A DNA stretch of 64,000 nt from the IMG/VR virus record IMGVR_UViG_2029527006_000005; one strand, given 5' to 3'. This stretch comes from a virus. Lineage: Duplodnaviria; Heunggongvirae; Uroviricota; Caudoviricetes. Positions within the stretch are counted from its first letter, which is position 1. Each line of letters opens with the position of its first letter. The translations under genes were made by a program, and so were the position numbers. The notes below the pieces were generated by a model. That model saw nothing but the letters and a program-made list of their open reading frames with translations, made no database searches and had not been told where the DNA came from. Positions 1 through 64,000 of this stretch are shown here, piece by piece.

Positions 1-700
<700 letters not shown>

Positions 701-706
701 AATTAG

Positions 707-1258
707 TTAGATATCGCTAGGATAATCGCGACGGATTAGATTCTCTAGCGTTTGTAGTGCAGCTTCGTAGCTTTGTGGTTTCACAGTACTTGGCACGATA
801 TCCATACCAATGTTCTGACCTAGCTGTTCGTTGCCATTTTCAAACATTGCACCATAAGTAATGCACATTTCTTCGGAGAAAGAACCAATGGTATAAGCAT
901 GTTCTTTCCCGTTTAGTGCATGAACTACTTCCATACAACGCTTTTCATCGAAGTGGAATAGGTCACGACACATTTCAATTACATACTCAGCAGAACTATT
1001 TGGATCATCTAGCATTACTAGATCAAACATTGGAACGTTGAGGATGTTTTTCTCTGGATTATGAGAAAAGAATAAACGCAAACTTTCTTCAAGTACTGGC
1101 TTATTCACCACACCGTCTAATGAATTCCGTGCAACGGCTTTCACATAGTCGGTAATATCATGCTTACCAGCGATGTAGTACTTACTTTCGCCATAAGCAG
1201 CTTTAATCACACTATAAGAATCAAGTGAGAATACTTCTTGTACTTCAAGTTGTTTCAT
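707..1258 (-). CDS. clpS: ClpS-like adaptor protein (divergent)
   Basis: PMFDLVMLDDPNSSAEYVIEMCRDLFHFDEKRCMEVVHAL...GSFSEEMC follows the ClpS core pattern. Confidence 0.65.
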   Translation of the reverse strand: MKQLEVQEVFSLDSYSVIKAAYGESKYYIAGKHDITDYVKAVARNSLDGVVNKPVLEESLRLFFSHNPEKNILNVPMFDLVMLDDPNSSAEYVIEMCRDLFHFDEKRCMEVVHALNGKEHAYTIGSFSEEMCITYGAMFENGNEQLGQNIGMDIVPSTVKPQSYEAALQTLENLIRRDYPSDI

Positions 1259-1268
1259 GTTTACCTCG

Positions 1269-1775
1269 TTATTTGTTTTTGATTACACAGGTGGCTTTTT
1301 TACCCTGTACTTCAACCTTCTGAACAAATTCAACATCACCGAGGCGATTAACGAATTGTTTGAGGAAGGAAGTATTCTGCTCTAGTAGAGCTTGGTTACC
1401 AGCAATACGACCTTCAACTGCCATAACTACACGAACCTGCTTACCTTCACTGAGGAATTTACCAGCAGACTTAGCTTTAACCTTGAGATCGTTCTCTTGG
1501 GTTTTGAAAGAGAACTGTACTTCTTTAACTTGCGTTACGTTCTGCCGTTGCTTACGCTGTGCATCTTTTTCAGCTTGCTTGATTTCGAACTTGTGTTTGT
1601 TCAAATCAACAATCTTCACCACAGGCACATCGCCATCGTTTACTTGAATAAGGTCAAGCCCCAAAGCATCAGCACGGTTCTGAGCTTCTGAAATTGCCAC
1701 CACATTGCTACCAGCAGAGGTTACTAGACGTACTGATTTAGCTTTGATTTCTTTATTGGCAATAATTTCTTTCAT
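1269..1775 (-). CDS. infC: Translation initiation factor IF-3 homolog
   Basis: NKEIKAKSVRLV...EAQNRADALGLDLIQV...PVVKIVDLNKHKFE...VKEVQF...NDLKVKAKSAGKFLSEGKQVRV, both IF3 domains present. Confidence 0.92.
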   Translation of the reverse strand: MKEIIANKEIKAKSVRLVTSAGSNVVAISEAQNRADALGLDLIQVNDGDVPVVKIVDLNKHKFEIKQAEKDAQRKQRQNVTQVKEVQFSFKTQENDLKVKAKSAGKFLSEGKQVRVVMAVEGRIAGNQALLEQNTSFLKQFVNRLGDVEFVQKVEVQGKKATCVIKNK

Positions 1776-1809
1776 GTATGTTAGACTCCAGTCTTGTTAA
1801 GTTATGTCC

Positions 1810-1838
1810 ATTATATGACATTGGGAGGGGCTTGTCAA
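1810..1838 (-). promoter_or_regulatory. Consensus sigma70 promoter TTGACA-N17-TATAAT upstream of infC
   Basis: Minus strand reads TTGACA agcccctcccaatgtca TATAAT. Confidence 0.85.
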
Positions 1839-1844
1839 CCCCTA

Positions 1845-2048
1845 TTATTGATTATGTTTGCTGAACGCTTCTGCGATCAACTGAACCTGAACTAGTTGGT
1901 TCTTAGCTAGTTCTGCTTGGGACCGAGTACGAGCATTAGGTGCTTGCTCGATCATTTGCTCAAGTTCATAAATTACTTTGTTGAAAGCATCTTGGCTTTC
2001 TTTAAAACGCTCATAGAAAGGTTTCTTTTCCATTTGATTTGACTCCAT
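1845..2048 (-). CDS. Hypothetical helical protein
   Basis: ORF in tight operon packing. Confidence 0.6.
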   Translation of the reverse strand: MESNQMEKKPFYERFKESQDAFNKVIYELEQMIEQAPNARTRSQAELAKNQLVQVQLIAEAFSKHNQ

Positions 2049-2057
2049 GTATGAAAA

Positions 2058-2600
2058 TTATAGTTTAACGAATGTCACAGTACTTACAACTGCATCAAGT
2101 TTAGGAACATCAATATAGTCCATGTAAACATCACGCAAATCTTCACTAGTTGTAACGAGTGCGTTATCAGGTACAGAAACAATACGCTGCACAAAAGCAA
2201 GTTCTTGTTCTAGTCCGTCTGCTAGTGCCTTGTCAATAATACCTTTGATTACTTCTTGTGCAGTAGTAATTTGTTCCGCTTCCTCTTTAGGAATAGGATC
2301 GACAGTACTAACAAATGGCTCGTAGCTTAGATAACCAACAGTAAGTTTAGCACCTGTTGGGATCGTACTGCAATTACCTTCTGTGGTAAATTCTACATTA
2401 CAATACAAAGGTACTGTTAGTTCAGATAGTTTACGTTTGATTTGTTGCATACGAGTGTAAGCAATAGCTTTCTGTAGTACTTGTGCATCAGTAGGGGTAG
2501 TCATGACGTTGGAATCAAAATCACTGTACTCATAGAAACGCTTGTCATCTAGGTTCTGTCCGGGAACCTCAATTGTAAAAACTTTGAATAAATTGTTCAT
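2058..2600 (-). CDS. Hypothetical protein
   Basis: 180-aa ORF with GGAG SD and phage-typical codon use. Confidence 0.7.
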   Translation of the reverse strand: MNNLFKVFTIEVPGQNLDDKRFYEYSDFDSNVMTTPTDAQVLQKAIAYTRMQQIKRKLSELTVPLYCNVEFTTEGNCSTIPTGAKLTVGYLSYEPFVSTVDPIPKEEAEQITTAQEVIKGIIDKALADGLEQELAFVQRIVSVPDNALVTTSEDLRDVYMDYIDVPKLDAVVSTVTFVKL

Positions 2601-2638
2601 CTTATTTCTCCATAAAGAACACTTTTTCTTATTTATTT

Positions 2639-2842
2639 TTAAAAGTCGAATTGGTTTGTGTATTTCTTTCGTGCACTTTTATAAGAGGGGTGTAGAGCAT
2701 TCTGACACCCTTTGTTGACGGCCCACTTCGTGAAATCGTTGTTGGTATTTACCAACCCACAATACACGCAATACTGCTTGCCAGCCGCTTTGCTGAACAC
2801 AAACTTATGCGGCTGATATTCGTACTCTTCTTTGTCTTTCAT
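2639..2842 (-). CDS. Small Cys/His-containing hypothetical protein
   Basis: H...CVYC...C pattern; start overlaps the dda stop. Confidence 0.6.
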   Translation of the reverse strand: MKDKEEYEYQPHKFVFSKAAGKQYCVYCGLVNTNNDFTKWAVNKGCQNALHPSYKSARKKYTNQFDF

Positions 2843-4188
2843 TAGAACATTCCATTCTTACGGAACATCACATTGTAACGTGGACGTGTCATGGCAGTGT
2901 AGATGATTCGGCATTTAGTATCATTATTACGGATGCGTTCGATGAAGTCAGTATCGAACCAGATATTATCAAAAGTACTACCTTGTGATTTGTGTGCTGT
3001 TGTAGCATAAGGATAGTTAATGATATTAATCTTGTTTTTAATGATATAGTAATCTTGCCATTGGTATGCACGTTTAGTCATTGGGTTGATATCTTTACGT
3101 TCAATCTTCTTGACTAGCTTATCTAAGTAGTCATCCAAACCAATCTTAGATTCTGGACCTACACCTAGAATGTAATTACCGTTAGGAAGTTTAAATTGCC
3201 AACAATCAATACCTAAGAAACTTTCTTTACGTACTTCAGGACATTGAATTATTTCCTGATTCATATACGGACAGTTCTCAGTTACCGTGTCAAATACAAT
3301 TGGTTCTCCTTTAACAAACTCTACGTCTTGGTGTTTATCAAACAACTCACTTCGAATATAGATATTCGACAAACTAACTCTGTAGTTTGTGTAAGCAATG
3401 ATTTTATTCTCCTGAACGAAGTCAAAGATTTTATTAGAAGAACCTTTGTGTTCAAGAATCATCTCCTTATAAACGTCCAAGAATACTTGTTCGTCATCAA
3501 TAGGTATGATTGTATCAAGACCGTAGGTAGTATCTAGGATAGATAATGGATCTCCATTAGTACCAATACATTCACGGATGGATGTTGCGATGCTGATGAT
3601 TGGGTTATCCAACGCTTGACGTAGTACTTCAGTAAGTTCGTACTTAACTTCAACGTCAAAGGTTGGGCTTAGTTTGGATTCACCAATTGTTCCTTCAGCT
3701 TCAACAGGTGGTAACTGGCAAGAATCCCCTACAAAAATAATTGCACGACGAACACGGAACATCTGGTCAACAATGTGCTGATAAAGTTCTTCTGAAATCA
3801 TAGAACATTCGTCTACGATTAGTACATCAACCATTGAAGTACTGTTCTTAGATTGTGGGTCGTGTTTAAGTACTTGACGGTTCTTTTCATAGACTAGTTT
3901 CAATCCTAGGAAAGAGTGTATTGTACTTACTTGTGCATCTGCTGCACCTAGACCAACGTTTTGAATAAGCATCTTCCGAATAACGGAGTTTGCTTTATGC
4001 GTTGGTGATGTTACTGCTATATTATAGCCTTTGTGAAGACTATCGACAATTTCAGCTACTAGTGTTGTTTTACCTGTACCAGCATAACCAACTAGAACAC
4101 ATTCGGAACGACCCGGAAAGTTGTGCACACGTTCAATAAAATCGTCATATACTTCTTGTTGCTTGTCCGTAAGCGTGATATTACTCAT
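2842..4188 (-). CDS. dda: Dda/RecD-like SF1B DNA helicase
   Basis: Walker A GYAGTGKT, SPTHKA, TIHSFL, IVDECSM, GDSCQLPPV, YATTAHKSQGSTF, YTAMTR. Confidence 0.92.
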   Translation of the reverse strand: MSNITLTDKQQEVYDDFIERVHNFPGRSECVLVGYAGTGKTTLVAEIVDSLHKGYNIAVTSPTHKANSVIRKMLIQNVGLGAADAQVSTIHSFLGLKLVYEKNRQVLKHDPQSKNSTSMVDVLIVDECSMISEELYQHIVDQMFRVRRAIIFVGDSCQLPPVEAEGTIGESKLSPTFDVEVKYELTEVLRQALDNPIISIATSIRECIGTNGDPLSILDTTYGLDTIIPIDDEQVFLDVYKEMILEHKGSSNKIFDFVQENKIIAYTNYRVSLSNIYIRSELFDKHQDVEFVKGEPIVFDTVTENCPYMNQEIIQCPEVRKESFLGIDCWQFKLPNGNYILGVGPESKIGLDDYLDKLVKKIERKDINPMTKRAYQWQDYYIIKNKINIINYPYATTAHKSQGSTFDNIWFDTDFIERIRNNDTKCRIIYTAMTRPRYNVMFRKNGMF

Positions 4189-4619
4189 TGCGACTCCTTC
4201 GCCTCTTGTGCTGCTGCTTGTGCCAAGTCATCAGCTATTTCGTTGTAATAGTCTTTATTATGACCTCTAACCCATTCGTACTGGCAATCATTGCCTAGCA
4301 CGTCTATTTGTTGCCATAGATCTAAGTTAGCTTTACAACCTTTCCAATTTTTCTTTTTCCAGCCATGTCTCCATTCTGTCATACCTTTCACGACATATTG
4401 AGAATCGGACATAACTTTAATAGTACTATCATAACCGTAAGTTTCTTTAACGTATGCAATTCCACTCATGGCAGCGAGTAGTTCCATTCGGTTATTTGTG
4501 GTGTACTTCTCTCCAAAAGAGAATCTACCAATCTCTACGCTATCTTTTAGTACTACAATACCGACACCGCCCGGTCCCGGATTTCCTAAACAAGATCCAT
4601 CTGTGTAAACTGTAAACAT
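4185..4619 (-). CDS. rnhA: Ribonuclease HI (bacterial type)
   Basis: YTDGSCLGNPGPGG, TNNRMEL, SDSQYV, NLDLW, WVRGH, NEIADDLA. Confidence 0.95.
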   Translation of the reverse strand: MFTVYTDGSCLGNPGPGGVGIVVLKDSVEIGRFSFGEKYTTNNRMELLAAMSGIAYVKETYGYDSTIKVMSDSQYVVKGMTEWRHGWKKKNWKGCKANLDLWQQIDVLGNDCQYEWVRGHNKDYYNEIADDLAQAAAQEAKESQ

Positions 4620-4637
4620 TATTCCCTCAACGTTATA

Positions 4638-5141
4638 TTATAGAGTATTCCAATACTCTACCATAGTACCATCTTCTAGTACTTTGACTGTTGCTAATTC
4701 GATTAGCACATCTGCATAAGCTGCATGATGTTGTACATCAAAGAAAGTATCACATTCTGCATCATTATCAATGACGCTTAGTACGATAGTGTCAACGTAC
4801 TTGATAGCTTCTTCGTAAATCTTTGCACCACCAATGACAACACAATCAGGATTATTAGCAATGATGCTAGGTAGGTCTTCTACATTAAGGAAGAGTACTG
4901 AAGTGTTTTTGTCACAATCTTCTCTTGAATGCATTGAGTACTCACGAGAAAGGAGGACGATGTTCAACCTTCCGGGGAGTGGTTTCTTTGGGAGAGACTT
5001 CCAAGTATTGTAACCCATTATGATTACTTTACCTGTAGTCTCTTCTTTGAAGTGTTTGAAATCCGCAGCACTATGCCACGGAATCGTATTGTTTATACCA
5101 ATACCACCATTATTGTTGGTAGCGAGAATCATTTTTGACAT
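4638..5141 (-). CDS. folA: Dihydrofolate reductase
   Basis: GIGINNTIPWH...DFKHFKEETTG..IIMGYNTWKSLP.KPLPGRLNIVL, VIGGAKIY, DTFF. Confidence 0.95.
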   Translation of the reverse strand: MSKMILATNNNGGIGINNTIPWHSAADFKHFKEETTGKVIIMGYNTWKSLPKKPLPGRLNIVLLSREYSMHSREDCDKNTSVLFLNVEDLPSIIANNPDCVVIGGAKIYEEAIKYVDTIVLSVIDNDAECDTFFDVQHHAAYADVLIELATVKVLEDGTMVEYWNTL

Positions 5142-5523
5142 GTTTTAAAAACTCCTTAGTATGTTGCAAGGATACGATATGCATAGCCATAGCAACAAGT
5201 ACTGCAATAGGTAACATGATTACTGGTAGTAAGTAAAATGCGATGATAGCAGTCATGATGTTACCACATAATGAATGTGCACTAAGTACATCAATGTTAT
5301 GTGAATAAAGTACTGGAAGAATCTTTACAGTTTCAGGAAGTAATTCTTCTTTATTATCCAAACGTTTCCAGTTCATAGAAATGTTTGCATATGAAGCTGC
5401 TGAAACGACGAATAGAGCTACTGTACCTAACCACAAGTAAATTTGAGCCACAAGCGGGAAACCACAACCTGCTAGGATGATGAAGATACTAATACCAATT
5501 AGAAATTTAATTACTGCACCCAT
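5110..5523 (-). CDS. Membrane protein of unknown function
   Basis: Several hydrophobic stretches; first gene after the promoter at 5561-5589. Confidence 0.65.
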   Translation of the reverse strand: MGAVIKFLIGISIFIILAGCGFPLVAQIYLWLGTVALFVVSAASYANISMNWKRLDNKEELLPETVKILPVLYSHNIDVLSAHSLCGNIMTAIIAFYLLPVIMLPIAVLVAMAMHIVSLQHTKEFLKHVKNDSRYQQ

Positions 5524-5560
5524 GATGTAAACCCTCTGTTATGTTAATGTATGTATGTAT

Positions 5561-5589
5561 ATTATATCACATGATTTCTGATTTGTCCC
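5561..5589 (-). promoter_or_regulatory. Phage early/middle promoter GGGACA-N17-TATAAT (with TGTG extension)
   Basis: One of 12 copies of tGGGACAa...TGTGATATAAT. Confidence 0.8.
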
Positions 5590-5605
5590 AATTTTTTATT
5601 TTTGA

Positions 5606-7057
<1,452 letters not shown>

Positions 7058-7061
7058 TTCT

Positions 7062-7757
7062 TTATACGTATTTTTGTAGATCAGGCTCGAAGAAGTTTAG
7101 ACTCTTTAGAATCTTATGGTCTTCTTTACGTTTAATCATCCATAGTAGACCACCTTCGTGTTCAACACTGGTAACGTAAACGTTGCGGTACTTCTCATCA
7201 CCGTTTAGTAGGCGTTTAGCAACACTCTCTTCGGCATGTTCTTTAGTTTCACTGAACTTGCTCATGTTAGAAGCGTGAACTTCTTCAAATGCACCAGCTA
7301 GGTCAACGTTAATAATAAAAGCATAGTTGAATACTTCTTTAACAATGCTAGTTAGTGAAGTCTCTACTAGGTGGTATTGACCTTCTTTATAACCTACAGT
7401 GAATTGCTCTGCATCAAAGATCATATTCTTCACTGCATTGATGGATTGGTGTGCTTGAGCTAGCTTTCCAGCAGCTACAGCGTTCGCGGAGGCTTCGAAA
7501 TCAATCGTAGTACCGAAGGTTAGGGCTGCACCGTAAACCACGTAGAGGATATCACAGAGGCCGTCTAGCATACCTACTAGATCATCACGCTCTGAACAGT
7601 ACTGGAATTCGTTACGACCAGTAATTTCTTCTAGGATAAGACTGCGACGTAGATTCGCCACTCCTAGACTAACAGGGGTTGGTTCAGTATTTGCAGCTTG
7701 ACCCGCCACTTTCATAAATTGTGCTACTTGAGCAATTTGTTTTTGTACATCAGACAT
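7062..7757 (-). CDS. MazG-like/PRA-PH-family NTP pyrophosphohydrolase
   Basis: LILEE..EF, DGLCDILYVVYG, AFEEVHASNMSK. Confidence 0.8.
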   Translation of the reverse strand: MSDVQKQIAQVAQFMKVAGQAANTEPTPVSLGVANLRRSLILEEITGRNEFQYCSERDDLVGMLDGLCDILYVVYGAALTFGTTIDFEASANAVAAGKLAQAHQSINAVKNMIFDAEQFTVGYKEGQYHLVETSLTSIVKEVFNYAFIINVDLAGAFEEVHASNMSKFSETKEHAEESVAKRLLNGDEKYRNVYVTSVEHEGGLLWMIKRKEDHKILKSLNFFEPDLQKYV

Positions 7758-7770
7758 TCAAACTTCCTTA

Positions 7771-8004
7771 TTACTTACGATTCTTGCGGCGTGACGCTTT
7801 TGCGGTTTTGTTTGCACTGCGGTTACGCTCTTTAATTTTACGGAATTCAGCTTTCTTTGCATCTTTACGTGCATAATAACCAGAGAGTTGAGCAATGATT
7901 TTCTTAGAGTACTCAAGTTCTTCTTCGGTTAGAGTATAGCCAACTTCTTCGTTTGCAGTTTCAATGCTTTCGTCAACCATCTCGTTTAGTGCTTTCTTAT
8001 CCAT
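7771..8004 (-). CDS. Small hypothetical protein (acidic N-terminus, basic C-terminus)
   Basis: GGAG SD; directly after the promoter at 8032-8060. Confidence 0.7.
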   Translation of the reverse strand: MDKKALNEMVDESIETANEEVGYTLTEEELEYSKKIIAQLSGYYARKDAKKAEFRKIKERNRSANKTAKASRRKNRK

Positions 8005-8031
8005 TTTATTCTCCTTCGTTATTGATGCCTT

Positions 8032-8060
8032 ATTATATCACATTATTCCGGGTTTGTCCC
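8032..8060 (-). promoter_or_regulatory. Phage early/middle promoter GGGACA-N17-TATAAT
   Basis: Motif copy. Confidence 0.8.
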
Positions 8061-8222
8061 AAACTCTGCACGGAAAAATAGAATTTTATCCTGTGGAATT
8101 CTTGTCCCGTCTTCTAGCATGATGCCATTATCAAAAGTTTCGATAATCTCACCTTCTAACTGTAAGCCACCTTCTAGTACTATTGTGTACTTAGTTTCTG
8201 GCATAAATGAAAATACATCCAT
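8043..8222 (-). CDS. 59-aa putative Sm/LSm (Hfq-like) fold protein, missing from the ORF track
   Basis: MDVFSFMPETKYTIVLEGGLQLEGEIIETFDNGIMLEDGTRIPQDKILFFRAEFGTNPE; GGAG SD; fills the intergenic gap. Confidence 0.6.
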   Translation of the reverse strand: MDVFSFMPETKYTIVLEGGLQLEGEIIETFDNGIMLEDGTRIPQDKILFFRAEFGTNPE

Positions 8223-8239
8223 GTATTACTCCAATACAA

Positions 8240-8260
8240 AAGGGACACTATGTGTCCCTT
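8240..8260 (-). terminator. Hairpin/terminator after nrdB
   Basis: AAGGGACAC-TAT-GTGTCCCTT followed by T-run on the - strand. Confidence 0.7.
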
Positions 8261-8264
8261 ATTA

Positions 8265-9389
8265 TTATAAATCAAAATCTGCAAAGTCATCTTCGTTAAT
8301 ATCATTAGTGATACCACCAGTGATATAAGAACTAACTTCTGTTTCTTGTGGTGCTACTTGTACATCAGAACCACTAATCCATTCAACCGTCCAAGGTAGA
8401 GGATTGTTTTTGGATACACTGAACGGACATTTCACACCCACTGCACCCATACGCTTAGAACCAATCCAACGAATATAATCTTTTAGGATTTGTGCGTTCA
8501 AGCCGATAATAGAGCCATCTTTGAATAGGAAATCAGCCCACTCTTCTTCTTGGCGAATAGCATCCATAAACATTTTCTGTACTTCATCATGACATTCTTC
8601 AGCAATTTTAGCGAAGTCTGGGTCTTCTTTCTTTAGAAGACGTAGAATCATTTGCGTAGCAGCTAAGTGCAAGTTCTCGTCACGGCAAATTAGACGGATG
8701 ATCTTAGCATTACCTTCCATTAGGTTGTTTTCTGCGAAAGCCCATGAGCAAGCAAAGGAAACATAGAAACGAATACCTTCAAGGATGTTAATACTGTTCA
8801 AGCACAACCATAGTTTTTTCTTTAGTTCATACATATCAACAACAACAGTTTTGCCGTTAACGGTATGAGTACCTTCGCCTAGCATCTTATACCAAGTTCC
8901 GAGTTCATCTAGATCATCGTAGTACTTAGAAATGTCTTCAGCACATGAGGTAATCTCTGGGATATCTAACATAGTATCGAATACTTCAGATGGGTTAGGA
9001 TATACGTTACGGATGATGTGAGTGTAAGAACGGCTGTGAATTGCCCCTTCAAAGAAAGCCCATGTTTCAATAAAGTTTTCTAGTTCAGGCAAGGATGCAT
9101 ATGGTAGTAGCATTAAGTTAGGACCACGACCTTGAACTGAGTCTAGAAGAATCTGACGTTTTAGGTTAGATGTGAAAATGTGTTTTTCAGTTTCACTTAG
9201 TTTACTAAAATCAATTTTGTCTTTAGTAACATCTACTTCTTCTGGTGACCAGAAGAAACCTTTTTGTTGTTCAGTTAGTTTCTCAAGTGCTGAGTACTTA
9301 ACTGATTCGAAACGCTGAATATCAACAGACTCATCGAAGAACATATTCTTGTCGAGGTGTGATTTCTCGTTAATTTTAAATACTGACAT
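8265..9389 (-). CDS. nrdB: Ribonucleotide reductase class Ia beta subunit
   Basis: FFWSPEEVD, QILLDSVQGRGP, HSRSYTHII, LEGIRFYVSFACS, RDENLHL, QVAPQE. Confidence 0.97.
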   Translation of the reverse strand: MSVFKINEKSHLDKNMFFDESVDIQRFESVKYSALEKLTEQQKGFFWSPEEVDVTKDKIDFSKLSETEKHIFTSNLKRQILLDSVQGRGPNLMLLPYASLPELENFIETWAFFEGAIHSRSYTHIIRNVYPNPSEVFDTMLDIPEITSCAEDISKYYDDLDELGTWYKMLGEGTHTVNGKTVVVDMYELKKKLWLCLNSINILEGIRFYVSFACSWAFAENNLMEGNAKIIRLICRDENLHLAATQMILRLLKKEDPDFAKIAEECHDEVQKMFMDAIRQEEEWADFLFKDGSIIGLNAQILKDYIRWIGSKRMGAVGVKCPFSVSKNNPLPWTVEWISGSDVQVAPQETEVSSYITGGITNDINEDDFADFDL

Positions 9390-9425
9390 TTACAATTCCT
9401 TTTGTATTTTATTCTGTTAAAACAA

Positions 9426-9446
9426 AGTCCCACATCATGTGGGACT
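9426..9446 (-). terminator. Hairpin between nrdA and nrdB
   Basis: AGTCCCACAT-C-ATGTGGGACT. Confidence 0.65.
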
Positions 9447-9453
9447 ATTTAAA

Positions 9454-11787
9454 TTAGATTTTGCAACTATCGCAATCATCATCAGGTAGGTCTGGTAGAA
9501 TAAATCCACCACTTGGCTCATCCTGTGCTTGTGTACGAGGTTTAGATTGTTCTTTCTCTAGTGCTTCAACATCAATCTCACCACTACCATCGTTAGTGTT
9601 CATGTAGTACAAATTCTTCAAACCGTACTTGAATGACAATAGAAGTTCCTTTAGAAGTACTTTCATGGAAAGTTTATTCTCTGGGAAGTGTTCTGGGTTG
9701 TAGCTTGTGTTAGCACTGATACTTTGGTCAATGTACTTCTGTAGTACACCACAAATCTTGATATAACCTTCGTTATCTTTCTGATCCCATAGTAGGGTGT
9801 ATTTATTTTTCAACTTGCCGATTTCTGGAACGACTTGTTTTAGGATACCATCTTTAGATGCTTTAATCGATACTAGACTACGTGGTGGTTCAATACCATT
9901 AGTACTGTTACTGATTTGAGCACTAGTCTCTGCTGGCATTAGTGCCATTGTGGTAGCGTTACGGATACCGTATTGTGCGATATCAGAACGTAGAGAATCC
10001 CAATCCATTTTTAGTTCTGTTCCAACTAAATCATCAATAGTTTTCTTGTACGTGTCAATTGGTAGAATACCTTCAGCGTACTTTAGGTTATCAAACCATT
10101 CACATTTACCTTTCTCTTTCGCTAGTTGCACGGAAGATTTAAGTAGGTAGTAAGACCATGCTTCAGCCCAAGTGTTGACAGTTTCCAATGCACCATCATC
10201 GTAACGTAGACCACGTTTAGCGAGGAAGTAAGCTAGGTTGATGATTCCCACACCGAGAGGACGATAAGCTCGTGTAGCTCGTTCTGCGTGGATTACGGGG
10301 TAATCTTGATAGTCGAGTAAGGAGTCTAATGCACGAACAGCTAGATCGCAAGCATTTTCCATATCTTCTGGTTTGTCAAAGTTGCCCCAATTGATTGCAC
10401 TTAAAGTACAAAGACTAATTAGGCCATCTTCACCGCTGTTAACATCTTCAAAAGGAACAGATGGTAATGCGATTTCTTGACATAGGTTACTCTGCTCGAT
10501 AGGAGCGACTTTAGGATCAAATGGTGAGTGTTCATTTGTCAAGTCAATGTTCTGGATATAGATACGTCCAGTTTCCGCACGTTGTTGCATTAGTACTGTG
10601 AATACTTCAATAGCAGGAACTACTTTCTTGCGAATAGTAGGATCAGCTTCGTACTTCTTATACAAACGAGCGAACTCTTTTTGGTCAGAACAGAATGCAT
10701 CGTATAGACCGGGTACGTCACTAGGAGAGAAGAAAGTAATGTCGCCTTTCTTAGTTAGACGCTCATAAAGAGTTTTGTTGATTTGGAAACAGTAATCGCT
10801 TTGACGAACGCGGTTAAACTCCGTTCCTTTGTTATTCTTTAGTACTACAAGGTTTTCAAATTCTAAATGCCACAATGGGAAGTGAATTGTTGCTGCACCA
10901 CCACGCACACCACCCTGAGAACAGGATTTAACAGTTTTAGTACTGCTAGTGATGAATGGGATTAGTCCGGTGTGAACTGCATCACCACCACGGATTTCAG
11001 AATCAATAGCACGAACACGACCGTAGTTAATACCTAGACCAGCTTTGCGGGAGATATAACGTAGGATTGCGTGGTTTGCTGCACCAATACTATCTAGACT
11101 ATCACCAACGTTTAGTACTACGCAAGAACTAAATTGACGTGTATTAGTACGTAGGCCAGCCATGATTGGAGTGGGTAGGCTAATGTCGAAGTTACTGATA
11201 GCATCATAGAAACGCTTAACGTAGCTCATACGAACATCACGATCATATTCCATGAAGACGATTGCTGCAATCATCATGTACGCCATTTGTGGAGTTTCAT
11301 AGATTTGTTTAGTAACACGGTTTTTGCAGAGATACTTTCCTTCCCATTGCTTCATAGCAACGAATGTGAATTTATCATCACGCTTATGTTTAATGTACTT
11401 ACCAAGTTCTTCGATTTCTAGTAAAGAGTACTTCTCTAAAATCTCAGGGTCATAAATGTCCATGTCAATTAGTTGTTGAACATGTGCAGTAAATTTAGGT
11501 GGTTCATAATCTCCATACACTTTCTTACGTAGTGAATAGTTAATTAGACGACCAGCTACATATTGATAGTTTGGAGTATCAACAGTAATGAGTTCAGAAG
11601 CAGCTTTAATTAGAATTTCATGAATTGCGTTGGTTTCAATACCTTCGAAGAACTGTAGCTGTGCTCGAACTTCAATTTCTGATACTGAGACTCCGGTTAA
11701 ACCTTCGCAAGCAAAAAATAGAATTTGGTGAATCTTTTCAAGATTAAGTGCTTCCTTAGCACCATTACGTTTAGTAACGTTGATCAT
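9454..11787 (-). CDS. nrdA: Ribonucleotide reductase class Ia alpha subunit with ATP cone
   Basis: VTKRNG ATP cone, PTPIMAG, QFSSC, SQGGVRGG, SNLCQEI, LCTLSA, GLKNLYY, C-terminal CDSCKI. Confidence 0.97.
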   Translation of the reverse strand: MINVTKRNGAKEALNLEKIHQILFFACEGLTGVSVSEIEVRAQLQFFEGIETNAIHEILIKAASELITVDTPNYQYVAGRLINYSLRKKVYGDYEPPKFTAHVQQLIDMDIYDPEILEKYSLLEIEELGKYIKHKRDDKFTFVAMKQWEGKYLCKNRVTKQIYETPQMAYMMIAAIVFMEYDRDVRMSYVKRFYDAISNFDISLPTPIMAGLRTNTRQFSSCVVLNVGDSLDSIGAANHAILRYISRKAGLGINYGRVRAIDSEIRGGDAVHTGLIPFITSSTKTVKSCSQGGVRGGAATIHFPLWHLEFENLVVLKNNKGTEFNRVRQSDYCFQINKTLYERLTKKGDITFFSPSDVPGLYDAFCSDQKEFARLYKKYEADPTIRKKVVPAIEVFTVLMQQRAETGRIYIQNIDLTNEHSPFDPKVAPIEQSNLCQEIALPSVPFEDVNSGEDGLISLCTLSAINWGNFDKPEDMENACDLAVRALDSLLDYQDYPVIHAERATRAYRPLGVGIINLAYFLAKRGLRYDDGALETVNTWAEAWSYYLLKSSVQLAKEKGKCEWFDNLKYAEGILPIDTYKKTIDDLVGTELKMDWDSLRSDIAQYGIRNATTMALMPAETSAQISNSTNGIEPPRSLVSIKASKDGILKQVVPEIGKLKNKYTLLWDQKDNEGYIKICGVLQKYIDQSISANTSYNPEHFPENKLSMKVLLKELLLSFKYGLKNLYYMNTNDGSGEIDVEALEKEQSKPRTQAQDEPSGGFILPDLPDDDCDSCKI

Positions 11788-11819
11788 TTGACTTCCTTGT
11801 GTTAATTATTTTAGTTTGA

Positions 11820-11827
11820 TATTTATA
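11820..11827 (-). promoter_or_regulatory. T4-type late promoter TATAAATA
   Basis: Exact gp55 consensus upstream of nrdA. Confidence 0.55.
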
Positions 11828-11836
11828 GGGGAAATA

Positions 11837-11855
11837 AAAGGCGGGATTCGCCTTT
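11837..11855 (-). terminator. Intrinsic terminator
   Basis: AAAGGCG/CGCCTTT stem, U-rich tail on the - strand. Confidence 0.65.
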
Positions 11856-12426
11856 ATTGCTTATCCCACCCTCTTATAATAAATTCAAGTGTTATTGCAG
11901 AACTACTACGGTTAGTTATTGAAATAGATAACCGTTTAGTGCCTGTGTCATATGATGGTTGTCCAAAATCAATCGCAACGATACCATCAGTTTTATTAGT
12001 ATTATTCTGTTGAGAAATTAACACGTTTGTATTATCGACTGCAACAAGTTGTACTGCTCCAGTTTCTAGTAAACCAGTTGTGTTATAACCTACGTACTCT
12101 AAGAATACACGCGATGTTGTACGTAGAGTAGTTACAGTTGTTTGGTTTGCTGGAAGTTGTAGTAAGTTTGGTTTGTTGACAATATCGTTAATGATTTCCC
12201 ACGGTGTGAACTCAGTGATAATTTCGACGTTTTCTTTTCCGCTATTAGGTGCGTTGCTCCAGTTGCGACCAGCTACTAATGATGCTGGTTCTGAAGCACT
12301 TGGTAATCCAATGAATAGACGACCTACGTCAGTACTGAATCCGATCTGGCCTTTCTCAAGAGCATCGGGTAAATCACGTTGTTTACCCGAACGAACTTGT
12401 TGTAAGGCAATTTGTTTTTGTGCCAT
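11854..12426 (-). CDS. Probable virion protein with an N-terminal motif of tail-fibre/Mtd type
   Basis: QQVRSGKQRDLPDALEKGQIGFSTDVGRLFIG resembles the R.G....LP.L..GE.G..TD..RLFIG motif of fibre N-termini. Confidence 0.5.
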   Translation of the reverse strand: MAQKQIALQQVRSGKQRDLPDALEKGQIGFSTDVGRLFIGLPSASEPASLVAGRNWSNAPNSGKENVEIITEFTPWEIINDIVNKPNLLQLPANQTTVTTLRTTSRVFLEYVGYNTTGLLETGAVQLVAVDNTNVLISQQNNTNKTDGIVAIDFGQPSYDTGTKRLSISITNRSSSAITLEFIIRGWDKQ

Positions 12427-12454
12427 ACCTAAATTCTCCTATTATAGTATAGGA

Positions 12455-13012
12455 TTATTTAGTTTTTTTAGCTTCTGCTTTAACTTCAGCAATACGCTGT
12501 TCGATTAGCTCAGTTAATAGAGTACTATCAACTTCATCTAGAATCGCTTTAGGAACTTCGTTTTGTAGAAGTTTAATGTACGGCTGGAAAGATTTGTATT
12601 CTTTAGACTTGAGTACTTGAACAACAGTTTCAGCATCTTCAGGTGCAGTTTCAATACGAACGATTTCAACTTCATCTTCTGCGATTTCTTCTACAATTGC
12701 TTCTTCTTCAATCTGTTCTTGAATTTCGATGAATTCAGGGGTTTGAGTACTGTAAGTTTCTACCACTTGTGGTACGTCAACTTCAACAGAACTGGTAACA
12801 TCTTGGGTCATTAGATCTGCAATATCTTCTGCGATCTGGTCTGCGGTTTTTCCACCACGTGCTTTGACAGTTTTAACACCTTCGATTAGGCGTTGGGAGA
12901 GTGGAAGTGCTTCTAGTTCTTCTTCAGAAAGTAGAATTAAATCTTCCATTTTGTAGCCTTTAGCTTGAATTGCTTTGATTGTAAATAGGTCTTCTTTCAT
13001 TGCTCTGCTCAT
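12455..13012 (-). CDS. Acidic hypothetical protein
   Basis: 185-aa ORF, operon packing. Confidence 0.65.
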   Translation of the reverse strand: MSRAMKEDLFTIKAIQAKGYKMEDLILLSEEELEALPLSQRLIEGVKTVKARGGKTADQIAEDIADLMTQDVTSSVEVDVPQVVETYSTQTPEFIEIQEQIEEEAIVEEIAEDEVEIVRIETAPEDAETVVQVLKSKEYKSFQPYIKLLQNEVPKAILDEVDSTLLTELIEQRIAEVKAEAKKTK

Positions 13013-13716
13013 TGTTGTATATCGCCTCTCATAATATAGTATTGTTCTACTCGTGCAATCCAGCCTTGTTTGGCATCTTCAAAGTCCTGTCCTTCAATTA
13101 CGAATTCTTGGTACTGAAGATTATTTGGATCTTCACGGACACAAATGAAAATTACTCCACGGTTAATATCAGTTCCGAACATTTGATTATGTGCTAATGC
13201 ATATGCTGCGGTCTGTAAACGGTAGTTTTCAATCTTGTCCCATTTCTTCGGTTTACGAGAGTTCTTGTAATCCATTATTGTAGGTATTCCATCGTGCATA
13301 CCAACTAAGTCAGTAGTGCCAGCCCATAGTCCTTCATAAAATAAGGGAACTTCTTGACCCCATACTTCATTAATTCTAGGCCATGCTTCACGTTGAACTA
13401 CATCAGCCATCTTACGTGCGAGTACTCGAATAGGCATTCCACCTAAATGATCCTCTTCACCGACTAATCTACGTTCTAAGTTTTCGTGCATGAATGTACC
13501 AATGGTACATGCTTCCAATGTTATTTCGTTTGCTTTCTGTTCACCGACGAATGCTCGCCACTGTTTAAGCCCTTCATTATCATCAGTAGCACTAAGAATA
13601 GTTGTCACTGACGGTAAGTTCCCGGTTGGGGTAGAATAAAGGCGACCTTCAGGGCCGCCCTCTATACGATCATAACCGAGATAAGTGTACCTGTTCGTCA
13701 TAGGTGGGGTGTACAT
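13009..13716 (-). CDS. PD-(D/E)XK exonuclease (MGME1/lambda-exo-like)
   Basis: LPSVTTIL, GTFMHENLE, EVPLFY, AGTTDLVG, IMDYKNS, QTAAYA. Confidence 0.85.
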   Translation of the reverse strand: MYTPPMTNRYTYLGYDRIEGGPEGRLYSTPTGNLPSVTTILSATDDNEGLKQWRAFVGEQKANEITLEACTIGTFMHENLERRLVGEEDHLGGMPIRVLARKMADVVQREAWPRINEVWGQEVPLFYEGLWAGTTDLVGMHDGIPTIMDYKNSRKPKKWDKIENYRLQTAAYALAHNQMFGTDINRGVIFICVREDPNNLQYQEFVIEGQDFEDAKQGWIARVEQYYIMRGDIQQ

Positions 13717-13729
13717 CCATTGTACTCCT

Positions 13730-13758
13730 ATTATATCACATTAAGTATGTTTTGTCTC
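13730..13758 (-). promoter_or_regulatory. Phage early/middle promoter, variant GAGACA-N17-TATAAT
   Basis: Motif copy with one mismatch. Confidence 0.7.
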
Positions 13759-13760
13759 AA

Positions 13761-14090
13761 TTATTTTTGGTTCAAATTGCTGCTTGCAGCTTTTGTTGCC
13801 ATGTCGCTTACAATGTCTTCTGAACTCTCAACTTCCTCACTGCTGCTTTCATCAGCACCAGCGAATTGCACCATGTCAGAATTTGCATCCTGAACGAATG
13901 GAAGCGAGTTTAAAATATCCATCATTACATTATAAGGTACGTCGATGTTAGTACGCTTTTTAATTTCTGCAATTAAAGATTGTACACTAACGTTTTCACG
14001 TCCACTAGCTACAAGTGACAACGCAACACTTGTTATCATGTTGCGTATATCTTTTGCTGGTGCATCTTCAGTTAAATCACTGAATTTCAT
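13761..14090 (-). CDS. Hypothetical, possible prohead-processed protein
   Basis: N-terminus MKFSDLTE matches an L-x-E site. Confidence 0.65.
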   Translation of the reverse strand: MKFSDLTEDAPAKDIRNMITSVALSLVASGRENVSVQSLIAEIKKRTNIDVPYNVMMDILNSLPFVQDANSDMVQFAGADESSSEEVESSEDIVSDMATKAASSNLNQK

Positions 14091-14100
14091 TTAGCACCTC

Positions 14101-14736
14101 TTATTTTGTATATCCGATTACACGTTTAACTTTCTTCTTGTTCTCAGTTAGCCATGCTTTAGCTGCGGTCTTAGATTCAAAGAATTTAGTACCGATAGTG
14201 CCTTTATGACTTTCTAGTTTGAGACCAATGCGAGGTTTAACGCTCTCACGCATTTCGCGTTCTGCTGGTACTGGTTCTACTAGGTCATCACTGAAATCAG
14301 CTTCACCTTCGAAATCAAAATCAGGGGTATCGATATCTAAAGATACATCTTCAGTACCACCAAAATCATCACCAATACTAGATACGTCTGGAGAGTTGGT
14401 AATATCACCAGTTAGTTTTAGGGTTTCAGTACTGATCTTGTCTTTAACATCCATAAGAGTTTTGACAGCAGTATCTAATAGACCACTAATGTTGTTACGG
14501 AATGCATCAGCATGTTCTAGCCCATGTTCTGCCTTGATACGATCAAGTAGAGGGCCAAGTACGTCAACACCCATGTTGTTAATTACTTCAGCTTGACGCT
14601 GTAATTTATCTACGATTTCACCTTTAACTGCTAGTACAATTTCTGCTTTTTCAATGTTAGATTCAGTTAGTTTAACAAGTGAAAGAGCTTGAGCTTTAGT
14701 TTCAGCTTCCATCATTTTTTTGAATTGTTTAGACAT
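14101..14736 (-). CDS. Hypothetical, possible prohead core protein
   Basis: Coiled coil plus acidic linker and several x-x-E-S sites. Confidence 0.65.
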   Translation of the reverse strand: MSKQFKKMMEAETKAQALSLVKLTESNIEKAEIVLAVKGEIVDKLQRQAEVINNMGVDVLGPLLDRIKAEHGLEHADAFRNNISGLLDTAVKTLMDVKDKISTETLKLTGDITNSPDVSSIGDDFGGTEDVSLDIDTPDFDFEGEADFSDDLVEPVPAEREMRESVKPRIGLKLESHKGTIGTKFFESKTAAKAWLTENKKKVKRVIGYTK

Positions 14737-14765
14737 TCCTATTTCCTTATAAGATTAATTCTAAT

Positions 14766-15518
14766 TTATTTACTAATGTAACCTTCTTTCTGTAAAAAGT
14801 TGAGTACTCGTTCTTTCAACTTGTACGCTTCTGCTTTCTTTTCGGCAATAATGATATCTAAATCTTTTGCCTCATCATAGCGAGATTCTTTTAGTACTTT
14901 ATTACGCTCTTTGGCAGCGGCAATACCTTCGTTAACAACTGAAGTATATTGCAAACCTGAACTAATAATACCTAAGATTTTTGTATCCGTTACAGTTCGA
15001 CCTTCGTTCAATAGATTGGTAAGAGTTAATGCCGCTTCGTACATCATAATACCATCCATCAATTTAGTACCACTGTAATTCGAAACTACACTGTACATTT
15101 TAGTACTTTTCGTTCCGGGAACAACACCTTCAGAAAGTGACCATTCCGTTTTAGGTTTAGATTGAGGTTGAATAGCAGGTTTAGTACTGTAAGTACTTTG
15201 AACTGGCTGGTGGCTATAATTATGTCCATAATCAATAACCCCATCCGGGTTTTGTTCATAAATTCGGTTTAATCTTTCTTGTGACTCGAAATCATCATAG
15301 TTTTCATAGACAGGCTGTGATTTGATATTATCTTGTACAGCGTTCTCTGGTGTCAATAGATTTCCATAGGCTAGACCTATTTCATTTAGACCACTAAGAA
15401 GGTCACGAGTTGCGTTGAACGTTTCTTGCGATGCAGATGGTTTGTTAGTTCCTGATTCGATTTCATCAAGGGAACCAAGCATATCCATAATATTGCTTAC
15501 TTCATTTCTATCAGTCAT
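14766..15518 (-). CDS. Hypothetical, possible prohead core protein
   Basis: Start moved to ATG 15518 (overlaps upstream stop). Confidence 0.65.
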   Translation of the reverse strand: MTDRNEVSNIMDMLGSLDEIESGTNKPSASQETFNATRDLLSGLNEIGLAYGNLLTPENAVQDNIKSQPVYENYDDFESQERLNRIYEQNPDGVIDYGHNYSHQPVQSTYSTKPAIQPQSKPKTEWSLSEGVVPGTKSTKMYSVVSNYSGTKLMDGIMMYEAALTLTNLLNEGRTVTDTKILGIISSGLQYTSVVNEGIAAAKERNKVLKESRYDEAKDLDIIIAEKKAEAYKLKERVLNFLQKEGYISK

Positions 15519-15732
15519 CTTTCTTATCCTTAATCGGTGCATAGTATTCGTTATCGTTAATTTCTAATCTATTTAGAACACCACGAGATACTAATCGGTC
15601 AGCAATTTCTTGATAATACTCTGGGACTAAATCACGCTTGACTCGCCCCATCGACCTAATTTTCTGAAGAACTCGATGTTCCTCATTTGAAACCATTACT
15701 GAAACGCCATGTTCACTTCTGGCTAATCTCAT
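15511..15732 (-). CDS. Small hypothetical protein (winged-helix-like end)
   Basis: Start moved to 15732 (TAATG overlap); RLVSRGVL motif. Confidence 0.55.
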   Translation of the reverse strand: MRLARSEHGVSVMVSNEEHRVLQKIRSMGRVKRDLVPEYYQEIADRLVSRGVLNRLEINDNEYYAPIKDKKDD

Positions 15733-16667
15733 TAACGGCCCCTTATTCTCGCACAAAAATCAATAATTTGATCAATCATGTCATCACCAGCAACAGTAGC
15801 ATCATTACCTAGTGGGCTTTGCTCACCATCAAGATTCTCTACATTAGAGGATACTGCATCATCAACGGCTTGGATAATAGAACCCATTCCCGGTGCAGTG
15901 TGCGTAAAGGTTGTTGGACCACCACCTACGTTATCATGTCCTGCTGGTGGACCCATTACTTCATCGTTTGCTTCCTGTGGAGAAAGTTCTTCGCTGATAG
16001 TATTGGCTTGCTGATTCTGTACTGTCTCAACATCATCTAAACCATAAACACTTAGTTCATTTGGTTTATTTTGGTCTTTAGTAACTACTAAAGTTTGTTG
16101 AGGGGTTGGACCGGGATCTACACCAACAACAGGCTCAATTTGTTGAGTACCTTGTTGGTTTCCGGGTACAGAAACCTTGAATGCAGCATTGTTCGCATTA
16201 CGTTGTAAATCAGCTTGCTTAACCTTCGCTTGTGTTTGAGGGTTAACTTGTTGCTGTGCAGTTGTAGTATTACGACCTACAATCTGATTAGCACGTAGAT
16301 TCGTTGCCAAATCTTCATAAACTAAAGTACGTAATTCTTGTAGAGTAAGGTGCTCTACATCGTGAATCATACCATCAATAGTATGATAGTGTTCAATCAA
16401 TTCGTCTGGTGTCATGTCATTAACAAGATTGATACTATCATCTTCTGTTAATAGCATACCAGCGAAGTATTCATAACTCTCGAAAGTACGAGACTTATAT
16501 TTTTGTAAAATTTTTAATATAGAACGATTATCAGAGTTGTCCATAGCTTGGTTCAAGGAAACATAGTCTCCAGCATCCATAGTTTCTAGTACACTCGATA
16601 CGTCCATTTGCAAGCCATTCGCATCAGCGAACTTTTGCAATTCCGTTGCAGCTTGTTGAATGTCCAT
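15732..16667 (-). CDS. Gln/Asn-rich hypothetical, possible head-internal protein
   Basis: 311-aa ORF with low-complexity linkers and L-x-E sites. Confidence 0.65.
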   Translation of the reverse strand: MDIQQAATELQKFADANGLQMDVSSVLETMDAGDYVSLNQAMDNSDNRSILKILQKYKSRTFESYEYFAGMLLTEDDSINLVNDMTPDELIEHYHTIDGMIHDVEHLTLQELRTLVYEDLATNLRANQIVGRNTTTAQQQVNPQTQAKVKQADLQRNANNAAFKVSVPGNQQGTQQIEPVVGVDPGPTPQQTLVVTKDQNKPNELSVYGLDDVETVQNQQANTISEELSPQEANDEVMGPPAGHDNVGGGPTTFTHTAPGMGSIIQAVDDAVSSNVENLDGEQSPLGNDATVAGDDMIDQIIDFCARIRGR

Positions 16668-16693
16668 TGTATCTCCAAAAGTAAACCTATACG

Positions 16694-17095
16694 TTATTTA
16701 CCCATACCGAAGGTTTGCTTAGTTATGCTTGTGTTGCGAGTACTATACGCTAAGTTGAAACGTGTAATTCTCGTCTTGTTAACTACAGTTGGAAGTACTA
16801 ATGGTATTCCTGTCAATTGTATATGTACATCGACTGGTAATGCAAATTTTAAAGTACTAACAATGCATTTTCCCCATGATGGAGGTAGGTTATAGAAATC
16901 AGAGTTATTCCCTTTAGACAAATCAACTTCGTTCTTTACGATACTAACCATCATAGGATAATCATAATCCATTACGGATTGAATTATTCTAGTTAAGTTC
17001 ATAGCACCTGTGAACTTTCCATCAATTATTGCGGGAGTACTACCATCACCAATATCTACAATCGTGTTTATCGTGTAGAATGTGTATGGTTTCAT
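16694..17095 (-). CDS. Hypothetical protein
   Basis: ORF with AGGA SD. Confidence 0.6.
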   Translation of the reverse strand: MKPYTFYTINTIVDIGDGSTPAIIDGKFTGAMNLTRIIQSVMDYDYPMMVSIVKNEVDLSKGNNSDFYNLPPSWGKCIVSTLKFALPVDVHIQLTGIPLVLPTVVNKTRITRFNLAYSTRNTSITKQTFGMGK

Positions 17096-17256
17096 TTCTT
17101 TTCCTTTTTATCCATCTTAACTTCAGTATACCCACCAAATAAATTAGTAGCTGGTAAACGTTTCATTAGAGGGAAATGTAATCCAGAACTAACAGATGCA
17201 ATAGCACCTGCACTTGTAGCACCAGAAGAAGCATTTTCTTTGAGTTTCTTACTCAT
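17092..17256 (-). CDS. 54-aa protein with a capsid N-arm-like motif, missing from the ORF track
   Basis: MSKKLKENASSGATSAGAIASVSSGLHFPLMKRLPATNLFGGYTEVKMDKKEKK; overlaps both neighbours (ATGA at the 3' end); 11/14 identity to MCP E43-A56. Confidence 0.75.
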   Translation of the reverse strand: MSKKLKENASSGATSAGAIASVSSGLHFPLMKRLPATNLFGGYTEVKMDKKEKK

Positions 17257-17530
17257 CTAAACGACCTCCCTTATATTGTCTTTTTTCATCAAGAGCTATG
17301 TTATCTAATCCCCGTTGAAACTTTTTATAGTCACGGTTCTTAATACTTAGAAACAAACGCTTCTTAAGATCTTCTGCATCTTCCTGAGCAAATTCAGTAT
17401 CAATATACTCCAAAAGATTAATTACAGAATTTATGGCATGGTCTGCCTTAGTACTGAAATTCTGTAATTGACTCTTTTCTGGAGTGAAGTTAAAGATACT
17501 GTCAAGAAGAGTTTTCTTTTCACTCGACAT
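17249..17530 (-). CDS. Hypothetical helical protein
   Basis: 93-aa ORF directly after the helicase. Confidence 0.65.
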   Translation of the reverse strand: MSSEKKTLLDSIFNFTPEKSQLQNFSTKADHAINSVINLLEYIDTEFAQEDAEDLKKRLFLSIKNRDYKKFQRGLDNIALDEKRQYKGGRLDE

Positions 17531-17533
17531 GTA

Positions 17534-19069
17534 TTATTTCCTATTCAATAAACTCCTGATGGCTAGCATACTTTCGTTGTTCTTGCTAGCGTCATTTGTA
17601 GTATTTATACTAGTTGAATTAGAATTATCTTGAATGCCGGGAGATTGGGACACAGGGGCATCGGGAGAGGTCGTAGAAACGCTCTGGGTCGCTTGGAAGT
17701 GAGAATGTAGCATCTGCATAGGAGTTTGCACTTGTGCTGCTCCGGGTGCTCCTACAACGTTTCCACCGCCAATATTAGCAGGGTTCGTGTGCTTGAATCC
17801 GTAAGGTTCAATTTCCATTTGTTGTACGGTGATTGCATGATCTAGTACTCGAAGACTGTCAGTATTATAGGACATACGAAGTCTTGAGCCAACTGCACCA
17901 CTGTTACGGGTTTTCTGGAAGTCAAACCACATTTCACCAGTTTCGCGACGGGCTTCAATGTAGATTACGTTATCTGCGGTATAGATTTTAGAAATACCAC
18001 CAGCAATTTGACTCTGGGATTTCTTGTCTTCACTAATACCACTACGGTTGAACTGACAAGCTGTAATAACAGTAATGTCCATCTTCATTGCTAATGCACG
18101 TAGTTCTTCGGATACGAACTTATCTTTTACGAATGCGTTAGATTTGTCATTTGGTCCACAACGATCTGAAGTTAATAGATCAAGGTAGTCCACACAAACA
18201 TAATCTAGCTTTTCACCAGTTTTAATTTGTAGTTCTCGTAAGTAACTTTCAATATCATTAACTGTTGATACTGATTCTGGTAGCCGTTTAATGCGTAATG
18301 AGCCGCTTGTTTTCTCTTCTAGTTTAATCTGAATACCAGCATTCTCAGGAGAGGCTTTAATCTCTTGGTTCTTTTTATTAACCATCATGGAATAGATACG
18401 TACTGCTACCAATTCCTCTGCTAGTTCAAGAGAAATGTATGCACCAACTTTTCCTTGTTTAGAGAAGTTAACGGCTAAGTTCTGTAGTACTACAGATTTA
18501 CCACCACCGGATGCTGCTGCAAAGATTTCTAGTTCTTGACGACCGAAACCACCTTGTAATTTAAAGTCCAATGTTTCCCAACCAGTTTTAAAGGAACCCT
18601 GATTTGAATTCAATGATCTAATTACATCTTCTGGGTTTTCATAAACATCAAGACCTAATTCATTTTGTACGGTTACTAACATTGCTTCACGAATAAGTTC
18701 TTCAATGCCGCCGTATTTCTTTTGGTTTACTAATTCCATACCTTGTTGAATAGCGATAGCTAGTGCTTTATGTCGGCAAAACTGACCAACATCATCCAGT
18801 ACTGCTTGTTCGCCCAATGAGTCTACTGGTGTTTGTCGATAACGATATCCACCTTTAAACTCAATGTCATCAAGTGTAGGAGTAGTATTATACTTCTGGG
18901 AGTGCTCGTGCACAAAACTAATACTGTTATGGAATTCCTTATCAAAGTAATCCGGTTTGAGGATACCTTTACAACGTACAAAAATGTCTGGATTGCTTAG
19001 AACCTGCGATAGTAGATATTCTTGATAATTAATTCCGTATTGTTTAACGTCCGTGTTTACTAGTGCCAT
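17534..19069 (-). CDS. gp41: Replicative DnaB-like helicase (T4 gp41-like)
   Basis: TGWETLD..LQGG, AASGGGKS, ISLEL, VCVDYLDLL, TACQFNRSG, KTRN. Confidence 0.92.
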   Translation of the reverse strand: MALVNTDVKQYGINYQEYLLSQVLSNPDIFVRCKGILKPDYFDKEFHNSISFVHEHSQKYNTTPTLDDIEFKGGYRYRQTPVDSLGEQAVLDDVGQFCRHKALAIAIQQGMELVNQKKYGGIEELIREAMLVTVQNELGLDVYENPEDVIRSLNSNQGSFKTGWETLDFKLQGGFGRQELEIFAAASGGGKSVVLQNLAVNFSKQGKVGAYISLELAEELVAVRIYSMMVNKKNQEIKASPENAGIQIKLEEKTSGSLRIKRLPESVSTVNDIESYLRELQIKTGEKLDYVCVDYLDLLTSDRCGPNDKSNAFVKDKFVSEELRALAMKMDITVITACQFNRSGISEDKKSQSQIAGGISKIYTADNVIYIEARRETGEMWFDFQKTRNSGAVGSRLRMSYNTDSLRVLDHAITVQQMEIEPYGFKHTNPANIGGGNVVGAPGAAQVQTPMQMLHSHFQATQSVSTTSPDAPVSQSPGIQDNSNSTSINTTNDASKNNESMLAIRSLLNRK

Positions 19070-19080
19070 TTATTCTTTCC

Positions 19081-20139
19081 TCAAATCCATTTGCTCTTTT
19101 GTACCTCAATCATAAAGGGATCATCAACGATACTTGCATGAATCAATTGCACACAGAATAATCTTCCGTACTTTGCACATGCTTCATCCAAATCTTTGAT
19201 ATGACGGATTCCCCTTCCATCAGGTTGTCTGACTGTACCAAAATCCGGGAACGATACAGCAAATCCATGTTCCTTCGCTTGGTCAATCGCTTTCAAACCG
19301 TCTTTATCACGGTCTGGTACTATTACTATCTTTTTCCCTTGCTGTTGGGCTGCTTTCAACATTTCTATTTGTGCAGATGTTAGGTAATAGTTGTTTGCGG
19401 ATACACCACCCATTAACGCTGCGTCAATCGGTCCTTCTCCTACCAATATAACTTTGATTCTATCATCATTGAGTAAATCGAAGTTATAAAGAAGGCTAGT
19501 GCTTACTTGATTTACATAGCGATATTCACTATCTACATCTTTGTGCCTAGCCGTATATCCAATCACTTCACCGTTCATATAATAAGGAATTATAAACCTA
19601 TCATACATACGATGCTCTTTAGACGGACTCCAGTACAAATCTAAATCCAATAGGTATGGATTACGCAAGTTAATCTCTTCTAGTACACTAATGAACTTCG
19701 GATGTAACTTTTCAATGTTTGGAGTACTCGCCCATTCAGAGAAACTTTTGGTATTCTCTGGGAAATCTCTTTTTGTTATTCTTTGGAATAACTTATTCGA
19801 AGCAGACTCTTCTACCTCGTAATCTCCACTCTTGACCATCTCTTCTACGAAGAGTTCAAGGAATGCGATATCTTTATCTGACGCTCCATATGAAATGAGC
19901 AACGTCTTCATGTCGCTGCTCATATATCTTCCGGGCGTCCAGTTTACTTTAATGCCACAGTTGAAACAGTTATACCCTATTCCACCGTCATTATTAAAGA
20001 CGTGGTTACCACGTCCACGTGTATCTGGTCTGGGTTGACCTTTGAATACACAAGCAGGACAGTTATGATGCTTCCATGCTCCCATTGCTGGGACAGGATC
20101 TTGCATCAAGTTCGCTGCGATAATTTGAACCTGATTCAT
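19081..20139 (-). CDS. gp61: DNA primase (T4 gp61-like)
   Basis: Zn finger CPAC...CFNC, FIIPY, GYTAR, TOPRIM EGPIDA, PDRDKDG, KDLDE. Confidence 0.88.
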   Translation of the reverse strand: MNQVQIIAANLMQDPVPAMGAWKHHNCPACVFKGQPRPDTRGRGNHVFNNDGGIGYNCFNCGIKVNWTPGRYMSSDMKTLLISYGASDKDIAFLELFVEEMVKSGDYEVEESASNKLFQRITKRDFPENTKSFSEWASTPNIEKLHPKFISVLEEINLRNPYLLDLDLYWSPSKEHRMYDRFIIPYYMNGEVIGYTARHKDVDSEYRYVNQVSTSLLYNFDLLNDDRIKVILVGEGPIDAALMGGVSANNYYLTSAQIEMLKAAQQQGKKIVIVPDRDKDGLKAIDQAKEHGFAVSFPDFGTVRQPDGRGIRHIKDLDEACAKYGRLFCVQLIHASIVDDPFMIEVQKSKWI

Positions 20140-20163
20140 ATTTTCATCCTCATGTATAGGTTG

Positions 20164-20192
20164 ATTATATCACATTTTCTCAGGTTCATCCC
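20164..20192 (-). promoter_or_regulatory. Phage early/middle promoter, variant GGGATG-N17-TATAAT
   Basis: TGTGATATAAT plus variant -35 upstream of the primase. Confidence 0.65.
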
Positions 20193-20196
20193 AACT

Positions 20197-21168
20197 TTAT
20201 CGTCTAATTAAGATCTTCGGTACAGTCCTCAATGGTTCGTAACGCTTCACAACCTCACTCGGTTCATAATGCATTACAATCGGTGGAATACAACAAACTG
20301 CTCGTACCCACATGTAATTACCCTTGAAGTTAAATGCTTGTATTCCATCAATGGAACGTGGATGACCATGCTCATCCCAACCACTTTCAATGTACTCTTT
20401 CCCATCCAATTTGATAATGAACCATTTGTATTCTTCATTGTCAATCGGTGAGTTATTAGCTAAACAACCTTGTAGTTGAATTCTCCCGACAAAGTTTTTG
20501 AAATAGAATGCGATAGTACTCAAGCCCTCGACTAAACCGTACTGACAACCAGCACGAATCGATGATGTGTGCATTACGTCGAAATCACCTTTTACGCCAT
20601 TAGCGATAGGTTGTGTTTCTTTGTGTGCTACTGGTATCCAGCTTGCGTTCTTGTCAGCACTAATTTCTTGTGATGCGACAAACACTGGTGCTGCCTGATC
20701 ACTAATAATTAGTTCCGCACTTGCTTCAAAACCTAAACCAGTATACAAGAACTCGGTTGGCTCCACAAGGTCACCATTAAGACGAACTTTGTGAATACTC
20801 CAACGGTACTTAGAACCGAAACTTAAATCTTGAATAACACCAGCAGGTACTACACAACCGTAATACACTTTTTTCTTGTTACTTAATGTGGGTCTTGCTT
20901 GACCCGCTTCTGATACCCATGAAGGAACAATCTTCTCTAACAGTACGTCAAAGATTTTTGTGTTGTTCCGAGCATCAAATATTGCAAAAATTAGATACTC
21001 ATCGTCACGTAGTAAGGTATACTTACCATCAGCGTTGTGTACTGAAAATGATAATGAGTTGTTCGCACCACGATAAATTACAACCTTTTCTTGATTGAAA
21101 GGAAGATTGAAGTTGCCCAATGCTACTTCATTATTAGTTGGGTACGTATAAACGCCGTAATGTGCCAT
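20197..21168 (-). CDS. Hypothetical beta-rich protein, probably late/structural
   Basis: 323-aa ORF; CATAAATA late-like box upstream. Confidence 0.65.
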   Translation of the reverse strand: MAHYGVYTYPTNNEVALGNFNLPFNQEKVVIYRGANNSLSFSVHNADGKYTLLRDDEYLIFAIFDARNNTKIFDVLLEKIVPSWVSEAGQARPTLSNKKKVYYGCVVPAGVIQDLSFGSKYRWSIHKVRLNGDLVEPTEFLYTGLGFEASAELIISDQAAPVFVASQEISADKNASWIPVAHKETQPIANGVKGDFDVMHTSSIRAGCQYGLVEGLSTIAFYFKNFVGRIQLQGCLANNSPIDNEEYKWFIIKLDGKEYIESGWDEHGHPRSIDGIQAFNFKGNYMWVRAVCCIPPIVMHYEPSEVVKRYEPLRTVPKILIRR

Positions 21169-21178
21169 TAGTTACCTC

Positions 21179-21186
21179 TATAAATA
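21179..21186 (+). promoter_or_regulatory. T4-type late promoter TATAAATA
   Basis: Exact consensus about 30 nt upstream of the + gene. Confidence 0.65.
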
Positions 21187-21214
21187 CTATGTACTTTTAA
21201 ACTATATAATATTT

Positions 21215-21580
21215 ATGGGAGTCCTATTAATGTGCAAAACATACCCACCGTATGTAACAGTACTGGAACACAACGGTAATATCTATTATGGGATTATAAA
21301 GATTAGAAGTAAGCAATATACAACTTTATACTGCTTTCATATGATGGAAGAATCCCAACAAAAGGATCTATTAGATCTGGCTGATACATGGTGGTGGCAA
21401 AGTAATCGTTCAATCCCCATCTGCCTCTTTATGCAAGAAGAGATGGAATGTTACGAAAAATTTACTCAACGGTTTAATACCGACACTGTTACCTTTATAT
21501 CAGGCCCGGCAATATCACTAAGTGACTTGCCAACCAAACGAATCAAACGCCGAAACATTACCCTCAAGAAGAAGAAGTAA
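21215..21580 (+). CDS. Hypothetical protein with a basic C-terminus
   Basis: Late promoter upstream; possible start at 21230. Confidence 0.65.
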   Translation: MGVLLMCKTYPPYVTVLEHNGNIYYGIIKIRSKQYTTLYCFHMMEESQQKDLLDLADTWWWQSNRSIPICLFMQEEMECYEKFTQRFNTDTVTFISGPAISLSDLPTKRIKRRNITLKKKK

Positions 21581-22184
21581 GATGCTCAACTAATGCATTT
21601 AACTGAACTACAATCATAAGACTATACGCATAAGCGTGAGGCTTTTTAAAGTAACGTAGTTTATGACCTTCTCCGTCAAGCCCTATCGAAGCATAATCCC
21701 AAACAGTAGCCCTAATTTCATCCCAACTATTCATACTCTGGCAGTGTCTTTTGCCCGGTCGAATGATTGCAATAAACATTGCTAGTTCATCTACGGAACT
21801 TGGTTTCCAAAGTTGTAGTAATGATATGTGCTTTTTAATCTGAGATAATTGTTCAACAATTTCTGGAACTAATAACAACGACCAATCTGGCTCACGTGCC
21901 ATTAACTCTTTTAAATGTTCTCTATCTCGAACATGATCATACGCCGATTGAGAAAGTATATCAACTTTTTGATATCCTAATCTTTCGGCTTCTTTATATG
22001 GTATACTCGCATATCCAGTAATTGGATCTGTAGGTATATTATCAAAATGTACACCACTCTTGTGTACTATAAAACCATCTTCATTAATGATTTCTACACT
22101 ACGAACACAAGGTAGTAAAGGAATTACTTCTTTCGAACTTCTAACGTCAATATCAACGTCAGTTCTCGCCTTTTTATATTCCAT
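21564..22184 (-). CDS. Minimal DNA polymerase III alpha (DnaE)-like protein
   Basis: TDVDID, HKSGV, KVDILS, IAIIRPG, FKKPHAYAY correspond to DnaE PDIDID, HAAGV, KFDFLG, RPG, FNKSHAAAY. Confidence 0.75.
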   Translation of the reverse strand: MEYKKARTDVDIDVRSSKEVIPLLPCVRSVEIINEDGFIVHKSGVHFDNIPTDPITGYASIPYKEAERLGYQKVDILSQSAYDHVRDREHLKELMAREPDWSLLLVPEIVEQLSQIKKHISLLQLWKPSSVDELAMFIAIIRPGKRHCQSMNSWDEIRATVWDYASIGLDGEGHKLRYFKKPHAYAYSLMIVVQLNALVEHLTSSS

Positions 22185-22560
22185 TGTATTTCATCATTCC
22201 TTTCAATGAATCTAATTCAGCCTGTAATGATCTAATATGACCGTCCAAAGTTCTTACAGTACGGTTAAGGTTGTTAACACCTTTATTCAATTCTGCAATA
22301 CTACTATTGTGCTTCTCAATCATATTGATCACTCCTTGAATGTGTCCTGCATCCATGACTCGAAGGGTTTGTCCGTCGAGTGTGATTTCAGTGACATGTG
22401 CTTCTCGTAGTACTGTGATCTTCTGCGATTCTTTATTTGGTTTTGTATCTTCTTTTTCATCAATCTTCACGTTATACATTGTCTGTACTTTTGGTGGTGA
22501 AGGTGGTGCTTCTGGACGTGTACTATCCTGTGGTGGGTTCGTTGGTTGCTTACTGCTCAT
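22174..22560 (-). CDS. Coiled-coil hypothetical protein
   Basis: Pro-rich N-terminus, heptad C-terminus. Confidence 0.6.
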   Translation of the reverse strand: MSSKQPTNPPQDSTRPEAPPSPPKVQTMYNVKIDEKEDTKPNKESQKITVLREAHVTEITLDGQTLRVMDAGHIQGVINMIEKHNSSIAELNKGVNNLNRTVRTLDGHIRSLQAELDSLKGMMKYNGI

Positions 22561-23276
22561 AGTCCTGCCTCTATCAAAAGATTGCGAATGTAATTACAAT
22601 CTTCTTGGTATTTGATTTGTTTCATTTGATAATAAGTAGGATCGACAAATTTAATTAGATATTCTAATTCTGAATTAGATAGTCGTGAGAATAAGGAATT
22701 ACCAGCAGCAGTAGGTGCGATGTAAATTAACCAAGGGGAAATCTTACCGCACTCAAACCACTGAATAGCACGTACCGAACTAACTTCATCAAAGAATTTA
22801 GTCCAATCGCTATCAACAATCTCAGCCCACTCCACCAACGCTGGTATCGAGCGTTCAATCGCTCTGCGTGGATGTTCTTCACGAATGCATTTAATTACCC
22901 ATTCCTCTAAGGTTTTATGAGTCATCCATTCGTACACTGGTTTACCACTAGTCATGATAGATTCAACAAATTGTTCTTTGTTCAAAATATCATTGGCAAG
23001 AATGTATTCTGCAAATTTATAGAAATCATTAAAGTACTTTGATTTTATAAAGTGCATTAGTGGTTCTTCACTCTTACCCATACTTAGTTTGTGTTTAGTC
23101 ATGAACAGCATGTAGATACGAAAAGCCTCCCGCATTTGGCGGGAGTCACGTTCATTGTATCTTTCACGTTTCTCACATTTGTGAGTCATGACTGTTTCTT
23201 CTCTTTTATACTCTTTATTACAAAACCCACATTTAAATGTAGGTGCTTTCTTAGCTAACTTTGCCATATTTTTCAC
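22557..23276 (-). CDS. Hypothetical protein with N-terminal C2H-type zinc finger
   Basis: FKCGFCNKEY.....MTHKC. Confidence 0.65.
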   Translation of the reverse strand: MKNMAKLAKKAPTFKCGFCNKEYKREETVMTHKCEKRERYNERDSRQMREAFRIYMLFMTKHKLSMGKSEEPLMHFIKSKYFNDFYKFAEYILANDILNKEQFVESIMTSGKPVYEWMTHKTLEEWVIKCIREEHPRRAIERSIPALVEWAEIVDSDWTKFFDEVSSVRAIQWFECGKISPWLIYIAPTAAGNSLFSRLSNSELEYLIKFVDPTYYQMKQIKYQEDCNYIRNLLIEAGL

Positions 23277-24096
23277 ACTCTGCTTTAAACTGTTTTAAGT
23301 AGTCTTTCTTATCACTATCTTGAAATCCAAAATCATCAAGTAGAGATTCAAAAGATTTCTTATCGTAATTCAAAAGAAGAATTTTGTACTCAAGTTCAGA
23401 AAGTTGTGCAGCAGTATAAACCGACTGCGTTTTCTTGATTAGTTCGAATAAGTTCTTATTGACGTTCTTCAAACCTTTAGGGAACGGTAGCCACGTATGG
23501 GCTTGTTTATTTCCACCAATAATAGAGGAAACAGAACATAGTAGTTGATATACTAGATCGGGAGTATTTTGCATCTCCCACATACCGTCATTCACCATGT
23601 CATTAAGCATAATAAGCATATGTTTGTACGTAGTACTGTCAACTAGTGATACCATTTCAAATCCAGTAATACCGAACTCTTTCATCGCGACAATAAGTTT
23701 GTCTGCCGATTCTTTGTCCTTCACTGCAAATTTAATACGCCAATCATACTGTGCGTGTTGGTATTTCGCAACACCGATACAGTTGATCTCTTTACTTTTA
23801 AATTCAGTACGTAATTCGTTTAGTGCTTCTTTGCCACCTTTGGCCCATTTACCAAAAATAGCTTCAACGGTTTTAGCAGAATAAGTTACTTGCATAGAAT
23901 CATCAAGTGAACTAATCCAACGTTGAATTACGTATGGTTGAAAACTCTTCTTCTGGTTATCAGTTAGAGTGTCAAAGTAATCGTATTGTGCAGTGTCAAT
24001 CTTCTCTAGCAAAAGATTCATATCGAGTTCGACTTTCTTCTCAATCTCGTATTCTTCTACTGGAGTTGTTTCTTTAGTATTACTGAAGTCAAACAT
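23251..24096 (-). CDS. Clamp-loader small subunit (gp62-like) with internal insertion
   Basis: FQPYVIQRWIS ... MLNDMVN...PDLVYQLL...HTWLP; start moved to 24096 (GGGAG SD). Confidence 0.55.
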   Translation of the reverse strand: MFDFSNTKETTPVEEYEIEKKVELDMNLLLEKIDTAQYDYFDTLTDNQKKSFQPYVIQRWISSLDDSMQVTYSAKTVEAIFGKWAKGGKEALNELRTEFKSKEINCIGVAKYQHAQYDWRIKFAVKDKESADKLIVAMKEFGITGFEMVSLVDSTTYKHMLIMLNDMVNDGMWEMQNTPDLVYQLLCSVSSIIGGNKQAHTWLPFPKGLKNVNKNLFELIKKTQSVYTAAQLSELEYKILLLNYDKKSFESLLDDFGFQDSDKKDYLKQFKAECEKYGKVS

Positions 24097-24098
24097 TA

Positions 24099-24596
24099 TC
24101 AAGCTCCCAAGAATAAATCAGGTATTTTTTCGTTTTCGTCTGCAAAAAAGACGCATTTAGGATTATACCCGTTTGACAATGGAACAGCAAGTAAATTCTT
24201 ACGTTGAACCATTGGCATTTGCCATTTAGTAGTTAGTGTGAATACTCGTAGTACTTTAACGTCTTCATAACGTGCGTACATAGAACGAATAGGATTGTAT
24301 ACGTATGCTTTAGGTTCTTTCATGTTTAAAAGATTTTCAATAGTACACATCTCTGCCATTCCAGTATCTTCGTCACCTAGAAGTATCTGCCAACCTAGGG
24401 GTACTTGAATAACTTTATCACCAATTTGTAAATCAGCACTCAAGCTGTTGAATGATACTGTGTGGTTGATAGGTCTGAAGTAAAAGTCAGAATCACCGTG
24501 ATCACTCAAGTCTAGTACACAGTACATCTCTTCTGGTATCTCATCAGATACCAAGTCCATTTCGTATGCATAGTTTTCTGGGGTTAGAATTTGCAT
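24099..24596 (-). CDS. Conserved-looking hypothetical protein downstream of uvsW
   Basis: 165-aa ORF, operon packing. Confidence 0.65.
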   Translation of the reverse strand: MQILTPENYAYEMDLVSDEIPEEMYCVLDLSDHGDSDFYFRPINHTVSFNSLSADLQIGDKVIQVPLGWQILLGDEDTGMAEMCTIENLLNMKEPKAYVYNPIRSMYARYEDVKVLRVFTLTTKWQMPMVQRKNLLAVPLSNGYNPKCVFFADENEKIPDLFLGA

Positions 24597-24605
24597 AAAC
24601 CCTCC

Positions 24606-25043
24606 TTAGTAGTTGTAATCATCGTCGTAGTTGTATTCGTCGTCCTGATAATCTTCTTCGTCATCACCAGCACCAAAAAACTCCAACCCATACGTATCAC
24701 ATACTTCCTGAATCTTATCAGTGTCGCTGTCAATATAAGCATCAAAGTTACCTGTGATGCTGATTACGTCCACAAAGGTTTTAGAATCAGTACTAGCATA
24801 AATTATGTCATATTTTGTTTTGCCAACGTGTTCCGCAAAACGTGTTTGGATTTCATAGATATTAATCCATGAATCGCTATCCGAATAGCAACGATACACA
24901 TACGTATCAGCGGTTTCTAGCTCTGCTATGAAGTCCACTGAGAATACCATGTCATCAATCAAAGATTCCTCGTTAATCAAGGAATCGATCTTTTCTAGCG
25001 TTGCTGAATCTCCAATAAAAGCGATACAAGATCGAAGTTCCAT
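24606..25043 (-). CDS. Hypothetical protein with acidic tail
   Basis: ORF after promoter 25074-25102. Confidence 0.65.
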   Translation of the reverse strand: MELRSCIAFIGDSATLEKIDSLINEESLIDDMVFSVDFIAELETADTYVYRCYSDSDSWINIYEIQTRFAEHVGKTKYDIIYASTDSKTFVDVISITGNFDAYIDSDTDKIQEVCDTYGLEFFGAGDDEEDYQDDEYNYDDDYNY

Positions 25044-25073
25044 TTTTTAATTCCTTATGTTAGTTACATTTAT

Positions 25074-25102
25074 ATTATATCACATTTTTTCTATTTCATC
25101 CC
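25074..25102 (-). promoter_or_regulatory. Phage early/middle promoter, variant GGGATG-N17-TATAAT
   Basis: Motif copy overlapping the uvsW stop. Confidence 0.65.
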
Positions 25103-26580
25103 AAGTTTTGCCAATCGTCAACTACTATTTGTTCATATGGATACTGAACCTCTTTGTAGTAAGCAACTCGCTCCCTTGAGTGTTTTGCAGAATACTTATT
25201 TGATCCTGAAATGTCGAAAATTTCAACGTGATCTTTGTCTTCAGCACGGCGTAAACCACGACCGATACTCTGAATAGTTCGAACGAAAGATTTTCCCGGT
25301 TCAATTAGTACTACGTTATATAGACGACTGATACTAATACCAGTACTCGCAACTCCGTATGTAGCAATTAGAATCTTGTTATCAGCCCAACGGATTTCCC
25401 CGTATGACGCTTCACGGTCTTTCTTCTTAGTATTACCACGAACAAACTCAGATTTAGGAATTCCCAAAAACTCACATAGTAATTCCCCTGCTTCCAACCT
25501 ATCAACTAACACAAGTGTATTACCACTCTCTGAAATAGCACTAATCAATGTAGCGATGTATTTCATTCTATCTCTATCCGTTACTAAGAATTTCATCTCT
25601 TCTGGATAAGTTGCAAACTTCAATGAACTTTTCAATTTAATGCAGTTCACATTACAAGTACTCAAAATGTTCTTTTCTTGAAGTTCTTTTGCAGTGATTG
25701 TGTATATAACATCACCTACGTTACATTTGATTTTAGCCGCTAGTACTGGATCTTTCGGAATTGTGCCAGTTAATCCCCAACGTAAAGGAATACGGCTCAT
25801 AACCTGCCCTAGAACGGCCTGTAACGCATCAGCAGCACTCGTATGAGCCTCATCGACCATCACACATACCACGCCGTCTATGAAGTCGTGAATGTCCTGT
25901 TCAGTCAATGGAATCTCATCTTTCTTTGTTTTCTTCCACAAAGAATTTAGTGATTGCCATGTTGTAATTGTATGCTGGTGGCCTAACTCTTTCTTATCAC
26001 CATAAAACACACCCGCATCCAATCCACACATAGCATAGTCATTATACGTTTGTTGTACTAGATCAGTACTTGGTACAATGATAATACTGCGTCCGTATTT
26101 CTCAACAGATTTAGATAGTGCTGCGGTAATTAGTGTTTTACCACTACTAGTACTTGCAAGTAATAATCCATGTTGATTGTTCAAACATGCATTAACTGCA
26201 TTTACTTGGTGTTCACGTAGAATGATTTTCTTCCCTTCCATATGGTGACCAGCAGGGAATTCTACGTCATCGAAAATATTTTCGTCTATTGGGTCGAATT
26301 GAAAATCATATTTAATTCGCTCATCAACAACATCGATGTATACATTATGTTTATCTAAAATTGGTAGTAGTTTATCAAGCATATGATAATAGGTACTACC
26401 ACCCATATTCATAAAGTGTACTTTACCATCCCAACGACCCATTTTACCTGCTGGAGTAAAACGAGCGTAAGGAAGTACATAAGCAACTTCGTTAATCATC
26501 TTGCTTCGTATTGAAGGTTCAAGACCTTCAAATTTACAGTTTACTTCATCCTGAAGTATTAGTTTACAAACTCCACTCAT
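25096..26580 (-). CDS. uvsW: UvsW-like SF2 DNA helicase
   Basis: LREHQ, ASTSSGKT, IIVPS..LVQQT, VDEAH, GLTGT, STGISI, QSIGRGLR. Confidence 0.92.
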   Translation of the reverse strand: MSGVCKLILQDEVNCKFEGLEPSIRSKMINEVAYVLPYARFTPAGKMGRWDGKVHFMNMGGSTYYHMLDKLLPILDKHNVYIDVVDERIKYDFQFDPIDENIFDDVEFPAGHHMEGKKIILREHQVNAVNACLNNQHGLLLASTSSGKTLITAALSKSVEKYGRSIIIVPSTDLVQQTYNDYAMCGLDAGVFYGDKKELGHQHTITTWQSLNSLWKKTKKDEIPLTEQDIHDFIDGVVCVMVDEAHTSAADALQAVLGQVMSRIPLRWGLTGTIPKDPVLAAKIKCNVGDVIYTITAKELQEKNILSTCNVNCIKLKSSLKFATYPEEMKFLVTDRDRMKYIATLISAISESGNTLVLVDRLEAGELLCEFLGIPKSEFVRGNTKKKDREASYGEIRWADNKILIATYGVASTGISISRLYNVVLIEPGKSFVRTIQSIGRGLRRAEDKDHVEIFDISGSNKYSAKHSRERVAYYKEVQYPYEQIVVDDWQNLG

Positions 26581-26597
26581 CCTTGAGTCCTTTTAAA

Positions 26598-27416
26598 TCA
26601 ATTTGTTCTTTCTGAATACTCACATTCAATGGTGTAAGCCAAGTCTGCATCGTAGTTTGGCAAATCAGCATTTAGAATGTCACTATTAGTTATCATCCAC
26701 TGCAAGTAGTTTAAAGGAACATTTTTCATCTTCTCGCCTTTGTGTTTACCAATAGGCATTAGATTATAACGGTACGGTCTATTACAGAATGCAATAATCT
26801 GTTCACCAATGTCTTTGGTTGGATCAACCTCACCACGTTCGATACAAATCTGTACTAAATGGATTAGTACTTTGTAGCACATGAACACGTCATCCTTTGC
26901 GGCGTGAGCATTGATTGGGCGAGTTACAGATTTATGTAATCCGTATTTAAACCACAAATAACTTAGTTTGAAGTTTTCATATTCCATGTCTTCGGCAAAT
27001 AGTTTTTTTGCTAAACGTAAGGTGCAAATCCACTTAGTATTGTCGAGCATGTATTCTGGAACAACACCAACATATTTTGCGTGGTTCTGTATGTACATAT
27101 CACGGTCAAAGTCTACGTTGTGTCCGATGTAGTATTCACGAGTACCGAAGAGTGAATCTATATTCTGGATATCATCTTCGTAAGTGCCGCAGTCTACTAA
27201 ATCTTCGTCAGTAATGAAATGCACAGAAGAAGCAATTGCTGGTACTGGTTGAAGTGGTTTATAGCGTTGAGTGTAGTTTACGATCTCATCAATGTCATCA
27301 TTTGCACTCATAGGGAATGAAGCACTGAATTCAATAATATCTGCATCTTCACCAACACCAGTTGTTTCAGTATCATTGACTACGATTTTCTGTAGAAATT
27401 CATCAATCTTATTCAT
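26598..27416 (-). CDS. DEDDh 3'-5' exonuclease (ExoX/epsilon-like)
   Basis: DTETTG, GHNVDFD, CTLRLA, HAAKDD, C-terminal MPIGKHKG...YLQW. Confidence 0.88.
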   Translation of the reverse strand: MNKIDEFLQKIVVNDTETTGVGEDADIIEFSASFPMSANDDIDEIVNYTQRYKPLQPVPAIASSVHFITDEDLVDCGTYEDDIQNIDSLFGTREYYIGHNVDFDRDMYIQNHAKYVGVVPEYMLDNTKWICTLRLAKKLFAEDMEYENFKLSYLWFKYGLHKSVTRPINAHAAKDDVFMCYKVLIHLVQICIERGEVDPTKDIGEQIIAFCNRPYRYNLMPIGKHKGEKMKNVPLNYLQWMITNSDILNADLPNYDADLAYTIECEYSERTN

Positions 27417-27435
27417 ATTATTTTTCTCAAAAGAA

Positions 27436-27456
27436 AAGGACGCTCAATGCGTCCTT
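27436..27456 (-). terminator. Intrinsic terminator after uvsY
   Basis: AAGGACGC-TCAAT-GCGTCCTT. Confidence 0.7.
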
Positions 27457-27463
27457 AATAAAT

Positions 27464-27925
27464 TTATTCCAATCTTGCGTCTTCGATACCAGCAGTTCTT
27501 AGTTTAACAATATTGTTTAACTGGAATGCTTTCATCTCTAACGACTTTACAATACTTGTGAACTGATTTCGAATATAAGCAACTTCGTTAATTAGTTCTG
27601 ATAGTTCTGAAACTTCTTTGTCACCTTCGACATATCGTTTACAGTCTGAACTAGATAGTTGGCGTTTATAGTGCTCAAGGAAATGCTTGAACTTCTCACC
27701 TTCTAATTGCTTCATTTCAATTTCTAGTACTTCAAGTACAGCTTCAAGTTGTTGCAACTGGCTATATCTGGTTTCATGCCAAGCTGGTAATTGCTGTGCA
27801 ATCTTCTCGATGATGCCGATTTGTTTTACTTCACGGCGAGCCTCTTCAAGCTCACCATCGTAATATTCAATCATGTCAACAATCTTGGCTTTATCATCTT
27901 TAATAACCCAATGCCAAGGTCGCAT
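27464..27925 (-). CDS. uvsY: UvsY-like recombination mediator
   Basis: Helical protein after uvsX; YVEGD, KAFQLNNIVKLRTAG. Confidence 0.8.
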   Translation of the reverse strand: MRPWHWVIKDDKAKIVDMIEYYDGELEEARREVKQIGIIEKIAQQLPAWHETRYSQLQQLEAVLEVLEIEMKQLEGEKFKHFLEHYKRQLSSSDCKRYVEGDKEVSELSELINEVAYIRNQFTSIVKSLEMKAFQLNNIVKLRTAGIEDARLE

Positions 27926-29046
27926 TATTCTTCTCCGCTATCTTCTACATCAGTACCGAATGATTCATCACCTTTTTCTTCTTCAGTAATAGGGGAAATC
28001 ATTGGGTGACGTTTAAATTGATTCATAATTAGATCTAAACACTGATCTTCATTATTCATCCATGCTTTACGGAATTTAAGAATTTGCTCACCAGTATCGA
28101 TATCTACGTAAAGTAGACGGTTACCAGATTTTGTAACTAAACCATATTTTTCAAACATGTCTAGTAAACCACTGCGTGGGTCCATACCACTATCCCAAGG
28201 AATCTTAATTTCAACTTCTTCGAATGGTTTGTTATAACGAGTTTTCATTACTTTACATTTTGAACGAATACCACTAACGTCAGAAGTTTTGTTACCATCT
28301 TCATCTTCTTTTAGTTTTAGTTTACCCATTGCAATTACCATAGAGGATGCATAAATCAATCCACTACCACCTGATACTTTAGGGTCTGGGTTAAACATAT
28401 CTTGGGATTCATAGCTGTGGTTTACACATACCATGCCGATGTTTAGGGAACCAATAGAGTTTACACAGTTAGTAATGTAAGCCTTTAGTTGTTTTGGTTT
28501 ATGTCCCATATCACCTTTGAGGTTACCAGCTTTCATCTGGTCATTGGCGATTTCAGTATTAAGCATACCGATTGAGTCAATAATGAATAGAACTTTTTGA
28601 CGTTCTTCTTTTGGTGTGTTTTCATATTCTTTGCGATAGCCATCAATAAACTCATAAGTAAATTTGGCAACATCACCAATCATACCCATATTAACTTTTA
28701 GAAGTTTATCTTCGGAAGTATCTACGCCTAGAGCATGTAGCCAATCAGAATCCAATGCGTTCTCAGAGTCAATCATGACTACGAAGATGCCTTGTTTCTG
28801 TGCTTCACGTGCTAGGTTACCACTCACGATGAATGACTTACCTGAACCGGATTCACCAGCGAACATTGCTACTTTACCGAGGGGAATACCACGATCAAAG
28901 TAACCGCTGATTCGATAGTTTAACGCAAAGTTTCCGGTACTAACCCAAGTATCTGGGTCGTGAAAACCAACTGATACACCAGTATTCTTTTTGACTGATG
29001 CTGTACTATTCTTTAGAATGTTTGAAAAACCACTTGTCATTTTCAT
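27925..29046 (-). CDS. uvsX: UvsX/RecA recombinase
   Basis: STGNFALN, GESGSGKS, DSENA, IIDSIG, NHSY, SGGSG; start moved to 29046. Confidence 0.93.
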   Translation of the reverse strand: MKMTSGFSNILKNSTASVKKNTGVSVGFHDPDTWVSTGNFALNYRISGYFDRGIPLGKVAMFAGESGSGKSFIVSGNLAREAQKQGIFVVMIDSENALDSDWLHALGVDTSEDKLLKVNMGMIGDVAKFTYEFIDGYRKEYENTPKEERQKVLFIIDSIGMLNTEIANDQMKAGNLKGDMGHKPKQLKAYITNCVNSIGSLNIGMVCVNHSYESQDMFNPDPKVSGGSGLIYASSMVIAMGKLKLKEDEDGNKTSDVSGIRSKCKVMKTRYNKPFEEVEIKIPWDSGMDPRSGLLDMFEKYGLVTKSGNRLLYVDIDTGEQILKFRKAWMNNEDQCLDLIMNQFKRHPMISPITEEEKGDESFGTDVEDSGEE

Positions 29047-29068
29047 ATCTTCTTCTCCATGAAATAAA

Positions 29069-29091
29069 ATGGGGCTAATCCGTAGCCCCAT
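29069..29091 (-). terminator. Intrinsic terminator after ssb
   Basis: ATGGGGCTA-ATCCG-TAGCCCCAT plus U-run. Confidence 0.75.
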
Positions 29092-29099
29092 ATGAAAAA

Positions 29100-30143
29100 T
29101 TACTTATTGCCACCTTTTAGACGAGCTACTAAATCAGAAGCAGATACCGCTGGTTTAGATGCTGCTGCTGGAGTAGTATTAACTACTGGAGCAGTTGCTG
29201 CTGGAGTAACAACAGTTTGTGCTGCTTCTACAACTGGAGTATTAACAACTGGAGCAGCTTGAGCTACGGTTTGTTGTACTGGAGTAGATTGTGGAGCAGT
29301 ACCATTTGGTTTTTGTACACCTGCTGGACGGTAAGCGAAAGCCCAACGTGCAGGATCGTATGGTTTGCCGTCTACTGATGCTTCGAACATTTCTGCGATA
29401 GCTTGTAACTCTTCTGGAGTTGGTTGCTTAGGCATGAATTCGCCTAGGTCGAATAGACCATACTGTTCAATTGCTGCTAGTTCTTCAGCGTTTAGTGGAC
29501 GTTCTGACATGGAGAATTGAGACATGTCATATTTGTTGAAGCCACCACCGTTACGAGTTTTAACAACACCGAAATCACGACCTTCTTGATAATGAGTAGG
29601 TAGTTCTTTGATGCCTGGGTTCATTAGGATAGATTTTACTTTATCGAAAATTTCCTTGTTAACTAGTACGCGACGAATTGGATTCTCTGGAGCCATATCA
29701 TCTTTAACTGCTACTGAATCTGGTGCGATGAAGCACTGTAGTAGGTAAGATTTTTTCTTCCAGTATTTGCTAGCTAGGTTTTTTAGTTCATCATTGCCAG
29801 TTTCTTTTGCACTTTCGTACCACTTACGTAGTTCGGTTAGTACAGGGCAAGATTTTGGAACCCACATTTCGTTACATGGTACTTGAACACGTACTTTATC
29901 GGTATGCATACCAACAACGCCGTTGAACTCAAGGTTAATCATGTCACGTTCACGCCAGAAGAATGGGTTATTCTCATCTGCATCTGGTAGGAAGCGTAGG
30001 TTTAGAGGTTCGTTTTCAGGGATATTCCAGAACGCTAGGAATGCGTCAGGTTGACGAGTTCCGGTAAATGTTCCGCTTTTGATTGCTTCAGAACGTTCTG
30101 CGTCTGCTTTTAGTTGAGCACGAATTTCAGCTAGAGATTTCAT
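29100..30143 (-). CDS. gp32: Single-stranded DNA-binding protein (gp32-like)
   Basis: LRFLPD, VPC..M....CPV, GRDF, YD.SQF; start moved to 30143 (AAGGA SD). Confidence 0.85.
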   Translation of the reverse strand: MKSLAEIRAQLKADAERSEAIKSGTFTGTRQPDAFLAFWNIPENEPLNLRFLPDADENNPFFWRERDMINLEFNGVVGMHTDKVRVQVPCNEMWVPKSCPVLTELRKWYESAKETGNDELKNLASKYWKKKSYLLQCFIAPDSVAVKDDMAPENPIRRVLVNKEIFDKVKSILMNPGIKELPTHYQEGRDFGVVKTRNGGGFNKYDMSQFSMSERPLNAEELAAIEQYGLFDLGEFMPKQPTPEELQAIAEMFEASVDGKPYDPARWAFAYRPAGVQKPNGTAPQSTPVQQTVAQAAPVVNTPVVEAAQTVVTPAATAPVVNTTPAAASKPAVSASDLVARLKGGNK

Positions 30144-30257
30144 ATTGTATTCCTTTACATTTGGTTTCTTTGTTACGTTTTTATTTGCTTCTTTGTTAAC
30201 ACCTAACGTCATGTCGGGTGTAGGTTACCATCAAACATCATGTCTTCCGGTATCATT

Positions 30258-30286
30258 ATTATATCACATTTTCTTCAAAATGTCCC
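30258..30286 (-). promoter_or_regulatory. Phage early/middle promoter (ssb proximal)
   Basis: GGGACA-N17-TATAAT. Confidence 0.8.
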
Positions 30287-30339
30287 AATAATTTTCAAGA
30301 TTTTTTACTGACTTCTTGTTGTCATACTTTCGTAATATT

Positions 30340-30368
30340 ATTATATCACAAAAAATCCGGTTTGTCCC
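30340..30368 (-). promoter_or_regulatory. Phage early/middle promoter (ssb distal, tandem)
   Basis: GGGACA-N17-TATAAT. Confidence 0.8.
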
Positions 30369-30373
30369 AAATA

Positions 30374-30391
30374 AAGGGTGACGTATCACCC

Positions 30392-30393
<2 letters not shown>
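30374..30393 (-). terminator. Intrinsic terminator
   Basis: AAGGGTGA-CGTA-TCACCCTT. Confidence 0.7.
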
Positions 30394-31696
<1,303 letters not shown>

Positions 31697-31708
31697 TTAT
31701 AATTCTAT

Positions 31709-33352
<1,644 letters not shown>

Positions 33353-33384
33353 TTAAAAATCTTTTGGCTTTATTGCCTCACTTT

Positions 33385-33392
33385 TATTTATA
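33385..33392 (-). promoter_or_regulatory. T4-type late promoter TATAAATA for terL
   Basis: Exact consensus 45 nt upstream of ATG. Confidence 0.7.
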
Positions 33393-33453
33393 AAAGATTT
33401 AAAATTGATACCCAAATTAGTTGCATATGAAACTATTTCAAATGTAATTAAAA

Positions 33454-33473
33454 AAGGATGCCGAAGCATCCTT
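33454..33473 (-). terminator. Terminator with C(UUCG)G tetraloop
   Basis: Minus strand AAGGATGC-TTCG-GCATCCTT-TTTT. Confidence 0.85.
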
Positions 33474-33477
33474 ATTG

Positions 33478-33980
33478 TTATTGTAGAGATTTTAGTTGAT
33501 AGTTGCATTCCATATAAGTTTTAAATGGACCAAATATTTTCCCAGAATCTTTACGTTCTTCGTAGATATCAACGCTAAGAGTTAGACGTGCAAGATAATC
33601 TCCTGCTGCGGTTTGTACAACCCACCAGCCCGGATAAAATTGTTTCTTAGAACGTTGGCTCTTTCTGAATACTGGATAACCAGTTACACTATCAGTTTCA
33701 ACACCAATAGTTAAATCAGTATCGTTTACCGGATATCCATCAATTTCTTTAGTACTAACAGTACTGTCATTTTGTTCTTTCTCTTTTACTTGGAAAGATT
33801 CTCCAAGCATTTCTTCTAATTCGGTTAAAGAATTAAAAGCATAGACACCATCATTGTTGAATAGTTCAATACCAGTACGATCAGTTGTACCAGCACTATA
33901 ATCAACTAGAATGCCTAGTTGTTCCCCTGCTTCATTTTCTAGAATGAATGAATAATCTGTTAGTTTGTTAAGTACTGCCA

Positions 33981-33981
<1 letters not shown>
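33478..33981 (-). CDS. Hypothetical protein
   Basis: 167-aa ORF coupled to the rnh stop. Confidence 0.7.
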
Positions 33982-35031
<1,050 letters not shown>

Positions 35032-35103
35032 AAGATCTGATAAATAAAACCATAGAAACAAATCAATTTTATCGCATTTATCTAAACATGAATGAATGGA
35101 ATT

Positions 35104-35111
35104 GATAAATA
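35104..35111 (+). promoter_or_regulatory. Late promoter GATAAATA
   Basis: Upstream of two highly biased structural-type genes; second copy at 35039-35046. Confidence 0.6.
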
Positions 35112-35156
35112 ACATTAAGCAGGACAATCCTGCAACAAATTAGACAAGGAGATTTT

Positions 35157-35720
35157 ATGAGTCTTAATTCTTTTGATCGTAACTATGGCATGTCAGCTAA
35201 TAGTCGCGAATATTGGGGTGGTAACAACGGTTTCGTAACTGTAGTTGTGTCCCTACCAGCCGATGTTGAAATTGGTGAAACCGCTGTTCTACCTGACGGT
35301 ACTGAACTAGGTGATAACGCTGCTCAAACCGCACTAACTGCTGCTGAATACAACCAATTTATGATTGCACAGATTCTAGCACAACGTTCTGTTGAAGTTG
35401 CTACTTCTATGCTAGCTAAAGGTACTGTTGATCCTACCGTTGGTGGTTTTGATACTATCGCTGGTAACGTTATCGCTTTCGGTAAAGCTGGTACTCTAAC
35501 TGCTGATTCTTTCGGTATTACTTACATGATTGAACGTCAAGACGTATTTGATGCTCAAGCTGTTCGTCCGGGTTCAAACTATCCAGTTCCAGTTGATCCA
35601 TGTGCAGAACTATCTGCTACTCTAGGCCAAGCTGGTGCTTTCCGTAAGAAAGATGGTTCCGCTGCTGGTGCTCTACCTGTTGCAATCAAAGTGTTCGCAT
35701 CCCTACCTGTACTACTATAA
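35157..35720 (+). CDS. Probable abundant virion protein, paralog A
   Basis: Strong codon bias like the MCP; shares motifs with the next gene. Confidence 0.7.
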   Translation: MSLNSFDRNYGMSANSREYWGGNNGFVTVVVSLPADVEIGETAVLPDGTELGDNAAQTALTAAEYNQFMIAQILAQRSVEVATSMLAKGTVDPTVGGFDTIAGNVIAFGKAGTLTADSFGITYMIERQDVFDAQAVRPGSNYPVPVDPCAELSATLGQAGAFRKKDGSAAGALPVAIKVFASLPVLL

Positions 35721-35735
35721 TAAGGAGAATATAAT

Positions 35736-36389
35736 ATGTTAGAACGTATTAATGGCTTCTCTCATGATAGCGTACTTGGTTATTTCCAAGGTAAGAACGC
35801 CCTAGCAACAATCGCTATCGATACTACTGGCGATATCGCTATTGTAGTAACTGGTGCTGTGTGCTCCTATGTAGGTCTACAGCATTTCCTAAACACCCAG
35901 AACAAAGATGAAATCGTAGCATTCCTAAACGAAAAAGGTGTTGTCCGTGTTGACGGTTCTGAATTCGTTGAAGCTACTGTTGAAGCTGATTACACCGAAT
36001 CTTACGCTGCTCAAACTAACATTAAACGTATCGTTGATGTTGTTCAGCAACGTGCAGTTATCATCGCTACTTCTGATATCGCTAAAGGCGTTGCTGCTAA
36101 TGGCCTAAAGAATGTTGTTGATGGTGTTGATGCTGCTGCTAACATCGCATCTGCTGATGTTATCACTTTCCTAGTTGAACGTGCAAACGTATTCGACCAA
36201 GACGCAGTAAACTTCCAAGGTGTTCCATCTACAGCTATCGATGAAGGTCGTCTACTTCTAAATGACCTAGCTGGTGTTCCACTAATGGATAAAACTGGTG
36301 CTGAAGTAATTCTTAAAGGTTCTGCTACCGCTGCGGCTGGTAACTTTGCTATTAAGATCTACAAATCTATCCCAGCACTACTCGATTAA
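35736..36389 (+). CDS. Probable abundant virion protein, paralog B
   Basis: QQRAVIIATS, ITFLVERANVFD, AIKIYKSIPALL match paralog A. Confidence 0.7.
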   Translation: MLERINGFSHDSVLGYFQGKNALATIAIDTTGDIAIVVTGAVCSYVGLQHFLNTQNKDEIVAFLNEKGVVRVDGSEFVEATVEADYTESYAAQTNIKRIVDVVQQRAVIIATSDIAKGVAANGLKNVVDGVDAAANIASADVITFLVERANVFDQDAVNFQGVPSTAIDEGRLLLNDLAGVPLMDKTGAEVILKGSATAAAGNFAIKIYKSIPALLD

Positions 36390-36403
36390 TAAATTGAAAA
36401 ACA

Positions 36404-36429
36404 AAAAGGAGAACTTTCGTTCTCCTTTT
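36404..36429. terminator. Bidirectional intrinsic terminator
   Basis: AAAAGGAGAAC-TTTC-GTTCTCCTTTT between convergent genes. Confidence 0.85.
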
Positions 36430-36430
36430 T

Positions 36431-37132
36431 TTATTTGTAAAATTTGATATTCTCAGGAAGCTCATCAGACATTCTAGTTAAGTTCACATCTTCATCATCT
36501 GTGTACTCTTCATCATCTAATTTACGACCCCAATCTTTAATGAAATTCTCAATGATTTCATATTCGTCATTACCCGGATGACCTTCATTCTTTAACTTCT
36601 TCCAAAAGTACTCGTTATAATCGAAAGTAAATTCGACCTTATTAGTCTCTTGGTTGAAATCTACATCAAAATCCATCCACGGTTCTTTACGCATAGTAAA
36701 GAGTTCTTTGCTGTACTCTCTCTCAGTAATTTCATGATACTTGAAAGCATACTCCAATGCAGCAATGCGTTTCTCATCACCATCTTCCATTAGCTCTACT
36801 TTTTGTGCATCATATTCTTTTTCACGAATAGCGTTATGCTTATAACGTAATTCTAAAGAAGTACTGTCACGTTCACTTTCAGTAATACGCTTATGCTTTA
36901 GCTCAACATCAATCATCTTTAGATCGTACTCAAGTTCAGTAATTTGACTGTACTTTTTTTCAATATCAACAATTGCTTTATCAGATTCATACTCAGTTAG
37001 ATATACAAAAGGTGCACAACGAATGTCAGCCTCATATCCATCATAGTAGTAGTTAATCCTAGCAATCTCTTTTGCTTTTCCAGTTAATCCCCAATGAGCG
37101 GGGATCAACCAAAATGGTAATTTCTTAGCCAT
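36431..37132 (-). CDS. Hypothetical protein with internal helical repeats
   Basis: Start moved to 37132; ITELEY/ITESER/IREKEY/ITEREY repeats. Confidence 0.7.
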   Translation of the reverse strand: MAKKLPFWLIPAHWGLTGKAKEIARINYYYDGYEADIRCAPFVYLTEYESDKAIVDIEKKYSQITELEYDLKMIDVELKHKRITESERDSTSLELRYKHNAIREKEYDAQKVELMEDGDEKRIAALEYAFKYHEITEREYSKELFTMRKEPWMDFDVDFNQETNKVEFTFDYNEYFWKKLKNEGHPGNDEYEIIENFIKDWGRKLDDEEYTDDEDVNLTRMSDELPENIKFYK

Positions 37133-37415
37133 TCTTCTTACCAAATACCTCATCAATTTTCATAACATAGTATGTTACTTTTTCGTGCTCTAGAGGCTGA
37201 TTCAATGAAGATTTACCAAATACAATCTCGTCACCGATTTCGATGTTATGTTCAGCCCTTTCACCGTTATTTAGGATACGTCCGGGACCGACAGATAAAA
37301 CACGACCAATGCATGGTGGTTCTACGTTAGATAGGATAATACCTCCAGTACTCACGGTGTCGTTGACAAGTAAATCGACTAGAACATAGTCGTTAATCAT
37401 TTTTAAAGTACTCAT
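37125..37415 (-). CDS. groES: GroES-like co-chaperonin
   Basis: NDYVLV, STGGIIL, GRVLSVGPG, IEIGDEIVF; start moved to 37415. Confidence 0.92.
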   Translation of the reverse strand: MSTLKMINDYVLVDLLVNDTVSTGGIILSNVEPPCIGRVLSVGPGRILNNGERAEHNIEIGDEIVFGKSSLNQPLEHEKVTYYVMKIDEVFGKKNG

Positions 37416-37416
37416 A

Positions 37417-37620
37417 TTAGTATCTCCCTGTTGTGTTAAACCAATTTCCACGATAACGGAATGTAGCTCCTTTATCGCCAGCAGTAAATTCTTCTCGCTG
37501 CATTAGACCATCTTCGCACTTAGTGCATTTACGCTCATCATCACGATTTGATAGTTTTACAATTTTATCTTCAGAATGTTCACAATCTTCATTCTGACAT
37601 TTGTATGTGTATAATGGCAT
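37417..37620 (-). CDS. FmdB-family zinc-ribbon protein
   Basis: MPLYTYKC....C ... CTKC ... FRYRGNWF. Confidence 0.85.
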   Translation of the reverse strand: MPLYTYKCQNEDCEHSEDKIVKLSNRDDERKCTKCEDGLMQREEFTAGDKGATFRYRGNWFNTTGRY

Positions 37621-37631
37621 TTTAAATATCC

Positions 37632-38255
37632 TTATTGAAATACCGTAATTCTTTCCGCTTCTTTTTTAGCCCACTCATAAGCTGCTCTTGAAACAGGATC
37701 ACTCATGATTACTTCTAGTGCTTCTTCACGACCTTCTAACCCACCGAAGTGAGAACCACTACTTTCCATCAATTCAAATGCTTGACGGATTTCATGTAAA
37801 GTTCGTGGTAAGAAACGCATGAATGTACTATCAACCGAAGTGTTCAAGTACTTGATATCCGGTAATGAATTAGCATGGACATGTCCATGAATATTACGTT
37901 TACCACGTAATTCAACTTCTGATAGTGGAGCGTGGGAAAGCCAAAACTCTTTATATTTTAGTAGTGCATGAACTTCATCATAGACGTTCACTAGTTCTTT
38001 CATTGGAATGTACTCGGTGCAGTGATTTCCTGCAATTAGGATTTTACTACCGGGTAATTCTTTGATCATGTCCAAATAAAATCTGTCGAAACAAATATCT
38101 CCGAGGAAATACATAATGTCTCGTTTAGTACAAGTTTCTTGGAGGACACGAATGAAGTACAAATCGTTGTGTTTAGTACTGTCAAACACTTGTCTGTACT
38201 TATAGATGTTGCGGTGTCCCAAATGGGTATCCGCGATAAAGCGTGGAGTACTCAT
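37632..38255 (-). CDS. Calcineurin-like metallophosphoesterase
   Basis: ADTHLGH, LGD, GNH, SHAP, HGHVH; start moved to 38255. Confidence 0.88.
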   Translation of the reverse strand: MSTPRFIADTHLGHRNIYKYRQVFDSTKHNDLYFIRVLQETCTKRDIMYFLGDICFDRFYLDMIKELPGSKILIAGNHCTEYIPMKELVNVYDEVHALLKYKEFWLSHAPLSEVELRGKRNIHGHVHANSLPDIKYLNTSVDSTFMRFLPRTLHEIRQAFELMESSGSHFGGLEGREEALEVIMSDPVSRAAYEWAKKEAERITVFQ

Positions 38256-38271
38256 ATACTTCTCCAATGGA

Positions 38272-38294
38272 AAAGGGGAACATTGTTCCCCTTT
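38272..38294 (-). terminator. Intrinsic terminator
   Basis: AAAGGGGAAC-ATT-GTTCCCCTTT. Confidence 0.7.
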
Positions 38295-38299
38295 AGTTA

Positions 38300-39031
38300 T
38301 TAGTTGCCTTGGATAAAGAACTGGAACACGGTGATGCCAGTGTCAACAGTGACGTTTAGCATACCAGTTTTAGTAATACCTAGGGAAATTTCTTCAGCAT
38401 TAGACACACGGTTTAGTGCTTGAAGAAGACGATCAATCGCGTAACCATAACCTAGCTTTAGTTCACCGTCAGTTTTGGTGAATGCAATTGCACCGCTATG
38501 GTTTGATTTATTCTTCTCACCAACGTGGAAGTATAGTGTATCACCTTCAGTATAAGGAGTAACTAAAGCAGAAAATGATTTGAATACACTAGAGAAAGAC
38601 TTTAGCTCTCCAACTTTTGCAGCACTAGGTGTAACCTGTACATCATATGGTTGTGGAGTAAAGCGTGGTTGGTTAGGAATAAATTTTTCCGATTGAACAA
38701 TAAAGTTAGTACTTGCATCATCAGATGTAAATGCTAGACTTTTAACAACACCGTTCGCTGCGTTGACTGCGATCTTTGCAGAGTCAGAGTTGTAAGTTTT
38801 TAGATTCATAAGACCTTGTAGCATTCCGAGGTTACCAAGACCGAAACGACCTTCAACTTCCGGTACGTCTTCTTTGGTGTGTGCTCGCATGATTAGAGTC
38901 TTATCATCTGTGTATGCTTCCAAATAAACACGGTCACCTTCGCCACGATCTTCTCGTGAAACTGCGATACAAGAAAAATCCATGCCGTTAGTAGTGTTTA
39001 CTAGGTCGCGTAGTACGTTGCGTAAATCCAT
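38300..39031 (-). CDS. Sliding clamp (gp45-like)
   Basis: 243 aa, alternating alpha/beta pattern, FGLGNLG motif, near polB; no strong motif. Confidence 0.6.
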   Translation of the reverse strand: MDLRNVLRDLVNTTNGMDFSCIAVSREDRGEGDRVYLEAYTDDKTLIMRAHTKEDVPEVEGRFGLGNLGMLQGLMNLKTYNSDSAKIAVNAANGVVKSLAFTSDDASTNFIVQSEKFIPNQPRFTPQPYDVQVTPSAAKVGELKSFSSVFKSFSALVTPYTEGDTLYFHVGEKNKSNHSGAIAFTKTDGELKLGYGYAIDRLLQALNRVSNAEEISLGITKTGMLNVTVDTGITVFQFFIQGN

Positions 39032-39087
39032 TTTTAAATCTCCAATTCCATTTTGTTTAACGTAATTTGTAACGTTGTGACGTATCT

Positions 39088-39116
39088 ATTATATCACATA
39101 ATCCCAGATACGTCCC
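39088..39116 (-). promoter_or_regulatory. Phage early/middle promoter, variant GGGACG-N17-TATAAT
   Basis: Motif copy. Confidence 0.75.
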
Positions 39117-39134
39117 AACTTTTTATTATTTTTA

Positions 39135-39695
39135 TTACCAGTTGCGGTTTTGACGGTCGCCCTGATAACCTTGTTGATATGAAGTCCAGCTATCATCAGA
39201 TACTAAACGGCCTGATTTTTGGAACTCATCTTTGATTGCATTTGCAAAGCGAACTGAATCTTCAGAACTTAGATCACCAAGACTGATTTTAACAGTAGTT
39301 TTGGGAGTTTCTTCGTTATTAGGGAAGAAATAATCTTCTAAAATACTTAGAGGATTGTAAGCTGCATCCATTAGTGATGTAGTACTGCCTTTGTAAATTA
39401 GATTATCACTACCAGTACCAGTACTATACATGCGATAACCTTCAGGCCATTCTTGTACATACTTTTTTGGTTTATTGATATCATGATTCCAAACACCGGG
39501 TGATGGGGCATTGATAATTTGTTGAATTTTCACTTCAAACAATTTAAGTACTGAACCATTAAGTTCCATTGTACCAACCATTTTAAATCCTGCACCTTGT
39601 AGTACTTTCTCTTCAACATCGTTTAATGCTACTACTACTGTGATTTTACCTTGGGAAGCAATAGCTTCCCCAATGCGTTGAAAAATGTCTGCCAT
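39135..39695 (-). CDS. Unknown protein carrying an exact copy of a portal clip-region peptide
   Basis: Residues 106-125 TSLMDAAYNPLSILEDYFFP are identical to portal residues 333-352; AGGA SD. Confidence 0.8.
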   Translation of the reverse strand: MADIFQRIGEAIASQGKITVVVALNDVEEKVLQGAGFKMVGTMELNGSVLKLFEVKIQQIINAPSPGVWNHDINKPKKYVQEWPEGYRMYSTGTGSDNLIYKGSTTSLMDAAYNPLSILEDYFFPNNEETPKTTVKISLGDLSSEDSVRFANAIKDEFQKSGRLVSDDSWTSYQQGYQGDRQNRNW

Positions 39696-39708
39696 TTTAA
39701 TTCCTATT

Positions 39709-42700
39709 TTACCATGAGAAGAAGCCTGAGTCCATGACCATAGTACTCTTCTCGTTAATTGCGATATCCATGTTTAGAATACCAAATATGTTTCCTAGTT
39801 TCTTAGTCAAGACAGATTTTTCCATTTCATCTTCATCAAAAGGTAAATCCAAGAACCATTGTGGTAAGTACTCCGCACAATCAATTGGGTAGCCGACAGC
39901 TTTTATTCCCATTGGGTTTGGCTTCAACTTACATACGATGACTTTAGTACCATCTGTTGCTTCTGGTACAGATTGGTCTTCATAGATTTCACGTAATCGG
40001 TTCCACTGAATAGCTGCTAGAACATGAGATACAGATAGTTTTCCAACTTTCTTGTACTCTTCTTCAAGGTTAGAATAGTTCTTCACAGTACGTGGTTGAC
40101 CTTTTTGTTGAATTGGTTTGTCTTTGAAAATATTTTTGAACGCACGAACACGGTTACGTAGTTCTTCTTCTTGTTCGCCAACTAGTAATGCTATTAGTGT
40201 TTCTTGCAAGAAGTCTTGGATGTATTTTGGCGTGTCGGAACGTTTAATTTCCAAGCCCATCGCTTTAATCTCACCCGGTGAATCACCTTCGTCTTTACGG
40301 AATCCATCTTCCCAATATTTTAGGATTGCATAACGCTTCTTCTTCAAGAATAGACCACGTGAGCCTACCATTTCCAAATCCGCACCAACAATACGACCAT
40401 TTTCAATACCAGTATTGAACATCTCATCCATAAATTCAGGGAATGTTGCACCCATTTCGTCACCGATTTTCACGTACAAATCAACTACTTCTTCTTTGGT
40501 TAGATCAAACGGTAAACCTTGTTCTTTCATGTAATGTGCTACACTGAAATACACGGAGTCAGTGTCACCATAAATTACTACACCACCACCATGATCATAA
40601 ACACCAGTACAGATCTCGTTAATACGGGATGCCATGTGTTTAGTCATACTACGACCAGTTAAAGTAACTGATTGTCCTAGACGCTTATCGAAGAATCGAG
40701 AACCTTTGTTTAGTAGTGCACCATAAAGTGAGTTTAGAAGAATCTTACGAATCTGTTGGTTCTGTTTCCAGAATGCAGATTGTGTTTTACAATAAGATTT
40801 CTCTTCTTTTGTACATTTGATACGACCTTCTTCAAGGAGAAGACCATTTTCGGTGATTAGCTTCCCAACAGCCTCAAAATCGCTCTGTGTCAACGCCTGA
40901 CGGATTTTATACACAGGGTCATCTTCGTGTAGGTTGGTACGGTGCATGGTCTCAGAACGGCTGTAGCGAGCCATAGCAGCCATAATTACTGGTACTGCGT
41001 CCTCTGGCATCTCCCAACCATCAGAATAGATGTGTTTGAAGTCCAATACCATTTTCTGTTGCGATTTACGCTCAGAGTACCATTGAGTTAGAATCTCAGG
41101 GATAACACCGTACTTGGTCTTATCGAACATTGTACCATTAGCAGAAAGTACAATAGTACTATCAGGTGCATAAATGATATTATATAGTTCTTCGCCTGTT
41201 ACTTGGAAGCTAGTTCCATCTTCTAGGTCTACAATTAGTTTCTCTTGGGATTTTTCACGCACCATCGTAAATTCTACGGTTGCGAATAGACCATGCCATG
41301 CAGCCGTCCAATCTGGCTCGAATTTCTTCGATTTAGATTTAATACGCTGTTCATCAACACGTCTTGCAAGGTGTGCGTCGGTGTAGTCTTGGCGAATTTG
41401 ACCAAGGATACATTCAGTACTCATGCCTAATGCACGAAGTACAGTTGGATATAGTGAGTTAAAGTCAGTACATCCTAGGTAGTCTACAAGTCCTAATATT
41501 GGATCTTGTACCCATGCACCAGCCGCTTTAGCTGATACTTGTTCATTATCTGAACCATCATCCTCATCTTCAATGAGGTAATCATAACGATCATCTTGTT
41601 CTGACCCGGTATCTTCCTGTGGTTTCTTATCGAATACCACTTCACCCCTTGAGTGGGCTAGGTTAATGATAGCAGTGTCAATTAGAGCTACAGAACCCAT
41701 TGTAGTACTGATTAGTACACATTCTTTGTGTGCTAGTCGGTTGTGTAGGTTGATGAAGTCTAATTTTTCGTCAATCTTTTTAAGTAGAATACTATCCTGT
41801 TTAGAATAACGTAGGAACGTAATATAGTCTTCTCGATATAGTTTGTCAAGGGAACCATCATACGGTACTTTGTTTTCTTTGGTTACTTTCTCAGCGATAT
41901 AGTCTAGTTTGTACGATTGTTCTACTTGACCTGCGTGTTTCTTATACAACGCTAGATAATCTAGGTGAACACGACCAATTAGGTCATAAGTTACAATTGT
42001 CTTACCAAACATATCAGCTTCGCGAGTTACAGGCTTTTTATTCCACAAACACCAACGAGCGGTAGTAGCAACATTGAAAATCTTCGCTGTGCGGTTAACC
42101 ATGTACGGAATATCATAGAACTCACTGTTCCATCCTGAAAGTACGTCTGCATCTTCCATCAAATCGAAGAAGTCATTAAACATTTCAGTTTCTTCAGTAT
42201 AAAGTACAACTACACTGTTTGGATCATCGGTTTCTGCGTTTAGACGGTTAACAATATCTTGTGCTTCTACCAAATCCATCTCTTCTGGAGCTAAGGTTAG
42301 TACATAATCCTTACCTGTCCAGCTTTGATATAGGGAAATTGCAGTAACACGGTTAAATGGGTTACTTGGTGAGGCATATCCGAGCTTCTTGTGGAAGTCG
42401 GTTTCGATATCGAAAAACATCATGTTCAAATCAGGAGAACTCTTACCCATATATTCTTGAGCAAGGGTTTTGAAAGTTACGTTACAATCAGATTCGTAAG
42501 TTCGCTTTCCCTGATCTAATTCTAAGGAACTTTTCAAGTCACGATGACTAGAGAAAGTTTTCTTCTCTGCCATAGTGCCATGAATGGTTTTGAAAGTTCC
42601 TGTTGGTGATTCCACATAGTATTCATATAAAGGGTCTAGCTGTCGTAGAACACGACGACCATTCACACGTTCTGCCACGTGAAGTACATCACCAGTGCGT

Positions 42701-42729
42701 TTACGTTCCATAAATCCATCTATATACAT
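39709..42729 (-). CDS. gp43: Family B DNA polymerase (gp43-like)
   Basis: FDIET, GWNSEFYDIPY, YSKQD, DFNSLYP, KILLNSLYG, YGDTDS, KKRYA. Confidence 0.97.
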   Translation of the reverse strand: MYIDGFMERKRTGDVLHVAERVNGRRVLRQLDPLYEYYVESPTGTFKTIHGTMAEKKTFSSHRDLKSSLELDQGKRTYESDCNVTFKTLAQEYMGKSSPDLNMMFFDIETDFHKKLGYASPSNPFNRVTAISLYQSWTGKDYVLTLAPEEMDLVEAQDIVNRLNAETDDPNSVVVLYTEETEMFNDFFDLMEDADVLSGWNSEFYDIPYMVNRTAKIFNVATTARWCLWNKKPVTREADMFGKTIVTYDLIGRVHLDYLALYKKHAGQVEQSYKLDYIAEKVTKENKVPYDGSLDKLYREDYITFLRYSKQDSILLKKIDEKLDFINLHNRLAHKECVLISTTMGSVALIDTAIINLAHSRGEVVFDKKPQEDTGSEQDDRYDYLIEDEDDGSDNEQVSAKAAGAWVQDPILGLVDYLGCTDFNSLYPTVLRALGMSTECILGQIRQDYTDAHLARRVDEQRIKSKSKKFEPDWTAAWHGLFATVEFTMVREKSQEKLIVDLEDGTSFQVTGEELYNIIYAPDSTIVLSANGTMFDKTKYGVIPEILTQWYSERKSQQKMVLDFKHIYSDGWEMPEDAVPVIMAAMARYSRSETMHRTNLHEDDPVYKIRQALTQSDFEAVGKLITENGLLLEEGRIKCTKEEKSYCKTQSAFWKQNQQIRKILLNSLYGALLNKGSRFFDKRLGQSVTLTGRSMTKHMASRINEICTGVYDHGGGVVIYGDTDSVYFSVAHYMKEQGLPFDLTKEEVVDLYVKIGDEMGATFPEFMDEMFNTGIENGRIVGADLEMVGSRGLFLKKKRYAILKYWEDGFRKDEGDSPGEIKAMGLEIKRSDTPKYIQDFLQETLIALLVGEQEEELRNRVRAFKNIFKDKPIQQKGQPRTVKNYSNLEEEYKKVGKLSVSHVLAAIQWNRLREIYEDQSVPEATDGTKVIVCKLKPNPMGIKAVGYPIDCAEYLPQWFLDLPFDEDEMEKSVLTKKLGNIFGILNMDIAINEKSTMVMDSGFFSW

Positions 42730-42764
42730 CTTATTTCCTTATAATAAACATACTTCAATTAAAA

Positions 42765-42784
42765 AGCCTCCAATCTAGGAGGCT
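42765..42784 (-). terminator. Hairpin/terminator upstream of polB
   Basis: AGCCTCC-AATCTA-GGAGGCT plus U-run. Confidence 0.65.
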
Positions 42785-42793
42785 GAGACAATA

Positions 42794-43090
42794 TTACTCG
42801 TCGTCTTCTGGTAGGTTACCAGTAATTTGAAGGATGGTTTCAACTTCGTCTTGCTTACGAACGATATCGAAGAAGTCACCTTTGTGCATACGGGTTGCAG
42901 CTTTTTTGATGATACCTGCATCAATACCAAGTTCATCTGCTAGCGAGTCAATAAAGTCAGAGTAAGCTGCTTTAGTGTCTTGCATGTAGGTTAGTTGGAC
43001 AACTGCGTTGTTAAGGCCAGAGCCAAGGCGTTTACGTTGTTCGTCGTTTAGGTCTTGGATTTCTACTTTGTTTTCAGTTTTCTTAGCCAT
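42794..43090 (-). CDS. DsbA-like double-stranded DNA-binding protein
   Basis: Start moved to 43090; LADELGID..IIKKAATRMHK resembles T4 DsbA. Confidence 0.55.
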   Translation of the reverse strand: MAKKTENKVEIQDLNDEQRKRLGSGLNNAVVQLTYMQDTKAAYSDFIDSLADELGIDAGIIKKAATRMHKGDFFDIVRKQDEVETILQITGNLPEDDE

Positions 43091-43114
43091 GTTGTTTCTC
43101 CATTGTAATAAAAA

Positions 43115-43145
43115 AAGCACGAGAGCGTCATTGCTCATCGTGCTT
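43115..43145 (-). terminator. Terminator of the tail-fibre operon overlapping the next promoter
   Basis: AAGCACGA-GAGC..GCTC-A-TCGTGCTT, U-run on the - strand. Confidence 0.65.
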
Positions 43146-43147
43146 CT

Positions 43148-43176
43148 ATTATATCACATGATCTGTTTTTTGTCCC
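43148..43176 (-). promoter_or_regulatory. Phage early/middle promoter GGGACA-N17-TATAAT
   Basis: Motif copy. Confidence 0.8.
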
Positions 43177-43741
43177 AAGAATTTCCGGGACGCATCGGTA
43201 ATGCATATGCTACGGTTGCATGTTTCATGTCAAGGTATTGATAACTATTGTAATAATTTTGAACTTTTGCTATTCTAGCCTTGAGTTGTGTTTGGTCTTT
43301 AAGTATTTGTAATTCTTCAGAAGCCCAATTCTGTTCGGTCTCCCTATGAAGTGGGAGTTTTTGTCTAAACTCGTCGTCTGTCATGTAAACAATCTCCCCA
43401 CCAAATTTTACAACCCATTGCCATCCACCATTAACGTATCCATTTGGTAAATTAACAGTTTCTACAACACCGAATATACTGTTGGCGGTAGGTTCAAAGG
43501 CCAAATCAAAAATGTTTTCAGATGACTGAGAAATACCATTTCGGTGTTCTGTTACAATCCAAATGAATGTTTTTCCTTGGGAACCTTCATATGTTCTCTG
43601 GAGTTGATACCAATCATTACCATCTTCATCAATGAAGAATGGTAGACCAGATTCTAGCTTCCATTGATCTTCTGGTGGTACTGAAGAAGGTTGATATTGT
43701 TGCCAGCCATTATATGTTTTCATATTAGTCCTTGTTTTCAT
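43154..43741 (-). CDS. Tail fibre assembly chaperone-like protein 2
   Basis: FIDEDGNDWYQLQ; follows the fibre and the first chaperone. Confidence 0.6.
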   Translation of the reverse strand: MKTRTNMKTYNGWQQYQPSSVPPEDQWKLESGLPFFIDEDGNDWYQLQRTYEGSQGKTFIWIVTEHRNGISQSSENIFDLAFEPTANSIFGVVETVNLPNGYVNGGWQWVVKFGGEIVYMTDDEFRQKLPLHRETEQNWASEELQILKDQTQLKARIAKVQNYYNSYQYLDMKHATVAYALPMRPGNSWDKKQIM

Positions 43742-43785
43742 ATTGTAAATTGCCCACTAATTACAAGTAAGCAATTTATTTATTT

Positions 43786-44325
43786 TTAAGGACGGTCTGG
43801 AAGGTCGATATCAGGGTTGTCTTCAGGCTTAGTACGTACCAAAGTGAAGCGGTACTTACGTAGGGCATCTAGGCGTTCTTTCTCTTCATCAGTAGGAGTA
43901 CCGAACAGTGAAATGTCATCTAGAGCACTAATTTGTGAAGAAGCCCAAGATATTTCTTCTGAAAGATAAATTTCCAATTGTTGAATCTTAAAAGTATTAT
44001 CAGGAACAAATTTACCTTTAGAAAACTTATAAAAATATGGTGATTCTTTGATTTCATCTGATAATTCATCAACAATTACAATATATGTATTGTGTGGGAA
44101 CAATCCTGACGGATCAATAGTTATAAATCTAACTATATCAGTGTTTGAATCAACTAGAAGGAAATAATATCCCTCATATTTTTCCATAAGTTCTTTTCGT
44201 ACATCATACCAATCCTGTCCATCTTTATTTCTTAGAAATTTTGCTCCATGAAAAATATGGAATTTGTTTTCTTCAGTTTCAGGTGGGTCATAGCTTTCCC
44301 ACCCCTTATACACTATAGGTTTCAT
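43786..44325 (-). CDS. Tail fibre assembly chaperone (Tfa-like) 1
   Basis: LRNKDGQDWY, C-terminal LDALRKYRFTL...DIDLPDRP. Confidence 0.75.
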   Translation of the reverse strand: MKPIVYKGWESYDPPETEENKFHIFHGAKFLRNKDGQDWYDVRKELMEKYEGYYFLLVDSNTDIVRFITIDPSGLFPHNTYIVIVDELSDEIKESPYFYKFSKGKFVPDNTFKIQQLEIYLSEEISWASSQISALDDISLFGTPTDEEKERLDALRKYRFTLVRTKPEDNPDIDLPDRP

Positions 44326-44336
44326 TTATTTTCCTT

Positions 44337-45941
44337 TTATTGATAAGCAACAGTATACCATGTACCATTTGCATAGTATTGCAAATAACCATAGAAGTAT
44401 GATGCACCACGTAGTTCTTTTTTATCACCATAACGCCAACCTGTCATTACAGTACCGGGATACACTGGCGATTCAGATACACCAGCCCAACTTATATTGA
44501 ATATACGTATACGTTCGATGTAGTTACCTTGAGCTAAAGTAATGTTACCATTAGCATCTGCACTCTGACCATTAATACTACGTACAATATTCTTCCCACC
44601 AACAGTTGCAGTGTTATTGGTTACTGTCAAACCAGCACTTGATGTTAGTGTGTTTACAGTCAAACCACCTGCTGATGTTAGTAACATTTCAGTACCACCG
44701 TTAGCACGGAATCGTAATGTATTGTTTACTGAACTGTGATAGATCATAGCACGTTCTGCGTTTGCAGTATTACGGAATATAAATGTTAAGTTGTTATCAT
44801 TACCACGTAAAATTGCCGAAGTTGCAATAGTTAAAGAACCAGTCATGATATCACCAGATTTTAACACATACTTGGAGTTTGCAGCAGCTTCATTTAGTGC
44901 AAAACTAGGTGTTGCAATATTATAAAGTACTGCTACTGTGAAGTGGTCTACGTCTAAGTTATTAATGGAGTGCGTGTGTGTTTGTCCACTACCAATGGTA
45001 TTTGAAGTACCAGAGAATGTATGAAAGTGATCACCAGCATCCGAGGTTGTTGCTGAAAAGCTATTATATCCATTACGGAATACACCAACACGAACGTCAT
45101 CGATACTCATACGTCCAGACCACAAGTTTGACATTCCGTGACGGTGAGTACCAGCGGAGTTTGTTTGTCCTGAAACAGTAAAGCTGTGTGGTGGTAATTG
45201 TGCAATAGATAGTGCAGTGCCACCAATAGAAGCAGAAGAAGCAACTAAGTTTGTAGTGTTGGTTACTGAAGCTACTGCCATTGGTTTCAAGTACGCGTTT
45301 TGGTTCAAGTTTGGAACTTGACGAGTTACAACACCAGATTCACCTTCCCATGTCCACCACATACCATCAGAGAATGTCCAACCATCGTTGGTTTTCCAAG
45401 GAAGTGATTGTGAACCGTTACGTCCTGCTTGACCACCAGTAACGCCACTCATTTGCTCACGTATTGTAGCTGCGTTCATCCCACTTGTCAAGGAATAATA
45501 TTGTATTGCACCTTGTTTCGATGATGTGAATAGACCAGTTGATCCAGTTCCTCCACCACCACCAATTGGGAATATAATGTTTAGTTGTGAACCACTAATA
45601 GATGCCTGTGGTACGGAACCTGATGAGTAAGTAACCGTATCTACTTTCCCGGCAAGTTTATTGTTAATATTGTTGATTTCAGTATAAATTGGTTGTAGAA
45701 TTACATCTTGTCCAAGCATTTCTACCCAACTTAAACCATTATGATACTTCATGGTTTTCGTACCAGTGTCAAAGACCATTGCACCTGCTTCACCTGCTGG
45801 TAAAGCTCGCACTGGCATAACAACTGATGTGGAGTTGAATCTAATTGGCTGTGGAGAAGTAGTATTACCCCCACTAACGATTAAACTCAATGATCCAGTA
45901 CTAGTCACCGTATTACTAGGATGATTAAAACTAATACTCAT
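44337..45941 (-). CDS. Tail fibre protein with collar domain and His-motif needle
   Basis: GWTFSDG...VPNL collar, LSIAQLPPH, HRH/HFH/HTH motifs, VRSINGQSADANGNITL. Confidence 0.8.
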   Translation of the reverse strand: MSISFNHPSNTVTSTGSLSLIVSGGNTTSPQPIRFNSTSVVMPVRALPAGEAGAMVFDTGTKTMKYHNGLSWVEMLGQDVILQPIYTEINNINNKLAGKVDTVTYSSGSVPQASISGSQLNIIFPIGGGGGTGSTGLFTSSKQGAIQYYSLTSGMNAATIREQMSGVTGGQAGRNGSQSLPWKTNDGWTFSDGMWWTWEGESGVVTRQVPNLNQNAYLKPMAVASVTNTTNLVASSASIGGTALSIAQLPPHSFTVSGQTNSAGTHRHGMSNLWSGRMSIDDVRVGVFRNGYNSFSATTSDAGDHFHTFSGTSNTIGSGQTHTHSINNLDVDHFTVAVLYNIATPSFALNEAAANSKYVLKSGDIMTGSLTIATSAILRGNDNNLTFIFRNTANAERAMIYHSSVNNTLRFRANGGTEMLLTSAGGLTVNTLTSSAGLTVTNNTATVGGKNIVRSINGQSADANGNITLAQGNYIERIRIFNISWAGVSESPVYPGTVMTGWRYGDKKELRGASYFYGYLQYYANGTWYTVAYQ

Positions 45942-45975
45942 TTATAAATCCTTTTATTGTTTAAAACTATAATGA

Positions 45976-45983
45976 TATTTATA
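45976..45983 (-). promoter_or_regulatory. T4-type late promoter TATAAATA
   Basis: Exact consensus 35 nt upstream of the fibre ATG. Confidence 0.7.
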
Positions 45984-46287
45984 GAAGTCCGTTGTCTAAA
46001 TCGTCTGCAACGCCATCAATCATATTAGCTGCCAGTTTCTTTGGCATTTTAAACCACTCAGTTCCGGGACTTCTTGATGCATTCATTTGTTTTAAACGCT
46101 TGTGTACTTCTTTCTCTGCTTCTTTTGCATCTTCAAAGTGAACTTCATGATATACTTCAAAATCTCGGAATGGTGTTCCGGTTTGGTAAGTACTTAAACG
46201 TGTTTTCATTTCCGACTTAGACGTGAATCCGATTTTTACCCATTCAGGCCATGCTGGATTCGTGATTACATAACATATTTGCGACAT
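45979..46287 (-). CDS. T5orf172 / GIY-YIG-like domain protein
   Basis: CYVITNP...VKIGFT...RL..YQTGTP...EKEVH..L...EWF. Confidence 0.85.
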   Translation of the reverse strand: MSQICYVITNPAWPEWVKIGFTSKSEMKTRLSTYQTGTPFRDFEVYHEVHFEDAKEAEKEVHKRLKQMNASRSPGTEWFKMPKKLAANMIDGVADDLDNGLL

Positions 46288-46315
46288 ATTACCTCCATAT
46301 CATTGGAAGTATTTA

Positions 46316-46717
46316 TTATCGCTGAATTGTGAAATTCAACCCGGCACTTCTTAACTTAGAGAAAGCATCATTGGGTTTAAGGTGCTCTGGGATTTCTGGT
46401 TTCGGTCTTCCTTGTGCATCTAGCTCAATCGTGGCGAGTACTGGAGCATCAGGGAATTTTGCGTTCAACATGTCTTTATACCACTGAACGTAGTCTTTGT
46501 AAAGCATTTCTTTGCTTTCAACAAGCATTATATCTTGGATGTATTTGTTTTTTGGGTATCGAACTCCTTCTATACTTACATATAGCTCTTGTAGTTCTTC
46601 TATGTATGCAACATATGTGTATGCATCTATCATGAATTCTAATCCACCACCAAGAGTTGGGTAAAATCCATCACGAGGGATTTGGTAAACTGTTACTGTC
46701 ATGTCATCTCTTTTCAT
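46316..46717 (-). CDS. Hypothetical protein
   Basis: Start moved to 46717 (GGAGG SD). Confidence 0.6.
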   Translation of the reverse strand: MKRDDMTVTVYQIPRDGFYPTLGGGLEFMIDAYTYVAYIEELQELYVSIEGVRYPKNKYIQDIMLVESKEMLYKDYVQWYKDMLNAKFPDAPVLATIELDAQGRPKPEIPEHLKPNDAFSKLRSAGLNFTIQR

Positions 46718-46734
46718 AAGACCTCCAATACGCA

Positions 46735-46758
46735 AAAAGGAACCCGAAGGTTCCTTTT
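46735..46758 (-). terminator. MCP terminator with C(UUCG)G loop
   Basis: Minus strand GGAACC-TTCG-GGTTCC-TTTTT. Confidence 0.85.
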
Positions 46759-46807
46759 TTTGATTTATTAATTTTGAATCTAATTTCTTCTTCAAAAACA
46801 CTTCATA

Positions 46808-47983
46808 TTACATGAAGGTTACGTTGCGGATAGCAATTTTGCTGAAGTAGTCAGCAGCGTTACCTAGAGAAGAAGTACTATCAGTCAACTGTACGTAGCC
46901 GTAACGAGTTAGGAAGGTAGTTACTAGTTCACCAGTGTTAGGGTCCATTACAGTACCAGAAGCCATTAGTGGGATGTACGGGCAATAGAATACACCAGCA
47001 TCAGTTTCTGCGTTACCTTTGTAACCGATTAGTACGTCAGTACTGTCATCTGCATAGGTATCAACGTAGATTTTCATAGTAGAGTTTAGAACGCCTACGA
47101 ATTTAACGTTGGTTGGTGCATCGAAAGTACCTTCAGTAGTACGAGCAAAACTAGAAGTAGTTGCAGACTGTAGAATGGTTAGTGCAGTTGGGGAAACAAC
47201 AGCCCAATTCGCAGCACCACGCTTAGTACGACGAGCAACTTCGTTCGCTTGACGGTTAATTAGAGTAGCTAGAGCAGCGTGTTCGTCACCTACGAAGGTA
47301 GCAACACCAGTTACTTTAGATTGGTCATAAGTTACAGCAGCAGCACCCGGTAGAGCACGTAGTTTGTGGAGTAGCTCTTGGTCGATCTCAGTGGTAACTT
47401 CTTGTGCGATAGCAGCCATTAGTTCTGCTTCAACGTCAATACCGTGTTGGGATTGAGCATCTTGTGCAGATTCAACAGTCCAGCGAGCAGATAGACGACG
47501 AGATTTCGCTTCAACCGTTTCACGTAGAATACGGATGTTAACGCGACGACCCATAGTACCTTCTAGTTGGCTAGTAGGTGCAGCACGTGGATTCTCATTA
47601 TCACCATTAACGTCACCAGTATAAGACTTAGCGATTTTGTATGGGGATAGTGCTTCTTCACCAGCGATAACGCCCGGTGCGTTGTCAGCATATTGAACAC
47701 GTAGGGTGTGGATTTGACCAACAGGGCCAGTCATAGGTTGAACACCGATGATTTCGTTAGCAATAACAGTAGGCATTACACGACGCATAATAGGTAGAAT
47801 TACCTTGTTTAGCGTTGCGATGTTACCAGCAGAGGTAGCACCCTGTGAAGCACTTTCACGTAGCATTACTTTGCGATGGTTTTCTAGTACTGCTTCCATA
47901 ACGGTTTTACGGTTATCTTTTAGACCTTCAGTAAGTTTTTCTTTCACTGCTGCCCATTTAGATTCAGTTAATAGTTGTGACAT
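46808..47983 (-). CDS. gp23: Major capsid protein (gp23-like)
   Basis: VQPMTGPVGQIHTLR, VEAKSRRLSARWTVE.AQD...HGID.EAEL, FYCPYIPL, TRYG. Confidence 0.96.
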   Translation of the reverse strand: MSQLLTESKWAAVKEKLTEGLKDNRKTVMEAVLENHRKVMLRESASQGATSAGNIATLNKVILPIMRRVMPTVIANEIIGVQPMTGPVGQIHTLRVQYADNAPGVIAGEEALSPYKIAKSYTGDVNGDNENPRAAPTSQLEGTMGRRVNIRILRETVEAKSRRLSARWTVESAQDAQSQHGIDVEAELMAAIAQEVTTEIDQELLHKLRALPGAAAVTYDQSKVTGVATFVGDEHAALATLINRQANEVARRTKRGAANWAVVSPTALTILQSATTSSFARTTEGTFDAPTNVKFVGVLNSTMKIYVDTYADDSTDVLIGYKGNAETDAGVFYCPYIPLMASGTVMDPNTGELVTTFLTRYGYVQLTDSTSSLGNAADYFSKIAIRNVTFM

Positions 47984-48028
47984 TATATATCTCCTTAAAA
48001 GATGTTTTTTCGTTTTTCAGTATGTTAT

Positions 48029-48036
48029 TATTTATT
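48029..48036 (-). promoter_or_regulatory. Late promoter AATAAATA for MCP
   Basis: One mismatch to TATAAATA, 46 nt upstream of ATG. Confidence 0.55.
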
Positions 48037-48064
48037 CCTGAAAAAAATAGCTTATTAAAAATGT

Positions 48065-49183
48065 TTATTTTTTGTGGATTCCTGCATTACGCTCTAGAGA
48101 TTTTAGGAAATCTAGGTCGTCGGAATCTAGTTCACTTTCTTTAATGATACCTTCACGGTTTCCGAGATGGACTTTACCTTCAGTGAGAGTATTTTTAGCC
48201 TGAGTATTAACTGCTGGACGGCTAGCTTTTGCAGCAGATTCGCTGATAGTACCTTTAAGCACTGGCTTATGATACTTCATGAAATCGTCTTTAAGTTTCT
48301 CAGTTGGAGTAGCTTTAAGTAGTGATTCCATAATTTGCTTCTGTTGAACAGTAAGAGGTTTCACAAGTTCAGAGATGATTGCATTACGTGCTTGGGTATC
48401 TTCCATGATACGCATTTTACGGTGTGCGGCATCTGCATCTGCTTTAGATTCTTGAAGTTCAACTTTCATGTTAATAACTTCTTGCTCTTTCTGCTTAATA
48501 GATTCGTTTAGAGAACGTAGGATTGAGTTTTCTTTGTATTGGTTGCTGTAGAATTCGTTAGCAAACGCTTCGAAAATTTTACGACCAAACATGTTTTGAC
48601 GTGCTTCACGCAACTCGGTTTTTAGCTCTTTTAGATTACTGTGAGTAGTCTCAGCAATATATTGAGCACTGGTTTCAGTAATACGCTTAATAACACTCTG
48701 ACGAGCTTCATTAATCTTCTGGGAACCTTCTGCAATTAATTTAACGCGAGTTTCAACTAATTGACGTTTCTCTTGGTGGAAGTCTTTAAGTTCTTCTGCT
48801 AGGATACGGTTTGAGAATCCTGCGAATTTATCTAGACTTTCTTTAACGAGTTTTGTCTCGTTACGCATTTGTTTTACTTCTTCTGCAAGTACACCGTTAG
48901 CGAAAGAACCGAAGTTTGCTAGGGTTTTACGTAGTGTAACGCGGTCTTCAACGAGTTTTGCTTTCTCGGTGTATACTGCACCCATTTCTTCAGCGATTAG
49001 TTCAGTTACCATCTTATCTAGACCTTCAGTTAGTCGGCCTAGGTCTTCTTGATAACGACCTTTCATTTCTTCACGCATTTCAGCGGCTACTGCTTGTTTT
49101 TCTTCATTCCATGCTTCCTGAATTAGCTGTTTCGCTTCGTCAGAAAGAGATGATTCTTTTAGAAACTTATCTAATTTAGACAT
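48065..49183 (-). CDS. gp22: Prohead core scaffold (gp22-like)
   Basis: Long coiled coil, GRKIFEAFA, between protease and MCP; start moved to 49183. Confidence 0.8.
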   Translation of the reverse strand: MSKLDKFLKESSLSDEAKQLIQEAWNEEKQAVAAEMREEMKGRYQEDLGRLTEGLDKMVTELIAEEMGAVYTEKAKLVEDRVTLRKTLANFGSFANGVLAEEVKQMRNETKLVKESLDKFAGFSNRILAEELKDFHQEKRQLVETRVKLIAEGSQKINEARQSVIKRITETSAQYIAETTHSNLKELKTELREARQNMFGRKIFEAFANEFYSNQYKENSILRSLNESIKQKEQEVINMKVELQESKADADAAHRKMRIMEDTQARNAIISELVKPLTVQQKQIMESLLKATPTEKLKDDFMKYHKPVLKGTISESAAKASRPAVNTQAKNTLTEGKVHLGNREGIIKESELDSDDLDFLKSLERNAGIHKK

Positions 49184-49230
49184 TATAATCTCCTGTAAAG
49201 TACTTAACATTCGTACTTTTGATGTACAAA

Positions 49231-49238
49231 TATTTATA
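49231..49238 (-). promoter_or_regulatory. T4-type late promoter TATAAATA
   Basis: Exact consensus. Confidence 0.7.
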
Positions 49239-49248
49239 AATTTTTTTG

Positions 49249-49875
49249 TTACCCTTTTAAATCTTTAAAAAAAGCGTGAATTTCGTTTTCTACACCATTT
49301 GATGATTTAGATTCCACTATTGCTGCTTTTTTACTACCACTAAGAGGTGAACCGTACTTACTCATAAGAGATTCAAATACCGCTGTTGGATACGCTTCTG
49401 GAGCACTCGGTTGTGCCACAATGTCAATAGTAACTATTTCAAAATCAGAAACAATGCCATTATGGTCTACGTTACCGGAACCACGCGAACTAACACCTAG
49501 TTTCACACCGCTTTCTAGCATTTTACGAATATTTTCACCATGTGCAGTTGGAAGTAGCTTAATTTCAGCCATTCCGTTTTTACCTTCCATCCAGACTTTA
49601 GTAATCATTGCTGCTACACGGTCTAAGTTAATAGTAAGGGTTTCAGGGTGATCACATTCACAAAGAATGCTCTCACCACTCATTAAGCGTTGGTTCATAT
49701 TTTCCACTGCGTGAGCAATTTCACTAAATGGATATATACGTTCGTTTTTATTTCGTTGGTCAGCTTGGATTGAAATACCTCTTAGGTAACAATCTTTACC
49801 ACCGAACGGATTATCACGGTGTTCTAGTACAATTTTAGAATCATTGAATGAAGACCACTCTCGAATCATGCTCAT
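49249..49875 (-). CDS. gp21: Prohead protease (gp21-like)
   Basis: NKNERIY, ECDHP, LDRVA, LGVSSRGSG, DIVAQPSAPEAYP. Confidence 0.93.
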   Translation of the reverse strand: MSMIREWSSFNDSKIVLEHRDNPFGGKDCYLRGISIQADQRNKNERIYPFSEIAHAVENMNQRLMSGESILCECDHPETLTINLDRVAAMITKVWMEGKNGMAEIKLLPTAHGENIRKMLESGVKLGVSSRGSGNVDHNGIVSDFEIVTIDIVAQPSAPEAYPTAVFESLMSKYGSPLSGSKKAAIVESKSSNGVENEIHAFFKDLKG

Positions 49876-49908
49876 AGTAATGATCTCCTTTCTTTTTTTT
49901 ATTTATGA

Positions 49909-50778
49909 TTAAAATTTAGGTGCGTTTTTAGGTAGTGGAGAGCGAGATTTTTCCGCAGTATTCTTTGGTTTCTTCGCATCTTTCATCATGCCTTTAGCAC
50001 TGTCCATGACGTTATTCATGTCTTCAACTTTAGCAGTTTCAGCATCTTTGTTCTTTAGAAGATCGCCATCGTTGGTTACAACAGTACCGTCTTTGATCTT
50101 AACTGGAGCTACGCCATCTACTGGAGATTTAGCGTTAGGAGCTACAGGAGATTTGGATTTAGCTGCTTCGTTAGAAGGTTTGCTAACAGGTTTCATTTTA
50201 TAACCTTCACCAACTTTCTCATCACCGAAACCGATATCAGCGAATTCGTCTTCACCACCAGCATCAATATCAAAGTCAACTTCTTCTTCAGCATCACCCA
50301 TTGAATCACCTTCAGGGTCTACTTCGAAATCACCGTCACCATCGATACGATCAAACATAGCTTCTAGATCAGAGAATGCATCCTTAATAGATTCCCACTC
50401 GTCACCAGATAGAGAAACGTCTTCACCACCTTCAGATTCTTCAGCGTCAAAATCAATTGATTCTTCACCTTCGCCATCTTCAGCAGATACATCTACGTCT
50501 TCAGATTCTTCTTCTTCTTCGTCTAGAGTATATTGAATTTCAGATGTTAGACCAGAATCCATACCACCATTGATATCTTCTTCGATTACTTCATCTTCAA
50601 CTTCTTCGGATTCTTCTGCTTCGCTAAGGTCGCATTCTTCTTCCATTTCTTCTTCTAGTTTTTTGTTAATTTCCTGAGCAGCTTCTAGGAAATACTTACG
50701 CATTTTTTTAGCAGCTAGGTCTTGTTCGTTGTTAGCAAAAGCCTGAATTGCTTCTTGCAATAGTTTTTTATTTGCCAT
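49909..50778 (-). CDS. Highly acidic prohead core protein
   Basis: Glu/Asp-rich, between portal and protease (T4 gp67/68 position); start moved to 50778. Confidence 0.65.
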   Translation of the reverse strand: MANKKLLQEAIQAFANNEQDLAAKKMRKYFLEAAQEINKKLEEEMEEECDLSEAEESEEVEDEVIEEDINGGMDSGLTSEIQYTLDEEEEESEDVDVSAEDGEGEESIDFDAEESEGGEDVSLSGDEWESIKDAFSDLEAMFDRIDGDGDFEVDPEGDSMGDAEEEVDFDIDAGGEDEFADIGFGDEKVGEGYKMKPVSKPSNEAAKSKSPVAPNAKSPVDGVAPVKIKDGTVVTNDGDLLKNKDAETAKVEDMNNVMDSAKGMMKDAKKPKNTAEKSRSPLPKNAPKF

Positions 50779-50825
50779 TATATCCTCCAATAGATATACA
50801 AATTTTTTTAAATTAAGTATGTCAT

Positions 50826-50833
50826 TATTTATA
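50826..50833 (-). promoter_or_regulatory. T4-type late promoter TATAAATA
   Basis: Exact consensus. Confidence 0.7.
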
Positions 50834-50879
50834 CGTACTAAAATTCCGATTTTAAAAAGGGCTTTAAAAAGCGGAATTT

Positions 50880-51128
50880 TTACATTAGGCCGCCCATGCC
50901 GCCGTCCATGTTATCATCAGAAGGAGCCGGGGCATAAACTACAGCTACTACCTGATTTCGTTTCTCTTCTTCACTAGCTTTAAATTCACGGTACTTACGT
51001 AAATTGTTCAGTACTTTTAAAGTTAGTTTAGGTTTCCGAGTGTCAGTGAGCTTGTAAACTGTCTGGTCATCTTCTGGATCGTACATAGAATCATTTCTAG
51101 ATTCAAAAAGTTCATTTAACATATACAT
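50880..51128 (-). CDS. Small prohead-associated protein
   Basis: MLNELFES start, RKPKLTL..LN.LRK motif; directly after portal. Confidence 0.65.
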   Translation of the reverse strand: MYMLNELFESRNDSMYDPEDDQTVYKLTDTRKPKLTLKVLNNLRKYREFKASEEEKRNQVVAVVYAPAPSDDNMDGGMGGLM

Positions 51129-51181
51129 CTCCTAACGTGTTCACTTCTTAAGCGAAGTGAACTCATCATTGTTATTTAGTC

Positions 51182-52927
51182 TTAGAAAGAATTGCCTAAA
51201 TTATTCGGGTTAAAATCATCGTTTTGAACCATATCTTGGAATTCTTTATCAGCACTTTCCATATTACCTTCTTCATCCATTCCTAAATCCATTCCCGGAT
51301 CATTAGGGGCATCAATACCAACAGATTTCAATCCAGCAGCATCTTCACCATTAGAAGCGTTAAGTGCGTCAGGATTTTCTTGTAACCATAATTGCTCATT
51401 CTCAACAATATCACTTTGTTCAAAGCCCATTTTCTTAAGAATTGTTTGTTTAGCAACATAAGGTAAACCGTCAAGGCTCATATAAGTACTAATTAGTTTT
51501 GCATCCAACTCAGCCTTACGATAAGAAGCAAAGTTAATTGGTGGGTTAAAAATAACCTCGAATGATGAAGCACTAATGCTATAACCATTCTTAACCATAT
51601 AACGTTTAAATTCCATATCGAATACTTTAGCTATTAGTCGTTGATAACGCATACATTGGTTATTAAAACGTAATTCACTAGTCATTGCCTGTGTAGCACC
51701 GTCACCAAATAAAGCAACACCACCATCATCTGGACCTTGCGGTAGATAAGAGGCAGGAATTTGTAGACCACGAATCAATTTGTTGTTAAAATAACGCAAG
51801 TCATCGATTTGACCCAAGTTATCACCACCCGGTAATGTTTCTACAGATGAACCACGACCTTCCGAAGTTTGTGGGAAGAAATAGTCTTCTAGAATACTTA
51901 ATGGGTTATAAGCTGCATCCATTAGTGAAGTACTTCCACCTTTATTAGAAGGAATACGACGCTGGTGGATTTCATTCTTAAAGCGTTCTACATAAGCCAT
52001 TGCTTGGTGAGTTTGCATTTCACCAACATCGATTTTAAATACTCGACGCTCTGGTGCACGTTGAACACGATAGATGATAATACTATCTTCTAGAAGTTCT
52101 TTTTGTTTATAAACTTTAAAGACATATTCTAGAATACTAGTGCCGAAAGGCCATACTGGATCTTGTCCTGTATTTAGTGTTAGGTGAACTACGTGTTCTG
52201 CCGCAACAGGAAGAACATCTTTACGACCAGCAGCCATATTGAATGGGTCAGCACTTTGTGCGTTACCAGCATTCGCATAACCACCACCCATTCCACCGAA
52301 CTGACTAGCAGAACCGCTTAATGCGTTTGGCAATGAACCCGGATAGGCCATTTTATCAAAACCAATTTGAAGGTTTGAGAAAATTTTATCTTGCATGTTA
52401 TAAGAGATATCTCTCATAAAGTAAGCAACAGGGTTTTTACCAGTTTCTTCGTTGACAAATACACCTTCAACGTTTGCTGGGTTTACCCAAACCCATTCCA
52501 TAGTTTCTGGGTCACGAACAAAGAACTGATCTCCATATTTTAAAAGTCCACGAACTATTTCATAAATTCTGGTTTTAAAATCGTTTTGTTCAGCCCATGA
52601 TTCTAAACGATCTTCCAAAGTAGTAACTTCAGAGTCGCCAATTTTATCTTTGTATCTAATTTTAAATGGTAAACCGAAATCTTCAACACTTTGAGTACAG
52701 AAGTCTGCGATAATATCTAGTGAGGTTCTAATTTCTGGGTCTTGGTCCATTTGTTCATATTGTCTGTATCGATCAGTACGATTCGACAAGCCCGTATATA
52801 CTACGGGCAAGTAAGAAGCATAGTTAGATTTGGAACCAGTACTTTTAGCAGTACTTCCTTTATCTTGCTCGATATTCGAGGTCGATACTTTTGACCTCGC
52901 AGTTGTCATCTGACGTTTCCAACTCAT
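51182..52927 (-). CDS. gp20: Portal protein (gp20-like)
   Basis: YRQYEQM, EDSIIIYRVQRAPERRVFKIDVG, EDYFFP, ETLPGG, DDLRYF, ELRF. Confidence 0.96.
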   Translation of the reverse strand: MSWKRQMTTARSKVSTSNIEQDKGSTAKSTGSKSNYASYLPVVYTGLSNRTDRYRQYEQMDQDPEIRTSLDIIADFCTQSVEDFGLPFKIRYKDKIGDSEVTTLEDRLESWAEQNDFKTRIYEIVRGLLKYGDQFFVRDPETMEWVWVNPANVEGVFVNEETGKNPVAYFMRDISYNMQDKIFSNLQIGFDKMAYPGSLPNALSGSASQFGGMGGGYANAGNAQSADPFNMAAGRKDVLPVAAEHVVHLTLNTGQDPVWPFGTSILEYVFKVYKQKELLEDSIIIYRVQRAPERRVFKIDVGEMQTHQAMAYVERFKNEIHQRRIPSNKGGSTSLMDAAYNPLSILEDYFFPQTSEGRGSSVETLPGGDNLGQIDDLRYFNNKLIRGLQIPASYLPQGPDDGGVALFGDGATQAMTSELRFNNQCMRYQRLIAKVFDMEFKRYMVKNGYSISASSFEVIFNPPINFASYRKAELDAKLISTYMSLDGLPYVAKQTILKKMGFEQSDIVENEQLWLQENPDALNASNGEDAAGLKSVGIDAPNDPGMDLGMDEEGNMESADKEFQDMVQNDDFNPNNLGNSF

Positions 52928-52941
52928 TTATAATTCTCCGA

Positions 52942-55161
52942 TTAGGTTTGTCTTGCAGTTTCCGTGTTTTCGGAAATCTGACGAAGAAGCTGTGCCATTT
53001 GCTGTATATTGCTATTGTTTGCATCCGTTGCACCAACTAAAGATTTCAATTGTGCAAGCATTGCTTCATCATAGTTAAATAGCGGATCTGGAACTGCTGG
53101 AGTTTCTTCTTTCGCAGTGGCTTTTTTGGCTTCTTCTGAAATACGCTCAGGTTTATTTTGCGGTGGTTCCGCAAGTACAGGAGGTTGCTGGGGCTTATTA
53201 GCTGCAACAACTGTTTGCTGTTCCTTTGTAGCATTTGTATTTATAGTTGTCACCGGGACACCGTTTTTAGCTTGTTTTTTTGCTTCTTCTGGTACTGGAT
53301 CGTCACTAAACCAACTTTTCGCAGTATCCCACCAGCCACTAATAGATTTTTTCATATCTTCGAATGCATCTTGAATACGAGTCTTCATATCAGAGTAATC
53401 AAACTTAATGTTAGACAAAGAATCCCAAAAAGCATTAAAATCACCAAACATATTTTTGACGGTTCCTTGTAATTGCTCTTTAGATTTGTCCATATCACTT
53501 CCAGTTAACCAATCCCAAATTAATGAGCCTAAACGTGCTGGTAATTGAACTACATCACCCATGAATTTATCATATGCAGCTTTAACTGTATTAAATGCTT
53601 CATCACCTAGGATTATTTTACCTAATCTAGCGGGTAATTCACCAATAACACCAAACATGCCAGCCATTTTGCTATTAAAGTAATTATAAGCATCAGTAGA
53701 GATGTTAGCTAGTACATCAAATACCCCATCAGCATTCATTGTCATATCGCTTAGATATTTCATAGTGCTTAATTGAAGATTATTGTACATTTCATTAAAT
53801 GGTTGAGTAAATGTCTTGCTGATCCAGATATTGAAGTTGCTTGTGTACTGTTCTAGCTGTGCATTAGTCTTAGTATTGCTGTCATTGAATAGTTTTTCTT
53901 GGTTTTGAATCTGTGTTAGTAGTGCTGCTGCTTGAGTGTTGCCACTTCTCTGTTGAGAAATCAATTCCAAACGTAATTGTTCAGAGTGTTCCTTAACATA
54001 AGCCGCCATTGTCTCTCGAACTACCTTAGAATCGGTTACACCACTTCTTTGTAGGCTTTCCATCATGTCAGCATAGCCTTGCATGAACTGGTTATTGTAC
54101 TCATCAGGTAATTGGTATAAAGATAGCCTTGATGCGTTAATTTTTTGAAGAATATTACCAGTTTCACCCATACTAACGAACGCACTGTTCATAGCTTTGG
54201 TTACTTCTGCTGCTTTATCAGGATCAACACCCCAATTATCGGTCATTGCATATTGTGATACAGTACTGTCAAGTGTTTCACCCATAGAATCAAACTTACC
54301 AAGTAGTTCATCTACCGATTTACCGACAGATTTACTTAGATATGTCATCTGATTTACAAATTCTGCTGTACTACTAGCTTGATTTATACTTCTTAATGAC
54401 TCTTGAGTACCGTAAAGTTTCTGATACTTGAAGTTCTTAGCCGTAATATCAGCTAATTGCTGTTGTGATACCCCATAAATTCCATTTGCTTGTTGTAGAT
54501 CCTGTACTGAACCTAGTAAATTAGCAAAACTGCTTACACCATCACCGTACTGACCATCCATTGCTGCAATTGATTGACTGTTTTGTTGTAAAGCTGCGTT
54601 GAATTCGTTTAAACTCATGTAAGATTTACCAGAAGCAAGTCTTGCAGAGATCATGCCGTCACGCAAAGTCAAACCAGCACTGTTTAATTGGTTGTACATG
54701 TCTAATTGTTGGTTCATGTAGTCATAAACTTTCATACCTACGTCAACAATAGCCGTAAACGCCGTTGCAGCCGCTCCTACGGGGCCGGGAATCATTTTGA
54801 GTGAACTACCTAATGCACCAACACTCGTCCCTAGAGAGCCTACTACGTTCGCTGCGGAGGCACTATTACCGAGGGCAGTTCTTGAAATGTTTTTCATCTC
54901 TCCAAACATTTGCTTGAAGAATTTACCACCAGAGAAGTCAGGAGGTCTTGGACCACCACCTCTTCTTCGATCACCCGGTCCCGGAGGTGGATTCCCATTC
55001 CCCCCGCTACCTCCACTACCATTCTTTCCTTTACCTTTGGCAATTTGAATTTGAACTTTCAAACTATCAGCCAGTACTTCACGCATAGCAGTTAGGTGGT
55101 CATTGGCTTTTGTTTGTTCATTAAGCATTTGCTGCAAAAGGAAACTGTTATCAATTGCCAT
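52942..55161 (-). CDS. Probable tape-measure / baseplate hub protein
   Basis: 739 aa, largely helical, Gly/Ala/Gln-rich; divergent from the gp26-like gene. Confidence 0.5.
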   Translation of the reverse strand: MAIDNSFLLQQMLNEQTKANDHLTAMREVLADSLKVQIQIAKGKGKNGSGGSGGNGNPPPGPGDRRRGGGPRPPDFSGGKFFKQMFGEMKNISRTALGNSASAANVVGSLGTSVGALGSSLKMIPGPVGAAATAFTAIVDVGMKVYDYMNQQLDMYNQLNSAGLTLRDGMISARLASGKSYMSLNEFNAALQQNSQSIAAMDGQYGDGVSSFANLLGSVQDLQQANGIYGVSQQQLADITAKNFKYQKLYGTQESLRSINQASSTAEFVNQMTYLSKSVGKSVDELLGKFDSMGETLDSTVSQYAMTDNWGVDPDKAAEVTKAMNSAFVSMGETGNILQKINASRLSLYQLPDEYNNQFMQGYADMMESLQRSGVTDSKVVRETMAAYVKEHSEQLRLELISQQRSGNTQAAALLTQIQNQEKLFNDSNTKTNAQLEQYTSNFNIWISKTFTQPFNEMYNNLQLSTMKYLSDMTMNADGVFDVLANISTDAYNYFNSKMAGMFGVIGELPARLGKIILGDEAFNTVKAAYDKFMGDVVQLPARLGSLIWDWLTGSDMDKSKEQLQGTVKNMFGDFNAFWDSLSNIKFDYSDMKTRIQDAFEDMKKSISGWWDTAKSWFSDDPVPEEAKKQAKNGVPVTTINTNATKEQQTVVAANKPQQPPVLAEPPQNKPERISEEAKKATAKEETPAVPDPLFNYDEAMLAQLKSLVGATDANNSNIQQMAQLLRQISENTETARQT

Positions 55162-55171
55162 ATTAATTCCT

Positions 55172-55179
55172 TATAAATA
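55172..55179 (+). promoter_or_regulatory. T4-type late promoter TATAAATA
   Basis: Exact consensus; divergent AATAAATA at 55194-55201 on the - strand. Confidence 0.7.
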
Positions 55180-55214
55180 AAATTATATAGAATTATTTAT
55201 TATATGGAGTCCTT

Positions 55215-56090
55215 ATGAGTAAAATGAACCCACTCGCTAAGTATACTAAGATTGAAGAGATTTTTGTTAAACTAGCAAGTAACAACGTAGTAAAATACAA
55301 ACCTGAAGTACTAAAAAGTATTAAACTAGGTGTTTGTGCTCGTGCAGCACGTGATGAAATTATGCTTAACACACCAGATGCACTTATCGGAGGTGATGCA
55401 GTGATTAAAGTCATTGAGAACTGTGTTCCCGGTATTGAAGATGCTGGTGAGTTGTTTGTTAATGACGTAGAACAGCTTTTAATTGCAATTAAAGTTGCTT
55501 CTAAAGAAGAAGATTATGAGATTCAAACAAAATGTCCACATTGTGATCATGAAGGTGCATTCCATCGTAATCTACAAAATTTACTCGATACAATGAGCTA
55601 TTTCGATAAACAACCAATCGTAGAATTAGTAAATGGTCTAAAAGTTTATTTCAAACCTTATACATGGAATGAGTACAGTGATTTTGGTCAACGCATGTTC
55701 CAAGAGCAAAAGAAATCAGAAATGATTGATTTAATCGAAGGGGATGATGATGAGAGTACTGAACAGAAGAAGAAAATGTTCACTGAAGTATTTGAAGCGA
55801 TGACTCAACTTAACTTTGACATGATTGTTAAAAGTATTGAGAAAATTGAAACACCAGATGGTGATATTGTGGATAGTGCAGAATTTATTCTTGAATGGGT
55901 AAGTTCACTACCAAAAAGCACACTTAAAGAAGTACGTGAAGCATCTGATGAACTTCAAGAGATTGGTATCAGTCATAAAATGGAAGTGCAATGCTCTGAA
56001 TGTGATCATGAATGGGAAATCGACAAACTTCGTTATGACCCATCACATTTTTTCGGATTCAGCTTCTCATTGCCAAGCCAGAAGAAATAA
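55215..56090 (+). CDS. Baseplate hub assembly protein (gp26-like)
   Basis: NPLAKY, DEIMLNTPDAL, LLIAIKVAS, two CxxC pairs (CPHC, CSEC). Confidence 0.75.
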   Translation: MSKMNPLAKYTKIEEIFVKLASNNVVKYKPEVLKSIKLGVCARAARDEIMLNTPDALIGGDAVIKVIENCVPGIEDAGELFVNDVEQLLIAIKVASKEEDYEIQTKCPHCDHEGAFHRNLQNLLDTMSYFDKQPIVELVNGLKVYFKPYTWNEYSDFGQRMFQEQKKSEMIDLIEGDDDESTEQKKKMFTEVFEAMTQLNFDMIVKSIEKIETPDGDIVDSAEFILEWVSSLPKSTLKEVREASDELQEIGISHKMEVQCSECDHEWEIDKLRYDPSHFFGFSFSLPSQKK

Positions 56091-56266
56091 GACAAGTGTT
56101 GAGTGATATGGAACTCAATGTAAAAGAGATAAAGTCATCTCTTATGGAGATTTCTGTCTATATCACTAACACTTCCTATGAGATGCTACTCAATATGCCA
56201 ACAAATGAAAGAGACCTTCTGGTTCGTGCATATAACAAAAAAGTAACTAAAGAAAACAAATCATAA
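56054..56266 (+). CDS. gp51-like ORF in the -1 frame, probably reached by frameshift
   Basis: -1 frame open 56039-56266: FFRIQLLIAKPEEIRQVLSDMELNVKEIKSSLMEISVYITNTSYEMLLNMPTNERDLLVRAYNKK; slippery T TTT TTC at 56048-56054. Confidence 0.6.
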   Translation, partial: RIQLLIAKPEEIRQVLSDMELNVKEIKSSLMEISVYITNTSYEMLLNMPTNERDLLVRAYNKKVTKENKS

Positions 56267-56290
56267 CCAGCCTCTGTGCTTGGTTTTTTT
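56265..56290 (+). terminator. Intrinsic terminator
   Basis: AACCAGC...GCTTGGTT followed by T-run. Confidence 0.6.
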
Positions 56291-56504
56291 GTATCTTAAT
56301 TTGGGTAATAATCAATTATTGTATCTATCTTGTTTGATTAGCCAATCTTCGATTGTCTAAGAATTTTCAATTATTCATAACTCATTTCATTCGTTATTCA
56401 TAATTTCAATTCATTTCTAATTATTGAATGTACTTAATTGTACTTTATATCTTGACGAGATTTGCTGAGGTAATTTCATCCCCCCGCAGGGGAATGAAGA
56501 CAAT

Positions 56505-56527
56505 AAAAAAGACCCAATTAAGGATCT
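56505..56527 (-). terminator. Terminator closing the candidate ncRNA
   Basis: Minus strand AGATCC-TTAATT-GGGTCT-TTTTT. Confidence 0.65.
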
Positions 56528-56955
56528 GAATATTGCTTGACGCTGATAGCATCGGAATTATTGTATAGTGAATTTCTAAATTTCTTTAGAGCGAAAGCGG
56601 GTTGCTCTGTTTCTCTCTATCACTGTCATGTGCAACGGTCGTAGTCTTAGTACGCATACATTAAAATCCATACAATCGAATCTTAATGCTGTTCAAATTT
56701 CAAGCGGATCTATAGCCAGCCTTAAAATTGAACTCCCTTAACAAGTGTGGTCAGGTGTCCCTCATATATCTATCTAGCAAGCGTCAATCTGTCTAACACG
56801 CTCGTTTATAGTGCCGTATTGCCGTGGGTGGTACAAACTATGCCAACTCCTAACGGGTCTCTTCTGCACTTCGCACGTGTGGTCTGCTCATCTGCCATCT
56901 ACATTTTCGATAGGATCAGGATTCATTTCGTAGGCTTTCGCCTCCACACTGAGTT
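56505..56955 (-). ncRNA. Candidate structured non-coding RNA of about 450 nt
   Basis: Promoter 56962-56990, terminator 56505-56527, no credible ORF, GAAA tetraloop hairpin and long-range pairings. Confidence 0.5.
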
Positions 56956-56961
56956 ATCTAT

Positions 56962-56990
56962 ATTATATCACACTTTTGCTCATTTGTCCC
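56962..56990 (-). promoter_or_regulatory. Phage early/middle promoter facing the non-coding region
   Basis: GGGACA-N17-TATAAT. Confidence 0.8.
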
Positions 56991-57036
56991 AAAAAACGTA
57001 AATACATTGTATTAATTATTTGGAGAAGTACTTAAG

Positions 57037-57528
57037 ATGACAAAAAAACGATTAAAAGATTCTAAGGATGCTGCAAAGTACCGTAATGAATTACTAAAAA
57101 AACAAAATGGTATTGATCCTATTACTAAAGAAGTCATAACTAAACCAGTACTAGATCATTATCACCAAGGCCACCAGCATTGTCGTGAGGTACTACAAAA
57201 CGAATGCAACGCATGGGAAGGGAAAGTAACCAATAGCTTTAATAGATACATGAAGCACTTAACAGATAAACCACTATCCGAAGTACTGAGAAACCTAGCC
57301 GATTATCTTGATCGAAATGGTAGTATCCCTGAAGACGAAATGGTAATTCACCATACTGCACTTACCGTGGATGTTAAAAAGTTTAAAGCCTTACCAGCAG
57401 CCCAACAGTGTTCAGTACTAGAATCTTTTGATGTGATTCCTGATACTAATACTGCGAAAAGAGCAAAACAAGCTCGTAAATTAATCAAATCTGGCGATTT
57501 GGATATGCTTAAATTAAAAAGGAGTTGA
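57037..57528 (+). CDS. Recombination endonuclease VII (gp49-like)
   Basis: Reads on + (track label wrong); LLKKQNGIDPI, VLDHYH, REVLQNECNAWEGK, LRNLADYL. Confidence 0.8.
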   Translation: MTKKRLKDSKDAAKYRNELLKKQNGIDPITKEVITKPVLDHYHQGHQHCREVLQNECNAWEGKVTNSFNRYMKHLTDKPLSEVLRNLADYLDRNGSIPEDEMVIHHTALTVDVKKFKALPAAQQCSVLESFDVIPDTNTAKRAKQARKLIKSGDLDMLKLKRS

Positions 57529-57529
57529 T

Positions 57530-58750
57530 ATGTTTCCATTACCAAGAATAAGTACTTATGGAAATAGAGTGGTAGTTAAAAGTGATATAGTAAAAGTACT
57601 AAGTAATGTTGGTGCAGCTACTGTAGTTCTGTATAGTAGCGGTCAATTGTATGGTTGGGGTTCAAACGCCCAATATTCATTAGGTACTGGAGATAATACA
57701 CCAATAACAACACCTACTTTGTTACTTAGTAATGTAAAAGATGTATGGTTGGGTGTTAACGATACTCTTGTTTTAACCAATGATGGTAAAATGTTATGTT
57801 CTGGTATAGGAACATTATTTGATAGTTCAAACATTCGTCGTGCCTCATGGACTGATGTTAGTTCATATTTTAGTTCTATAGGAATTGAAAATATAAAGAA
57901 AATTGATATTAATGCTGGATGTTTGGCAGTCCTAGACAAATCAAATAGATTGTATGCATGTGGTGATAACATTTATGCCAAATATGCACCAAGTGCTTCG
58001 ACTAGATATGCAACACCAACGTTGATTTTATCTGTGTGTTATGATATACATGGAAATGGCAACCAAGCATTATTTACATTACGTTCTGATATGAAAATAT
58101 ATGCTGGTGGGTCAAACTCAAATTACCAGTTAGGTACAACCGCATCCAACCAAGGAATGAATACTATAATTTATAATCCTTATACTTTTGCGTATCCGGG
58201 ACTATCATTAGAAAATGTATTATACACTTCACGTATCAGTACATTTATAAACAACGCAACGATGACCGGGGGTGGTAATGATTCGAATCGAATTCGACCT
58301 GCTGGATCTAACAATAGTGGTCAACTGAGTTTTAATCTTAATAACACTACAAATTATAGTGGATTTGGTAATAACTCAACTCTACCCTCTGGTGTTGATG
58401 GTTCTACAATAGTAAAGGGATATTCATCGTTGGGTAACTTTGTATCTCCTGTATTACAAACTGCAACTGGAATATATCAGTGTGGGTATGGTGGATATGG
58501 TCAACACGGAAATGGAGGAATTGGTAATTTACTTATGTATACCCGAAATTCTTCAATTGATAGCATCATAACTGATTATTCAAAATTGAAAATTTGGTGC
58601 GTTGGATTTTATAGTTCATTTTTTGTATATGAAAATAAATTATATGGTGCTGGTGGTGGATCTGCTTCTACTGTTAGTACTGAATTGCCGGGTTATAGTT
58701 CAGTACAAACATCATTTGTACGTATCGCTTTACCACTTGACCCACCATAA
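57530..58750 (+). CDS. RCC1/BLIP-II-repeat beta-propeller protein
   Basis: Reads on +; LYGWGSNAQYSLG, GSNSNYQLG, GSNNSGQL, GYGGYGQHG. Confidence 0.8.
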   Translation: MFPLPRISTYGNRVVVKSDIVKVLSNVGAATVVLYSSGQLYGWGSNAQYSLGTGDNTPITTPTLLLSNVKDVWLGVNDTLVLTNDGKMLCSGIGTLFDSSNIRRASWTDVSSYFSSIGIENIKKIDINAGCLAVLDKSNRLYACGDNIYAKYAPSASTRYATPTLILSVCYDIHGNGNQALFTLRSDMKIYAGGSNSNYQLGTTASNQGMNTIIYNPYTFAYPGLSLENVLYTSRISTFINNATMTGGGNDSNRIRPAGSNNSGQLSFNLNNTTNYSGFGNNSTLPSGVDGSTIVKGYSSLGNFVSPVLQTATGIYQCGYGGYGQHGNGGIGNLLMYTRNSSIDSIITDYSKLKIWCVGFYSSFFVYENKLYGAGGGSASTVSTELPGYSSVQTSFVRIALPLDPP

Positions 58751-58751
58751 A

Positions 58752-58775
58752 AAAAGGAGCCATTAGGCTCCTTTT
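58752..58775. terminator. Bidirectional intrinsic terminator
   Basis: AAAAGGAGCC-ATTA-GGCTCCTTTT between convergent genes. Confidence 0.85.
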
Positions 58776-58778
58776 TGT

Positions 58779-60935
58779 TTAATAAATGTCGTCAAGTGTT
58801 GCATACTCTAAAGTACTGAACCCATCCTCTTTCACTACTTTCAAAATATTGTCAGTTTTTGACAATAGTTCTTCACGGTGAGAAATAACGAATACGTTCT
58901 TACCTTCAATTACAGCAAAATCAGAGAAAATCGTCCAAATACGGTTAACACCACTTGTATCCAAACCAACGTCAATGTACTCATCACAGAATAGAATATT
59001 AATACGCTGATAAAGCGATTCATAAGTATCCCTGAATGCAAGAGATAATGCAATATTAACACGTGTACGTTCTCCACGAGATAATTGCTTATAGTCGTAA
59101 GTTTGGTCGTTCAATGTAATTTCAACGCTTAGATCATTCATGAACTTCACAAAATGCTCAGAATCACACTTGTCAATGTAGAATTGCAAGCGATTGTTGA
59201 GATAAGTAATGTTCTGCTCTATAATACGTTTACGTACATATGAATCTTTGTTTAGTAATAACTTCACTAGGAAATCTTGGTGATTAGCTAGCTTTTCTAA
59301 CTCATTATAAGTATTGTAATCAATAGTCTGTAATGATTCAGTTTTTAATGTCTCAATTTGAGCAATATATGGATTAGAATTACTTTCTTCACGTTTCAAA
59401 TTCTCTGATAACGATTTATACGTCATTTCAAGTTTTTGAACTTCTGAAGTACTGAATACCACATCATATTCTTTAAGTTCCATCCCTTCTAGCTCAGTAT
59501 ATGTACTAACTAGTTCATCATCATAGATATTCACTTCATCAGCTTCATATTTTGCTGTATTTTCAGCTAACATGTGCTCATGTAGTTTTGCTTCTGATAA
59601 TGTACTGTATTTCGTAACTGGCTTAGGTGGCATTTCAAAGATTTCAAGTTCATCAATCTCTTCAGTAGTGATTGAAATGTTATATTCAGCTTGAATAATC
59701 TGAGAAGATAGATCTTCTATAGTGTTCTTGATTTTATCAAGCATATCAGTGTGATTGTGATCATTTTTCAATTCACCATTACACATAGGACACTTACTAT
59801 CTTCTATTGTCTTCAATTTATTGTATTCTTTGGTTAGAGAATCATTTAGACGTTCAAGCTCAGACTTACTTTGACGAATAGCCTGTTCTTTAAACATCTT
59901 AGTACTGGTATTTGTCTTTAGAATTCCTTCTAATTGATACCAAACGTCTAATTCTTCATGCAATGCCAATTCAGAACTAATATCTATCGATTTTAGCTCA
60001 TTGATTTTGCCAAGTACTTCAATTTTATTTCTTTGAAGTTGCTGATCATATTGTTCACGCTTTTGCATTAGTGAATTTAGTCGATTCTCAAGTACTGAAC
60101 GTTTATTGTTATGCTCAATTGCATCTTCCATATCTTTTGCACTAATATAAAGTGCTTCGAAACCAAATTTATCGGCAAACTCAAATTCGGATAGTTTAAC
60201 TTTTAAGTCATCAATCCTATTTTGCTTATTGGTCTCAAAAGTATTGGCCTGAGACTGTAGATTCTCAATACTTTTTTGGATTCTTTCGTTTGAAGCTAAT
60301 AATGTATCAATCTTGAACTTTTCCTGTTCAGCAGTCTTCTTAGAATCCTTTTGCATATCCTTTAGAAGTTCAGCTTTTTCAGTCAATTGTGTAATACCAA
60401 GTAGTTCTTCGATCATATCACGTTGCTTTTGAGCACTCAATGATAAGAAAGGGTCTACGTTGGCGTTAAGTACTACAATATGTTCAAATAGTGTCTGGGA
60501 AATACCTAAAATTTCATTTAGTTCTTCCTGTGTATCTTTTTTCTCACCTCTGGATTCATCTTCGATGACTTCACCATCTTTAATAGTAAGAAAATTGAAA
60601 TACGTGGGGCTACGCCCACGCTCAACTCTGTATTCAATTCCATCTTTAATAAACTCAATCTCAACTTCACAATTTCTTGTATTAGTTTTATTGACTAAGT
60701 TGGGAATCTTGATATCATTACCAATGCTTTTACCATACAATCCAAAAACAAGTCCTTGAATAAGTGCTGATTTACCAACACCGTTACGTCTTCCGGTACT
60801 GTCACCGCCATCAACAACAACATCATTGTTCTGGCCTAGTACAAGAGAGATTTCTCTACCTTGTAATTCAAGTTCTTGTGGGGCATTTCCGAATGAGAAG
60901 AAGTTTCTCATTGAGATTTTTTTGATGGTTAACAT
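58779..60935 (-). CDS. gp46: SbcC/Rad50-like recombination ATPase (gp46-like)
   Basis: NGVGKS, coiled coil, zinc hook CPMC, LSRGE, CDE, ISH. Confidence 0.93.
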   Translation of the reverse strand: MLTIKKISMRNFFSFGNAPQELELQGREISLVLGQNNDVVVDGGDSTGRRNGVGKSALIQGLVFGLYGKSIGNDIKIPNLVNKTNTRNCEVEIEFIKDGIEYRVERGRSPTYFNFLTIKDGEVIEDESRGEKKDTQEELNEILGISQTLFEHIVVLNANVDPFLSLSAQKQRDMIEELLGITQLTEKAELLKDMQKDSKKTAEQEKFKIDTLLASNERIQKSIENLQSQANTFETNKQNRIDDLKVKLSEFEFADKFGFEALYISAKDMEDAIEHNNKRSVLENRLNSLMQKREQYDQQLQRNKIEVLGKINELKSIDISSELALHEELDVWYQLEGILKTNTSTKMFKEQAIRQSKSELERLNDSLTKEYNKLKTIEDSKCPMCNGELKNDHNHTDMLDKIKNTIEDLSSQIIQAEYNISITTEEIDELEIFEMPPKPVTKYSTLSEAKLHEHMLAENTAKYEADEVNIYDDELVSTYTELEGMELKEYDVVFSTSEVQKLEMTYKSLSENLKREESNSNPYIAQIETLKTESLQTIDYNTYNELEKLANHQDFLVKLLLNKDSYVRKRIIEQNITYLNNRLQFYIDKCDSEHFVKFMNDLSVEITLNDQTYDYKQLSRGERTRVNIALSLAFRDTYESLYQRINILFCDEYIDVGLDTSGVNRIWTIFSDFAVIEGKNVFVISHREELLSKTDNILKVVKEDGFSTLEYATLDDIY

Positions 60936-60946
60936 TCTTTACTCCA

Positions 60947-61978
60947 TTAAAGTGATGTATAAATTTGCATTAGAAGATTTTTGTCGAACATTGGTGAATC
61001 GATCTCTTGGATCTGACGTAGTACTATTTCATCCACTGATTCAGTACTGGTTTCTGCTTCACCATATTCCAAACTTTCTTGTAGAGCTTTCTTACTGTTC
61101 ACAATATTGAATTCACGAACTTTGTATAGCTTACTAAAGACTTCACGAATGTAACTAATCTCATTCATGTTAATTGGAATATCAATTTGAACCTTAGCAA
61201 TGACGTTATCTTGCATGTAGTACTGAGGCTCATTTAACATTTCTGATAAAGTGAAAGTCCTATATTTAGGTGCTTGATCCCATGCTTTAAATTGTGGTTC
61301 TTTACCGTGTTCTAAGAACATGATACCACGAGCATCATCCCAAGTATCTGAGAAATTATGTGGGAAGCAATTTCCTGTATAGATTATTTTAGTACCGCTC
61401 GGTGTAAGTTTTGATTGTCGTTTGTGGAAGTGACCACTAAAGACATACTCACAGCCATTGAAAGACTCTTGTGTTTCTTTACCATGATTAGGCATCTCAA
61501 CCATTTTGTTTAGTAGGTAGCCCGGAAGTTCTAGGTGACCGAAAACATATTTGCTGGTGAGTGATGGCAATTGCTTGTACTCATCATCAATCATAAAAGG
61601 AATGAAAGTACAGTCATCGATTGTTTTCATTTGATTAATGAATTCGATGTTAGCAAATGATTTAGCCATATTGATACTTGTTACATCACGTTTGTTTTTG
61701 TGATACATATCATGGTTACCGACTAGAAAGTAGGTTTTTTCAAAGTTATCATTTAGTAGATTCATAATCTCTAGACCGTAGTTTAGAGTACTAATGTTAA
61801 CATTACTTCTGTTATGGAAAAAGTCACCCATAAAAATGCAAACTTTAATATCACGTTCTTTGGCTTCATTAATCATGAATTGCACGAAGTTAACGCAATC
61901 TAAATTGTGTTCTCTACTGTTATTCTTCAAACCAAGATGAATATCAGTGAACGTTACTGCTTTATCAAATAGAGCCAT
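60947..61978 (-). CDS. gp47: SbcD/Mre11-like nuclease (gp47-like)
   Basis: TDIHLG, GDFFHNR, GNHD, FGHLE, SGHFH. Confidence 0.93.
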   Translation of the reverse strand: MALFDKAVTFTDIHLGLKNNSREHNLDCVNFVQFMINEAKERDIKVCIFMGDFFHNRSNVNISTLNYGLEIMNLLNDNFEKTYFLVGNHDMYHKNKRDVTSINMAKSFANIEFINQMKTIDDCTFIPFMIDDEYKQLPSLTSKYVFGHLELPGYLLNKMVEMPNHGKETQESFNGCEYVFSGHFHKRQSKLTPSGTKIIYTGNCFPHNFSDTWDDARGIMFLEHGKEPQFKAWDQAPKYRTFTLSEMLNEPQYYMQDNVIAKVQIDIPINMNEISYIREVFSKLYKVREFNIVNSKKALQESLEYGEAETSTESVDEIVLRQIQEIDSPMFDKNLLMQIYTSL

Positions 61979-62810
61979 TTCTACCTTCCATCATTTTCAT
62001 TTCAATTTCAATTTGTCGTGTATGACTTGGTGTAAAACCATTAATTTCGAGTAAATCATCACGAATATTGCGTACATTCTTTTCAGTATTAAGTACTGAT
62101 CTAAATGCGTTGTTAACGAAAGATGTATAGTAGGAGAAGGGATTTAATTGTACAGCAGGTTTATCTTTTTTGTACAAAATGCTTTCTTTAAATAGTAAGG
62201 CATTTTTTACTAGTTGTATTCTTGCATCGCCCATCATTTCATCTAAGTACGTATAATTTCGGTAGTTAGTTTTATGGGAGATTTCTTCTGCAAGTTTGAT
62301 GAACATCTTTCCTAATTCATTAGTCATTCTTCCGTGAGTTAAGCAAAACTCACCGCTGTCCGTATCACCGAACCAGTGTGAACGAGCTACTTCATAGAAA
62401 GTTGCGTCTTCATCGACAATGTAATGTTTGAATGGTTCGAAGTTAACACGAATTTTAGCACCTTTCTCTTCTGGTATGTGTTCATCCGTAATTACGCGAA
62501 TCACAACTTCATCGATTGGTACTGTTGTTAGGAACAAGCCACGCTCATCAGCAGCTTCTTTAGCTTTCTTCGCTGATAGGCCGTCTTCTGCTCTAATCCG
62601 TTCAACTGTCTCGTTGTTGAGGCGTTTAATACGTGCTGCACTAGCTTTTTCAAGTAGTTCTTCATCAATTTCATTCACATCGAAGACGATGTAATCGTAC
62701 ATACTGTAGCACTCATCAATTAGCCAGCAGTATGACATTTTACTGAGATGTATTTCTCGTAGTAAGTCAGCGTTATTCAAATACTTTTTACGCTTGGGTT
62801 TGGTTATCAT
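61965..62810 (-). CDS. gp55: Late sigma factor (gp55-like) with insertion
   Basis: YLNNADLL, NYRNYTYLDEM..DA, NPFSYYT...NAF; start moved to 62810. Confidence 0.85.
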   Translation of the reverse strand: MITKPKRKKYLNNADLLREIHLSKMSYCWLIDECYSMYDYIVFDVNEIDEELLEKASAARIKRLNNETVERIRAEDGLSAKKAKEAADERGLFLTTVPIDEVVIRVITDEHIPEEKGAKIRVNFEPFKHYIVDEDATFYEVARSHWFGDTDSGEFCLTHGRMTNELGKMFIKLAEEISHKTNYRNYTYLDEMMGDARIQLVKNALLFKESILYKKDKPAVQLNPFSYYTSFVNNAFRSVLNTEKNVRNIRDDLLEINGFTPSHTRQIEIEMKMMEGRNGSI

Positions 62811-62863
62811 ATTGTAACACTCCATGTATTTTTTTCATGAGACCATCCGTGTCCCACCTCACT

Positions 62864-62891
62864 ATTATATCACATTTTTCGAGTTTGTCCC
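62864..62891 (-). promoter_or_regulatory. Phage early/middle promoter GGGACA-N16-TATAAT for gp55-47-46
   Basis: Motif copy. Confidence 0.75.
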
Positions 62892-62896
62892 AAAAT

Positions 62897-62904
62897 TATA
62901 AATA
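62897..62904 (+). promoter_or_regulatory. T4-type late promoter TATAAATA
   Basis: Exact consensus upstream of baseplate genes. Confidence 0.7.
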
Positions 62905-62933
62905 TATTATAAGTCTTTTTATGGAGAATTTTT

Positions 62934-63665
62934 ATGATAGACCGTCGAATCAGATTGAGACCACGCCCTGCGGCTCAAAACTACGTATACGGGGATAGTG
63001 GCAATTTAAGCCAACCTACACTCCTGTCAATACTTAGAAGTACTAACGGGATGGTCTGGAATTATACACCTACCATTACCGAGCAACGTTCAGTGAGCTA
63101 TGAAACTCAACAAACAATGCACAGTAACGCAAACTACAACAACTACAAAAACACATCTAACGCCATAATTTCAGTACAAGGAGATTTTTACTCCAACACT
63201 GCAACTGAAGCTATGTATACGCTAGCATGTATGAACTTTATTCGTGCAAGTTCCCTAATGGACTTTGGTCGTCAGGCAGCAGTAGCTAACAACCCTAACG
63301 TAGCAGTTGTTGGTGCTCCACCACCAATTTTACTATTCAGTGGATATGGTCGTTATATGTATAACGATGTTCCAGTGATCATTAAGTCCTATAACTTTAA
63401 CTTCCAAAATGATGTTCCTTACATTCAAGTACCAGTTGATTCAATCACTGCTAAATTTAATGTAACGGACAAAGATTCTCGTGCATTTTTTAATAACTTA
63501 AGAGCACAAGGACTAATGAATAAAGAAAACGAAGTGTGGATACCACAAAAGCTACCAATTACACTTCAACTAGAAGAACAACCTACGTCAGATTATATGA
63601 CGAAGGATTTTAACTTAAACGCATTTAAACGTGGTGCACTAATGAGAAAAGGAGGATTCATTTAA
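62934..63665 (+). CDS. Baseplate tail-tube initiator/cap-like protein (gp48/gp54-like)
   Basis: YTPTI, GAPPPILLFSGYG, VPVIIKSYNF resemble tube-fold baseplate proteins. Confidence 0.6.
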   Translation: MIDRRIRLRPRPAAQNYVYGDSGNLSQPTLLSILRSTNGMVWNYTPTITEQRSVSYETQQTMHSNANYNNYKNTSNAIISVQGDFYSNTATEAMYTLACMNFIRASSLMDFGRQAAVANNPNVAVVGAPPPILLFSGYGRYMYNDVPVIIKSYNFNFQNDVPYIQVPVDSITAKFNVTDKDSRAFFNNLRAQGLMNKENEVWIPQKLPITLQLEEQPTSDYMTKDFNLNAFKRGALMRKGGFI

Positions 63666-63979
63666 TGGCTTCTACATATAGTCAGTACTCACCGTATGCA
63701 AAAGTACGTCAAACATGGTACTTAGATTACAACCTACCAATCGGTATTATCCCTGCTGATACCGATGTGGATTATACTATTCCAGCAGAATACGCAGAAC
63801 AGCCTTGGCGTTTATCATACGATTTGTATGGTAATGAACGCTTATACTACGTATTTGCACTTTTAAATCCAAATATCTTGGTTGACCCAATTTATGATTT
63901 TACAGCAGGTACAGTTATCCGTATTCCATCACTACAACGAATCCAAACTTACTTAAGTAGTCCACGCCGAGTCAAATAA
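63665..63979 (+). CDS. Baseplate wedge gp53-like (LysM-like) protein
   Basis: Reads on +; PWRLSYDLYGNERLYYVFALLNP...DP..DF..G..IRIP. Confidence 0.75.
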   Translation: MASTYSQYSPYAKVRQTWYLDYNLPIGIIPADTDVDYTIPAEYAEQPWRLSYDLYGNERLYYVFALLNPNILVDPIYDFTAGTVIRIPSLQRIQTYLSSPRRVK

Positions 63980-64000
63980 AAGGAGTTTATATGGCTAATC

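Follow-up and report, generated by a model that had tools for sequence, protein, structure and literature searches.

Why should a small gene that directly follows the DNA polymerase gene of a jumbo phage encode 20 consecutive residues of that phage's portal protein? The question is raised by a 64 000 nt stretch of viral DNA (IMG/VR record IMGVR_UViG_2029527006_000005), here called the window, which is part of a RaK2/GAP32/121Q-like jumbo phage. The nearest isolates are the Salmonella phages Munch, 7t3 and SE_PL and the Klebsiella phage fENko-Kae01. The portals of these phages share 96% identity with that of the window, whereas their small proteins, here named clip-copy proteins, are just 60% identical to the window's small protein. 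The features relevant to this gene and to the portal are listed in Table 1.

Table 1. Location and properties of the clip-copy gene, the portal gene and associated features in the window
Feature	Position	Strand	Details
Clip-copy gene (P0001)	39135..39695	-	186 aa; PHROG 25089 (E 2.6e-23), PHROG 36847 (E 8e-8)
N-terminal domain, residues 1-55	39531..39695	-	helix-strand-helix-strand-strand; AF2 pLDDT 73-88
Element B, residues 102-125	39321..39392	-	copy of portal 329-352 (loop and strand segment); contains the 20-aa peptide (39321-39380)
Element A, residues 131-162	39210..39305	-	copy of portal 293-324 (first clip strand and clip helix); downstream of B
C-terminal tail, residues 163-186	39138..39209	-	DDSWTSY..GY.G.R..RNW; kept only in the permuted-clip sub-clade
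Family B DNA polymerase	39709..42729	-	PHROG 262 (E 1.8e-212); directly upstream of the clip-copy gene
GGGACA-N-TGTGATATAAT promoter	43148..43176	-	upstream of the unit 114-aa gene, DNA polymerase and clip-copy gene
243-aa gene	38300..39031	-	PHROG 12062; own GGGACG...TATAAT promoter (39088-39116)
Portal gene	51182..52927	-	581 aa; Pfam Portal_T4 (E 4.4e-116); source of the copied segments
Portal clip segments, native order	51863..52051	-	A, residues 293-324 (51956-52051); B, residues 329-355 (51863-51943)
Large terminase	31709..33340	-	Pfam Terminase_6N (E 4.8e-14); late box TATAAATA (33385-33392); candidate clip ligand

A portal peptide outside the portal gene

The clip-copy gene is preceded by a Shine-Dalgarno sequence, AGGA (39702-39705), and its start lies 13 nt past the stop codon of the DNA polymerase gene. 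Residues 106-125 of its product, TSLMDAAYNPLSILEDYFFP, are identical to residues 333-352 of the portal, in agreement with the original prediction. The two 60 nt stretches that encode this peptide differ at eight positions in eight codons, and every difference is synonymous, matching the changes given in the original prediction. Outside the shared peptide the flanks are unrelated, with the two proteins diverging immediately. When all of the window's stop-to-stop frames that encode 50 aa or more, 322 in total, were compared, the clip-copy protein and the portal were the sole pair with more than one 7-mer in common, sharing 14 that overlap. The portal of the window matches the T4 gp20 structures 3ja7/6uzc (E 2e-25).

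BLASTP and Pfam detect just the peptide block in the clip-copy protein. The Pfam match, to PF07230 (Portal_T4), scores 15.2 bits, below the 22.9-bit cut-off, and is confined to positions 244-272 of the 433 in the profile. A portal has a full wing-stem-clip-stem-crown architecture of approximately 450-600 residues, which the clip-copy protein does not have. The wing, stem, crown and tunnel loop are absent from its 186 residues, and its homology to the portal is limited to portal residues 293-324 and 329-355. Because it falls below the Pfam threshold and the other portal domains are missing, the clip-copy protein cannot be a portal.

A rearranged copy of the portal clip

The portal peptide is part of a longer copied segment, element B, and is followed by a further stretch that resembles the portal, element A. 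In the window pair alone the likeness of element A is weak: BLASTP gave an E value of 4.8, and a colinear alternative was also returned. However, the case is decisive at the family level. When a profile of 24 relatives was aligned to the portal using hhalign, the segment after the peptide matched portal residues 293-324 with a probability of 98.1% and an E value of 7e-14, while the peptide block matched portal residues 329-355 (E 1.1e-15). The permuted second element proposed from the single pair is therefore borne out. A helix is predicted at residues 144-161 of the clip-copy protein.

Several relatives read ...EDYFFPEATGRGNSVET-RTFKIDVGDL...YVEKFKKEIHK, a string that corresponds to portal FFPQT.EGRGSSVET followed by portal ERRVFKIDVGEM...YVERFKNEIHQ. 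In the portal, the latter part stands upstream of the peptide. On these alignments, the order B then A in the clip-copy protein is a circular permutation of the A-B order found in the portal.

The clip of T4 gp20 comprises residues 279-358 (PMC4493910). In an alignment with gp20, element A corresponds to T4 residues 281-312 and the 20-residue peptide to T4 residues 318-337, so that both copied elements fall inside the clip, where the peptide had been placed from the outset. Three strands and helix alpha-6 make up the T4 clip, which is exposed outside the capsid and to which gp17 and the neck attach (PMC4493910). The clip sheet combines one strand from one subunit with two from the neighbour, and the clip holds the sole main-chain-bonded contact between portal subunits (PMC4493910); this cross-subunit strand pairing is taken from the text of that paper rather than from coordinates. 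When mapped onto T4, the copied segments cover the inter-subunit elements of the clip, and the second half of element B would lie in a clip strand.

With significant homology to both clip halves, the presence of a free clip module, with its halves re-ordered and carried by a conserved N-terminal domain, is firm at the level of sequence, and the clip-copy protein is best described as that domain joined to a circularly permuted portal clip. Relative to the clip of T4-type portals (gp20 279-358; PF07230), it keeps the homology of both halves and the same invariant residues. It differs in that it retains approximately 60 of 581 residues, with the halves swapped and fused to an unrelated N-terminal domain, and in that it is not predicted to fold alone. 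A 24-residue peptide of T4 gp20, residues 288-311, binds gp17 and inhibits packaging (cited in PMC4493910), and is likewise a free piece of the clip that acts in trans. It corresponds to window portal residues 300-323, which form the helix of element A. While the T4 peptide is a synthetic laboratory product, the clip copy is a natural conserved gene, and its best-kept part is the equivalent of T4 318-337.

N-terminal domain, C-terminal tail and predicted fold

The N-terminal domain of approximately 55 residues is common to every family member, clip-less ones included, and has seven invariant residues (I4, R7, G9, S14, G16, F37 and G41). Fold searches with this domain returned generic alpha/beta matches only, with Z scores up to 5.6 and an Atlas feature score of 0.80, and led to no assignment. 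The C-terminal tail, residues 163-186, was matched nowhere outside the permuted-clip sub-clade.

In two AF2 monomer runs, one on the window protein and one on the relative with the fullest clip copy (P0015), the clip module had pLDDT values of 42-76. Element A was modelled as a helix and element B as a low-confidence helix. From these models we infer that the clip module is disordered when alone, although the low confidence may merely reflect the shallow alignment (24-31 sequences).

Many family members, irrespective of the rest of the rear half, end in R-N-[W/V/I]-COOH. The window protein ends in ...NRNW, that of GAP32 in ...VRNV, that of Serratia BF in ...CRNI and P0030 in ...ARNI. This ending may be a short C-terminal docking motif.

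A family with a fixed location and a variable rear half

Relatives were gathered using a word-indexed search, which yielded 24, and an exhaustive HMMER search, which yielded 26. Two HMMER matches were dropped, a Gram-positive repeat adhesin (P0038) and a portal fragment (P0046). By HMM match, N-terminal domain and synteny, the clip-copy protein belongs to PHROG 25089/36847, together with GAP32_258, CBB_264, XbC2_260, CPT_Munch_291 and 7t3_0466, and like them it is encoded after the DNA polymerase gene. The databases hold no function or domain note for these PHROGs, and neither their relationship to the portal nor the permutation was found described in the literature searched.

In all of the RaK2/GAP32/121Q-like jumbo phages examined, the family gene follows the DNA polymerase gene. 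The gene order polymerase, clip-copy gene, 243-aa gene, phosphoesterase, zinc ribbon and Cpn10-like gene is common to Munch, GAP32, XbC2, CBB, Hallingskeid, Serratia BF, Yen9-03, 121Q and several metagenomic contigs. The portal relationship provides the first clue to the function of a gene that lacks annotation but is found in every RaK2-like jumbo phage examined.

Downstream of the N-terminal domain, several architectures were seen. The permuted B-A rear half is present in the window, Munch, Hallingskeid and many metagenomic forms. A small group (P0023-25 and P0032) has A and B in the native order right behind the N-terminal domain. B is present without the helix in GAP32, XbC2 and CBB, and in two copies in P0021 and P0028. 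Nothing recognisable follows the domain in Serratia BF, Yen9, 121Q and others, apart from a decayed A, with no B, in 121Q. The circular permutation is a clean natural one, with native-order and permuted relatives both extant in sequenced phages. The possibility that a portal-like first strand follows the N-terminal domain in all members was considered and rejected, as there were no significant matches in the GAP32/BF or permuted groups; such a strand is limited to the native-order/121Q group (E 3.8e-9).

A tree of the N-terminal domain was built from 71 columns, and only its well-supported branches were used. The permuted forms are confined to one of its two main clades. These branches force the no-B state to change at least five times, including between sister pairs such as XbC2/P0047, and we read the changes as repeated losses of the clip module. 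As it has been lost repeatedly in close relatives, the module is accessory. It is also not needed for portal assembly as such, because the five or more losses occurred where the portals keep an identical peptide.

Selection on the peptide and age of the copy

Neither the eight isolate portals examined nor the portals of paired metagenomic contigs show any variation in the portal peptide, the core motif of which was found in 117 of 120 portal homologues. As it does not vary in the paired genomes, a phage's own portal offers no change with which the clip-copy peptide could co-vary. In the small proteins the peptide has drifted: the copy in Munch is changed at one position, that in the closest relative at two and those in the GAP32 group at two to four. 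The closest relative, which is 80% identical overall, has its two substitutions in element B while its own portal peptide is unchanged. The original prediction held that the peptide is being kept identical to the portal. Retention at the peptide level stands, given the eight synonymous differences, but exact identity does not, given the drift of one to four residues in relatives. Judged from the alignments, what is conserved is the motif L.DAAY[ND]PLSILEDYFFP and not identity to the portal. This motif is near-invariant across approximately 35 diverged family members that are 40-60% identical in other parts, and, the N-terminal domain aside, no block of the family is better conserved than element B. 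In two metagenomic portal homologues, of 952 and 806 residues (P0096 and P0097), an intein-type domain (PF14890) is inserted.

Comparison of the underlying DNA revealed that the copies in the small genes share codons of their own (GAT, AAT or GAT, often CCT) that set them apart from the portal lineage (GAC, AAC, CCA). The copy in the window differs by 8 nt from its own portal and by 8-9 nt from the portals of other phages, whereas the distance between any two portals in this stretch is 1-5 nt. Because the small-gene copies carry their own lineage-specific codons, their retention goes back to a time before the split of these genera. On this evidence the copy is old, predating that split, and its peptide is maintained by purifying selection. 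Recent gene conversion by the portal gene was rejected, as the copy is not nearer to the portal of its own phage than to those of others and its codons are lineage-specific. A DNA- or RNA-level element behind the shared stretch was also rejected, as the synonymous similarity tracks the codon preference of all portals.

Expression context

A promoter motif, GGGAC-N17-19-TATAAT, usually GGGACA...TGTGATATAAT, occurs nine times in the window against 0.07 expected. The GGGACA-N12-TGTGATATAAT sites, all on the minus strand, are at 5561-5589, 8032-8060, 30258-30286, 30340-30368, 35004-35031, 39088-39116, 43148-43176, 56962-56990 and 62864-62891. In addition to the unit that includes the polymerase and clip-copy genes (Table 1), promoters of this class precede the 243-aa gene, a 5'-3' exonuclease gene, a gp32-like gene and a non-coding region at 56.5-57.0 kb. 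The class resembles the 'divergent RpoD-like' class of CBB and GAP32, but the upstream box differs.

T4-type late boxes, TATAAATA, are found on the minus strand at 33385-33392, 45976-45983, 49231-49238 and 50826-50833. They lie 20-45 nt before the genes for terminase, a 534-aa protein, a 381-aa protein encoded after the prohead protease and an acidic core protein, so that neighbours of the portal gene have late boxes as the terminase gene does. No TATAAATA box was found ahead of the polymerase or clip-copy gene. CBB has the same three promoter classes, with its DNA-synthesis genes in a non-late class (PMC5259590). The DNA polymerase and clip-copy genes are probably co-transcribed, and from the promoter motifs we infer that the clip-copy gene belongs to the replication (middle) class and is expressed ahead of the late portal and terminase genes. 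The clip-copy protein would then probably be made before the portal, as the original prediction had suggested. CBB_264 is missing from the CBB virion proteome table, but this is weak evidence as the CBB portal is missing from the same table.

Possible roles of the clip-copy protein

Tentatively, and with a probability of roughly 0.3, we favour a role in which the clip-copy protein pairs with unassembled portal subunits. It would act as a two-part adaptor, in which a family-specific N-terminal domain and a free-standing, circularly permuted clip are connected by a predicted flexible linker. Produced from a replication-class unit, it would be present ahead of the late portal. Element B, aided by A where A is present, would pair with a portal subunit in the way that the neighbouring subunit does, and so cap the exposed inter-subunit edge of the portal clip. 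This could delay or steer the formation of the portal ring. It could also hide the face of the monomeric portal that is used by monomer-reading sensors such as Avs4; EcAvs4 uses a face on portal monomers (PMC12847820). Any such effect would be limited to the pre-assembly pool, since no edge is left free once the portal ring is complete.

The residues kept in element B are those that are invariant across 54 portals (D337, Y340, P342, E347, D348, F351 and P352), which suggests that B keeps a portal-like packing environment. Outside the family, the portal was the only protein found that packs against B. Pairing with a portal subunit is favoured because the best-kept element is B, part of which would lie in an inter-subunit strand, and not the helix that contacts terminase. 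It is also favoured because members with B only are without a folded clip surface and can merely complement the normal packing partner of B, and because the module is predicted to be disordered alone, as expected for a segment that folds on its partner. Against it stand the repeated losses of the module and the lack of strict matching to the portal, since the nearest relative has two substitutions in B and an unchanged portal. A further point against the capping of portal subunits is that it leaves the universally conserved N-terminal domain unaccounted for. If the clip-copy protein does cap portal monomers, it would represent a new kind of assembly control.

The clip is also a documented immune epitope, and a counter-defence decoy is possible, if doubtful. 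Here, an early, monovalent clip copy would occupy the portal-binding site of a host sensor without activating it, the missing ingredient being the whole fold or the 12-fold ring geometry. Candidate sensors are STAND proteins of the Avs4/Avs11 type and the clip-docking or ring-reading SpbK and RAZR. SpbK uses its N-terminal domain to dock onto the clip helix of dodecameric YonE, and the contacts of EcAvs4 are with the stem, clip and wing (PMC12847820); Avs11 (PMC13581612) and RAZR (PMC13017515) are further portal sensors. The peptide, as the most conserved portal motif (117/120), would be a natural target for pattern recognition, and repeated loss, duplication of B and shuffled architecture fit an accessory gene driven by conflict. 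SpbK-YonE, EcAvs4-gp8 and Nip together show that host sensors read the clip and that phage inhibitors are made before the portal, and the promoter motifs suggest pre-portal expression of the clip-copy gene, like that of the counter-defence protein Nip (PMC11984713). However, Nip, the only known counter-defence to a clip sensor, binds the TIR effector domain and is no mimic of the portal (PMC11984713). A mimic of the trigger could activate the sensor instead of blocking it, Avs4 reads an extended surface of which the clip piece is a small part, and peptide-only members are unable to present a folded clip surface. Moreover, the gene has a fixed place in the core polymerase unit in every genus examined, unlike typical anti-defence islands. 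The broader proposal, that an early mimic of the portal edge blinds sensors of the Avs4, Avs11, SpbK or RAZR type, whether by pairing with monomers or by occupying the sensor, we regard as doubtful. If portal sensors are blocked, Avs-type immunity would for the first time be seen to be countered by a mimic of its trigger, made from a copied part of that trigger; no portal-clip paralogue or portal-mimicking counter-defence was found in the literature searched. The original description of the protein as a portal mimic is partly supported, at the level of sequence and evolution.

Competition for the packaging motor or neck appears unlikely. In that case the free clip would hold the large terminase, or a neck protein, until proheads with portals are available, or would tether it near the replication machinery. 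The T4 clip binds gp17 and the neck (PMC4493910), the inhibitory T4 peptide corresponds to the helix of the copied element A, and most members that have A retain the D-[L/M] pair that corresponds to T4 N291-M292. The terminase gene is 6 kb away and has a late promoter. Nevertheless, conservation within the copy is lowest in the helix, which is missing in the GAP32/XbC2/CBB group, the equivalents of T4 R295/K296 are variable and are H-Q in the portal of this clade itself, and a self-encoded inhibitor of packaging needs an extra release mechanism. It is more improbable still that the clip strands merely oligomerise the protein, possibly into a clip-like ring, while the N-terminal domain performs a task in replication. 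Such a role would fit with self-association of the clip in portals, the conserved place between the polymerase and clamp-like genes and the universal conservation of the N-terminal domain. It is at odds with the B-only members, which are without a complementary strand and helix, and with the N-terminal domain, which has no informative fold match; nothing ties the protein to DNA or to the clamp. It is very improbable that the module has no function and survives as the remnant of an old recombination of the portal gene with a small gene next to it. Although its many losses might be expected of a relic, all eight differences in 60 nt are synonymous, the motif is near-invariant in the diverged members, and lineage-specific codons have been retained since before the genera split. 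A link to the portal-RelA/SpoT interaction was considered and rejected, as the T7 clip is not the binding surface (bioRxiv 10.64898/2026.01.27.700999).

The portal clip joins subunits, receives the packaging motor and the neck, and is read by at least two bacterial immune systems. A natural, conserved protein with this piece of the portal alone is a ready-made probe of clip binding in vivo.

Genes adjacent to the clip-copy gene

The original prediction placed the clip-copy gene between the genes for DNA polymerase and the sliding clamp. The polymerase assignment is clear (Table 1), and the polymerase of the window ends in ...GFFSW. For the 243-aa protein encoded downstream, no HMM match (Pfam, NCBIfam) and no PDB sequence match was obtained, but its Atlas language-model feature similarity to gp45/PCNA clusters is 0.94-0.95. 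The clamp named in the original prediction is thus a lead and not an established assignment. A gp45 homologue is undetectable in RaK2-like phages according to the CBB paper (PMC5259590), and the 243-aa protein may be the missing gp45-type sliding clamp.

Two further features were seen near these genes, both on the minus strand. A terminator-like hairpin (AGCCTCC...GGAGGCT followed by a T-run) lies at 42765-42784, between the 114-aa gene and the polymerase start and thereby within the presumed operon. A possible role is the attenuation of polymerase and clip-copy expression. In the promoter at 39088-39116, ahead of the 243-aa gene, a 9 bp inverted repeat (GACGTATCT ... AGATACGTC) brackets the -10 box and could be an operator or form an RNA hairpin at the start of the transcript.

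Follow-up and report, generated by a model that had tools for sequence, protein, structure and literature searches.

A probable programmed −1 ribosomal slip joins a gp26-like body to a gp51-like tail in Rak2-type jumbo phages

Xu, Hendrix and Duda (Mol Cell 2004;16:11-21) are said to have described a conserved −1 frameshift in the genes that encode tail assembly chaperones in long-tailed phages, the lambda pair gpG/gpGT included. Leiman et al. 2010 (PMC3004832) count T4 gp26 and gp51 among the hub assembly chaperones. Papers that cite Vladimirov, Gautam and Davidson (Virology 2022;566:9-15; PMID 34826709) credit that work with identifying gp26/gp51 as the TAC-N/TAC-NC of T4-like phages, and attribute to it both a two-gene arrangement and poly-T slip signals in the TAC-N genes of this group; a 2025 paper cites it on the −1 signals of 'TAC-N genes of T4-like phages', which it calls 'polyT-containing', and names T7 gene 10A/10B alongside as a known poly-T signal (PMC12846349). 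The initial annotation of the locus described here had called such an arrangement not generally recognised for T4-type gp26/gp51; as far as the 2022 work is represented by these sources, that statement is out of date. With the principle already published, the slip in Rak2-type genes is very probably a well supported, unannotated new example, and confirmatory in nature. Our search found no literature joining RaK2, a frameshift and a tail assembly chaperone, and the jumbo-phage papers examined mention no frameshift at this locus.

Judged by its sequence, the window (the whole stretch of DNA analysed, 64,000 nucleotides) is from a Rak2-type jumbo myovirus. Across 54900-56500 its DNA shares about 83% identity with Salmonella phages Munch, 7t3 and SE_PL and with Klebsiella phage fENko-Kae01, and 63–68% with 121Q/PBECO4, GAP32, CBB, BF and others. 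The features of the locus are collected in Table 1, in which the box ahead of the gp26-like gene is called late-promoter-like after the consensus of T4 late promoters. Within the gp26-like reading frame, the codons CAT TTT TTC GGA place T TTT TTC in the X XXY YYZ register of a slippery heptamer. The 0-frame stop, TAA 56088-56090, is the 12th codon past it, and the −1 frame is open from 56039 to 56266, so that products of 291 aa and of 350 aa (280 + 70, transframe) are predicted. The initial annotation had given 291 and about 350 aa and had placed the ORF, the heptamer, the −1 frame, an internal ATG at 56108 and the short motifs CTTCT and AGAAG (56080-56084); reading the sequence confirmed every one of these positions, and a GTG is present at 56096. 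Trypsin would release from the 350-aa form the junction peptide YDPSHFFR and then IQLLIAKPEEIR, whereas the 291-aa form would instead continue ...HFFGFSFSLPSQK. We also ran a null scan over the 72 ORFs of at least 100 aa in the window, looking for in-register XXXYYYZ heptamers and for a −1 ORF that reaches at least 20 codons past the 0-frame stop. There are 54 such heptamers, only two of which open such a −1 ORF; the slip-site observation is more than chance.

Table 1. Coordinates of the features at and beside the predicted slip site in the window.
Feature	Position	Strand	Remarks
T4-type late-promoter-like box TATAAATA	55172..55179	+	Upstream of the gp26-like gene; read in the sequence, putative function
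Shine-Dalgarno GGAG	55206..55209	+	5 nt ahead of ATG 55215; read in the sequence
gp26-like 0-frame ORF, 291 aa, predicted short form (TAC-N equivalent)	55215..56090	+	PF12322, phrog_150
Slippery heptamer T TTT TTC	56048..56054	+	0-frame register, P site UUU, A site UUC; read in the sequence
−1 frame extension, 70 codons + stop, gp51-like tail of the predicted 350-aa transframe product	56054..56266	+	phrog_18291, E 1e-28
Predicted transframe product	join(55215..56054, 56054..56266)	+	
0-frame tail past the slip site, 11 codons + TAA	56055..56090	+	Length and sequence vary among relatives; disordered in the model
CTTCT, 8 nt past the heptamer, Leu-Leu in the −1 frame	56063..56067	+	Invariant in 23 unique Rak2-type sequences
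Divergent neighbour, 739 aa, probable tape measure protein	52942..55161	−	phrog_14121, T4 gp29 match, RaK2 record

We propose that a programmed −1 ribosomal slip at T TTT TTC lets one gene yield both the 291-aa and the 350-aa protein, and we put the probability of this reading at about 0.87. Most ribosomes would stay in the 0 frame up to the TAA and make the 291-aa protein, the presumed equivalent of T4 gp26 (TAC-N). Some would slip back by one base with two Phe-tRNAs on UUU UUC (56049-56054); the tRNAs would re-pair on UUU UUU, the CGG at 56054 would be read as Arg, and reading would go on to 56266. The slipped product would then have 350 aa, its last 70 residues matching the C-terminal tail of T4 gp51 (TAC-NC). 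The sequences themselves show the slip signal and how it is conserved, −1 frame coding that begins ahead of any start codon, and a tail homologous to that of gp51; slipping itself, its efficiency and the chaperone role are inferred. In T7 gene 10A/10B, tRNA-Phe likewise slips by −1 within a stretch of U, but the product there is the capsid protein, which is unrelated to the proteins considered here and no chaperone.

For the conservation of the site we compared 13 Rak2-type records, 8 more distant records (PA5oct, Phosso, Atu_ph07, SCTP-2, RsoM2USA, Xoo-sp13, RaK2 and XaC1, with protein identity of only 22–30% for the first six), 15 IMG/VR loci and 9 loci of an uncultured (metagenome) clade that was reached via a distant family representative. 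In 46 of 46 loci an in-register heptamer stands at the FF that closes the PF12322 domain and is followed by a −1 ORF of 69–82 codons. It reads TTTTTTT, not TTTTTTC, in two loci (RsoM2USA and Xoo-sp13), and the run is T6 in the other 44. The heptamer and the next G are invariant among the 23 unique Rak2-type sequences. The codon ahead of the T-run always ends in T (CAT, AAT, AGT, CGT, GAT, GTT or GCT), and C would be synonymous for most of these. Past FF, the 0-frame tail has 1, 2, 3, 4, 6, 10 or 11 residues and shows no relation from one clade to the next; conservation is found in the −1 peptide, FFR..LL..PEEI, but not in the position of the 0-frame stop (1–12 codons past FF).

Nucleotide diversity by codon position follows the same boundary. 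Upstream of the heptamer, the 0 frame gives 0.28/0.24/0.45; directly downstream, the −1 frame gives 0.39/0.27/0.55, and for these downstream bases the 0 frame gives 0.25/0.54/0.41, a non-coding pattern. It is at the heptamer that codon periodicity moves into the −1 frame.

More widely, a phmmer scan of 1.84 billion cluster representatives returned 861 relatives. Across the best 150 of these 861, which are mutually below 50% identical, the match extends to about query residue 280. Because 140 of these best 150 end in FF plus 0–18 residues (mode 1), an ORF that stops just past FF is the rule in the family. A few family representatives (P0143, P0160, P0176, P0203, P0217 and P0234) end ...NPVNFS(TGS), not ...FF; these may use another slip signal or another direction.

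A weak stem between CTTCT and AGAAG had been suggested in the initial annotation to follow the heptamer. We reject it as a supported stimulator of slipping. RNAalifold gave no consensus structure past the heptamer in 19 sequences, the two arms pair in 85% of cases versus 81% when the partner is slid by +3 columns, and the 50 nt from +5 to +55 past the heptamer in the window have an MFE of −3.5 kcal/mol (z +1.3), so that the stem has neither covariation nor predicted stability. Covariation is in fact impossible for it, since its 5′ arm is invariant, and most of the invariance of CTTCT can be attributed to the −1 Leu-Leu and a Phe codon where the 0 frame is still open. Strong hairpins occur about 7 nt past the heptamer in PA5oct, Atu_ph07 and RsoM2USA (z −3.3 to −3.8; RsoM2USA −3.8). 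Given that no stable or covarying RNA structure follows the heptamer in the window and its Rak2-type relatives, slip efficiency there may be low.

The same sequences might be explained by two genes, the downstream ORF starting at GTG 56096, TTG 56099 or ATG 56108, or being reached by reinitiation past TAA 56090, with the heptamer as the mere Phe-Phe codons of a conserved motif. These start codons exist in the window genome and could also yield an independent small protein there, but the residues ahead of them are conserved and carry −1 periodicity. Among the 15 genomes whose first 12 codons of the −1 frame lack ATG, periodicity in that frame is 0.29/0.20/0.45 (permutation p about 0.01) and amino-acid identity is 64%, versus 47% in the 0 frame, which holds stops over the same stretch in some of them. 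Overlaps of the ATGA or TAATG type, which are typical of coupling, occur in several relatives, yet the position of the start is not conserved, the first ATG of the extension lying at codon 2, 3, 6, 13, 19, 31 or 48 among relatives, and the extension of PA5oct contains none of ATG, GTG and TTG. In most GenBank records a separate gene of 39–70 aa is annotated, and PHROGs has phrog_18291 for it, while the records of RaK2, PA5oct and RsoM2USA annotate nothing there. The two Phe codons are, moreover, always TTT TTC or TTT TTT after a T and never TTC TTT as in T4 gene 26, which because of this coding of FF has no slip run, and T4 gp51 has the same tail fused in frame. We consider two separate genes very improbable. 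The initial annotation had proposed a probable −1 slip fusing a gp26-like body to a gp51-like tail beside the tape-measure gene, and this reading is supported by the conservation of the heptamer and of the −1 frame and by the alignment with gp51: the heptamer is in register throughout the loci compared, the −1 residues upstream of Met56108 are constrained, and independent initiation at 56096-56108 is insufficient, as some relatives have no start codon of any kind.

The main rival left by the sequences is transcriptional slippage, in which RNA polymerase would add one U on T6 and a subpopulation of mRNAs would encode the same 350-aa protein. Either mechanism would give the same protein (H-F-F-R...), so a conserved T-run and a conserved −1 ORF cannot tell a transcriptional from a ribosomal slip. 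Efficient bacterial transcriptional slippage usually requires runs of about 8–9 or more, longer than the T6 of 44 of the 46 loci; the run is always in the X XXY YYZ register, and the hairpins of PA5oct, Atu_ph07 and RsoM2USA have the layout of a ribosomal stimulator. At the slip site the run is T9 in RsoM2USA and T7 in Xoo-sp13, whose extensions begin FFF or FFY; these runs are closer to the known slippage-prone lengths, and transcriptional slippage is more plausible in these two phages than in the genomes with T6. Overall we regard it as quite improbable. Homopolymer runs are also error-prone on some sequencing platforms, and the true gene could in principle be a single 350-aa ORF broken by a sequencing or assembly error, but the same T-run and frame break recur in 46 loci, which stem from independent isolates and from metagenomes sequenced across more than ten years, and this makes the chance of such an error next to negligible.

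Under the programmed ribosomal slip, the two predicted products can be compared with T4 gp26 and gp51. The 291-aa protein is a member of PF12322, T4_baseplate (E 1.3e-28, 100.6 bits against a cut-off of 24.5); residues 16-280 match positions 4-218 of the 219 in the profile, with the match stopping precisely at the second Phe of ...DPSHFF, residue 280. It also matches phrog_150, baseplate hub (8.6e-31). Its two CxxC pairs (C107, C110, C260 and C263) are invariant or nearly so in sets of 14 and 109 sequences and align with Cys pairs of T4 gp26 and gp51. Both T4 proteins are full-length PF12322 members (8.8e-64 and 3.9e-52) and are thus paralogs; their genes, 26 and 51, which encode 208 and 249 aa, lie side by side in divergent orientation upstream of 27-28-29. 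While gp26 ends ...EFFELL, gp51 goes on for about 48 residues past ...DVFKLL, and in a MAFFT alignment this tail falls on the jumbo-phage −1 extension. When a profile of 20 reconstructed transframe products was compared with a gp51 profile of 29 homologs (hhalign), positions 48-350 aligned with 31-256 of 257 (E 3.9e-6, probability 87%), unbroken across the junction and colinear to both C-termini. In this overlay FFr..LL..PEEI falls on iFkLLlnPDEiF and sYE.LLNM..eR on Y.L.SIM.MiPiER. A profile of the extension alone matches the gp51 C-terminus with E 0.0038 over 33 columns. From the paralogy within PF12322 and these alignments, the 0-frame product would correspond to gp26 and the transframe product to gp51.

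The likeness to T4 therefore includes PF12322, the four-Cys pattern, a short form that ends at FF like gp26, a long-form tail colinear with that of gp51 (..F.LL..P[ED]E[IV].. and ..Y...M..ER..) and a gene that adjoins hub and tape-measure genes; T4 also departs from the same-strand gene arrangement of lambda. However, T4 has two diverged, divergently transcribed genes with no T-run at FF where there is here one gene with a −1 slip, and the jumbo-phage domain is about 70 residues longer. One chaperone pair would be made from two paralogous genes in T4 and from one recoded gene across a very wide T4-related range, which would offer a clean natural experiment on the need for a fixed short:long ratio. 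The last three residues of T4 gp26 (...EFFELL) resemble the start of the −1/gp51 tail (FFR..LL, VFKLL; L022:3803-3830). This resemblance suggests that T4 gene 26 may descend from a long-form copy truncated past LL, not from a 0-frame short form.

If the analogy to T4 gp26/gp51 and to lambda G/GT holds, a role that draws on T4 genetics and on the 2022 work, the short and long forms would be non-virion chaperones that act at a fixed short:long ratio in the assembly of the baseplate hub and of the tape measure, the latter presumably being the 739-aa neighbour. The virion peptide table of CBB contains CBB_247 and CBB_251 and not the homolog CBB_250, in line with what a chaperone would show, although absence from such a list is weak evidence. 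In the records of PA5oct and fENko-Kae01, the neighbour, and not the gp26-like gene, is flagged as found by mass spectrometry.

The 739-aa neighbour is a probable tape measure protein. It matches phrog_14121, a virion structural protein family (1e-218), weakly matches the tape-measure family phrog_1535 (E 0.0011), and matches the C-terminal part of T4 gp29 (BLASTP, E 3e-4). Tape-measure clusters stand at 0.93 among its language-model neighbours, which is a lead only, and the GenBank record of RaK2 notes tape-measure similarity. The CBB homolog was found in virions with 29 peptides (PMC5259590). A gp20-type portal gene is the next gene on the strand of this neighbour. The gp26-like gene adjoins the probable tape-measure gene on the opposite strand and is transcribed away from it. 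Directly past the −1 stop TAA 56264-56266, the window holds an imperfect hairpin (AACCAG..CTTGGTT) followed by seven T (56264-56292); the consensus scan left it unflagged, and it looks like the terminator of the transcription unit, placed past the extension and not past the 0-frame stop.

This arrangement bears on the lambda-like G/GT architecture put forward in the initial annotation, which holds in part. As in lambda, two products with a common N-terminal body, one with a short extension, are predicted from a gene beside the tape-measure gene, and a short/long pair from a conserved −1 frameshift is found here at the sequence level. The gene is, however, divergent from the probable tape-measure gene and not upstream of it on the same strand, whereas in lambda it lies between the tube and tape-measure genes on one strand. 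The heptamers also differ (U UUU UUC here, G GGA AAG in lambda), and the body here, about 280 aa long, includes a Zn-ribbon-like site of four Cys and a long helical hairpin. AlphaFold2, given 109 sequences, modelled the 291-aa form with pLDDT 94 and pTM 0.89 as a mixed alpha/beta body with a long helical hairpin at 151-207, the four Cys close together and residues 285-291 disordered. The predicted fold matched no solved tail assembly chaperone: Foldseek against the PDB gave no match below E 0.19, VIA-align over 48,161 chains gave only generic helical hairpins at residues 145-211 (Z at most 8.5), and a sequence-profile search against PDB sequences found no solved relative of the gp26-like protein. 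With a body of this size, the four-Cys site, the helical hairpin and no detectable fold match to solved chaperones, it is tempting to speculate that the gp26/gp51-type pair is an analogue and not a homologue of lambda G/GT, having reached short and long forms by an independent −1 slip that in Rak2-type phages would work without an RNA structure, aided only by the invariant TTTTTTCG and perhaps by CTTCT 8 nt downstream. We hold this to be unlikely.

None of the 21 GenBank jumbo-phage records inspected has a joined CDS or a slip annotation at this locus, and the fENko-Kae01 record, like those of RaK2, PA5oct and RsoM2USA, is without an annotated ORF downstream. In practice the finding matters most for annotation: in RaK2, 121Q/PBECO4, GAP32, CBB, BF, Munch, PA5oct, Atu_ph07 and others, the small ORF past the 'baseplate hub' gene is very probably the frameshifted tail of the long form and not a separate gene. 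In the fHe-Yen9 phages (e.g., Yersinia phage fHe-Yen9-03) the gp26-like gene is annotated 'Lead, cadmium, zinc and mercury transporting ATPase', a wrong label that evidently goes back to the CxxC motifs.

The second −1 ORF in the null scan starts from T TTA AAA at about 49255-49261 (−), two codons ahead of the stop of the prohead protease gene (49249-49875), and its −1 frame enters the next gene (48065-49210, phrog_10922). We rejected a protease-scaffold fusion by slippage at this site: in GAP32 and PBECO4 the next gene is in another frame and the −1 frame closes after 4–8 codons, and we attribute the candidate to chance. The spacer between the two genes (49211-49248, −, in the window) has a TATAAATA and, past it, an inverted repeat, ..CTGTACATCAA.AGTACAG.., both conserved among the window, GAP32 and PBECO4; the layout resembles a late promoter and a 5′ leader that contains a hairpin. 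Since the downstream gene in relatives starts past a GGAG further on, ATG 49210 in the window may not be the true start.

Follow-up and report, generated by a model that had tools for sequence, protein, structure and literature searches.

A structured RNA locus with matched RNA and DNA boxes, a candidate RNA-primed replication origin in RaK2/GAP32-clade jumbo phages

The window analysed here, a stretch of 64,000 nucleotides from a virus of the Caudoviricetes (IMG/VR record IMGVR_UViG_2029527006_000005), has one long gene-free gap, at 56267-57036, the next largest being of 179 and 186 nt, and an earlier note on this DNA was right to single it out as the only long gap in the window. A single open reading frame, of 84 codons on the plus strand, lies inside it. 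The gap is bordered by a T4 gp26-like baseplate gene with a gp51-like frame and by a gene for endonuclease VII (Table 1). The gp26-like protein and the endonuclease VII are 83-86% identical to their counterparts in Salmonella phages 7t3 and SE_PL, an identity which, as judged from these proteins, places the window in a Munch/7t3-like jumbo phage of the RaK2/GAP32 clade. The phage encodes T4-like replication genes, together with UvsX-like, gp46/47-like and endonuclease VII functions. The gp26-like gene has, close to its end, a T-TTT-TTC slippery site with an open -1 frame running into the gp51-like sequence (56048-56266, plus strand); site and frame are kept in all eight relatives in which the site was located, including the distant SCTP-2 and RsoM2USA, and the arrangement, beside a tape-measure-like gene, resembles the lambda G/GT chaperone frameshift. 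The endonuclease VII gene is followed by a repeat-rich frame of 406 amino acids (57530-58750, plus strand) for which GAP32, PBECO4 and Munch have no gene at a similar position.

Table 1. Features of the locus, in window positions (a dot in the strand column, no strand)
Feature	Position	Strand	Remarks
T4 gp26-like baseplate gene and gp51-like frame	55215-56266	+	transcribed towards the element
C-GNA-G triloop mini-hairpin, candidate helicase/primase loading signal	56338-56360	-	non-template strand
AT-rich stretch, candidate DNA-unwinding element	56361-56451	.	22% GC over 56290-56450
Box B, 16-20 nt from the G tract	56452-56461	-	proposed pairing site of box A, on the template strand
C-rich/G-tract hairpin	56473-56498	-	conserved downstream; run of 5-7 G conserved, here G6 at 56485-56480
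Intrinsic-terminator-like hairpin and U run	56505-56527	-	in 30 of 76 copies
Box A, 3' RNA segment, weak hairpin of variable register	56537-56547	-	box B plus one extra A
Structured RNA body, about 420 nt, multi-helix	56537-56955	-	at least three pseudoknot-type pairings
3' core: hairpin 56689-56658, its loop 56676-70 pairing with 56566-60 (pseudoknot-type)	56560-56689	-	covariation
3' core: pseudoknot 56636-32 x 56605-01; helices 56624-20 x 56571-67 and 56617-13 x 56597-93	56560-56689	-	covariation
5' core: helices 56870-66 x 56814-10 and 56856-53 x 56825-22	56766-56870	-	covariation
5' core: pairing 56819-17 x 56768-66, hairpin 56804-56778	56766-56870	-	covariation
P1 helix, 56951-45 x 56882-76, enclosing two variable hairpins	56876-56951	-	covariation/pairing
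Phage replication-gene-class promoter	56962-56991	-	non-host -35 motif, TG, TATAAT
Endonuclease VII gene	57037-57528	+	divergent flank of the element

The promoter that had been seen to point into the gap is there; with it the motif occurs eight times in the window, each time on the minus strand, and others of the eight precede SSB, exonuclease, DNA-polymerase operon and late-sigma genes. Transcription is predicted to start near 56955. With a strict pattern, a promoter of this class stands ahead of 63 of 80 copies of the RNA, including all 12 island-type copies listed (see below), and the search for an antisense promoter gave a weak match only (9/12), away from the RNA 5' end. A search of RNA libraries with the 121Q copy returned only contigs, the best of which begins upstream of the promoter; flanking genes are covered as well, and the contigs may be of DNA origin. 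The RNA body is richer in GC than its flanks, as had been noted (43% against 35-36% in the flanking genes). The short ORF of 12 codons near the 5' end exists, with its ATG at 56926; that ATG is retained in 7 of 76 homologs, across which no conserved reading frame was found in the RNA. An explanation by a small ORF was rejected on this lack of conservation and on the spacings between anchors, which are spread evenly over all three frames.

With BLAST the gap has matches in 62 phage records, at four to six places in each. In Munch there are exactly five copies, at 40.5, 100.2, 182.0, 263.0 and 316.4 kb, and from it we infer the copy number of the window phage; GAP32, BF and fHe-Yen9-04 have five each, PBECO4 has four and RaK2 three. 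The copies within a genome are all on the same strand, and their places are conserved across genera. Pattern scans added metagenomic copies, among them one from a sewage phage of 44% GC that sits at the same place after gp26. The endonuclease VII gene adjoins just one of the paralogs. The copies are spaced more evenly than at random (P 0.0008-0.02, for loci that are orthologous between genomes and non-independent), the three copies of RaK2 being unevenly spaced. The RaK2 copies at 280 kb and 192 kb (L294 and L297) have near-identical 3' halves and different 5' halves, which suggests gene conversion between paralogs. Among more distant relatives, the whole genomes of PA5oct (including ncRNA001/002), Atu_ph07, SCTP-2 and RsoM2USA gave no significant match to the profile or the covariance model (CM). 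The Ralstonia phage RsoM2USA has, at the same place after gp26, a gene-free stretch of 1.4 kb (L292:1625-3025), part of it a -1 frame, with several hairpins and no CM match, which is possibly analogous.

The fold of the RNA was deduced from an alignment of 76 non-redundant copies with a mean identity of 61%. Covariation on collected homologs, a check the earlier note had proposed, was scored against a tree-based null with our own R-scape-like script and not with R-scape itself, and 20 pairs of columns reach the null maximum, 19 of them complementary base pairs and one an identity. In the paired columns 101 cells hold G-U and 15 hold A-C, and the minus strand is therefore the folded strand. The single sequence folds no better than its shuffles (z -1.16), so that homologs are needed and the structure rests on covariation. 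For the 3' core an independent counter found 93.9% of cells paired, with two-sided changes in 17 of 20 pairs and none of 500 shuffles as high; slid controls give 40-50% of cells paired.

Among the individual stems proposed before, that between the 5' strand and the copy at 56877-56884 reappears as P1, with 56876-56882 as its partner and 77-94% of copies paired per column. The alternative partner at 56744-56750 is paired in just 15-58% in six of seven columns, and the idea of alternative folds is left unsupported. The AGCGU/ACGCU stem (56780-56802) holds in its outer pairs; the proposed AGAGC/GCUCU stem (56588-56608) competes with the covarying pairings 56636-32 x 56605-01, 56617-13 x 56597-93 and 56590-88 x 56577-75 and is unsupported, and the GAAA tetraloop (56932-56943) falls in a variable hairpin. 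The pair 56606-56494, which scored in a small set, is outside the top pairs in the larger one and was rejected. A module of about 25 nt (56722-56693, minus strand, and its homologs) has two possible positions in the RNA, of which some copies use one and some both, and it is thus a movable structural module. The covariation, the strand asymmetry, the conserved promoters and the lack of a conserved ORF support the earlier suggestion of a new class of large structured phage RNA, for which the first boundaries were too short; the gap, on this evidence, would encode a real, promoter-driven, pseudoknotted RNA gene, longer than first described.

As the earlier note had supposed, the RNA belongs to no known class that we could find. 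Rfam, which includes ROOL and GOLLD, gave no family either at the gathering score or at E up to 10, where the only scores were chance ones to snoRNAs, miRNAs, sRNAs and CRISPR repeats, and ARAGORN found no tRNA or tmRNA. Membership of ROOL, GOLLD, OLE or HEARO was rejected for want of a match to any of these Rfam models, and group I and II introns, RNase P and tmRNA likewise, with neither an Rfam nor an ARAGORN match to an RNA that is intergenic and has its own promoter. A resemblance of short motifs to the ColE1 origin and to RNase P failed in profile tests: ColE1 gave no profile-HMM match and a best CM score of 12 bits (E 0.85), and a plasmid collection gave no significant match. Literature searches found no description of the RNA, fragments of which may appear in the supplement of a 2023 screen for viral structured RNAs (PMC10690425), nor any described replication origin for the RaK2/GAP32-clade jumbo phages. 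The RNA family is, as far as these searches reach, new to Rfam and to the literature covered.

The terminator, which had been taken to close the transcript, is present as a hairpin with a T run; it does not close the conserved unit, since only 30 of the 76 copies have one and the conserved elements continue past it to about 56338. In nearly all copies the C-rich/G-tract hairpin is followed by box B and then by AT-rich DNA, with 19-59 nt from box A to the G tract and 16-20 nt from the G tract to box B. Box A (11 nt), less one A, has the sequence of the downstream box B (10 nt). Because the pattern by which the boxes were extracted fixes some of their positions, the weight lies on the variable ones. 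At box position 2 the columns 56546 and 56460 are identical in all 76 copies (T in 40, C in 36), and no other non-complementary pair exceeds the maximum of the null; at positions 2, 3 and 5-9 all 11 changes on the tree, over about eight branches, are joint changes in both boxes. The otherwise constant core of the boxes is altered in both in RaK2, in sewage phages and in a Serratia island, and between paralogs within one genome the boxes differ from locus to locus yet match in cis, which a single trans-acting protein would not require.

The mismatches are also directional. All 14 transition mismatches, among 119 tails, are G-over-A or T-over-C, as is compatible with wobble for RNA on template DNA; G/A has arisen in six separate clades and A/G in none. 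The position beside the extra A is mismatched in 25 of 76 copies, mostly as G in the RNA opposite a purine. From the joint changes and the direction of the mismatches we infer that box A of the RNA would pair with the template DNA under box B as an RNA-DNA hybrid. The boxes of a distant copy (L178, CM E 4e-13) are unrelated in sequence and obey the same rule, with 12 of 13 matches and the extra A, a result reached by 3 of 500 shuffles. That copy (L178:520-1500) has the 3' core; a long hairpin replaces the G tract, and two mini-hairpins of the GNA type lie downstream. Another, L211:9-495, has the core and the G tract, no clear box A and a ParE-like gene nearby, and its contig stops before box B. 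The boxes were also considered as an antisense promoter, their complement resembling a -35 element, and rejected as there is no good -10 at the proper spacing.

A regulatory leader or antiterminator, in which the boxes are alternative RNA pairing partners or protein-binding repeats, would fit the facts that some copies precede genes on the same strand, that the terminator is optional and that box A lies in a weak hairpin. The window copy, however, points into convergent genes and so has nothing to regulate, no complementary partner that covaries with the box columns was found in the aligned RNA, and the variable spacing and the cis-specific variants speak against protein-bound repeats; we consider such a leader very improbable.

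Downstream of box B the DNA has a mean of 73% AT across copies, in a genome that is itself AT-rich. In the 180 nt after box B there are 100 GNA mini-hairpins in the sense direction and 4 in the antisense direction, where shuffles give 8.4 +/- 2.9; they are found in 65 of 72 copies with all four middle bases in use, and the average for C-GNA-G hairpins over the Munch genome is 0.1 per 180 nt. Mini-hairpins of this class are more stable in DNA than in RNA and occur at the G4 and ssiA priming sites (PMC13037366). For the hairpin to fold, the non-template strand must lie exposed, as it does within an R-loop.

The RNA is also carried, as a full and single copy, by islands in the chromosomes of Citrobacter, Silvania, Serratia, Enterobacter, Buttiauxella and two strains of E. 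coli. The usual order in these islands is an integrase (serine or tyrosine), the RNA, a CI/Ner-like switch, membrane genes, a resolvase and defence cargo, the switch being missing from the E. coli island and from one Serratia island. The E. coli island (L283) lies at ffs and measures 10.7 kb between 24-bp repeats; no repeat of at least 9 bp was found in the three serine-integrase islands searched. Serine-integrase islands are apparently inserted at the 5' end of a pilin-like gene beside nadC (L285:2403-2846 and L286:18119-18526), in Citrobacter as in Enterobacter. The defence cargo comprises DarTG, Hachiman, Lamassu, GmrSD and PDC-M45, and at L286:7764-11564 and L288:6840-10598 a long ADP-ribosylglycohydrolase is found with DarT and a UvrD-like helicase; a gene for an ADP-ribosylglycohydrolase also follows one copy of the RNA in phage BF.

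Searches with Pfam and PHROGs recognised no Rep, primase, relaxase, terminase or capsid-modifying gene in the islands, several of whose proteins have no family, and one of these may be a cryptic Rep. Within the islands the phage-type promoter stands only ahead of the RNA, and the boxes, the G tract and mostly the mini-hairpins are kept. We regard the islands as probable satellites that would be copied on infection by such a phage. They resemble the P4, PICI and PLE satellites in being integrated elements of about 10 kb with an integrase, mostly a repressor switch, defence cargo and, in the E. coli island, an att repeat, and differ from them in having no recognisable Rep, primase, terminase or capsid-modifying gene and in that what unites them is a locus for a non-coding RNA, which they took from a jumbo phage or have in common with one.

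The locus might instead produce an ornate RNA that acts in trans, as a scaffold, cage or sponge of the ROOL/GOLLD kind, with multiple copies for dosage and with islands that captured it as a decoy or defence RNA. With ROOL, GOLLD, OLE and HEARO the RNA shares its size, its many helices and pseudoknots and its association with phages, its invariant junctions broadly resemble the class, the clean terminator of 30 of the 76 copies would yield a discrete RNA, and the islands hold defence cargo. It is unlike these RNAs in its cis-matched downstream DNA elements and in that, at the loci viewed, neither a tRNA nor a nuclease gene adjoins it. A role in trans leaves unexplained the match of each box A to its own box B, the strand-specific hairpins of DNA type and the retention of the downstream DNA by the islands, which a trans decoy would not need, and dosage requires no dispersed, evenly spaced and syntenic copies. 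This reading, though it keeps some real weight, is unlikely, and the roles of scaffold, sponge or anti-defence RNA that the earlier note had listed fail, when purely in trans, on the cis-matched boxes and the DNA-type hairpins.

A selfish mobile RNA element, intron-like or a remnant of a retro-element, that spread in phages and into islands would account for the multiple copies and for their presence in unrelated islands, and the looped-out A is reminiscent of branch points. Against this, the copies occupy conserved places across genera, including that after gp26 in the 44%-GC sewage phage, their number is stable, no nuclease or RT was seen adjacent and no Rfam intron matches, and no gene is interrupted at the loci viewed, so that a mobile element seems hardly probable.

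We consider it moderately probable that the element is a cis-acting, RNA-primed R-loop origin which works in the manner of ColE1 RNA II and T4 oriF; among the four roles listed earlier, that of replication primer fits best. On this model, transcription from the replication-gene-class promoter would give an RNA that folds into the multi-pseudoknot body defined by covariation, and box A, on a tether of variable length, would pair with the template strand under box B with one A looped out. By analogy with ColE1, the duplex would thereby be held open just past the G tract and a persistent R-loop would extend into the AT-rich stretch, where an RNA 3' end, formed by trimming or by RNase H cleavage, would prime the leading strand. 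The displaced strand would fold the GNA mini-hairpins, whose enrichment is observed, and these may load helicase and primase. Three to five copies on the same strand would spread initiation over a genome of 350 kb, and islands having this promoter and the complete cis unit, and no Rep that could be recognised, would be copied during phage infection, as parasites of the phage.

The proposed origin is a member of neither the ColE1 nor the T4 oriF/oriG kind, having no homology to ColE1, while the T4 origins have no common motif. Like ColE1/pMB1 RNA II, the locus has a promoter-driven RNA of several hundred nucleotides upstream of the proposed origin with no Rep protein recognised, a G6 tract near that origin and a GNA mini-hairpin downstream on the same strand; the mini-hairpin of ColE1 lies about 170 nt past its origin region and is its primosome site. 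It differs from RNA II in lacking sequence or CM similarity, in the position of the G tract, here before box B, in its multiple copies in a lytic phage and in that neither an antisense RNA I (no Rfam RNAI match) nor an equivalent of Rop was seen. In both, part of the RNA upstream repeats the sequence of a site further down, and in ColE1 this segment pairs with the downstream template DNA (PMC4412123), as we propose here; in the phage the segment is a mixed box of 10-11 nt, one A longer than its partner and placed at the 3' end of the RNA, and in ColE1 it is a G loop in mid-RNA.

T4 has at least five origins, two of them defined as a promoter and an unwinding element (PMC3016281). The phage shares with oriF/oriG several proposed origins per genome, T4-like replication genes, a promoter that combines a sigma70-like -10 with an upstream motif specific to the phage, and an AT-rich stretch downstream, again in an AT-rich genome. 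The T4 origins have no shared motif, require some 100 bp and depend on no specific sequence to form R-loops, whereas the copies described here are paralogs of one 420-nt RNA with matched boxes.

Several facts weigh against reading the element as an origin. A hybrid of 10 bp is weak and would need additional help; read-through or trimming must be assumed, since in 30 of 76 copies a terminator stands between the boxes; and the need for a knotted body of 420 nt in a primer is not accounted for. Nor is there a skew switch at the copies, and the uneven spacing in RaK2, the mismatches beside the extra A in 25 of 76 copies, the want of a clear box A in L211 and of a G tract in L178 count on the same side. 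The same RNA-DNA clamp could serve to initiate recombination, in packaging or in genome organisation instead of priming: the box rule and the displaced-strand hairpins fit equally well, the phage has the UvsX-like, gp46/47-like and endonuclease VII functions, and a packaging or recombination signal would benefit the islands. The promoter class, however, drives replication genes and not evidently late genes, endonuclease VII flanks one paralog only, and the layout matches that of known priming origins, and we judge a clamp with such functions distinctly unlikely. A bolder form of the origin model makes the folded RNA itself the initiator, its core opening box B and handing the primer to the replisome with no initiator protein, so that the islands would be Rep-less satellites replicating only through this RNA origin; the conserved extra A would then possibly be used chemically. 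This stronger proposal strikes us as unlikely.

The element provides a precise candidate for a replication origin of the RaK2/GAP32-clade jumbo phages and a hypothesis of function for a large ornate RNA, a class with mostly unexplained roles. Should it act as an origin, it would be a structured primer RNA without detectable relation to ColE1 RNA II, and defence-carrying enterobacterial islands may parasitise jumbo phages by way of an RNA locus and not a Rep gene.

In the Munch genome both the GC skew and the skew at four-fold sites are dominated by gene strand, with no switch at the copies. One region of that genome, at 330-350 kb (L259-L260), has a strong reversed GC skew, of -0.13 to -0.28, unlike the remainder.
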